Assembly: GCA_037442925.1 (NCBI GenBank)
Contig: JBBIPG010000024.1
Span: forward strand, 1 to 29,441
Length of the DNA: 29,441 nt
Source: Candidatus Fraserbacteria bacterium
GTDB lineage: Bacteria; Bipolaricaulota; Bipolaricaulia; RBG-16-55-9
Direction: 5' to 3'
The notes under the pieces are model-generated. The model saw only the letters and a list, made by a program, of their open reading frames with translations, ran no database searches and was not told the DNA's origin. This document shows positions 1 to 29,441 of this stretch, one piece after another. Positions within the stretch are counted from its first letter, which is position 1. The number at the start of each line of letters is the position of its first letter. The position numbers were made by a program, and so were the translations under genes.

Positions 1-1133
1 GGGCTGATCTCGATGCCGTCATGGATGTGCGAATCGATGCGAACGCCGGGACCTCCCGGCCAGCTTCTGACTTGTAGGCGGCCGCTGGAGGGTATGAAGT
101 TGCGAGAGGGGTCTTCGGCGTTGATGCGGCATTCGATGGCATGCCCCTTCAGTTCGAGTTGCTCTTGCGAATACCCCAACGGTTCGCCGGCCGCCACTCT
201 AATCTGTTCCAGAATGAGATTCCTTCCGGCGCGCATCTCGGAGACGGGGTGTTCCACTTGGATACGAGCGTTCACCTCAATGATGAAAAACTCCTTGCTG
301 GAGACCAAGAACTCGACCGTCCCGGCGTTGTGATAATCGAGCGCTCGTGCGGCTTGAAGAGCCGCTTCCAGAATCGCTTCACGCAGCTTGGAATCCAGAT
401 TCGCTGCCGGGGATTCTTCAATCAACTTCTGGTAGCGCCTCTGGATCGAACACTCTCGTTCTCCCCAGTGGACGACATGGCCATGTTCATCACCCAGTAT
501 CTGAACTTCAATGTGTCGAGCCTCTGGAAGATACTTCTCGAAGTAGACATCCGGGATGCCGAAAGCGGCTTCCGCCTCGCGCCGCGCGGCATGGAATTGG
601 TTTACCAGCTCAGACTCTTCTTGTACAAGCCGGATACCCCGTCCTCCGCCCCCAGCGGATGCTTTAATGATGAGGGGAAATCCCAGCACGCGAGCGGCCT
701 CACTCGCTTCCGCTTCCGTTTTCAATCCCTGCGTCCCGGGCACGATGGGCAAGCCCGCTCTTGCCAGTTCGTGCTTGGTTGCCAGTTTGTCTCCGCTCAG
801 CTGCATCACCCGATAGCTGGGGCCGATGAATTTCACTTTCGACTCTTCACAGACTTCCGCGAAGTGCGGATCCTCTGCCAGAAATCCATAGCCGGGATGG
901 ATCGCGTCCGCATGGGAGATCTCCGCAGCGCTCATGATGGCTGCGAGGTTGAGATAGCTCAATCTCGCTTCCGCAGGGCCGATACAATACGCTTCATCGG
1001 CATGGCGAACGTGGAGTGAGTTTCGATCCGCTTCCGAGAAGACGGCCACAGAACGGATGCCCAATTCCCGGCAGGCTTCGACGACTCGGAGTGCGATTTC
1101 ACCCCGGTTGGCGATGAGGATCTTCTTGAACAT
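1..1133 (-). CDS. accC: Acetyl-CoA carboxylase biotin carboxylase subunit (3' end runs off the window)
   Basis: Not in the ORF track because it is truncated. Reverse translation from ATG at 1133 gives MFKKILIANRGEIALRVV; further on are the biotin carboxylase motifs IHPGYGFLAE, KASAGGGGRG and EVNARIQVEHPV. Lies 2 nt downstream of the accB stop. Confidence 0.96.
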   Translation of the reverse strand, partial: MFKKILIANRGEIALRVVEACRELGIRSVAVFSEADRNSLHVRHADEAYCIGPAEARLSYLNLAAIMSAAEISHADAIHPGYGFLAEDPHFAEVCEESKVKFIGPSYRVMQLSGDKLATKHELARAGLPIVPGTQGLKTEAEASEAARVLGFPLIIKASAGGGGRGIRLVQEESELVNQFHAARREAEAAFGIPDVYFEKYLPEARHIEVQILGDEHGHVVHWGERECSIQRRYQKLIEESPAANLDSKLREAILEAALQAARALDYHNAGTVEFLVSSKEFFIIEVNARIQVEHPVSEMRAGRNLILEQIRVAAGEPLGYSQEQLELKGHAIECRINAEDPSRNFIPSSGRLQVRSWPGGPGVRIDSHIHDGIEIS

Positions 1134-1135
1134 GC

Positions 1136-1612
1136 TCACGATGCGGCAGGCTCGATGGCGATGAGAGGCTGGCCATACTCAACGGGTTTGCCTTCTTCCA
1201 CAAGAATCTCCTTGACGATCCCGGCTCGCTCCGCTTGGACTTCATTCATCACCTTCATGGCCTCAATCAGACAGACTGTATTCCCGATCTCGACACGGTC
1301 ACCCACTTCTACATAGGGGTCTTCCTCTGGCGAAGGTCGACGATAGAAGGTGCCGACGAGGGGAGCTTTGACGATGTAGCCGGCAAGAGGCGTCTCCTCT
1401 TTGGCAGGAGGGGGAGCGCTCACCTCCGTTGGCTGGGTGGGAGTGGCTACGGCTATGGCCGGACTGTTGCTCGTGCTCATGGAGGCCTGGACAGGCCCTC
1501 CCGGCCCCTGACGTTTGAGCAGGAGCCGGATCTCGCCACGCTCTAGCACGAGCTCTGTGAGCGTCGAGCGCTCGAAGAGCTCGACGAGAGCCTTGATCTC
1601 CTCTACCTCCAT
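1136..1612 (-). CDS. accB: Biotin carboxyl carrier protein of acetyl-CoA carboxylase
   Basis: EAMKVM biotinylation motif, APLVGTFYR, VEYGQPL, Ala/Pro-rich linker; adjacent to accC. Confidence 0.96.
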   Translation of the reverse strand: MEVEEIKALVELFERSTLTELVLERGEIRLLLKRQGPGGPVQASMSTSNSPAIAVATPTQPTEVSAPPPAKEETPLAGYIVKAPLVGTFYRRPSPEEDPYVEVGDRVEIGNTVCLIEAMKVMNEVQAERAGIVKEILVEEGKPVEYGQPLIAIEPAAS

Positions 1613-1668
1613 TTGGCCTCATCCTCCTTAGGCATTCTCAGTCTGGGTTGCTCGGAGGCCGGGGTCTT

Positions 1669-1698
1669 AGCATACCTCAAGGGGTTCAACTCTTGCAA
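1669..1698 (-). promoter_or_regulatory. Putative sigma70 promoter of accBC (TTGCAA-N18-TATGCT)
   Basis: Hexamers read directly from the minus strand upstream of accB. Confidence 0.55.
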
Positions 1699-1721
1699 AA
1701 GACCCTCCGGCTTCCTACAAT
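1693..1721 (+). promoter_or_regulatory. Putative sigma70 promoter of the HlyC/CorC gene (TTGCAA-N17-TACAAT)
   Basis: Near-consensus hexamers, followed by SD-like GAGGTG at 1728-1733 and ATG at 1743. Confidence 0.65.
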
Positions 1722-1742
1722 GCACTTGAGGTGTAGGCTTGA

Positions 1743-3290
1743 ATGGATCCTTTCATAGGATTCGTATTGCTGGCGCTCCTAACTCTTCTCTCGAATCTCT
1801 TTACGGCCTTTGAGATCGTCATGGCCTCGCTGGGTCGGGTGCGACTCACCGCCTTGCTCAAGGAGCATCCTCAACATCGCCGGTTCCTTCAAGCCCTATT
1901 GGATTCCCCTCATCTCATCGTGCCTGCCTTGGCCCTCGCGGCGGATTTGACGATTGTGGCCGCAGGAGTCTTAGTAACCGGTCTCACCTTCCAGCTCTTC
2001 CCGCAACTTAAGCCCGTTCTGAAAGTCATTCTCGCCTTCTCGTTCGCCACGCTCTATCTCATCATCTTGGGGGAGCTTCTCCCCAAGCACGTCGTGCGTG
2101 GGCAGATGGCTGGATGGATGCTTCATCTGCTTCGTCCCCTCTACTGGATTGTCCGCCCCCTTGTACCCGTCATCGGCTTCTCCCAGGGACTGACGCGCAG
2201 CGTCCGCCGTCTGCTACGTCTGCCCAGCCGAGAAGGGGCTGCACCCGCACCCATCAGCGATGAACAGATGAAGTTTCTGCTCGAGGCAGCGGAGGAACAC
2301 GGTCTGCTCGATGAAGAAGAAGAGCGAATGATCTGGAAGATCTTGGCCTACGATGACCTAGTGGTCCGGCAGGTGATGGTCCCTCGTCCTGAGGTGGCCT
2401 TAATTGCTGTAGAAACCCCACTCACCCAGATACGCGAGATCATTGCTCGCGAAGGCCACTCGCGGTATCCGGTGTACGAGGGTACCCGGGACAACGTCGT
2501 TGGAATCCTTCACGCCAAAGACCTCTTGCGCTTCGGCTACTCGGAAAAACAACAACTCGAAGCACATCGGCGTCGACTCCAAGAAGATCTGCCCAAGAGA
2601 TTGCGGGAAGTTGAGGTGGAAGCAGAGAAACGCGGTATCGATCCCAAGACAGATCCCGCCTACCAGGCTGTACTGCAAGAGCAAGCCTTGGTCAAAGAAG
2701 AGATGAATCGGCTGCGAGAGCGCTTGAATAAAGTCACGTTACGCGATCTCGTGCGGCCGCCCTTTTTCACGCCCACGATCAAACCCATCAACGATCTGCT
2801 CCGTGAATTTCAGCGCAACAAGAAACACATGGCCATTGTGGTCGACGAGTTCGGGAGCATGGCGGGCATCGTCACGCTGGAAGACATTCTCGAAGAGATT
2901 GTGGGAGAGATCAGCGACGAGTACGATCAACCGCAGAAGCCCATCCAACAGTTGTCCTCACGGGAGTTCTTGGTGGAAGGGGATACCGAACTCAGTCTGA
3001 TCAATGAAGAGTTGGGGTTGAGCTTGCCGGTCGGCGGAGTGGTCACCATCGGGGGATTGGTCACTCAGCGACTGGAAGAGATCCCCCGTCCGGGACGTTC
3101 CCTTTCCATTGATGGGGTGATGATTACTGTCGAGAGCGCCACCGCCCGCGAGATTGTCAAGGTCCGACTCAGGCTCCCGGAGGCTGTCTCTTCCCCTCCG
3201 GAGATCGGAAGAGCCTTTGTCTTGCGGACATTGAATTTCGCTCCGGCATTCTCTAAGATGGCCCGATCAACCAAGGAGGGATGCGAGTGA
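1743..3290 (+). CDS. HlyC/CorC (CNNM/DUF21-CBS-CBS-CorC) family membrane protein, putative Mg2+/Co2+ transport associated
   Basis: N-terminal TM helices with GELLPK; CBS motifs VRQVMVPR, HSRYPVY and VVDEFGSMAGIVTLEDILEEIVGEISDEYD; C-terminal CorC_HlyC domain (TIGGLV). Confidence 0.93.
   Translation: MDPFIGFVLLALLTLLSNLFTAFEIVMASLGRVRLTALLKEHPQHRRFLQALLDSPHLIVPALALAADLTIVAAGVLVTGLTFQLFPQLKPVLKVILAFSFATLYLIILGELLPKHVVRGQMAGWMLHLLRPLYWIVRPLVPVIGFSQGLTRSVRRLLRLPSREGAAPAPISDEQMKFLLEAAEEHGLLDEEEERMIWKILAYDDLVVRQVMVPRPEVALIAVETPLTQIREIIAREGHSRYPVYEGTRDNVVGILHAKDLLRFGYSEKQQLEAHRRRLQEDLPKRLREVEVEAEKRGIDPKTDPAYQAVLQEQALVKEEMNRLRERLNKVTLRDLVRPPFFTPTIKPINDLLREFQRNKKHMAIVVDEFGSMAGIVTLEDILEEIVGEISDEYDQPQKPIQQLSSREFLVEGDTELSLINEELGLSLPVGGVVTIGGLVTQRLEEIPRPGRSLSIDGVMITVESATAREIVKVRLRLPEAVSSPPEIGRAFVLRTLNFAPAFSKMARSTKEGCE
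3231..3259 (+). promoter_or_regulatory. Putative sigma70 promoter (TTGAAT-N17-TAAGAT) inside the 3' end of the HlyC/CorC ORF
   Basis: Near-consensus hexamers, then SD AAGGAGG (3273-3279) and GTG at 3287. Confidence 0.55.
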
Positions 3291-6157
3291 GACGGTGGTG
3301 GATTCTTCTGATCTACCCGCTCAGCCTTCTCGGCTGGGCTGCCATAGCCGTACCAGCAGAGCCTGTCTATCCCCATTACACGTTGACAGTCACGTTTGAC
3401 CCCAAGCGACACACGATCAGCGGCGACGAGATCGTAGAGTATGTCAACGATGCGACGACCCCCTTGAACGCCCTCTACTTCTTGTTGTACCCCAACTACG
3501 AGCGCGAACCCAATCCCTATCTGGAAGAGAGCCAGTTGGATGCCCTCTACCCGGGAGGATTCAATCCGGCCTCGATGAGAATTCACGCCGTGAATGACGC
3601 AGCGGGAAACCCGCTGTCATATGAACTTATGGAGGGTCCCGCCATCTCTCAGACGTATTCGCTCCAAGATACGCTCCTGCGAGTCAAACTTCCGCAGCCG
3701 CTCGCTCCCGGCGCTCAAGTGAAGCTGGTCATTCGCTTCACCACGACATTCCCTCAGACGCTTCGCGGCGATGAAGGGTACTATCGGGAACTGCATACCT
3801 GGCGATTTGGCTGGAACCCTGTCGCGATCTCCGCCCAAGAGCTCATCGAGGGGGAGTATATCTCTTCAGAGCGCCCATACTACAAACAGATCTTCCCTGC
3901 CGCCCTCTATGATCTCACCTTAACCCTGCCCAAGGAGTACCAGGCAGCCATCGGGGCCGATCATCAAGAGGTTCAGGAGGAGACAGACAAAGAGAAGACG
4001 ATTCACGCGCTGAGTGCCGTCCCTGTTCGCTCGGTGCCCTTAAGTCTCAGCCCGGATTTTCGCGTGTATGAGTTCCCGGATCCCGAGATTCCCATCCTCG
4101 TTTATTATCTACCCGGCCATGAGGCTGCTGCGCGGCTGATCGCCAGCTATGCCATAGAGAGCTTAGACTACTATCGAAAACGCTGGGGCGAATATCCCCA
4201 TCGGCGGCTCGTCGTTGCGGAGACAGCCTCCTCTCAGGCGAGCTTCTCCGGAGCCACAGGAGATGTGCTCGTTCTACTCAACCAGCAATTCTTCAGTGAG
4301 AAAGATCTCGCGGTTCCCAACATCATCGACCGTTTGCTCGATGACGTCATCGCCCACGAGGTGGCACACCAGTGGTGGGGGATTGGGATCAGCTCCGATC
4401 TGAACGCGGAGAATTTCCTGAGCGAATCCTTTGCCCAATACTTCTCGATCACGTATTTCGAAGAGAAGTATGGGGCGTTTGAGCCGAACGTCTTCCAGTT
4501 GGAGCGCGATGGACTTCTGGAGAGATTCGTGGAATCCCAGTTTGGGTACATCAACCTGCGCGAGCACCTGCAGGGGGAACTGCCCTACATGCTGGCTGTG
4601 AAGAACGAGTTCGATGAGGCGATCATCAAGCCCCAGCAGGACGTGAAATTCCTCAACTACTCGGGCGAGCGCCTGTACAGCAAAGGCTATCTCATGCTGC
4701 GGGCACTGCGCGGCCTCATCGGAGGGGAAGCGATGGATAAGCTCTTGGTCGCCTCTTATGAGCGCTTCCTGCGACGGGTTGTGACCGTGGAGGAATTCGA
4801 AGCCTTGGCTCAAGAGATCTCAGGACAGGACCTCCGTGAGTTCTTCGAACAAGCCCTTCACAAAGATGAAGCAGAGGAGGGGCGCGCTCCCTATGCCGAT
4901 TATGGCGTCGACCGAGTCGACTCGCGCCGAACAACCGATGGCAAATATGAGTATATCGTGTATCTCTTCCGGCGAGGGGATCTGCGGTTGCCGGTGGAAG
5001 TTGTGGCTGTGGATCGCACAGGAGAGCGGCACAAGCAAGTCTGGAAGGTCGACGACCAAGAGTCAGGCAATTTTGTGATGGTCTTTGACACATCCAGTGC
5101 TCTCTCTCAAATCGAGGTCGATCCGGAGAGTTGGACTCCGGATATCGACCGGCTGAACAACTACTACGTACTTGAGGGTTCGTTCTTGTTCCCCCGCAAG
5201 GTGCAGATCCTCGCTACCGGGGAGAACGCTCTCCCTCTCGATGCCTACTTGATCCGCTTCAATCCCTTCAGTCAGTTGTTAGAGGGCGGGTATCTCTTGG
5301 ATCACCGCTGGCTCTTGGGGCCGGGTTTTGCCGCGTTCATAAAGGACCTGGGGCGCGGAAGTTCCATAAGCGCCCTCGCCGGACTGATGCCGGATCGACA
5401 GATCATCGGCCAGCTCGCTTGGCAGAAGACCTTCTACTCCTATCCTGAACTGGGAATCCTTGGAACGTTTTGGGAAGCAACGGACCAACTGGAAATCTCA
5501 CTGCTTCGTCGACCCGATTCCACAGGAATTCCATCCCTGGACAAACAACTGGGCGCCACGGGTCGGATTGCGAATGTGGTGGGTGTGAGTTGGATTCACC
5601 AAGAATCGCTCCGACAACGTCTGGCTGGGTGGGCTTCGATTCTGAATGATCCCGAAGCGTTTACGCGGATGGAGCTGGGTGGCTGGAAAGATGTTCGCCT
5701 GGGGCCTGACGTTCATCTGGGTGCTCGTTTGGCATTCGGCTGGGGGCAAGGAGATCTGGGGATCTTCCACTTTAACTTGTCTCCACTAAGCAGCTTCGAT
5801 AAAGTGTCAGACTTCCCCTTTGTGGGGAGCGTCCGGTTGCTGGGAGAACTCGATTTCACCTTTCCCTTTCAACGCGACATGAGGTACAACTTGCTCAACA
5901 TCGCGATGCTTCAGGATATTGACGAGCGGATCAGGCTACGTTTTGGCGATACGTGGGATCGTCTGGATCAAGTGGATCTCGGAAATCTTGAAACGCTCAA
6001 GTTAGAGCTGGGCTTCGAGATGACGTTTAGCGGCAGCACGTTGGGTGGGCTCTTCCCGTGGCAACTCACGGTAGGTGTGGCATATCCCCTGGGGCCGATT
6101 GAGCAAGAAGACCGCCAAATCAAGCAATACATCAGCGTCTGGACGCCCTTGTTCTAA
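3287..6157 (+). CDS. Secreted M1-family (gluzincin) zinc metallopeptidase with a C-terminal beta-strand-rich domain
   Basis: Signal peptide; HEVAH-x18-E zinc motif; YSKG catalytic Tyr motif. GTG at 3287 preferred over ATG 3281 because the SD AAGGAGG is 7 nt from it and it overlaps the upstream stop (GTGA). Confidence 0.88.
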   Translation: MRRWWILLIYPLSLLGWAAIAVPAEPVYPHYTLTVTFDPKRHTISGDEIVEYVNDATTPLNALYFLLYPNYEREPNPYLEESQLDALYPGGFNPASMRIHAVNDAAGNPLSYELMEGPAISQTYSLQDTLLRVKLPQPLAPGAQVKLVIRFTTTFPQTLRGDEGYYRELHTWRFGWNPVAISAQELIEGEYISSERPYYKQIFPAALYDLTLTLPKEYQAAIGADHQEVQEETDKEKTIHALSAVPVRSVPLSLSPDFRVYEFPDPEIPILVYYLPGHEAAARLIASYAIESLDYYRKRWGEYPHRRLVVAETASSQASFSGATGDVLVLLNQQFFSEKDLAVPNIIDRLLDDVIAHEVAHQWWGIGISSDLNAENFLSESFAQYFSITYFEEKYGAFEPNVFQLERDGLLERFVESQFGYINLREHLQGELPYMLAVKNEFDEAIIKPQQDVKFLNYSGERLYSKGYLMLRALRGLIGGEAMDKLLVASYERFLRRVVTVEEFEALAQEISGQDLREFFEQALHKDEAEEGRAPYADYGVDRVDSRRTTDGKYEYIVYLFRRGDLRLPVEVVAVDRTGERHKQVWKVDDQESGNFVMVFDTSSALSQIEVDPESWTPDIDRLNNYYVLEGSFLFPRKVQILATGENALPLDAYLIRFNPFSQLLEGGYLLDHRWLLGPGFAAFIKDLGRGSSISALAGLMPDRQIIGQLAWQKTFYSYPELGILGTFWEATDQLEISLLRRPDSTGIPSLDKQLGATGRIANVVGVSWIHQESLRQRLAGWASILNDPEAFTRMELGGWKDVRLGPDVHLGARLAFGWGQGDLGIFHFNLSPLSSFDKVSDFPFVGSVRLLGELDFTFPFQRDMRYNLLNIAMLQDIDERIRLRFGDTWDRLDQVDLGNLETLKLELGFEMTFSGSTLGGLFPWQLTVGVAYPLGPIEQEDRQIKQYISVWTPLF

Positions 6158-6169
6158 GGGTCTTGTGTC

Positions 6170-7072
6170 ATGGCTTCTGCTGGCGAGAGACTACAAATCG
6201 TCCGCACGATCCACGAAGTCCATGAGGCCATCGCCATGGCACGGCGTGCTGGCCAACGCATCGGCTTCATCCCGACCATGGGATATCTACACGAAGGGCA
6301 CGCCAGCTTAATTGATCTTTGTAAGAAGCACGCCGATTATCTGGTAGTGAGCGTCTTTGTCAATCCCACGCAGTTTGGCCCCCAAGAAGACTTCACCCGA
6401 TACCCAAGGGATCTTGTGCGGGATCGTACGCTCATCAAGGCGCATGGGGCGCATCTGCTCTTCGCTCCTTCGGTGGAAGAGATCTATCCCGAAGACTCGT
6501 GCATTCGCTTTGCCATTCTAGATCTTGCGGATCATCTCTGCGGTCCGAAGCGACCCGGGCATTTCCAGGGAGTACTCCTCGTCGTCTCGAAGCTCTTCCA
6601 CATCGTTCAACCCGATGTGGCCGTCTTTGGTCAGAAAGATCTTCAGCAGCTTGTGATCATCCAACACCTTGTGAGAGACCTCAATTTCCCGATTCAGATT
6701 GTGGCAGGTCCCACGGTGCGGGAGCCGGATGGCTTAGCCATGAGTTCCCGCAATTCGTATCTTTCGCCCAAGGAACGTGAGGCCAGCACGGTGCTTTATC
6801 GTGCGCTCCAGCAGGGCAAAGGACTCATAGAAGCCGGTGAACGTCGCGCCTCGGCTGTGACGAAGGCGCTCACGAATACGATCTCTCAGGTGCCATTCTC
6901 TCGACTTGACTATATCGAGATTGTCGAGGTAGAGCGTCTCCAGCCGATCGAAGAGATTGAGGGCCGCATCGCCATAGCTCTTGCCGTCTATATCGGACAG
7001 ACGCGCTTGATTGATAACATCGTCCTTGAGGTTCGTGATGGCAAAGTCCGTGAAATCCCATCTCTCACCTGA
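6170..7072 (+). CDS. panC: Pantoate--beta-alanine ligase
   Basis: PTMGYLHEGH, SVFVNPTQF, RPGHFQGV, FGQKDLQQ, REPDGLAMSSRN, RLIDN motifs. Confidence 0.97.
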   Translation: MASAGERLQIVRTIHEVHEAIAMARRAGQRIGFIPTMGYLHEGHASLIDLCKKHADYLVVSVFVNPTQFGPQEDFTRYPRDLVRDRTLIKAHGAHLLFAPSVEEIYPEDSCIRFAILDLADHLCGPKRPGHFQGVLLVVSKLFHIVQPDVAVFGQKDLQQLVIIQHLVRDLNFPIQIVAGPTVREPDGLAMSSRNSYLSPKEREASTVLYRALQQGKGLIEAGERRASAVTKALTNTISQVPFSRLDYIEIVEVERLQPIEEIEGRIAIALAVYIGQTRLIDNIVLEVRDGKVREIPSLT

Positions 7073-7496
7073 GGAAGTTGTCACTGAAAGTGCTGACGAA
7101 ACCAGGGTGTGGGGGCAGAAGTTTGCCAAGCAACTCCATCCCGGTGACTGCCTCTTGTTGATCGGCGAGTTGGGGGCGGGCAAGACCACGCTGGTGCAGG
7201 GCTTGGCGGAAGGGCTCGGGCTTGATCCCAAAGAGATCATCTCGCCCACGTTTGTGCTCATTCGTGAGCACGAGGGGAAGATCCCTCTCTATCACATCGA
7301 CGCGTATCGCATTCAAGACCCCAAAGAATTGCTCGAAGTTGGGCTGGCAGAGTACTTTGAGCGACCGGGCATCACGGTGATCGAATGGGGCGAGAAGGTG
7401 CGAGAGGTTGCGCCCCGCCATGCTATAGAGATTCGGCTGGAGATTCTCGAGGGAGATCGACGTCGGATTCAACTCATTCGTCCGAAGAAATCTTGA
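7038..7496 (+). CDS. tsaE: tRNA threonylcarbamoyladenosine biosynthesis ATPase
   Basis: GELGAGKTT P-loop, SPTF, HIDAYR, IEW motifs. ATG at 7038 has GAGG 6 nt upstream. Confidence 0.95.
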   Translation: MAKSVKSHLSPEEVVTESADETRVWGQKFAKQLHPGDCLLLIGELGAGKTTLVQGLAEGLGLDPKEIISPTFVLIREHEGKIPLYHIDAYRIQDPKELLEVGLAEYFERPGITVIEWGEKVREVAPRHAIEIRLEILEGDRRRIQLIRPKKS

Positions 7497-7497
7497 T

Positions 7498-7526
7498 TTG
7501 CAATCGTTTCTGACGAAGGGCATACT
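7498..7526 (+). promoter_or_regulatory. Putative sigma70 promoter giving a leaderless transcript (TTGCAA-N17-CATACT-N6-ATG)
   Basis: The -10 element ends 6 nt before ATG 7533 and no SD sequence is present. Confidence 0.6.
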
Positions 7527-7532
7527 GAAACC

Positions 7533-7739
7533 ATGGACGTGCGCGAATTGAACGAAAGCGTGATGCCAAGCGAGGTCTTTGCCGCCGTGTCGTATGATCC
7601 CGAGACGCGAGAAGTAGGAATTCAATACGGCTATGTCTTGCTCAGTCTCCCGCGGGAAGACTTCGAGAGCTTTCTCAGTCTCTTGCTCGAAGCCCAAGAG
7701 AAGTTGCCTGGCAAGCCAAGGGGAAAGGGGGAACCGTGA
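7533..7739 (+). CDS. Small hypothetical protein (68 aa), predicted beta-beta-beta-alpha
   Basis: Fills the gap between tsaE and the Rad52 gene, has its own promoter candidate, and its stop overlaps the next start (GTGA). Confidence 0.75.
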   Translation: MDVRELNESVMPSEVFAAVSYDPETREVGIQYGYVLLSLPREDFESFLSLLLEAQEKLPGKPRGKGEP

Positions 7740-8476
7740 CCGCTGAGAAGAAGCAGGAGCTCTTTGCAGCAGGCGCAGGCAAGACGACTCCGTCTGAGCT
7801 GCCGGCCCCGAAGATCGCATTTACTCCCGAACAGATCGAGATGCTAAAGAAGCCGATTGAACCCAGCCGTGTCCAGCGGCGTGTCGGATTCCGGGGTCAG
7901 CAATTTGAATATCTGCCCATCCATGACATCATCGAGACGGCCAATCGGATCTTTTCTTTCGGCGGCTGGCAGCGCGAAATCCGTCGCTTGGAGAAGGTCT
8001 ATCAAGACGAGACCGAGGGTGTGTATAGCGTGGGCTATCTCTGTGAGTATCGCGTCCGCGTGGGCGACATCATCCACGAAGATGTGGGCTTTGGCTCCTC
8101 CTCGAATCAGCCTGATCTTGCCCAAGCGCACGAAATGGCCGTCAAGGGAGCTGTCTCGGATGCGATCAAACGTTGCTTCCGAGCGTTTGGGGATCAATTT
8201 GGGCTCAGTCTCTACAAGAAGCATGAGCTGGAGGAAGTTGCCCCCAGCGGGCCGCGGATCGCCACCGAAGCTCAACTGGGGAGGCTGCGCAAGACCCTCC
8301 GAGCGCACAACCTCAAGGAAGAAGCGTTACTCGAGTACATCAAAGCGAAGATGGGAAGCGAGTTTTCTAGACTCGAAGAGTTGCCCTTGAAAGTCGCCAG
8401 CCGTGCCATAGAGCGATTCACTCAAGACGAGGCTGCTTTTGTCAAAGAGATTCAAGAGATCGCTCAAGCGAAGTAG
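7736..8476 (+). CDS. Rad52/Rad22-family single-strand annealing protein
   Basis: YL-x6-ETANRIFSFGGW, HEDVGFG and AVKGAVSDAIKRCFRAFGDQFGLSLY match the Rad52 core; helical C-terminal tail starting ATEAQ. SD AAGGGGG upstream of the GTG start. Confidence 0.9.
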   Translation: MTAEKKQELFAAGAGKTTPSELPAPKIAFTPEQIEMLKKPIEPSRVQRRVGFRGQQFEYLPIHDIIETANRIFSFGGWQREIRRLEKVYQDETEGVYSVGYLCEYRVRVGDIIHEDVGFGSSSNQPDLAQAHEMAVKGAVSDAIKRCFRAFGDQFGLSLYKKHELEEVAPSGPRIATEAQLGRLRKTLRAHNLKEEALLEYIKAKMGSEFSRLEELPLKVASRAIERFTQDEAAFVKEIQEIAQAK

Positions 8477-10044
8477 TTTCTGGGCGTCATTCTCGATAAC
8501 GCCAACTGAATTCCCAAAAGAGTAGAGAGGTTCAGAACAAGAGGCATGATGACAAGAGAGGCCAATTGCGTTGCTCGGTCGATCACAACATAAGCTCCCG
8601 GCAGCTGGGCGAAGAATCGAGCGAGTTCCATTAAGCTTATGAGTATCGCGCTCTCAATGCTACCAAGTGCCACGGCAACAGGATCAAGAAAGATCGTGGC
8701 TGCGATCAAGACGAGCACACCCAGCCACAGCGCGATGGTCGCCAGAGGCACTACGACCAGATTCGCCAGCAAAGCGCCCAAGTAGATGCGATGGAATTGA
8801 TAAGCCAGAATCGGGGCGACCGCGAGCTGAGCTGCAAGAGAAACGAGTACGAAAGCAACAGTCAGCTCCGCCAATCGAAATGAGACTCGCTTCGGTAGTG
8901 ATGAAGCTACATTCCAGCGCACGCGTAGGCGCTCGCCCTGCTCTTGAATGAGAGGCAAAGCCAACTCTACTGCCATGATAATTCCAGCTGTGGCGGCGAA
9001 GCTCAACTGGAAACTGACATCGAAGAGCGCTTGAGGTGTCCAGATGCAGATCACGAGCGCTGCGGCACACAGCCCTTGAAGCGGATCAATCCAGTCTTTG
9101 AGAATCCAGCTCCTCTCCGCCATGACCCAGCCCACAGTGACAAAAGCAAACATGAGCGATGCTCGGACGAGGCTGACTTCAAAGCCGACGAGCAATAGAT
9201 ATGCGAACACCAGTGGGATGAGAGACACGTAGATTTGGCTGACAGAGAATCGAAACGATCTAAGTGTTCCCCAGAAAAGCCCGAGTAAGATTCCCAGATT
9301 GAGACCGGAAACGGCTAGGACATGCATGACACCGGCGTCCCGAAAGCTCGCCTCCACTTCTTCGCTGAGATAAGCTCGCTCTCCAAAAAGCAAGCCCTTC
9401 AGGAGCCCGCTGGCTGCTGGAGATACAGAGCGATCGATCAGCTCGAAAATCTGTCGCCGTGTTTGATAACCCCAATCCCAGATCACATCGCCTCGATGTG
9501 TGGCCTTCTGCTGGATCTGGCGAGCGCTCCAGAGACTGCCTATACCCCAGATGTTTCGATTCAGCAGATACTCTCGGTAATTGAAGTCTTCAAACTCCCA
9601 GGGGATCTCGAAGCGTGCCTCGATCTCCAATTCGTCTCCGTAGTCAATCAACTCGTATTCCCCGTTTGGGTGGTAATAGAAGATCTGAAGCCGACCTGGC
9701 CATCTTGGGGGCTGAAGAACGAAACTGCTTCGCTCCGGACGATGATCGGGGTAACTGACGACAATCCCGCGCACGCTTTTTAGATTTTCAAGTAGCGGGT
9801 ATAGCTGCTCTACCGGAATTCGAGCTTGAGAATAAACAAGTGCTCCTAAGGCCGTAAGCAAAAGGAGAACTGCCGAAGGCCACTGGGTGTACTGGAAGAG
9901 GTAGAGAATGCTTGCGAGAATGAGCAGCCCAAGGACGATCAGCCAGATGTGGAGCGAAGATACCCAGGGACTGACTTCACGTCCCAGCAGGATTCCCAGC
10001 ATCCAAGCAAACGCTATGAAGAACAACGGTCGCCGTGGCACCAT
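8464..10044 (-). CDS. comEC: ComEC/Rec2 competence DNA-uptake channel (DUF4131/OB plus competence domains, no metallo-beta-lactamase domain)
   Basis: FNYREYL, GLLFGE, FRDAGVMHVLAVSGL, SLVRASLM, SFQLSFAAT, LLANLVVVP motifs; many TM helices. Confidence 0.93.
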   Translation of the reverse strand: MVPRRPLFFIAFAWMLGILLGREVSPWVSSLHIWLIVLGLLILASILYLFQYTQWPSAVLLLLTALGALVYSQARIPVEQLYPLLENLKSVRGIVVSYPDHRPERSSFVLQPPRWPGRLQIFYYHPNGEYELIDYGDELEIEARFEIPWEFEDFNYREYLLNRNIWGIGSLWSARQIQQKATHRGDVIWDWGYQTRRQIFELIDRSVSPAASGLLKGLLFGERAYLSEEVEASFRDAGVMHVLAVSGLNLGILLGLFWGTLRSFRFSVSQIYVSLIPLVFAYLLLVGFEVSLVRASLMFAFVTVGWVMAERSWILKDWIDPLQGLCAAALVICIWTPQALFDVSFQLSFAATAGIIMAVELALPLIQEQGERLRVRWNVASSLPKRVSFRLAELTVAFVLVSLAAQLAVAPILAYQFHRIYLGALLANLVVVPLATIALWLGVLVLIAATIFLDPVAVALGSIESAILISLMELARFFAQLPGAYVVIDRATQLASLVIMPLVLNLSTLLGIQLALSRMTPRNYFA

Positions 10045-10088
10045 CTCATCACCGAGATAAGTGGATATCGGTGTTACTACTGTTATAT

Positions 10089-10118
10089 AGTTTAGATGAA
10101 CTTTCGGGGGCTTGTCAA
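10089..10118 (-). promoter_or_regulatory. Putative comEC promoter (TTGACA-N18-TAAACT)
   Basis: Consensus -35 and a good -10 in the leuS-comEC intergenic region. Confidence 0.6.
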
Positions 10119-10152
10119 GGCTGTCGGCAAAGCGTGCTTGTTTTTGGTGGGT

Positions 10153-12726
10153 TCACTTGACGACCACGTTCACCAGCCGCCCCGGCACCACGATCACCTT
10201 CTGGATTTGCTTGCCATCAAGCCTCTTTTCAACCTGCTGAAGAGCACGCTTCTCCAATTCCGACTGATTCTGACTTATGTCGACCGATACGATCATGCGA
10301 TCGCGCACTTTGCCGTTGATCTGGATGATGATCTCGCACTCTGCACTCTCTAAAGCATTGGGGTCGAACGCAGGCCAAGGCTGATCCAACACAGCGCCGT
10401 CGTGTCCCATGACTCGCCAAAGTTCTTCTGCGATGAAGGGCGTAAAGGGCGACACGATGAGGATCAAGTCCTCTAGTGCGCGCTTGACCATGGGCTTATT
10501 CAACTTTCTGGAGTGCGATGTGGTGTAATCCGAAAGCTCGTTGGTCAGCTCCATAATGGCAGCGACAGCCGTGTTAAAGTGAAACTGTTCGATGTCTTCT
10601 GTGACGGCTTTGATCGTCTGATGGAGCTTCTGCCAGACTTTCTTCTCTCGCTCCGTGAATGTGTTGGGATTGAGATCGCTTGCATCGACATCAGCGAGTT
10701 TGCGGGTATGAGAGCAGACAAGTACCCAGAGGCGATTCAAGAACCGAAAACTGCCGCGCACGCCCTCATCGCTCCACTCGATGTCGCGGTCCGGTGGTCC
10801 CATGAAGAGCGTGTAGAGTCTCTCGGTGTCGGCCCCATACTGGTCTATCACTTCTTGGGGTGAGACCACGTTAAGATGAGATTTGGACATCTTCTGCAAG
10901 TCCGTCTGTAGCTCACGTCCGCAGTGTGGACAGCGATTGCCCTCTTGCACCTCAGGGGGAGCAATCCAGTTATGCTCCGAACAGCGATACGAAGTGTACT
11001 CGATCATCCCCTGTGTGAAGAGGCGCAGAAAAGGCTCATCGAACTTCACATGGCCCATATCGCGGAGAGCTTTTGTGAAGAAGCGCGAGTACATCAAGTG
11101 TAAGATCGCGTGTTCCACGCCACCCACATACTGATCCACAGGAAGCCATTGATTCACGGCTTCTGAGTCGAAGGGCCTGTCGGCATCATGTGGTGAGATA
11201 AAGCGCAGGTAGTACCAGCTGGAGTCCACGAACGTGTCCATCGTATCCGTGTCGCGCTTGGCTGGGCCGTGGCACTTCGGGCATGTCGTCTGATAGAACT
11301 CCGGGATCTCGGCCAGACCTTTCTTGCCGATGAAGGGGACATCCGGCAAGCGTACAGGCAATTCCTCTTCGGGCACGGGGACAGTCCCACACGTGGGGCA
11401 GTGGATCATGGGGATGGGCGTGCCCCAGTAGCGTTGGCGTGAGATGAGCCAGTCGCGCAACTTGTACTTGATCGCGAATCGCCCTTGCCCGCGCTGCCGC
11501 AAATACTCCCCAATCTTGTGGAAAGCTTCTTGGCTTGTGAAGCCATTAAACTGGCCGGAATTGACGAGCTGGCCTTCTCCCTCGAAGGCCGCTTGGAGTT
11601 CGCCCTTGTTTTCCTCGCTCTCGATGACTCTACGAATCTTAAGTCCATACTTTCGGGCGAATTCGAAGTCTCTGGTGTCGTGACCGGGAACACCCATAAT
11701 TGCGCCTGTGCCGTACTCCATCAAGACGTAATTGGCAATGTAAATCGGGATCTTCTCACCGCTCATGGGGTTGATGGCATACCGGCCCGTGAAGTAGCCT
11801 TCCTTCTCGACGTCCGCGGCACCGCGAGCGATCTCGCCTTGTTGGAGTGCCCTTTGGATGAACGCCTGCATCTCCTCGCGACGCTTGGGATCGCGCTCCT
11901 GTGCTATGAACTCTTCAATGAAGGGATGCTCCGGTGCCAACGCCATAAAGGTCACGCCGAAGATCGTGTCCGGCCGCGTCGTAAAGATCTTCAGCTTGTG
12001 CGGGGAATTCTCGATGGCAAACTCGGCTTCCACGCCTTCGCTACGCCCGATCCAGTTGCGCTGCATTTTTTTCACTCGGTCCGGCCAGTGTTCGAGCTTC
12101 TCTAGATCTTCCAAGAGCTGGGGGGCATATTGTGTGATCTTGAAGAACCACTGAGTGAGCTTCTTCTTAATGACAACAGAATCGCAGCGCTCGCAATGAC
12201 CATCGATGACTTGTTCATTGGCCAAGACCGTCTCGCAGCCGGGGCACCAGTTGGCGATGGCCTCCGCTCGATATGCAAGGCCATTCTTATAAAATTGCAG
12301 GAAGAGCCACTGATTCCAGCGGTAGTACTCCGGCTCGCAGGTGCGTATCTCGCGATCCCAGTCGTACTCGATGCCCCAGGCGTGGAATTGTCTTTTCATC
12401 CCTTCGATGTTGGCAATGGTCCAATCCCGTGGGTGGGTCTTATTCTCAATCGCGGCGTTCTCAGCGGGCAGGCCGAAGGCATCAAAGCCCATCGGGTTGA
12501 GGACTTGGAAACCGCACATCTTCTTGTAGCGGGCGAACGCGTCGCCGATGATGTAGTTACGTCCGTGGCCGACATGGAGAACGCCGGAGGGGTAGGGGAA
12601 CATATTGAGGTAGTAGAATTTTTGGCCAGGGTTCTTCGTGTTGACGGCAAAGAAGCCGTGCTCACGCCAGAAGTCGCGCCATCTCTTCTCGATCTTCTTG
12701 AAGTTGTATTTAGCTATCCTTGGCAT
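10153..12726 (-). CDS. leuS: Leucine--tRNA ligase
   Basis: [13 protein letters not shown] (HIGH), TTRPDT editing domain, [32 protein letters not shown] 12726 has SD GAGGTGA 8 nt upstream. Confidence 0.98.
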
Positions 12727-12803
12727 AATCCAGTTCACCTCATGCGCAATTGCTGTACTGGCTTTGTTCCTAGTTGGTTCTTGCTCTTAGGGTGGATTGA
12801 TGG

Positions 12804-12878
12804 TTAAAAATTGGAGTCCGTGCTGGGGGCACGGAGCAGCAGGAATAGCATATATGGAAAGACGCGCTTAAACGTCAT
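12804..12878 (-). CDS. Putative leuS leader peptide MTFKRVFPYMLFLLLRAPSTDSNF
   Basis: 24-codon ORF between the promoter and leuS; four Leu codons within five positions (CTA TTC CTG CTG CTC). Confidence 0.5.
   Translation of the reverse strand: MTFKRVFPYMLFLLLRAPSTDSNF
12806..12835 (-). terminator. Hairpin with offset U-tract in the leuS leader (possible attenuator or pause site)
   Basis: TCCGTGC-CCCCA-GCACGGA stem-loop (12817-12835), followed 6 nt later by TTTTT on the minus strand; the spacing is atypical for an intrinsic terminator. Confidence 0.4.
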
Positions 12879-12894
12879 GCCTTCTCACGCTGGG

Positions 12895-12923
12895 ATTATC
12901 TCATAAAGGGGATCGATTGTCAA
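12895..12923 (-). promoter_or_regulatory. Putative leuS promoter (TTGACA-N17-GATAAT, extended TGn)
   Basis: Near-consensus hexamers directly downstream of the phosphomutase stop codon. Confidence 0.7.
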
Positions 12924-12930
12924 GATGAGT

Positions 12931-14418
12931 CTAGTGCATCCAGAGGTCTAGCTCTCCCTTGGCAAATCTCTCCGCTTCATCCAGTACCAGCTTCACCTTC
13001 TCTGGGCTATCCATCTCGCAGTAGATGCGGAGCAGTGGCTCAGTCCCGGAGGCGCGAAAGAGCAGCCAGCCGTCGTCGAAGCGGAGTTTGATGCCATCTA
13101 ATGTCTCGATGCTCTTCACTTGGCAACCCGCGAAGATCTCGGGCTGGTGAGCCTTGAGTTGCTGGACGACTGCGATATGCTCTTCTAGATGATGCAGATC
13201 TCGTCGCTCATAGTAATGATACCCGATCTCATCCATGAGTTCTTCAATGAGTTGGCTCAAGGGTTTGCGGTGCTGGGCGACGATCTCCAGCAGCAATAAA
13301 GCCATCAGCACCCCATCCCGCTCGGGAATGTGATTCTTGATGGCGATGCCGCCACTCTCTTCGCCCCCGATCAATACATCTTCCGTAAGGAGCTTCTCGC
13401 AGATGAATTTGAACCCCACAGGCACTTCGTCGATGGGGGTCGAGTGGCGCTCGGCCACACGCGTGGCCATGTCTGAGAGCGTGAACGATTTCACGGCTTT
13501 ACCACGCCAACCCCGCGCCCAAAGATGCTCAAAGAGCAGCGCGTAGCAACGATGCGGATCGACGTAGTTGCCCTCTTCGTCCATCGCGGCGACGCGGTCG
13601 CCGTCTCCGTCGGTCACTACCCCCACGAGCAGTCGGTCGTCGCGATGTCGCGTTCTCTCCGCCATGAGTACGGCCTTGAGCGGCGTGAGATTGGCTGCCA
13701 CCGGCTCGGGAGATCGTCCCCCGAAGTACGGATCTTCCCCGTGGCGCACCATCACGTGAGGGATCTTGAGTTCATCGAGCATCGAGGCGATATAGCCCCG
13801 AGCGGAACCATACATGGCATCAATGACCACGCGCAAAGGTGCCTCGGCCAACACGCCAGTTTGGAGTAGCTCTCTCACTCGATGGAGGAAGAGAGGCTTC
13901 AGATCAAGAGGGTGTGATTTGACCGCGTCACGACTTGAAGCATCGAGCTTCGGAATGCGCTCTGGGATGAGCCTCTCTACAACTTGTGTGATCTCCGGCG
14001 GAGCCGCGCTTCCCAGCTCTGTCTTGATCTTGATCCCCAGATATTGCGGTGGGTTATGGCTGGCGGTGACCATGAGCCCGAGTGCCGCCTTCTGATGGAT
14101 GACGGCATACGACAATGCCGGTGTGGGAACAGGTTCGTGAGAGAGCCAGATAGGGATCTTGTGATGCTCGAGGATGCGTGCGATCTGCTCGGCAAACGCA
14201 CGCGCCATAAAGCGCGTGTCGTAGCCAATGATGACACCTTGCTCCAGCGAAACAGGCCGGACGCCCCAGCGCCGGTACGACTCCAACTCCATGCGCTCTG
14301 GCCCTTTGAGATAATACGCGATAGCTTGTGCCACGCGGGCGACGTTGGCGAACGTGAAATCCCGAGCGATCACTCCCCGCCAGCCGTCGGTGCCAAAGCG
14401 GATTGCCTCTTGTGGCAT
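12931..14418 (-). CDS. Phosphoglucomutase/phosphomannomutase family protein
   Basis: FGTDGWRG, TASHNP phosphoserine motif, DGDGDR metal loop, GEESGG, RASGTEP. Confidence 0.95.
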   Translation of the reverse strand: MPQEAIRFGTDGWRGVIARDFTFANVARVAQAIAYYLKGPERMELESYRRWGVRPVSLEQGVIIGYDTRFMARAFAEQIARILEHHKIPIWLSHEPVPTPALSYAVIHQKAALGLMVTASHNPPQYLGIKIKTELGSAAPPEITQVVERLIPERIPKLDASSRDAVKSHPLDLKPLFLHRVRELLQTGVLAEAPLRVVIDAMYGSARGYIASMLDELKIPHVMVRHGEDPYFGGRSPEPVAANLTPLKAVLMAERTRHRDDRLLVGVVTDGDGDRVAAMDEEGNYVDPHRCYALLFEHLWARGWRGKAVKSFTLSDMATRVAERHSTPIDEVPVGFKFICEKLLTEDVLIGGEESGGIAIKNHIPERDGVLMALLLLEIVAQHRKPLSQLIEELMDEIGYHYYERRDLHHLEEHIAVVQQLKAHQPEIFAGCQVKSIETLDGIKLRFDDGWLLFRASGTEPLLRIYCEMDSPEKVKLVLDEAERFAKGELDLWMH

Positions 14419-14436
14419 AAAGGCAGCGATCAGCTT

Positions 14437-14694
14437 TTAGCTTTCAGCGGATCGCTTATGGCTGACCGCAGACTTTCGCTCGAGCAACACTTGACCGCTT
14501 CGGGTGATGATGCGCTCCACATTGGCTGGAAGTGCGAGGTTATTGCTTGTCAGGATCTCCAGGATGAGATCCTCCGGAAGCGCCGTTTCCAACCAGATGG
14601 CTTCCAAGGTGATCGCACCGTTCTCCACCGGGATCTCCGGTATGGCTTTCTCGATGGCTTTCTTGTACTTGCCTACATCGAACGTATCTGTCAT
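14437..14694 (-). CDS. Small hypothetical protein (85 aa)
   Basis: SD-like GAAGGTGG upstream; fills the gap between co-oriented genes; protein-like composition. Confidence 0.75.
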   Translation of the reverse strand: MTDTFDVGKYKKAIEKAIPEIPVENGAITLEAIWLETALPEDLILEILTSNNLALPANVERIITRSGQVLLERKSAVSHKRSAES

Positions 14695-14745
14695 GCCAGT
14701 TCCACCTTCTCTTCTCGTGCATACTAGGGTATCTTGCGTTCATAG

Positions 14746-16134
14746 TTAATAAGGCAATGTATACTCCACGGTGTATTGTACGACGGTCTTGCCCTCTTTG
14801 GCCACGGGCACTTGGAACTCGATGGTCTGGGCATCGAGCTTGACGAAATCAGGCTGAGGGTCCACGATCTTCCAGTCGCCCATGAGGCGCTCGCGGACCT
14901 GAACAACGACGTCCCGTTCTTTATGATTCGTGAGCGTAATCTGGAACGCATCGCGATACATGCGATCGCCTAGCCTTTCATGGCTTGTCTGAACCCGCTT
15001 AGCCACGAGATCGAAGGCCAAGCCTGCCCGCAGCCTCACCCGTTCTCCTACCGGTATATGAGGAATCGTATCTTCACCGATGAACTGCACTCCTTCTGGT
15101 GTGCGCTGATAGAGGCGAACGATCCCCGCGGGCAAGGGATTCTCATCGGGAGCTTTGTTGTCAAACTCCACCCACACCTGCACGCCATCTTGCACATACG
15201 CCGCGTAGATGTACTTCTTCTCTATCGGGAGGGCATGCGCCTGAACGAAGGCCAATTGAACCGTCTCTCCATCGGGCAGACGGGCAGGTCGCTGAAGAGT
15301 GTAGAGATGGTACTCGAAGGAGGGCTGCTCCACGAAGGCGGGAGCTGCCTCTGCAACGGCTTTGGCTGCTTCCGCCATGGGAGGGAGTACGCCTCTTTGA
15401 ACGCGATGGATCTGACCCGCTACCAAGTTCAAGCGTGCCTGCTCCACGTCAAGCCCGGAGCTATTGGTGATAGAGACCCAACTGTCGAGATCCAGCGCGA
15501 TCTCTGAGGAATCCATGACTGCCGTATACTGGACATTCCAGTCGAAGCCTTCACTCAAGTAACGGAGTTGAATGGGCTGGAGTCCGGCTGCCTCACTCTT
15601 GAGCGTCCAGAGGAGCATGGTGCCCTTCAGTTCTTGTTCGGGGAAGTGGAAGCGCGTGGCGTCCTGAACAACTTGTAGTTGGCCCGACTCCTCTTGGAGG
15701 ATGATGCCACCTTGAGTGCCGACCAGGCGTCCGCGGTAGGTCATCCCCTGACCTTGGGGCGCGAAGATCTCGATCTCCTGGCCCAGGTGTGATTGTAAAA
15801 GCTCTGCAAGTGAGTCAGGATCTTTGAGGAAGCGCTGTTGCAGTAGCTCCAGTGTTTGTGGGATTTCAGCCGTTTCCAGTTTCAGTGAATCTGGCAGCAG
15901 CTGTGTGCTGATCCCTTGGATCTCGTACTCTGAGGTTCCTTGAGTGAGTTCGAGTGTCCGCTGATCCTCGATCAGAGCGAGATTCTGGGCTTGGTAAATG
16001 GTCAGAGTGATCGTTCCGGGAGAGCCGCTGAGTGGCATAGAAGAATCATTTTGCACTCCTTGGCTTGTGGATGTAGCTAAGAGCAGGAGGAGCAAGGTCA
16101 AGCTGACGAGCATGATAGAGATTTCGCGTTTCAT
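14746..16134 (-). CDS. Secreted DUF4139-family protein
   Basis: Signal peptide from ATG 16134 (SD GAGGGGTG); LTIY..NLALI, L-x-YL..W..Y, FEYHLYTL, PLPAG.VRLY, IGED.I.H motifs. The ORF-track start at 16257 overlaps tRNA-Cys. Confidence 0.85.
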   Translation of the reverse strand: MKREISIMLVSLTLLLLLLATSTSQGVQNDSSMPLSGSPGTITLTIYQAQNLALIEDQRTLELTQGTSEYEIQGISTQLLPDSLKLETAEIPQTLELLQQRFLKDPDSLAELLQSHLGQEIEIFAPQGQGMTYRGRLVGTQGGIILQEESGQLQVVQDATRFHFPEQELKGTMLLWTLKSEAAGLQPIQLRYLSEGFDWNVQYTAVMDSSEIALDLDSWVSITNSSGLDVEQARLNLVAGQIHRVQRGVLPPMAEAAKAVAEAAPAFVEQPSFEYHLYTLQRPARLPDGETVQLAFVQAHALPIEKKYIYAAYVQDGVQVWVEFDNKAPDENPLPAGIVRLYQRTPEGVQFIGEDTIPHIPVGERVRLRAGLAFDLVAKRVQTSHERLGDRMYRDAFQITLTNHKERDVVVQVRERLMGDWKIVDPQPDFVKLDAQTIEFQVPVAKEGKTVVQYTVEYTLPY

Positions 16135-16157
16135 CGTTTTGTCACCCCTCAAGGAGA

Positions 16158-16187
16158 AGCTTATCGTAAGTGGCGGATGGGATTCAA
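16158..16187 (-). promoter_or_regulatory. Putative promoter of the DUF4139 gene (TTGAAT-N18-TAAGCT)
   Basis: Hexamers on the minus strand just upstream of the SD. Confidence 0.45.
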
Positions 16188-16200
16188 GCGGGAGAGACGG

Positions 16201-16230
16201 TTGACAAAGATTGGGCGTCGCACCTATAAT
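16201..16230 (+). promoter_or_regulatory. Consensus sigma70 promoter of the tRNA operon (TTGACA-N18-TATAAT)
   Basis: Both hexamers are perfect consensus, ending 13 nt before tRNA-Cys. Confidence 0.85.
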
Positions 16231-16243
16231 TTGGGATACGACT

Positions 16244-16318
16244 GGCGGCGTAGCCAAGAGGTAAGGCGAGGGTCTGCAAAACCCTTACACCCCGGTTCGA
16301 GTCCGGGCGCCGCCTCCA
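16244..16318 (+). tRNA. tRNA-Cys (GCA)
   Basis: Acceptor stem GGCGGCG/CGCCGCC, anticodon loop CT-GCA-AA, GGTTCGAGTCC T-arm, U discriminator, encoded CCA. Confidence 0.97.
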
Positions 16319-16326
16319 TCACTGTG

Positions 16327-16399
16327 GGGCGGTTAGCTCAGTTGGCAGAGCGTCTGCTTGACGTGCAGAAGGTCGGGGGTTCAAGTCCTCCACCGCCCA
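16327..16399 (+). tRNA. tRNA-Val (GAC), CCA not encoded
   Basis: Acceptor stem GGGCGGT/ACCGCCC, anticodon arm TCTGC-TTGACGT-GCAGA, GGTTCAAGTCC T-arm, discriminator A followed by CCCA. Confidence 0.96.
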
Positions 16400-16413
16400 C
16401 CCACAAGGGTAGA

Positions 16414-17361
16414 ATGCGGTGGTTCATTGCCTTTGCCTTAATAGCTATAGCGAATTATGGTGTCTTCGCCCAAACCGTTCCTCTTTCTTCTTTTGCCGAT
16501 CTCTTTGCCAGTCGCCCGGAGATCTCATTCACCGTGCCGGATTGCTTAACGTATGTCCCAGACTCGTTTTCAGTGATCCTCCTCCAAGAGCTGCCCAAGG
16601 CCATCGAGGCATGGCAGCGCATCCCCGGCATTCCACCGATCCGGCTGGTTCGAGACTGTTTTGTTCCCAGCTTCGGTGACGAACGAAACTCGATCTATTG
16701 GAGCTTGGAACAGATCACGGAACAGGACACCCTAGCAGAGCAGAGATTCAGCTACTCAACGGATAAGATCCTTGAAGAAGATATCATTGTGAGCCTCCCG
16801 GCCATGCTTGCAAAGAACACAGATCTCGGTGGAGATCTCCTCACGCTGGATGAGCTTGTCTTCAATGCCCTAGTCCATGAGTTCGGGCACTCCCTTGGAC
16901 TAGCCGATGCGTACCTCATCACGGGGTTGAGCGACTGCACGGGGTGGTCTGTCATGCTCGCTGCTTGTACTCTCCGGCGGGTCTATCCGACCAAGAAAGA
17001 TGTAGAGGCTTTAGGAAAGCTCTATGGCTTTCTTCGCTCGACTCCTTCCACTCCTCCGGGTTCTTGGCTGCGAAAGTACGACCTGAATTTCAACGACTTC
17101 ATCGACGATGAGGAGTTTTTCGACTTATTGGACGCTTGGATTCGAGGAGAGATCACAGACTCACACCTCTACGAGGCCACCGATGTGTGGGTGAACCAGC
17201 GCCGCATGAGTACTGCTCAGAGAATAGAGCCGTCTTGTGATCCAAAGCGAGCGAGAAGCGTGTACGATCTCAACGGATCACCCCTAGCATGGAACCATGC
17301 GTCAAAGGGGATTTATATTATCGATATGGGTGCTCGATGGTGTCTTGCGGCGAAGCGATAG
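16414..17361 (+). CDS. Secreted metzincin-type zinc metalloprotease with an EF-hand/dockerin-like C-terminal motif
   Basis: Signal peptide MRWFIAFALIAIANYGVFA; HEFGHSLGLAD zinc motif; WSVM Met-turn; DLNFNDFIDDEE loop. The ORF-track start at 16177 runs through both tRNAs. Confidence 0.82.
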   Translation: MRWFIAFALIAIANYGVFAQTVPLSSFADLFASRPEISFTVPDCLTYVPDSFSVILLQELPKAIEAWQRIPGIPPIRLVRDCFVPSFGDERNSIYWSLEQITEQDTLAEQRFSYSTDKILEEDIIVSLPAMLAKNTDLGGDLLTLDELVFNALVHEFGHSLGLADAYLITGLSDCTGWSVMLAACTLRRVYPTKKDVEALGKLYGFLRSTPSTPPGSWLRKYDLNFNDFIDDEEFFDLLDAWIRGEITDSHLYEATDVWVNQRRMSTAQRIEPSCDPKRARSVYDLNGSPLAWNHASKGIYIIDMGARWCLAAKR

Positions 17362-17492
17362 CGACGAAGAAGAGGGCTTTTACGGTTTACGTGGCAGCAA
17401 TTCCGATCCTCATGTTTTACCTGCCCCCTTAATAGACTATGGATGAAAGAAGCGAATTTAGAGGCCTTTAAGAGGGTTGAGTGACAGGAGTA

Positions 17493-17519
17493 GGTCCGTT
17501 AATGCTTGAGTAACGGACC
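17493..17519. repeat. Perfect 9-bp inverted repeat between convergent genes (possible terminator or RNA stabiliser)
   Basis: GGTCCGTTA-ATGCTTGAG-TAACGGACC; no U-tract on either strand. Confidence 0.5.
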
Positions 17520-17576
17520 ACCCAAAGAAAATCTGCTCGACTACGCCGCTCTTGAGCACCACCACGTGGTTCAGAC

Positions 17577-18131
17577 CTAAGACGCAGGACGGAAGAGGTT
17601 TCGACTCCTGTAAAAGTACTCGAACCCAGAGATGACAGCCATCCCCACCGCCAGCACGATAAACGCTACTTTCACTTGCTCTCCCAGAACCCCCCACTCC
17701 CAATGATGATTGCCGATCAAGACAATCACCAGCCCAATGTGCGAGAGCGTCTTCAGCTTGCCCAGCACGCTGGCCGAGATGACCACATCCTGCGCGACCG
17801 CCCAGATCCGAAGCCCCATGACCAACATCTCGCGGGTCAGAATGATCACGATCCACACCGGCGAGATCTCTCCAAATCCGACAAACGCCAAGAGCGCCGC
17901 CATCACAAGGAGCTTATCGGCAATGGGATCGGCGAATTTGCCAAACTCCGTCACCTGGCCCCGATTGCGGGCGAGCCAACCATCCACCGCATCCGAGAGT
18001 GCCGCCAGAGTGAAGATGACCAGTGCAATGACCTCACCCCATTGGATCGTTCCTGAGAGCAGAAAGAAGAGGAATATCGGGATGACTCCAATCCGAATGA
18101 GCGTGATCGTATTCGGCAGGTTCCAGGTCAT
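17577..18131 (-). CDS. pgsA: CDP-diacylglycerol--glycerol-3-phosphate 3-phosphatidyltransferase
   Basis: NLPNTITLIRI, DAVDGWLAR-x8-G-x3-DPIADK CDP-alcohol phosphotransferase motif, GKLKT. Confidence 0.95.
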   Translation of the reverse strand: MTWNLPNTITLIRIGVIPIFLFFLLSGTIQWGEVIALVIFTLAALSDAVDGWLARNRGQVTEFGKFADPIADKLLVMAALLAFVGFGEISPVWIVIILTREMLVMGLRIWAVAQDVVISASVLGKLKTLSHIGLVIVLIGNHHWEWGVLGEQVKVAFIVLAVGMAVISGFEYFYRSRNLFRPAS

Positions 18132-18152
18132 CCCACACCCGGCTTCATCTCT

Positions 18153-20288
18153 TCATGTGACACGTAGCTCCTCGAAGAACGCGGTTACATCGGCCGTCGG
18201 ACGATGGCTACCATCGTGAACCATGCGCTTTGCTGGAGGAGTCTCGCGATAGAACGGGATTCGCTGCGAGATGCGCTCCTCATACGTTGAGGTCGCTTCG
18301 TTCTTCCAGAAGATCCCAATGGGAATGCGATCGCCCCACTCCAAAGCCCGCTCGACTACCCCTGCGAGTTTATCTTGGATTTGTTCGTCACTCATGCCGG
18401 GCCTGACGACGGGATTGAAGCCTTGCTCTTCGAGCTTATAGACGCGGGGAATCGGCTTGCCCTGTTCGTTCAGCCGGTCCAGGCCACCATACCAGTCTTT
18501 CGTGTTGATGTCGTTGTACGTTGGACAAGGTTGCAGGACATCAATAAACGCGGAGCCCTTATGCTCGATGCCTTGCTGGATGAGGCGAATGAGATGAGGA
18601 ATGTCAAAGGCATAGCCGCGCGCGATGAACGTATATCCTGCGGAGAGCGCCAGTAAGAGAGGATTGATCCCTTGATTCACGTTGGGCTGTGGCAGACTCT
18701 TTGTCTGAACTCCCAGCTTGAGCGTCGGTGATGCTTGACCCTTGGTAAGGCCATACACCCCGTTGTTGTAAAGGACATACGTGAGATCGACGTTGCGCCG
18801 TCCGGCGTTGACAAAGTGACCGGCCCCGATGCCCAGTCCATCGCCGTCGCCGCCCACAGCGATCACCGTCAGCTCTGGATTGGCCAGCTTGGCTCCGATG
18901 GCAAAGGGGAGCACCCGGCCGTGCAGCGTGTGAGTTCCGTAGACCTTGACATAGTGTGCAGTCTTTGCGGAGCAGCCAATTCCCGAGAAGAGGGCTATCC
19001 GATGGGGCTCTAGCTCCATTTGGCTTAGGGTCATTTGAATAGAATTCAATATCCCGAAGTCTCCGCAGTTGTGTAGGATGGCGTTCCCGCTCACGTAACA
19101 CTGAACATCTTCAACCTCCAGATTCCAGACTTCCCCGTCGTATTCGAAGCTATCGACCTGGGCCACGGGCACCATGACGAAGCGATGGAGTTGGTCGGCA
19201 TCGGTCACATCCCGCAGGCATTCCTTGACGAAGACCGTCGACGGCGGCTTTCCCGAAGGAAGAGTGCGCCTCGGCAACCCAAGAATCTCTGCCAGGCGCG
19301 GAAAATCCCTCTTTCCCATCACATAGATGGCATAGGATGTCTGATGGATGCCCGAAGACTTCGAGGTGTGGATGGATGGCGCAATCCCCTGACGCAGGAG
19401 GAGGAGCTTCATCTGTTCGCAGAGCGTCTTGGAGATTGTCTTATAGTGAGCGCGAGGTCTAGTGGAATCCACCCAGCCATCGCCGCGCCACAGCCCCACC
19501 AGTAGCTCCCACTGCTTCTGCAAGGGCAGAAGCATCATGAAATAGGGGATCCGCTTGTTTGCTGCACCGCTACCGAACCACTCTCGAAAGGCGCGCGCCA
19601 GCCGTGAGGAGTTCACGTAGATGCTCACCTGATGTGACTCCGGCTTCTCCTTCACGATCGCTTCGAGTCCGAAGAGTCGATGAATAATCTCTTTGAGATC
19701 TTCCACGTACTCTCGCTCCTCGATATGAAAAGAGAAGCAGACGGCGGCATCGATCCCGCCTTTTACAGCCGACCGGGTATCGATCCACCCTTCGGCCAGA
19801 TAGTAGCCAGTCAAGCGGAGCAACTCACCGGAGACCTCCACTTCCTCTGGCAATGGAGTGCTACGACGATCCATAGGGAGTTTCTTCGGCAATGGGAGGC
19901 GTTCGACGTCTACGATCTCCGAGGGGATGGGGTAGGCCACGTAATCCCTCTTGCGAATGCGATCGGCTCGTTCCCAGATCAGCTCGAAGCGTTCATTGTG
20001 TCGCTTGGGATGCAGGCGGCGGGCAATGAGCACCGGGTGCTCCGGGGTGAGGACCGTCTCGCCAAAGCATTTCGCCTTCACACGATACATCTTGCCCAGA
20101 TGGCGATGGCGATAGACCTCGGTCACGCGATGGTAGTGTCCATCGAGCCCCAGCACGTGGTCCCCGACTCGGATCTGTTCAATGGGTTTGAGATTCGGAT
20201 TCGTGTGAATGGGAGTCTCCGGTAGCACACAGCCGGGACACCAGTTGTTGTGAACGTCTGTCTTGTAGTCTTGCACTTTACGCGCCAT
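18153..20288 (-). CDS. korB: 2-oxoacid:ferredoxin oxidoreductase beta subunit, intein-containing (323 aa after splicing)
   Basis: Removing the intein restores WCPGCGDFGIL; also SGIGCS, HTLHGR, GGDGD...NNGVYGLTKGQ TPP motif and QPCPTYN. Substrate specificity cannot be read from the sequence. Confidence 0.93.
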   Translation of the reverse strand: MARKVQDYKTDVHNNWCPGCVLPETPIHTNPNLKPIEQIRVGDHVLGLDGHYHRVTEVYRHRHLGKMYRVKAKCFGETVLTPEHPVLIARRLHPKRHNERFELIWERADRIRKRDYVAYPIPSEIVDVERLPLPKKLPMDRRSTPLPEEVEVSGELLRLTGYYLAEGWIDTRSAVKGGIDAAVCFSFHIEEREYVEDLKEIIHRLFGLEAIVKEKPESHQVSIYVNSSRLARAFREWFGSGAANKRIPYFMMLLPLQKQWELLVGLWRGDGWVDSTRPRAHYKTISKTLCEQMKLLLLRQGIAPSIHTSKSSGIHQTSYAIYVMGKRDFPRLAEILGLPRRTLPSGKPPSTVFVKECLRDVTDADQLHRFVMVPVAQVDSFEYDGEVWNLEVEDVQCYVSGNAILHNCGDFGILNSIQMTLSQMELEPHRIALFSGIGCSAKTAHYVKVYGTHTLHGRVLPFAIGAKLANPELTVIAVGGDGDGLGIGAGHFVNAGRRNVDLTYVLYNNGVYGLTKGQASPTLKLGVQTKSLPQPNVNQGINPLLLALSAGYTFIARGYAFDIPHLIRLIQQGIEHKGSAFIDVLQPCPTYNDINTKDWYGGLDRLNEQGKPIPRVYKLEEQGFNPVVRPGMSDEQIQDKLAGVVERALEWGDRIPIGIFWKNEATSTYEERISQRIPFYRETPPAKRMVHDGSHRPTADVTAFFEELRVT
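19068..20231 (-). mobile_element. Intein (388 aa) with LAGLIDADG homing endonuclease
   Basis: Block A CVLPETPI (Cys1, codon 20), block B TPEHP, block C LTGYYLAEG, block E LVGLWRGDG, block F VWNLEVED, block G ILHN followed by Cys+1. Confidence 0.96.
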
Positions 20289-22227
20289 GCGTCAATACCA
20301 CCTTTTCGGGTGCCTCTTGCGAGACGATCTGCTTGACAGCTCCATAGATCTCATCGACCGACATCGGGCGTCCGTTGTACTTCACCACCAAGTGATCGGC
20401 CGCAATTCCTGTATATTGCCGAACAAGACCGGCGAGCTGTCCGGAGAAGTTGTTCTCAATGGCGATGAGCTGTTTTGCCAAGCTGAGATGCTTCCTCATC
20501 TCCTCCGTCGGGAATGGCCAGAGCAAGCGCGCCTGGATGAACTTCAGCGAGATGTCTTCTGTTTTCAGTAGTTCCATGGCTTCGAGGATGGCGCCCTTGG
20601 TTGATCCCCAGCTGATGACCACGGTCTTCGCTTTGGGATCACCAAAGAGATTCAGTTTTTCGTCGGCAGGAATCTCCTGGCCGAGTGTTTCCAATTTGAT
20701 CATGCGCTTGTCCATCATTTTGACGCGCGTCACGGGGTCTTCGGTGATGTGACCCCACTCGTCGTGTTCATCGCTTGTCCTCCAGTTGATGCCGCCTCGG
20801 GTTCCGATGGCCACTCGTGGGGAGATCCCGGTCTCGGCGAACTGGAAGGTCTTGAAGGACCCGTTTTCGCTGAGGCTAGCTATTTCTTCTTCGCCGAGCA
20901 ATCTCCCGCGGTCGAGGCGCAGCGAGCGCGTATCGAAAACGGGGTACGTCTGGCTGCTGGAGGCGATCGCTTTATCTAACAAGTGGATGACGGGCAGCTG
21001 GTACTTCTCTGCCCAGTTGAAGGCGCGAATGGTGTCGAAAAACGCTTCTTCGAGATCCCCTGAGGCAATGACAATACGAGGAGCTTCGCCGTGACCTGCG
21101 TGGATGGCGAAGCGCAGATCGCCCTGCTCGCTGCGAGTGGGCAAGCCCGTCGAAGGGCTCCCGCGTTGATAGAGTGTCACAACCAGCGGGACCTCATCCA
21201 TGGCAGCAAAGCCGAGACCCTCGACCATGAGTGAGAAGCCGGGGCCCGAGGTCGCTGTGGCAGCGCGTGCTCCTGTAAGAGCAGCTCCGCTGGCCATGTT
21301 GATGGCTGAGATCTCGTCTTCGCACTGCACGACTAGAATTGCGCCCTGCGTCTTCTCTCCACCGGTGAGGGAGAAGATCTCGTGAGCCTCGAGATAGGTG
21401 CTCTCATCGGTGGCTGGACTGATGGGGTAATACGTCTGGAACGAGCAGCCCGAGATCATCTTTCCCAGAGCTACGGCCTGATTTCCCGTGAGGTAGATGC
21501 GCTTCTCTTTCGTCGGGATGGGGTGGAGCTTACAGAAGAAATCCTCCGCAGACGAGCGGGCGATGTGTTCGTACGCCATCTCACAGGCCTGCACGTTCAT
21601 GTCCACCACCTTCTTCTTGCCTTTGAAGATGCTGGCCAGCGCCCTCTCCAGCCACTCGACCCCATAGCCTACCAGAGCGCAAGACGCGGCGACCGCCATG
21701 GTGTTGGCCGTCCTCTTGAGCTTGCTCACCGGTTCTCCGAGTTTCTTGGAGAGCTTCCCAATCAAATCATCATAGGGCACGGCGAAGGGACGCACGCCCT
21801 GTTTGCTCACGATGGCCAATAGATCCCCCATCGTCTGTCCGACGCCCTGCTCAGTAAGGAAGCTCTGGATATCTGCACGTACGCGATTCTCCATGGCCGG
21901 GATGCGCTCCAGCGGAGTCTCCAGCAGCTTGGGATCGTAGATGATCCCACCGCCAGATACGACATCCAGAGCGTGCAAGAAGACCGTTTCGGCATCGAAT
22001 GTCACCAGTAGATCGACGCGATCCGATGAGGCGCCTAGGGGGTGATCGGCCACGCGCACTTGATAATAGCTATGTTCACCCATGATGTTGGAGTAGTACT
22101 CGCGTTGGCCGTAGACATGCAGACCACCGGAGGCGCAGGCCCGAGCGAACATGTTGGCGGCGGAGTCCACGCCGCTGCCTTGGGCGCCACCAATAAGCCA
22201 GTTGAGGTGGTTGATCTTCGTCTTCAT
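20278..22227 (-). CDS. korA: 2-oxoacid:ferredoxin oxidoreductase alpha subunit (gamma-alpha fusion)
   Basis: IGGAQGSGV, YYSNIMGEHS, YPISPA (YPITP-type motif), QCEDEISA, TATSGPGFSLM, QRGSPSTGLPT, ENNFSGQL; overlaps the beta gene start by 11 nt. Confidence 0.94.
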   Translation of the reverse strand: MKTKINHLNWLIGGAQGSGVDSAANMFARACASGGLHVYGQREYYSNIMGEHSYYQVRVADHPLGASSDRVDLLVTFDAETVFLHALDVVSGGGIIYDPKLLETPLERIPAMENRVRADIQSFLTEQGVGQTMGDLLAIVSKQGVRPFAVPYDDLIGKLSKKLGEPVSKLKRTANTMAVAASCALVGYGVEWLERALASIFKGKKKVVDMNVQACEMAYEHIARSSAEDFFCKLHPIPTKEKRIYLTGNQAVALGKMISGCSFQTYYPISPATDESTYLEAHEIFSLTGGEKTQGAILVVQCEDEISAINMASGAALTGARAATATSGPGFSLMVEGLGFAAMDEVPLVVTLYQRGSPSTGLPTRSEQGDLRFAIHAGHGEAPRIVIASGDLEEAFFDTIRAFNWAEKYQLPVIHLLDKAIASSSQTYPVFDTRSLRLDRGRLLGEEEIASLSENGSFKTFQFAETGISPRVAIGTRGGINWRTSDEHDEWGHITEDPVTRVKMMDKRMIKLETLGQEIPADEKLNLFGDPKAKTVVISWGSTKGAILEAMELLKTEDISLKFIQARLLWPFPTEEMRKHLSLAKQLIAIENNFSGQLAGLVRQYTGIAADHLVVKYNGRPMSVDEIYGAVKQIVSQEAPEKVVLTHGA

Positions 22228-22262
22228 CCCACTTCCTCCTCCATCCGATAGACCAAGGGTTT

Positions 22263-22291
22263 ACTGTAGCAGATGCGCTCGAGTCGTTCAA
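22263..22291 (-). promoter_or_regulatory. Putative korAB promoter (TTGAAC-N17-TACAGT, extended TGn)
   Basis: Hexamers upstream of the SD-containing stretch GGAGGAGG. Confidence 0.6.
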
Positions 22292-22301
22292 GTAAAGATG
22301 C

Positions 22302-22330
22302 TGGCAATCTCGATACGCAGCCATTACAAT
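22302..22330 (+). promoter_or_regulatory. Putative peroxiredoxin promoter (TGGCAA-N17-TACAAT)
   Basis: Back-to-back with the korAB promoter; SD GAGGAGGT at 22358-22365. Confidence 0.5.
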
Positions 22331-22371
22331 CATCAGTACGACTTGCAAACGCATCCAGAGGAGGTAATTGC

Positions 22372-22851
22372 ATGTCCGTAAGCGTTGGACAAAAAGCCCC
22401 CGATTTTACAGTCCCCAGCAGCGACGGCAAGAAAGTGGAGCCCTTTCAGCTCAGCAAACACTTGGGCCAAGAACACATCGTCCTGGCGTTCTTCCCCTTG
22501 GCCTTCACTTCGGTCTGTACCAAAGAGATGTGCCATTTTCGCGACAGCATGGCACTATTCAACAATTTGAAAACTCAAGTCTACGGCATCAGCGTGGATA
22601 GCCCCTATGCTCTCAATGTGTTCATTAAGTCAGAGGGACTCAAGTTCAAGCTCCTTAGCGACTTCAACAAGGAAGTGAGCCGAGCCTATGGCGTCCTCCA
22701 CGAGAAACTGGGTACCCTCAACGGAGTCTCGAAGCGAAGTATCTTCGTACTCGACAAGACGGGTGTTGTCCGCTATCGTTGGGTGTCGGAAGATCCAGGC
22801 GTGATGCCCAATTTTGGGGAGATTCAGCAAGCGCTGGAGCAGCTGCCATGA
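22372..22851 (+). CDS. Peroxiredoxin (BCP/PrxQ or AhpE-like)
   Basis: VGQKAPDF, FFPLAFTSVCTKEMC (PxxxTxxC plus a second Cys five residues later), GISVD, LLSD, conserved Arg in KRSIFV. ATG 22372 follows a strong SD. Confidence 0.93.
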   Translation: MSVSVGQKAPDFTVPSSDGKKVEPFQLSKHLGQEHIVLAFFPLAFTSVCTKEMCHFRDSMALFNNLKTQVYGISVDSPYALNVFIKSEGLKFKLLSDFNKEVSRAYGVLHEKLGTLNGVSKRSIFVLDKTGVVRYRWVSEDPGVMPNFGEIQQALEQLP

Positions 22852-22935
22852 TCACTTCCAACTCGATGGGATGAGCTGACAGGCAACAAGGCAGCTCCCG
22901 GAGTGACGGAAGTCCTGGGAGATGGGTATCAGAGA

Positions 22936-22944
22936 TGCTACCTT
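22936..22944 (+). promoter_or_regulatory. Extended -10 element (TGCTACCTT) 6 nt before ATG 22951; probably a leaderless transcript
   Basis: TGn-TAnnnT geometry with no SD upstream of the ATG. Confidence 0.45.
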
Positions 22945-22950
22945 AGCAGC

Positions 22951-25083
22951 ATGAGAACGCAAGTCTTACGCGGCCTCGTCACTGTTATGGCTTTAATGAC
23001 CAGCCTGCTAGCATCTTATGAGATGGTGCTCCAGGCAGAAGAAGATCCCATACTCTTTCGACAGGGGGAATTTCAGGGGACGATCTTTCCGCTCGTTGGC
23101 TCAAGCTCCGCCGAAGAGTTTTACAACTACTCGATCTTCGATTACCAATCGAGGACGTCTTTGGAGATCCCTCGCCACGGGATCATCATTCTCTATCGCA
23201 ATGCGCGTACGGATACACTCGCTTTGGTGATCATTCTCAATGCACCGAACGCCGGACCCGCTGGCCAGGTACGTCTGGATATCCAAGGGCTACCCTCTAC
23301 AGCGAGACTCGCCGTCCAAGATGACCCCAATGATGAATACACGTGGAATCCTCCCAATGCCCAGTTCCGCTGGCGCTGGGCGTCCGGACGCACAGACGGC
23401 GTTGTCATCACCAATCTGGAAGAGCCCTTCACGCTGACGATAACTCCTCAACTGGCCCAAGGCCTCGCTGGCTGGAAGCTCTACACCCTTAAAGACATGG
23501 ACGTTGGACCGGAGCGGATCCCCCTCCCCAGCGTCACGGAACCCATCAGCCTCGCAGCAGGCGAGGGACCGTCCCCTCAAGCCGCGTTTCACTATTCACC
23601 GGAACAGATCCGCGTGGGCATTCCTGTGCTCTTCGATGCGCGACCTTCACAAGTCCTCTATCGAGACATCGTTCTCTATGAATGGGATTTCGACGGCGAC
23701 GGCATCTTCGATCTGAGCACCGATCAACCCATTGTGAGGTACACGTTCACCCAAAGTGGAACATTCAAAGTCACGCTTCGCGTCACGGACGCAAGCGGTT
23801 TTGTAACTACGATTTCTCAGTCGATTTCTGTTCTTGAGGAAGGCGCGGGCTTATGGCGTACGATCTCCACATCCCAAGTACAGCCGGCTGGCGTCTTCCG
23901 CGTGACGGTCAGCTTTCAAGTCGATGTGCCGAGCAATGGCTTGGGGCTTGAGGAAGTCATGCCCCTGGGCTGGACCATCGAGCCCGTGCATAACGATGGC
24001 GCGATCTTCAAGTTCACGGGCTCGCGCGGCCAGTGGATCTTCCCCGCTCTTCTTAAGATCGGGGAGACCAAGCGCATCGTCTATGACGTGCGCGTGCCGG
24101 AGGCTGGTGAAATCGCCGGTCCACCTCTTCCGGCAAAGTTCTCCATTCAGGGTTCCGTGACCAGTGCCTCACCCGCCTATGCGATCCCAGTGGGCGGGGA
24201 GTCCGAGATCGAAGTCGTCTCGTGTCTCAGCATGCCGGTGGCCCTAGCCCATCTCAATCTGGAGAGCGGGCAAGTAGACCTCCGAGGATCTGAGACGATC
24301 TCCATAGAGCAACTGAGACGAGCCTTTAGCTTGTGGCAGAACAGCGCCACTGTTCCCGGAACATGCGATGCGCCGATGACATCCAACGCACTGTTGCAAG
24401 TTATCATGTACCAGGTGTTGGGTGTGACTGTAGATCAGCCTCTCACGTTGGGGCCTGCGTTCGATTTGGGAGCTCCCTCGCCTGTGGCAGTCTCCCGCAC
24501 GATCACAACGGCTCTGCCGGCGCGGCAGATCTATCCCATAGCTCCTGGCGGCAACGTGTTCCAAGTAGAACTTGTCATTGAAGCGCACACAGATCTGCCG
24601 GGCTTGCGCATCACGGAACAAGTGCCGCTAGAGTGGCAAGTACGCCCGCTGCTTCTCTCCGGTGCCGTCTTCAAACCCGGCGCACCGAACGAGTGGATCT
24701 TCGCCGAGTCTATCCCTGCGGGCCTGACTCGCCGACTGACCTATGAAGTGGTCGTTCCCTCTGATACTAAGCTGGAAACGGTAGAGCTAAAGGGTGCAGC
24801 AGACATCGGCCTTGTCAGTTTCCTCACCCCGATCCAAGGTGACGATCAAGTAGAGATCGTAGGATGTCTCTCCATACCCTTGGCCTTCGCCCACCTCAAT
24901 GTGGATACAGGCGAGATCGACCTCAGCCTGGATAACATCATTTCCTCTCAGCAGTCGAGAGCCGCCTTCGAGTACTGGCTCATGGACAAAGAAGTTCCCG
25001 GCACATGCGGACAGAAGCTCGATCTCGCAACGCTGCAACTCATCATCCGCTACATGGCCTCCGGTGCACCGGTCGAGAAGTAA
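22951..25083 (+). CDS. Secreted/surface protein with a PKD domain and two tandem Ig-like plus helical modules
   Basis: Signal-peptide-like N-terminus from ATG 22951; PKD signature FDA...YEWDFDGDG...YTF..SGTFKVTLRVTD; internal duplication. Confidence 0.85.
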   Translation: MRTQVLRGLVTVMALMTSLLASYEMVLQAEEDPILFRQGEFQGTIFPLVGSSSAEEFYNYSIFDYQSRTSLEIPRHGIIILYRNARTDTLALVIILNAPNAGPAGQVRLDIQGLPSTARLAVQDDPNDEYTWNPPNAQFRWRWASGRTDGVVITNLEEPFTLTITPQLAQGLAGWKLYTLKDMDVGPERIPLPSVTEPISLAAGEGPSPQAAFHYSPEQIRVGIPVLFDARPSQVLYRDIVLYEWDFDGDGIFDLSTDQPIVRYTFTQSGTFKVTLRVTDASGFVTTISQSISVLEEGAGLWRTISTSQVQPAGVFRVTVSFQVDVPSNGLGLEEVMPLGWTIEPVHNDGAIFKFTGSRGQWIFPALLKIGETKRIVYDVRVPEAGEIAGPPLPAKFSIQGSVTSASPAYAIPVGGESEIEVVSCLSMPVALAHLNLESGQVDLRGSETISIEQLRRAFSLWQNSATVPGTCDAPMTSNALLQVIMYQVLGVTVDQPLTLGPAFDLGAPSPVAVSRTITTALPARQIYPIAPGGNVFQVELVIEAHTDLPGLRITEQVPLEWQVRPLLLSGAVFKPGAPNEWIFAESIPAGLTRRLTYEVVVPSDTKLETVELKGAADIGLVSFLTPIQGDDQVEIVGCLSIPLAFAHLNVDTGEIDLSLDNIISSQQSRAAFEYWLMDKEVPGTCGQKLDLATLQLIIRYMASGAPVEK
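23854..25080 (+). repeat. Protein-level tandem duplication of an ~195-aa module
   Basis: Copies start near 23854 and 24493; both contain RTI, E-x-x-PL-x-W, GA-x-FK, WIF, Y-x-V-x-VP, CLS-x-P-x-A-x-AHLN, G-x-x-DL and W-x5-VPGTC. Confidence 0.88.
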
Positions 25084-25090
25084 ATGAGCC

Positions 25091-25762
25091 ATGAGGCGGT
25101 TCATGAGCCGGCTGCGGGGGCTCACGGAAACGCTTGTCTTGCAGTTCTATTCCACGCTGGGATCGCGTCTCTTCTCACAGCGATATTTTGAGTATCGCTA
25201 CCGCCGTCGCATAGATCCCTGGAGTTACGAAACGAGTCCTTACGAACAGAGAAAGTACCAACAGACTCTGGAGATCCTGCCTCAGCGCCCGCATCGCCGG
25301 ATTCTCGAAGTGGGCTGCAGCATTGGCGTCTTCACCGAACGGCTTGCTCTGGAAAAGATTGCAGGCGAAATCGTGGGGATCGATGTGGCTGAGACGGCTC
25401 TCGAGCGAGCCCGGCGACGCCTCGAACCTTTCCCGAATGTGAAGCTGCAACGGCTGGACATCACGCGCGATTCGCTCGCAGGCACATTCGATCTCATCTT
25501 CTGTGCGGAAGTTCTCTACTACTTGGGTGCCCAGAATATCCCTCTCGTGCGGGATAAGCTCTTAAAAGCACTCGAAGAAGAGGGTCATCTTGTCTTGGTC
25601 CACCCTTGGCCGCTCTCTCGGCAGCTCCACAAGCGTTTCTTTGAACGCCCTGAGCTTCTTCTCGTGAAAGAGCATGTGGAGTGCGACTCTGAGCGACCTT
25701 ATGCGATCACGTTGTACGCCAAGCGATCGGGTACATCACGACAAACTATGGCGGAAGTGTAG
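25091..25762 (+). CDS. NodS-like class I SAM-dependent methyltransferase
   Basis: DPWSYETSPYEQRKY, LEVGCSIG SAM-binding motif, FDLIFCAEVLYYL. Confidence 0.88.
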   Translation: MRRFMSRLRGLTETLVLQFYSTLGSRLFSQRYFEYRYRRRIDPWSYETSPYEQRKYQQTLEILPQRPHRRILEVGCSIGVFTERLALEKIAGEIVGIDVAETALERARRRLEPFPNVKLQRLDITRDSLAGTFDLIFCAEVLYYLGAQNIPLVRDKLLKALEEEGHLVLVHPWPLSRQLHKRFFERPELLLVKEHVECDSERPYAITLYAKRSGTSRQTMAEV

Positions 25763-26849
25763 GCGTCTTGAGGCCACTACCCGTAAGCGGTATGACAATC
25801 GTTCCCTTGGGTCGTCTCGTCCACTGAAGTAGTCCCGCTACGGCAACGGCCGATGTTGGCTCTGTATATAGCCCACGGTGGGCGAGCATCTTTTGAGCTT
25901 GGAGAATCGCTTCGTCGCTGACTGTGAGGACTTCGCCCCTTGTCTGGCGGATGGCTTCCAAGATTGCTCGTGCCCGTGTGGGGCGGACGATACGAATCCC
26001 TTCTGCAATTGTGTCGCTGCTTTGCATATCGGAGGGTACGTCATCCATGCCGCGCTCGAAGGCTGCATACAGGGGAGCGCAGTTTCTGGACTGAACGGCA
26101 ATCAATCGAGGGATCTCGTCGATGAGCCCCGCCCCCTGCAAATCGACAAATCCGCGATACGCGCCCAACAAGAGAGTCCCGTGACCCGTAGGGAAGAGGA
26201 TGGCATCGGGGCACTGATGGTCGAGCTGCTCCCAGAGCTCGTAGGCGAACGTCTTCATTCCTTCCAGAATCAGAGGATGATAAGCATGACTGGCATAATA
26301 GCTTGTCTTAGAAGCTTCTTGGGCGGCGCGGGCTGAGTTCTCCCTCGGACCTTCTACGGGAATAAGTTTTGCACCATAAGCTTTGATCTGAGCGAGCTTT
26401 GCACCCGAAGCATGCTTCGGCACGTAGAGGCGGCAGCGAATGCCCGCATACGCGCAGTATGCTGCCAGCGAAGCGCCCGCATTCCCCGATGAATCTTCGA
26501 CGACTTCGCCAATACCCCACGAGCGCAGAGCACTTACGAGCACGGTCGTCCCTCGGTCTTTGAAGGAACCTGTGGGCGCTAGGAATTCCAGTTTACACAA
26601 GAACTGCACATCCTGAATGGCCAGGGGGATGAGCGGCGTAAGACCTTCTCCGAGCGAAACAGGAGGTTCATCTACTACAGGAATCATCGCTCGATAGCGC
26701 CAGAGACTTTTCAGTTCATATCGGATTGTATGGGGGTCGAAAGGGAGTCGTTCGTCAAGCTCGAAGAGTCCATTGCAGCGGCAGCGCCAGAGGTGGGTGC
26801 TTGCCGGGTAAGGCGCGCCGCAGCGGATGCAGCGATAAGCTTCCATCAT
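25746..26849 (-). CDS. thrC: Threonine synthase-like PLP-dependent enzyme (fold type II)
   Basis: N-terminal CxxC/CxC, SLGEGLTP, PTGSFKDRG PLP-lysine motif, DSSGNAG, EPTSA, LTGSGLK. May be a paralog with a different substrate. Confidence 0.8.
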   Translation of the reverse strand: MMEAYRCIRCGAPYPASTHLWRCRCNGLFELDERLPFDPHTIRYELKSLWRYRAMIPVVDEPPVSLGEGLTPLIPLAIQDVQFLCKLEFLAPTGSFKDRGTTVLVSALRSWGIGEVVEDSSGNAGASLAAYCAYAGIRCRLYVPKHASGAKLAQIKAYGAKLIPVEGPRENSARAAQEASKTSYYASHAYHPLILEGMKTFAYELWEQLDHQCPDAILFPTGHGTLLLGAYRGFVDLQGAGLIDEIPRLIAVQSRNCAPLYAAFERGMDDVPSDMQSSDTIAEGIRIVRPTRARAILEAIRQTRGEVLTVSDEAILQAQKMLAHRGLYTEPTSAVAVAGLLQWTRRPKGTIVIPLTGSGLKTPTLPP

Positions 26850-26855
26850 GTGTGG

Positions 26856-27056
26856 CTACAGGCCGCTGATCAGGCCACGCAGGAGCAGGGCCGCCGCGAC
26901 GATGTTTCCCACTCCGGCCAGGGCCATCCAGAACAACTCACGCTCCGTATACGACAACTCGCGACGGGGAGTGATCAGGCCTACCACGCCAAAGAACGTG
27001 AAGAGGAGCCCGATGATCCCAAAGACGATCGTCCCGAGAAGATATATAATGTTGAT
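26856..27056 (-). CDS. Small two-TM membrane protein (66 aa) with a non-canonical ATC start, or a start mutation
   Basis: Frame reads INIIYLLGTIVFGIIGLLFTFFGVVGLITPRRELSYTERELFWMALAGVGNIVAAALLLRGLISGL*; SD GAGGGGG 7 nt before the ATC; fills the gap between co-oriented genes. Confidence 0.7.
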   Translation of the reverse strand: MNIIYLLGTIVFGIIGLLFTFFGVVGLITPRRELSYTERELFWMALAGVGNIVAAALLLRGLISGL

Positions 27057-27068
27057 GGCTCATCCCCC

Positions 27069-27596
27069 TCACTTCTGAGGTTGATTGAAGTACCGCTTTC
27101 CCTCTTTTCGTATGCGATTGAGTCGTAGGAGTTCGTTCGCCGCTCCGGTGAGTCGCCGCCAGTTGATGCCCAGTTCATGACCGATCTCCACGAGAGTCAG
27201 ACCGTGAGGGTTTTGGGCAAGCAGGGCAGGAATTCGCTCTAGTTGCTCGCGAAATTCCGTCTGCGCTGCGCTGCTGTCTGAGCTGACCGCGGGGCTGATG
27301 GTACGATCGGGTCTGGGGGTCGATCTCGCCTGGTTCGCTTGGTAGACCAACGGAGCCGGTAAGAGAAGGGGAGCTGCTCCCAACACGAACCAGTAACTGG
27401 CAATGCCGAGCTCAGGAACAAGCAAGCCGATGATTTGCAGTGGAATCGCAACCAACAGCAAGATCATGGCAAACCGCGCCAGCATCGTCGGAGACGCTAC
27501 GCGATTCAAACTGAGTAGAAGCCACGCTGCCGCGACTTCAAAACTGAGTCCTGTAAAGATCAGGAATGCATTCAGATTCCAAATGGACTCGACCAT
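27069..27596 (-). CDS. Membrane protein (about 3 TM helices) with a C-terminal winged-helix-like domain
   Basis: Three hydrophobic segments, a Ser/Pro/Ala linker, then NPHGLTLVEIGHELGINWRRLTGAANELLRLNRIRKEGKRYF. ATG 27596 has AAAGGGGG upstream. Confidence 0.8.
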   Translation of the reverse strand: MVESIWNLNAFLIFTGLSFEVAAAWLLLSLNRVASPTMLARFAMILLLVAIPLQIIGLLVPELGIASYWFVLGAAPLLLPAPLVYQANQARSTPRPDRTISPAVSSDSSAAQTEFREQLERIPALLAQNPHGLTLVEIGHELGINWRRLTGAANELLRLNRIRKEGKRYFNQPQK

Positions 27597-27635
27597 CGGA
27601 TGTTGGCCCCCTTTGCCTCGACGTGATCGAAACAC

Positions 27636-27665
27636 ATTCTATGCCAATCTTCGCTCGGCTGGCAA
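27636..27665 (-). promoter_or_regulatory. Putative promoter (TTGCCA-N18-TAGAAT)
   Basis: Near-consensus hexamers upstream of the TM-wHTH gene. Confidence 0.6.
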
Positions 27666-27681
27666 ACACTTCTCATCGTGC

Positions 27682-28782
27682 TCATAGACGGATCAGTTCT
27701 TGCGGGAACCGTGTGAGTGTCTCGGCTCCCGTTGACGTGATAAGCATGTTATCTTCTATGCGCACGCCGCCCTTACCCGGCAGATAGACCCCCGGTTCGA
27801 CGGTGAAGGTCATGCCGGGCTGAAGTTCCTGAGCATTCCCTTCCATGATGTAGGGTGGCTCATGGACTTCCAATCCCAATCCGTGGCCGGTGCGGTGGAC
27901 GAAGAATTCTCCATATCCGGCCTCTTCGATAACGCGGCGAGCGGCGCGGTCGACCTCTTGGGCAGCGACACCCGGCTTACACGCATCGCGCCCTGCAGCA
28001 TTAGCCTCCTTCACGATCTCATGGATTTGCTCCAACTCGGGGTCGATGTCGCCGATAGCGACGTTGCGAGTGATGTCGCCGGGGTAGCCTTTCCAGAGGG
28101 CTCCGCAGTCGAGCGTGACGAGATCACCCCTCTGGAGAGTTCGATCTCCCGGTTGATAGTGGGGCGATGCCGAGTTGGGGCCGGAGGCAACGATGGGCGT
28201 AAACGAGACGCCATCGCTTGCCGTCTTCAGTAGTTCGAGCTGAAAAGTAGAAGCGACTTCCCTCTCGCTCATTCCCGGCTGGATGGCAGCGATAGTATTC
28301 TTCAAGAGCATTTCTGTAAGCTCTATCGCTTTCCGTAAGTCCTTGATTTCGCTTGCGTCTTTAATCATGCGAAGTGAATGGATGGCATCATCGACTCCTG
28401 CAATACGGCAACCGGAGGCGTGTTTCTCGATGTGCCTTAGTTCCAAGACGCGCATCTGGCAAAACTCCACAGCCAGCGTTCTCCCCTGAAGCATGAGATC
28501 GCGCATGAGCTGGGCAGAGGCGCGATCGGGGCCCTCTTCGTCACGGTAGGTGTAGAGTTGGGCTTGGATGTTCAGGGCCTTCTCTGCTTGTGGCCGTTCG
28601 AGTAGGGGCAAGAGCAGCGCCGGTTCTCCCTCCACAGGGAAGAAGGCCAGCGTGATCCGTTGGCTTAGCTTCATGTGAAGGCCGGTAAAGTAACGCAGGT
28701 TGGGGCCGGGGACGAGGATGGCACAGTCCATCTTGTGTTTTCGAAGCTCATCTCTGAGTTTGTCCACTCGCACGGCGTGCAT
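27682..28782 (-). CDS. Xaa-Pro aminopeptidase/prolidase (M24B)
   Basis: Creatinase-like N-domain (NLRYFTG); metal-ligand motifs DCGA, GDITR, HRTGHGLGLEVHE, TVEPG, RIED. Confidence 0.95.
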   Translation of the reverse strand: MHAVRVDKLRDELRKHKMDCAILVPGPNLRYFTGLHMKLSQRITLAFFPVEGEPALLLPLLERPQAEKALNIQAQLYTYRDEEGPDRASAQLMRDLMLQGRTLAVEFCQMRVLELRHIEKHASGCRIAGVDDAIHSLRMIKDASEIKDLRKAIELTEMLLKNTIAAIQPGMSEREVASTFQLELLKTASDGVSFTPIVASGPNSASPHYQPGDRTLQRGDLVTLDCGALWKGYPGDITRNVAIGDIDPELEQIHEIVKEANAAGRDACKPGVAAQEVDRAARRVIEEAGYGEFFVHRTGHGLGLEVHEPPYIMEGNAQELQPGMTFTVEPGVYLPGKGGVRIEDNMLITSTGAETLTRFPQELIRL

Positions 28783-28791
28783 GATTCTCTA

Positions 28792-28821
28792 ACTATAGAG
28801 TGCGTGTCGGGAGAGAGTCAA
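28792..28821 (-). promoter_or_regulatory. Putative promoter of the M24 peptidase (TTGACT-N18-TATAGT); leaderless or very short leader
   Basis: The -10 element ends 9 nt before ATG 28782. Confidence 0.6.
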
Positions 28822-28914
28822 TAGAGTGGCAACCAGCGTAATCATCTGCGACTCATTCAATGAGTGCCCACATCGTAGCGAAACGATGGGCTGTCCATCA
28901 AGCGCGTGCTCATC

Positions 28915-29370
28915 TTAGAACACGAGGGTGAAGCCTGCGGCATACGCAGCCTGCAGGAAGCGAGAGACGAGAGGCACATTCAAGTCCACTTCGTTGAAGA
29001 ACTCCAACGAGCGGGAGAGCGAAAAACTCCATCGTAAGCCTGCTCCCAGCTGGGGCACAAACTCATCGATCACATCCCAGAGCAAGAGGGTCTGGAGATA
29101 GAGCGCGAACTGAGGAGAGGCATGCCATATGAGGCCCACCCTCCCATCCCAGCTACCGGAGAGGAAGAGCTGGGCTCCGGCGAAGAGGCCTAGTGAGCGC
29201 GAGAGGGAGAGTTCTGCGCTCAGTCCCAGACCGGGGATGAAGACGTCGGGCTCACCCATGAAGATACCGCTTAGGGAAAGGCTGGTCACTCCCCAGGCCG
29301 TCGGGATGGGGAAAATCATCAGGGAGATCAGGACGATGAGAGCGGAGCCCAATAGCTTTTCAGGCTTCAT
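28915..29370 (-). CDS. Secreted hypothetical protein, possible small outer-membrane beta-barrel
   Basis: Signal peptide ending TAWG; alternating amphipathic strands (GLGLSAEL, DGRVGLIW, QLGAGLRW); C-terminal YAAGFTLVF. Confidence 0.75.
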   Translation of the reverse strand: MKPEKLLGSALIVLISLMIFPIPTAWGVTSLSLSGIFMGEPDVFIPGLGLSAELSLSRSLGLFAGAQLFLSGSWDGRVGLIWHASPQFALYLQTLLLWDVIDEFVPQLGAGLRWSFSLSRSLEFFNEVDLNVPLVSRFLQAAYAAGFTLVF

Positions 29371-29441
29371 TTACGGGTTCTTGATAAAGTTCGATGGCCA
29401 GTTGTAGTCCGGAGGACAGAGATCCCCTTTACTGTTGCCGT
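29371..29441 (-). CDS. 3' end of an upstream CDS (partial): ...GNSKGDLCPPDYNWPSNFIKNP*
   Basis: Frame is open to the window edge; its TAA abuts the ATG of the next gene (TAAATG). Confidence 0.55.
   Translation of the reverse strand, partial: GNSKGDLCPPDYNWPSNFIKNP

Follow-up and report, generated by a model that had tools for sequence, protein, structure and literature searches.

The 29,441-nt stretch of DNA analyzed here (the window), from a Candidatus Fraserbacteria genome of the Bipolaricaulota, carries a rad52-family gene between a small open reading frame (ORF), small68, and a convergent comEC-like gene. The features of the locus are as follows.

7498-7526, plus strand: predicted sigma-70-type promoter of the small68/rad52 pair, from aligned upstream regions
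7498-7503, plus strand: predicted -35 element, TTGCAA, with a 17-nt spacer to the -10 element
7521-7526, plus strand: predicted -10 element, CATACT, ending 6 nt ahead of the small68 ATG
7533-7739, plus strand: small68, 68-aa ORF with no assigned family; 18 invariant columns in 8 homologues
7736-8476, plus strand: rad52-family gene, 246 aa, GTG start, Pfam match
7814-8224: Rad52 annealing core, residues ~27-163
Residues 164-171: linker
8249-8473: helical C-terminal domain, residues 172-246
8464-8476: 13-nt overlap of the convergent rad52 and comEC 3' ends, from the ORF coordinates
8464-10044, minus strand: comEC-like gene, 526 aa, with DUF4131 and Competence domains (Pfam, NCBIfam)

The 246-aa product of ORF 7736-8476 passes the profile threshold of PF04098 (Rad52_Rad22), with an E value of 1.7e-34 and 119.4 bits (cutoff, 20.3) over residues 35 to 168. 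It also matches TIGR00607 (E value = 1.4e-26), at 92.9 bits and under the model cutoff of 224.8, and PHROG 26464, annotated as a DNA repair protein (3.3e-19). A plain phmmer search retrieves yeast Rad52 (8g3g; E value = 7e-20) and human RAD52 (E value = 5e-17) over ~130 to 150 residues. The gene was present in a single copy in a profile search of its own genome, GC content over it is constant at 0.54 to 0.55, and the housekeeping genes panC, tsaE, and leuS flank rad52 and comEC. Phage, integrase, and transposase families were not found among the 26 window ORFs in a Pfam scan. The preliminary description had placed a clear Rad52/Rad22 core among housekeeping genes without phage genes and had noted the 13-nt overlap with comEC, and both observations hold. 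Of 40 relatives, 23 keep rad52 at full length (24 of 41 genomes when that of the window is counted), which rules out a chance ORF; identity among the full-length homologues is 52 to 87% across at least five families.

The stop codon of small68 overlaps the GTG start of rad52 (GTGA). Upstream of the pair, TTGC and CATA.T occur at fixed spacing in all seven aligned upstream regions, from three families, in otherwise unconserved sequence, and we infer from this alignment that they act as the promoter. Because the predicted -10 element ends only 6 nt from the ATG, mRNA made from this promoter would have little or no leader. The promoter matches the consensus at 8 of 12 positions and was for that reason absent from the list of a generic scan, which over positions 5800 to 10400 gave no excess of promoters or terminators over shuffled sequence (3 versus 2.1 and 3 versus 4.3) and no terminator-like site between rad52 and comEC. 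For small68, no sequence match was obtained in Pfam, PHROG, NCBIfam, or the PDB, and Atlas scores were at most 0.86. The only PDB candidates, uteroglobin fusion constructs (E value = 0.011), were not accepted, nor was an assignment to CesT (E value = 0.24).

A predicted annealing core and helical C-terminal domain

The AlphaFold2 model of the protein has a mean pLDDT of 85.8, with values above 90 in the core; residues 1 to 25 are disordered and include a conserved (D/E)LF motif. The predicted structure matches the N-terminal domain of RAD52 in its fold, a beta-sheet plus hairpin. Foldseek aligned the model to the human domain with an E value of 3.5e-15, a TM score of up to 0.87 to 0.93 on the target, and a core rmsd of 0.8 to 1.7 Å against several human RAD52 chains, and to mitochondrial Mgm101 at 1.8e-6. 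The DNA-binding site of human RAD52 comprises R55, Y65, K152, R153, and R156 (PMC4718542). In the phmmer alignment, these residues correspond to R49, Y59, K145, R146, and R149, whose conservation is complete or no lower than 90% in alignments of 18 and 42 sequences. Judging from sequence and model, the core may form rings and anneal strands.

Alternatively, the protein might mainly cap 3' single-stranded DNA (ssDNA) ends against nucleases after severe damage, with no annealing catalysis. DdrA of Deinococcus radiodurans offers a precedent, being a chromosomal Rad52 homologue described as a radiation-induced end-protection protein that binds and protects 3' ssDNA ends (PMC515370). Profile searches of D. 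radiodurans, included as a control, gave the same pairing as in the genome studied here, with PF04098 found and PF12705 not found. However, all five groove residues of annealing-proficient human RAD52 are conserved, and the core is near enough to the yeast and human proteins for plain phmmer to find them. We therefore regard end protection without annealing as unlikely.

The C-terminal domain had no Pfam match even at an E value of 10. All of the top six Foldseek matches in the PDB were to the C-terminal domain (CTD) of lambda Red-beta (8tfu, 8tg7, and 6m9k; TMq of 0.66 to 0.71 and rmsd of 1.7 to 2.9), with weak E values (0.13 to 0.93) and 15 to 19% identity. The Red-beta CTD was likewise first and second in an all-against-all VIA-align comparison with 48,161 chains (Z of 9.2 and 8.7, with 65/70 and 63/67 residues aligned; the next match had a Z of 6.1), although for helical bundles, this small domain included, a Z below ~13 can reflect a common arrangement. 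Four helices are predicted here, versus a three-helix bundle in Red-beta. A profile search with the domain returned just 8 proteins among 1.84 billion representatives, one of them another divergent Rad52 and the rest uninformative; Atlas scores of at most 0.88 were treated as leads only, and no identity was taken from them. The predicted domain is thus structurally closest to the Red-beta CTD, which binds lambda Exo and the C-terminal peptide of SSB, the single-stranded DNA-binding protein (PMC6393309). The host SSB is a 140-aa protein with an acidic tail, ending in GDEEVPF.

Gene order around rad52 and comEC

The comEC-like gene is the sole gene in the genome with a Competence domain, and a metallo-beta-lactamase domain was not detected in its product by Pfam or NCBIfam. 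In 12 of 22 species-representative loci, ychF follows rad52 and the flank lacks comEC; in 6, spanning three families, small68-rad52 converges on comEC. One other locus lacks comEC, one is dispersed, and two are cut by contig ends, leaving 20 informative loci; in a fourth family, comEC, small68, and rad52 all lie within 6 kb. Linkage of rad52 to comEC is thus not conserved across the relatives (adjacent in 6/20, versus rad52-ychF in 12/20). In 6 of 8 further loci, small68 and comEC abut without rad52, and one of these (L107) belongs to the same family and has otherwise identical synteny. The constant convergent neighbor of comEC is therefore small68, whether or not rad52 is present. Neither is small68 an obligate partner of Rad52: of 41 related genomes, 33 encode it, among them 12 of the 17 that gave no Rad52 match, and in family f5 the two genes are not linked.

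The preliminary description had suggested that the annealase protects or anneals ssDNA imported by ComEC, as a transformation route alternative or parallel to DprA and RecA, and had proposed examining relatives for conservation of the neighborhood and for dprA and recA. Several observations are compatible with such a role. The convergent arrangement recurs in the three families mentioned above, with looser linkage in the fourth; rad52 is translationally coupled to small68, the conserved neighbor of comEC across the class; and the genome encodes ComEA, ComEC, and DprA. Phage annealases anneal oligonucleotides at the replication fork, and in principle incoming ssDNA could be annealed there by an annealase tethered to SSB. 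However, rad52 is unlinked to comEC in the majority of relatives, the small68-comEC pairing persists without Rad52, small68 itself is common in relatives that lack Rad52, and the nuclease (metallo-beta-lactamase) domain was not detected in this ComEC. Because the two genes are convergent, they share no transcript. The dprA and recA genes were both found: the genome encodes RecA (two full-length copies), RecO, DprA, and ComEA as well as RecJ, so that the standard transformation route is not lacking, an explanation by missing DprA or RecA is ruled out, and there is no obvious need for an extra annealase. Comparison with relatives thus does not support a functional link to ComEC, and we consider a transformation role quite unlikely. 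Partnership with ComEC was a tempting but weak inference from gene order alone, now corrected; the position of comEC probably reflects inherited gene order rather than a working partnership with rad52.

Repair genes, distribution, and descent

In profile searches, PF12705 and Ku were not found in the genome that carries the locus, and YqaJ was not found in that genome, which is 94% complete. An AddAB- or RecB-type helicase-nuclease was detected in none of the 23 Rad52-bearing genomes of the phylum. PF12705 matches 150 of 184 Bipolaricaulota genomes; among the 23 with Rad52, its matches were confined to 3, and there to frames of 186 to 252 aa. Many of the surveyed genomes are metagenome-assembled genomes (MAGs) of 60 to 90% completeness. 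The only bona fide AddA plus AddB pair checked in the order, above NCBIfam cutoffs, is in genome G003, which lacks Rad52, as does its congener G007, which has the same 1191-aa frame. Six of the 13 Rad52-lacking genomes of the order are also without any PF12705 match, and the apparent complementarity of Rad52 and AddAB involves very few independent evolutionary events, and relatives are not independent.

Of 41 genomes, 17 carry two RecA genes, and every one of these belongs to family f1, f2, f3, or f5 in the Rad52-bearing order. Yeast Rad52 acts as a mediator with Rad51, and the protein described here might similarly load RecA on SSB-coated ssDNA, possibly for one of the two RecA paralogues present in its own genome; the predicted SSB-tail-binding domain would be equally consistent with a mediator and with an annealase. 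This role is very unlikely in our view, as RecO is already present, two genomes (G005 and G015) have two RecA genes without Rad52, and neither a RecA-binding motif in the protein nor rad52-recA linkage in the loci examined was identified. Replacement of RecO by Rad52 is ruled out by detection of RecO_C at 90.5 bits.

Rad52 was found in 23 of 184 Bipolaricaulota genomes and is restricted to a single order and one sister family. In a tree built without Deinococcus, DdrA, or eukaryotic sequences, the Bipolaricaulota proteins form one monophyletic clade with a long stem (SH-aLRT, 95); a candidate sister, phage SV1, joins this clade on a long branch at a support of 46. LeuS was tried as a yardstick of vertical descent and abandoned because its identities are incongruent with taxonomy. 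Every Bipolaricaulota rad52 locus examined has a housekeeping context, and phage families were found neither in the window nor in seven related loci. Relatives in Campylobacterota and Dehalococcoidia adjoin integrases, transposases, or group II introns, and phage relatives match the core only, at no more than 39% identity, with none of 58 phage records covering 80% of the query. The single copy, the well-supported clade, and the housekeeping contexts bear out the proposal that this is a domesticated chromosomal gene. An inert passenger from a past phage or mobile element, without host function, might be suggested by the mobile contexts of the nearest out-of-clade relatives, the related phage cores, and the patchy distribution of Rad52 within the order, but it is extremely improbable given full-length conservation at 52 to 87% identity over at least five families, invariant functional residues, the conserved promoter, the lack of mobile genes nearby, and the single copy.

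A probable SSB-tethered annealase and its known counterparts

Overall, we think it reasonably likely that this chromosomal, single-copy Rad52-family protein is an SSB-tethered annealase that repairs resected ends, with its adjacency to comEC reflecting inherited gene order. In the mechanism that we propose, the N-terminal core would form rings, hold ssDNA in a conserved basic groove (R49, Y59, K145, R146, and R149), and anneal strands that are complementary. Through its C-terminal domain, the protein would dock on the ...DEEVPF tail of SSB, or on a nuclease, and docking on SSB would let it reach ssDNA that SSB coats. Such a protein would likely serve in annealing repair of double-strand breaks or gaps resected by RecJ, in a lineage in which an AddAB- or RecBCD-type helicase-nuclease was not detected.

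More tentatively, and with considerable doubt, we speculate that one order has rebuilt its double-strand-break repair: it would lack an AddAB-type helicase-nuclease, have duplicated RecA, and have taken up a eukaryote-like Rad52, joined to an SSB-docking domain of the Red-beta type, as a core repair factor of the cell. If so, bacteria would have a counterpart of Rad52-dependent repair and, next to DdrA, a second case that arose independently; and if the complementarity of Rad52 and AddAB holds on complete genomes, it would show that bacteria are able to swap the end-resection and RecA-loading machine for an annealing route more than once. As a putative SSB-tethered annealase, the Bipolaricaulota protein may offer a compact, manageable system for learning how annealases of the Rad52 type gain access to SSB-coated DNA, and it is a candidate for recombineering in organisms with an SSB tail that fits it. 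To our knowledge, cellular bacterial Rad52-family proteins have barely been studied beyond DdrA, and no paper on Rad52 in Bipolaricaulota or Acetothermia was found in the literature searched.

Like DdrA (DR0423) of D. radiodurans, the Bipolaricaulota protein is a chromosomal, nonphage member of the Rad52 family. With the N-terminal domain of eukaryotic Rad52 and with Mgm101, it shares the Pfam family, the predicted fold, and the five groove residues; eukaryotic Rad52 has a long C-terminal half, in place of which the 246-aa protein has a compact helical domain. Sak-type annealases of phages and mobile elements (Streptomyces phage SV1 gp34, Sulfitobacter phage NYA-2014a, EBPR podovirus 2 gp56, and the Campylobacterota island copies) have the same core at 36 to 44% identity and a common two-part build, with an annealing core and a C-terminal partner-binding part, the latter predicted here. 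The Campylobacterota copies carry a DUF5710-type tail in place of the helical C-terminal domain. Sak-type genes lie in phages or beside integrases, DUF932, Gp157, transposases, or group II introns. In contrast, the rad52 gene described here has housekeeping surroundings and no partner exonuclease, YqaJ not having been found, and does not have the arrangement of a phage exonuclease-annealase module, that is, a phage or prophage site beside a partner exonuclease. The best structural match of residues ~171 to 237, the Red-beta CTD (6m9k, 8tfu, and 8tg7), is also a C-terminal annealase domain; in Red-beta, however, it sits on a Red-beta-type core, whereas the predicted Bipolaricaulota domain, at 15 to 19% identity, sits on a core of the Rad52 type.

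A conserved chromosomal Rad52-family gene

The genome that contains the window (2.07 Mb, 94% complete) has as its nearest named relatives MAGs labeled "Candidatus Fraserbacteria," "Bipolaricaulota," and "Acetothermia." Three genes lie between tsaE (7011 to 7496) and leuS (10153 to 12738, - strand):

7533-7739, + strand: small ORF of 68 aa (ORF call)
7736-8476, + strand: rad52, 246 aa, with a GTG start within the GTGA that closes the small ORF (Pfam Rad52_Rad22)
8464-10044, - strand, opposite to rad52: comEC (DUF4131 and Competence domains)

The rad52 and comEC genes are convergent, and their 3' ends share 13 nt. Pfam Rad52_Rad22 recognizes the 246-aa protein with an E value of 1.7e-34. A Pfam scan of 26 window ORFs turned up no phage, integrase, or transposase families, and base composition across the region is flat. 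The Pfam scan and the ORF coordinates thus bear out the preliminary description of a Rad52 core that overlaps comEC by 13 nt among housekeeping genes, with no phage genes; likewise, 91 neighboring ORFs at seven loci belong to housekeeping families only (Pfam).

Two other window genes deserve mention. The window LeuS is 77 to 80% identical to LeuS of f5 genomes and of the same-genus genome G001 but only 60 to 66% identical to that of other genomes of its own family, f1 (f1 to f11 denote families of the phylum Bipolaricaulota); this identity pattern suggests either LeuS exchange or two LeuS types within the order. An intein bearing a LAGLIDADG homing-endonuclease domain lies within the TPP-binding (beta) subunit of a 2-oxoacid:ferredoxin oxidoreductase (18153-20288, - strand), and the matching protein at locus L112 aligns solely outside the intein part.

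Plain phmmer against PDB sequences matched yeast Rad52 (E = 7e-20) and human RAD52 (E = 5e-17) over residues 36 to 167/185. AlphaFold2 modeling from 42 sequences (mean pLDDT, 85.8) divides the protein as follows:

residues 1-25: disordered N terminus
residues about 27-163: core
residues 164-171: linker, low confidence
residues 172-246: C-terminal domain of four helices

With the predicted core, Foldseek returned human RAD52 (E = 3.5e-15), followed by Mgm101 (1.8e-6) and phage 80-alpha Sak (1e-4). The DNA-binding site of human RAD52 consists of R55, Y65, K152, R153, and R156 (PMC4718542), which correspond in the phmmer alignment to R49, Y59, K145, R146, and R149 here, each of which is either invariant or conserved at 90% or more in family alignments. 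The gene is a conserved, single-copy, chromosomal member of the Rad52 family with intact groove residues, and the rival reading of the protein as an inert relic would have to account for this conservation. A short (D/E)-L-F motif is also retained in the disordered N terminus (residues 1 to 26; window 7736-7813): among the 10 Bipolaricaulota rows of the first alignment, LF occurs in 8, LL occurs in one, and the motif is absent from one. Judged from its sequence, it might serve for docking, e.g., on the sliding clamp.

The protein query found nearly full-length matches (53 to 87% identity) in 23 of 40 relatives (24/41 including its own genome), and the Pfam Rad52 model matched 23 of the 184 genomes of the phylum.

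Rad52 matches by family
f1: 4/8 plus the window's own genome
f2: 1/1
f3: 3/4
f5: 13/18
f6: 1/1
None by the Pfam model: f4 (0/3), f7 (0/1), f8 (0/74), f9 (0/50), f10 (0/19), f11 (0/4)

A scan of bacteria and archaea with one genome per species gave 136 Rad52 relatives, in which the Bipolaricaulota-type group (at least 52% identity) is followed by a tier at 31 to 44% identity from Campylobacterota, Dehalococcoidia/Chloroflexota, and a few Pseudomonadota. Phage relatives reach at most 39% identity, in the core only, and none of 58 records attains 80% query coverage. In a quick maximum-likelihood core tree (75 distinct rows and 148 columns, with fragments L048 and L082 left out, six identical rows merged, and neither DdrA nor eukaryotic sequences included), the Bipolaricaulota/Fraserbacteria rows cluster together (SH-aLRT, 95) above a long stem and split into three subclades matching the family labels; these 75 rows resolved no sister group. 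The outgroup Rad52 copies are in mobile settings: one from Arcobacter neighbors an integrase, DUF932, Gp157, and DUF2958, together with a Rep-like gene and one for an HTH protein, and one from Dehalococcoidia has a group II intron and an rve transposase at its side. Rad52-family genes of Dehalococcoidia/Chloroflexota come in two or three nearly identical copies per genome (L058-L060, L085-L086, L093-L094, and L097; the transposase and intron stand alongside in the one such locus scanned), and the helical C-terminal region of these copies is alignable with that of the window protein.

The small ORF as the conserved neighbor of comEC

The contact with comEC had raised the possibility that Rad52 acts on ComEC-imported single-stranded DNA, and a role as a transformation helper remains a rival reading. 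We surveyed the neighborhood at 22 loci of the Bipolaricaulota type, each representing a species.

Arrangements at 22 rad52 loci
rad52 followed directly by ychF: 12/22
small ORF-rad52 convergent with comEC: 6/22
small ORF-rad52, comEC absent from the flank: 1/22
comEC, small ORF, and rad52 scattered across 6 kb: 1/22
locus cut by contig ends: 2/22

Linkage of rad52 to comEC is therefore variable, and with 6 convergent loci versus 12 in which rad52 precedes ychF, the ComEC partnership is not supported as first stated; the neighbor that comEC keeps among relatives is the small ORF. This ORF is a genuine conserved gene (18 invariant columns in eight sequences), present in 33 of 41 genomes; of the 17 in which Rad52 was not matched, 12 have it. 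Because it and comEC are directly convergent, without an intervening rad52, in 6 of 8 further loci, we read small ORF/comEC as the conserved pair, independent of Rad52; rad52 touches comEC because, in part of the order, it sits inside this pair. At one of these six loci, in G005 of the same family, the order panC-tsaE-small ORF/comEC-x-leuS is that of the window minus rad52 and plus a 270-aa ORF before leuS.

In five or more families of the class, the 3' ends of the small ORF and comEC abut or overlap whether rad52 is present or absent. The 60- to 70-aa ORF, which has no family assignment, bears the motif EV.xQYGYVxLSLPxEDF and converges on comEC in the window, L107, and L110-L114, where the genes flanking the pair vary. 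The sole ComEC of the genome has 526 aa, similar to its relatives within the class, and no metallo-beta-lactamase (nuclease) domain was detected in it.

Upstream of the small ORF, a conserved promoter-like element, TTGCAA-N17-CATACT, is kept in 7/7 aligned loci from three families, the surrounding DNA being unconserved; in the window, its -10 stops 6 nt before the ATG. Since no terminator separates the small ORF from comEC, transcription from this element would be expected to run antisense into comEC.

A lineage-specific C-terminal domain

The second domain is lineage specific: it has no Pfam match even at an E value of 10, and its profile found only eight proteins among 1.84 billion representatives. 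Folded alone from 22 sequences (pLDDT, 84.5), it gave the lambda Red-beta C-terminal domain as all six best Foldseek PDB matches (TMq, 0.66 to 0.71; rmsd, 1.7 to 2.9 Å), although these are weak by E value (0.13 to 0.93; 16 to 19% identity). In a second structure search that does not depend on Foldseek (VIA-align against 48,161 chains), the same domain took ranks 1 and 2 (Z, 9.2 and 8.7; 65/70 and 63/67 target residues; 15 to 16% identity), and an L20-like ribosomal protein came next (Z, 6.1). Because Z values of this size can come from common helical arrangements, the modeled resemblance is a good lead rather than proof. Ligands of the Red-beta domain are lambda Exo and the nine C-terminal residues of SSB (PMC6393309). 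The single SSB of the window's genome ends in ...GDEEVPF, on which the C-terminal domain may dock, and no YqaJ-type exonuclease was found in that genome.

Recombination genes and a possible role in repair

The window's genome encodes RecO, two RecA, DprA, ComEA, one ComEC, SSB, and RecJ, which answers the question of DprA and RecA presence. Since RecO and DprA are present, Rad52 replaces neither; a function as a RecA mediator is a further rival reading, to be weighed beside this RecO. The two full-length RecA genes (G000:C5:14202-14987 and G000:C22:1916-2707; 415 and 405 bits) have counterparts elsewhere: 17 of 41 genomes carry two copies, every one in f1, f2, f3, or f5, and no f4 or f6-f10 genome searched does.

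Neither Ku nor the PDDEXK_1 nuclease domain (PF12705), a hallmark of AddAB, RecB, and AdnAB, was found in the window's genome. Across the phylum, PF12705 matched 150 of 184 genomes (f7, 1/1; f8, 69/74; f9, 50/50; f10, 16/19; f11, 4/4), in f7-f11 usually within frames close to 1000 aa long; one f9 protein that we checked combines a UvrD/PcrA-like helicase with a nuclease end resembling Cas4. PDDEXK_1 helicase-nucleases are near universal in f7-f11 and were not found across most of the order that includes the window's genome. Only 3 of the 23 Rad52-bearing genomes (G002, G008, and G023) have PF12705, in frames of 186 to 252 aa, and no AddAB-type enzyme was found in these 23. Within the order, G003 and G007, both without Rad52, are the genomes with long AddAB-type frames; G003 has an AddA and AddB pair above NCBIfam cutoffs. 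Its operon (L122, G003:C16) is of the Gram-positive type; the 1191-aa PDDEXK_1 frame recurs in G007. Of the genomes in the order, 13 are without Rad52, and PF12705 is likewise unmatched in 6 of those 13. Complementarity between Rad52 and AddAB is suggestive but draws on few independent events and on incomplete MAGs.

We infer that the Rad52 core forms rings, binds single-stranded DNA, and anneals it, and that it probably helps to repair ends resected by RecJ, its lineage being one in which no AddAB-type enzyme was found. DdrA, the studied cellular example of the bacterial family (PMC515370), provides the other rival, end protection of the DdrA kind. The Deinococcus radiodurans control genome had PF04098 (Rad52_Rad22) and no PF12705 match, a pairing that it shares with the window's genome. 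Our literature search found no mention of Rad52 together with Bipolaricaulota or Acetothermia, and several of these proteins already carry the NCBI name "RAD52 family DNA repair protein." Bacterial Rad52-family members have been cataloged (1,178 bacterial models, some eukaryote-like; PMC11783212), and to this known family the Bipolaricaulota protein adds a member.

Follow-up and report, generated by a model that had tools for sequence, protein, structure and literature searches.

A LAGLIDADG intein in the iron-sulfur loop of a two-subunit 2-oxoacid:ferredoxin oxidoreductase: a probable homing parasite whose CPG-Cys1 junction is likely a by-product of the insertion site

Placing CPG directly before the first intein cysteine (Cys1) creates an engineered redox trap that works in both the Ssp and the Npu DnaE inteins, and the Pyrococcus abyssi MoaA intein has a native disulfide between Cys-3 and Cys1; the passages that deal with the trap describe it as observed in oxidising E. 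coli strains or in vitro (PMC10663303, PMC3922620, PMC11766414, PMC10772547). For the MoaA and DnaE inteins, both the disulfide and the resulting block are described as measured (Callahan et al. 2011, 2013). Redox inhibition is stated not to be universal among class 1 inteins, and inteins with a nuclease are said to be usually engaged in a parasitic cycle (PMC6195587). Whether inteins act as stress sensors for their hosts or as mere parasites is debated.

The closest described host enzymes are StOFOR1 and StOFOR2 of Sulfolobus tokodaii, two-subunit 2-oxoacid:ferredoxin oxidoreductases (OFORs) with one [4Fe-4S] cluster. Cys12 and Cys15 of the CXGC loop in their beta subunits are ligands of this proximal cluster, and oxygen is stated to be tolerated comparatively well by two-subunit OFORs that lack an internal ferredoxin domain (PMC5020499). 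Unlike the gene studied here, neither beta subunit contains an intein. One supplement entry of Novikova et al. 2016 (PMC4760082) lists an intein in the same host protein family, in PorB (COG1013) of Ca. Parvarchaeum acidiphilum; the supplement rows for that entry carry no insertion site, junction or redox discussion, Nitrosotenuis is absent from the supplement, and the main text contains neither "ferredoxin" nor "oxoacid". A literature search that covered few subscription journals turned up no title and no opening lines of an abstract that deal with an OFOR intein.

The window (the whole stretch of DNA that was analysed, 29,441 nucleotides of contig JBBIPG010000024.1 from a Candidatus Fraserbacteria bacterium) encodes an OFOR beta subunit interrupted by an in-frame insert (Table 1). 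Its nearest named relatives carry the label Bipolaricaulota, the phylum in which the host is likely to belong.

Table 1. Features of the OFOR locus in the window. Residue counts refer to 125 aligned full inteins, in which some loci repeat protein rows.
Feature	Position	Strand	Remarks
OFOR alpha subunit, 649 aa	20278..22227	-	NF041170 828.8 bits (cut-off 800); TIGR03710 above cut-off
OFOR beta precursor ORF, 711 aa (P0001)	18153..20288	-	No internal stop; TIGR02177 386.7 bits (cut-off 261.9)
N-extein, residues 1-19, ending W-C17-P-G	20232..20288	-	Cys17 (Cys-3) codon 20240..20238
Class 1 intein with homing endonuclease, 388 aa (1164 bp)	19068..20231	-	Cys1 is C20; ends His406-Asn407
Block B, T81-P-E-H84	20037..20048	-	T and H invariant in 125/125
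First LAGLIDADG helix, residues 156-168	19785..19823	-	Acidic E166; E in 120/125; PI-PkoII alignment
Second LAGLIDADG helix, residues 262-272	19473..19505	-	Acidic D270; D in 119/125
C-extein, TPP-binding domain	18153..19067	-	Cys+1 is C408 (19067..19065)
Further likely cluster ligand C439	18974..18972	-	Invariant in alignment A1
Further likely cluster ligand C588	18527..18525	-	Invariant in alignment A1
Peroxiredoxin-like gene	22273..22851	+	Divergent from OFOR alpha; NCBIfam thiol peroxidase matches below cut-off

Assignment to the two-subunit OFOR beta family (PorB/KorB, TIGR02177) was based on the profile match, an adjoining alpha subunit gene that overlaps the start of the beta gene, and four cluster cysteines. 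The score against NF041171 (408) fell below the cut-off of 423 because the insert breaks up the match. Alignment of the intein-free allele L014 to StOFOR1 and StOFOR2 beta (5b48_B, 5b46_B) gave an E value of about 1e-107. The host protein is a Sulfolobus-type OFOR beta subunit in which C17 and C408, together with C439 and C588, are likely ligands of the [4Fe-4S] cluster, given that the Cys12-Cys15 loop binds the proximal cluster in Sulfolobus. C408, C439 and C588 are invariant in alignment A1, and for the latter two the ligand role is one that we presume from this alignment and general background. A preliminary description of this DNA had taken both cysteines of the motif to be cluster ligands of an O2-sensitive enzyme; the ligand assignment is likely from the StOFOR alignment, and the oxygen sensitivity is weakened by the relative oxygen tolerance of the nearest solved relatives.

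The peroxiredoxin-like gene adjoins OFOR in four of the five same-family genomes searched, and three of these four are intein-free; it was rejected as a switch partner, since intein-free loci are flanked by it too. A scan for promoters and terminators gave counts at the level of shuffled sequence (2 vs 2.4 and 3 vs 3.6).

The precursor junctions read W16-C17-P18-G19 / C20 ... H406-N407 / C408-G-D-F, with the start of W16 at 20243 and the end of G409 at 19062, exactly as had been noted from the letters of the 711-aa ORF. In 11 related genomes, WC(P/A)(G/A)CGD is uninterrupted (natural empty alleles), and a contig of run X4 with flanks about 91-94% identical skips exactly 1164 bases; the intein boundaries are therefore exact. 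An artefact or misassembly was rejected, given that one contig from the likely source run spans the stretch without differences and that relatives have the insert too.

As in the solved homing class 1 inteins TliVMA (7qss, 7qsu), PhoVMA (7qst), PI-PkoII (2cw7), PI-SceI (1vde) and PI-PfuI (1dq3), a HINT fold with a nested two-motif LAGLIDADG domain is combined with Cys1, T-x-x-H and a terminal His-Asn. The OFOR intein differs from these in its sequence (14-18% identity in structural alignments), in its metabolic Fe-S enzyme host and in the Cys-3 at its junction. The class 1 assignment draws on the boundaries against orthologues, on C20, T81/H84, H406-N407 and C408, and on the HINT fold. For the LAGLIDADG homing endonuclease, E166, D270 and the block D lysine K245 (retained in 125/125 rows, among which some loci repeat) were found, along with the signs of mobility described below (patchiness, tree conflict and selection on the nuclease). 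In Pfam, LAGLIDADG_3 scored above its cut-off and Intein_splicing (PF14890) slightly below (30.5 vs 35.8 bits). An AlphaFold model built from 78 homologs (mean pLDDT 87.8, pTM 0.63) matched the TliVMA (7qss, E 5.8e-23), PI-SceI and PI-PkoII inteins as well as Sulfolobus OFOR beta in Foldseek. The intact residues and the uninterrupted frame make it likely that the precursor splices by the class 1 mechanism and so regains WCPGCGD.

Across the N-junction, C17-P-G-C20 forms a CxxC. The OFOR intein therefore resembles the P. abyssi MoaA intein and the engineered CPGC DnaE inteins in having Cys-3 and Cys1 as a CxxC pair, and its spacer is exactly Pro-Gly, as in the engineered form, within an Fe-S enzyme host. 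It differs from them in that its disulfide and splicing block are predictions, in that the mature enzyme likely uses Cys-3 itself to bind its cluster, and in that the motif is native to intein-free alleles. The chemical analogy drawn in the preliminary description holds, with exactly CPG-Cys1 here and the trap described in reviews and papers; its own caveat, that any Cys1 intein at this position recreates a CxxC, is likely the answer. It is reasonably probable that closure of C17-C20 under oxidative stress could delay splicing. Such a disulfide would affect only freshly made precursor, and little new sensing would be gained because the cysteine pair of CPGC is already there in the apo-protein of intein-free alleles.

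This chemistry invites an adaptive reading, in which hosts keep the intein as a gate: under oxidative stress, splicing of OFOR beta would be arrested by a C17-C20 disulfide, and reduction of the thioredoxin type would release it. The exact trap sequence, which is portable between Ssp and Npu DnaE, and the native precedent of MoaA are in its favour. The N-extein is short and of low confidence in the model (residues 11-20, pLDDT 61) and is therefore likely free to close the ring, and aerobes occur among the hosts (Nitrosotenuis and Nitrosocaldus by name; oxidases are encoded). We nevertheless regard such a gate as improbable. The relative oxygen tolerance reported for the closest solved enzymes (PMC5020499) and the CPGC of the empty apo-protein speak against it, as do the patterns of carriage, nuclease retention and host response given below.

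In order to place the intein among its homologs, the precursor was searched, and 1005 matches were obtained among 8000 scored candidates. In the best 120 of these 1005 matches, every C-junction was Asn/CGD (HN 85, GN 33, SN 1, CN 1), which excludes a chance junction, and the 114 visible N-junctions all had Cys1 (108 CPG, 6 CAG). An intein at this site is carried by members of the Bipolaricaulota, ammonia-oxidising archaea, DPANN and CPR, a host range that rests on few named matches among the homologs (Bipolaricaulia, Nitrososphaera, Ca. Nitrosotenuis uzonensis and Ca. Nitrosocaldus), with Nitrososphaeria sampled by protein searches only. When longer relatives of a distant empty allele were sought, 116 new proteins were obtained, of which 23 carry an intein at the same site; the named carriers among these belong to Aenigmarchaeota, Micrarchaeota and Levybacteria. 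Seventeen pattern matches suggested viral carriers, and none was confirmed in viral contigs. An OFOR beta intein at WCPG/CGD is not rare. What is described here is a mobile intein of an ordinary kind at a barely described site, with a redox lock that is plausible and likely incidental.

Carriage is patchy among close relatives. When 151 genomes of the phylum were searched, 24 had an orthologue with at least 62% identity; 13 of these are carriers and 11 are empty, the empty ones including a same-genus genome at 88% identity. Of the 120 proteins listed when shorter relatives of the Nitrosotenuis protein were sought, seven were truncated carriers and the rest were empty. An extein tree of 251 rows, drawn from two sets from different searches with 17 duplicate rows removed and no shuffle control, required at least 29 changes of intein state, and the state differs even between 99% identical exteins (P0140/P0144, P0067/P0213). 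Near-identical relatives that do without the intein argue against a gate that hosts keep for its benefit.

The trees of intein and host also disagree. The nearest intein to that of the window is P0020: the inteins are 71.6% identical and the exteins, which belong to different OFOR types, 47.2%; over 7260 pairs, the median of intein identity minus extein identity was -15.8 points. In AU tests on 25 rows, with groups picked after larger trees were seen, an intein tree that keeps the ten orthologous carriers together was rejected at p 0.0005, and so was an extein tree that unites P0020 with these ten (p 0.00001). These comparisons indicate that the intein has jumped between divergent OFOR types. 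The median endonuclease dN/dS was 0.15 (13 loci with synonymous sites close to saturation; 27 unsaturated of 78 pairs), and in the same loci the splicing domain and C-extein gave 0.065 and the linker 0.32. By this measure the endonuclease is under purifying selection, and a full endonuclease is the kind of component that has been associated with the parasitic cycle (PMC6195587), which again speaks against a gate.

The intein might instead be a neutral relic, namely an old insertion inherited vertically, lost repeatedly and no longer homing. Intein clades do broadly follow extein clades in the ammonia oxidisers (15 changes for 10 clades), and E166 is lost in 5 and D270 in 6 of the 125 rows, some of which repeat a locus. 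An endonuclease dN/dS of about 0.15, the AU-supported jump to or from P0020 and the presence of two intein types inside the same extein clades (P0047, P0062, P0064, P0074) are at odds with this, and we consider it very unlikely. One archaeal extein clade (37 rows), around which empty alleles were not sought, consists entirely of carriers, which counts against active homing.

Two or more other intein ORFs were found in 13/13 carriers vs 3/11 non-carriers (distinct ORFs counted by hand with OFOR excluded, in related genomes that are not independent). In the genome of the window, two inteins lie in SufB and others in an ARC-type ATPase, MutS, DnaB and at least three more ORFs (gene names from sequence). 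Heme-copper oxidase subunit I was present in 12/13 carriers vs 9/11 empties (p 0.58; one empty genome with weak matches was scored absent). Whether a genome carries the intein goes with its overall intein load and not with oxygen respiration. Since it has heme-copper oxidase genes, the host likely meets oxygen, as do its intein-free kin. What would mark a domesticated sensor was not found among the 24 genomes: carriage stands at 13, the nuclease is kept and there is no link with oxidases.

To judge whether Cys-3 is special to this junction, other inteins in the same protein and related inteins elsewhere were compared. In eight homologs, an unrelated intein (24.6% identity) is inserted at SGIG/C, before the third cluster cysteine and without Cys-3; we call this site b and WCPG/CGD site a, and the Parvarchaeum PorB intein may be at either. 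A search for intein kin in 1.84 billion representatives gave 6696 matches. Among the best 150 of these, the nearest non-OFOR kin are in IscU/NifU, at P-x/CGD before C-G-D and likewise without Cys-3, and the others are in thioredoxin reductase, NuoI (before the first cysteine and before the third), B12 radical SAM, ferredoxin, IspG and SufB proteins. Cys+1 was present at 135/165 C-junctions of related inteins. Most simply read, this lineage of inteins inserts at conserved cysteines that bind metal, and many such cysteines belong to a CxxC.

The site-b and IscU inteins, which lack Cys-3, count against an adaptive gate, and a weak excess of Cys-3 sites counts for it: after clustering of related-intein sites, Cys-3 stood at 9/115 vs Cys+4 at 3/120, in the direction that a trap predicts (p = 0.15). 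With the query site dropped and two radical SAM rows merged, the counts were 7 vs 3 (p 0.34), and an enrichment of Cys-3 over Cys+4 was rejected. A wider proposal is that natural CPGC redox-trapped inteins form a family which homing carried into Bipolaricaulota, ammonia-oxidising archaea, DPANN and CPR, and which was co-opted to gate the maturation of OFOR by oxidation at the post-translational level; inteins in thioredoxin reductase, NuoI and radical SAM enzymes would be sister gates. This too seems improbable to us.

Among same-site inteins with both junctions readable, Cys1 was found in 136/136, CPG in 127 and CAG or CPA in 9, with no Ala1 or Ser1 allele at CPG/CGD in the 136. A trap would depend on such constancy of Cys1 and CPG, and class 1 chemistry and cluster binding depend on it as well.

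The junction cysteines could also act through metal. C17, C20 and C408, with C439 and C588 nearby, would then bind zinc or a premature Fe-S cluster, so that metal status, not a disulfide, would set the splicing rate. The precursor N-terminus repeats CPGC, five cysteines lie around the junction and cluster site, and zinc is described as inhibiting another intein (PMC7360933). The patchy carriage speaks against a selected function of this kind as well, and we hold it to be very unlikely.

Evidence from the host side comes from empty alleles in lineages that are exposed to the intein. In a Nitrosotenuis-like clade (55 rows), the loop is altered in 20/35 empty alleles vs 0/15 readable carriers, with five further carriers unreadable at the junction, and in 1/67 other empty alleles. 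The changes are CAG, CVG, CGG or C-A/S-D, and two kinds amount to 9 and 5 tree steps. Only six independent pairs were available for this change, all in the same direction and too few for a firm test (median p 0.125). In a 16-row clade from the second search, in which both inteins circulate, 8/8 site-b carriers are empty at site a with altered spacers; spacers were altered in 4/84 proteins empty at both sites. L019, an empty allele from the same order as the host, has CPA.

These loop changes in the empty alleles of two exposed lineages look like escape from homing, although the altered loops could be repair scars instead of selected escape. The nine carriers with CAG or CPA show that the changes are not absolute protection. 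Conserved insertion sites are described as making immunity hard to evolve (PMC2814812), and the altered loops may be immunity evolving despite a conserved site. Hosts that seem to change the site where the intein is common are not what a beneficial gate would lead one to expect. The natural redox regulation envisaged in the preliminary description is accordingly disfavoured on several counts: patchy carriage, purifying selection on the nuclease, horizontal jumps, no link with oxidases, second-site inteins without Cys-3, and altered target loops where the intein circulates.

All testable evidence points to an actively homing parasite. The insert is an intact class 1 LAGLIDADG intein, and we consider it quite probable that it self-splices, restoring the [4Fe-4S] loop, that its persistence is due to selfish homing, and that the CPG-Cys1 junction is a by-product of the site. 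Close relatives gain and lose the intein as they would a selfish element, and the oxidation-lockable junction is therefore likely a side effect of the insertion site and no evolved switch. From class 1 chemistry, Cys20 would attack the Gly19 bond, Cys408 would take over the N-extein and Asn407 would cyclise; with WCPGCGD restored, C17, C408, C439 and C588 would be able to bind the cluster. The freed intein would then cut empty WCPG^CGD alleles, and repair would copy the intein in. The site would suit an intein because its cysteine serves as the +1 nucleophile and its loop is hard for the host to alter. Where the intein is common, hosts would alter the spacer residues of the loop and so escape cutting.

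The OFOR site is a good test case either way, given the exact engineered trap sequence and natural empty alleles up to 99% identical. A carrier in culture (Ca. Nitrosotenuis uzonensis, P0051), mini-inteins and natural variants of the spacer (CAG, CPA) are available as well, and the site-b intein, at another cluster cysteine without Cys-3, is an internal control. If the gate were true, carriers and near-identical empty alleles would be a ready test of sensor against parasite. The host-side result is the less expected one: alteration of a conserved Fe-S loop would be a visible cost of homing, and the altered loops would be host immunity evolved at a supposedly unchangeable site.

Homing and a benefit to the host are compatible. 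Two mini-inteins of about 150 aa without an endonuclease (P0082, P0088) were found by a score ranking that works against such forms, and their persistence runs counter to a view of homing only.

Inteins related to the one in the window were found in other redox and Fe-S proteins. In ten thioredoxin reductase-like proteins among the homologs retrieved by searches (P0416, P0428, P0434, P0437, P0446, P0466, P0467, P0469, P0479, and P0498; three of these intein proteins were covered by the scan), the intein lies within the CxxC-D motif near residue 135, placing the Cys three residues before the intein (Cys-3) at the redox-active site. These are stronger candidates for a redox trap than the intein of the 2-oxoacid:ferredoxin oxidoreductase (OFOR) beta subunit. 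The nearest non-OFOR relatives of the window's intein are carried by IscU/NifU scaffolds (P0363, P0364, P0368, P0369, P0371, P0372, P0374, P0379, P0388, and P0409), inserted before the first cysteine (C-G-D), where the +1 to +3 residues are identical to those of the OFOR site. Additionally, a single ferredoxin motif was invaded before its first and third cysteines in NuoI-like P0367, P0378, P0386, P0433, and P0442, with the inteins in tandem and spaced by six residues in three of the five.

OFOR beta itself has a second insertion site (site b), between SGIG and the third cluster cysteine, which was occupied near residue 50 in P0249, P0250, P0255, P0258, P0259, P0260, P0262, and P0263 by an intein of a different lineage from that at WCPG/CGD. 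None of the 16 members of the clade containing the site b carriers held both inteins in one protein. Mini-inteins of roughly 150 aa were present at the WCPG/CGD site of OFOR beta in P0082 and P0088, the exteins of which belong to a Bipolaricaulota-type clade.

The CPGCG loop was changed in intein-free (empty) alleles, including P0121, P0123, P0125-P0127, P0135, P0143, P0145, P0147, P0153, P0154, P0161, and others, as well as related-genome locus L019. These alleles cluster in lineages with a circulating OFOR intein, and the changed loop is possibly an escape from homing. OFOR beta-CBS fusions were numerous among the homologs, and in Woesearchaeota-labelled P0264, P0267, and P0269-P0287, OFOR beta was joined to 2Fe-2S and FAD/NAD-binding domains.

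The window's genome is rich in inteins (contigs C29, C59, C67, C33, C6, and C7): SufB has two, and others interrupt MutS, DnaB, an ARC-type ATPase, and several more ORFs. Record 2 of sequencing run X1, from which the window probably derives, is a deeper contig from another organism that is collinear with part of the window, including parts of the intein, so the sample may contain a second intein carrier.

Positions of additional features
Feature	Location	Remark
Peroxiredoxin-like gene	window 22273..22851	divergent from OFOR alpha
Apparent start of 394-aa ORF	window 16177..16400	reads through tRNA-like sequence
Collinear with run X1 record 2	window 19564-21438	
Second OFOR beta	G000:C2:26716-27447	window's genome; KorB-type, intein-free, WCPGCGN
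Inteins in window's genome	G000:C29 ~3600-8300	

The peroxiredoxin-like gene beside OFOR alpha was retained in four of five same-family genomes, and its start is likely a later ATG near 22372. Given the tRNA-like sequence within its apparent 5' part, the 394-aa ORF likely also starts further downstream.
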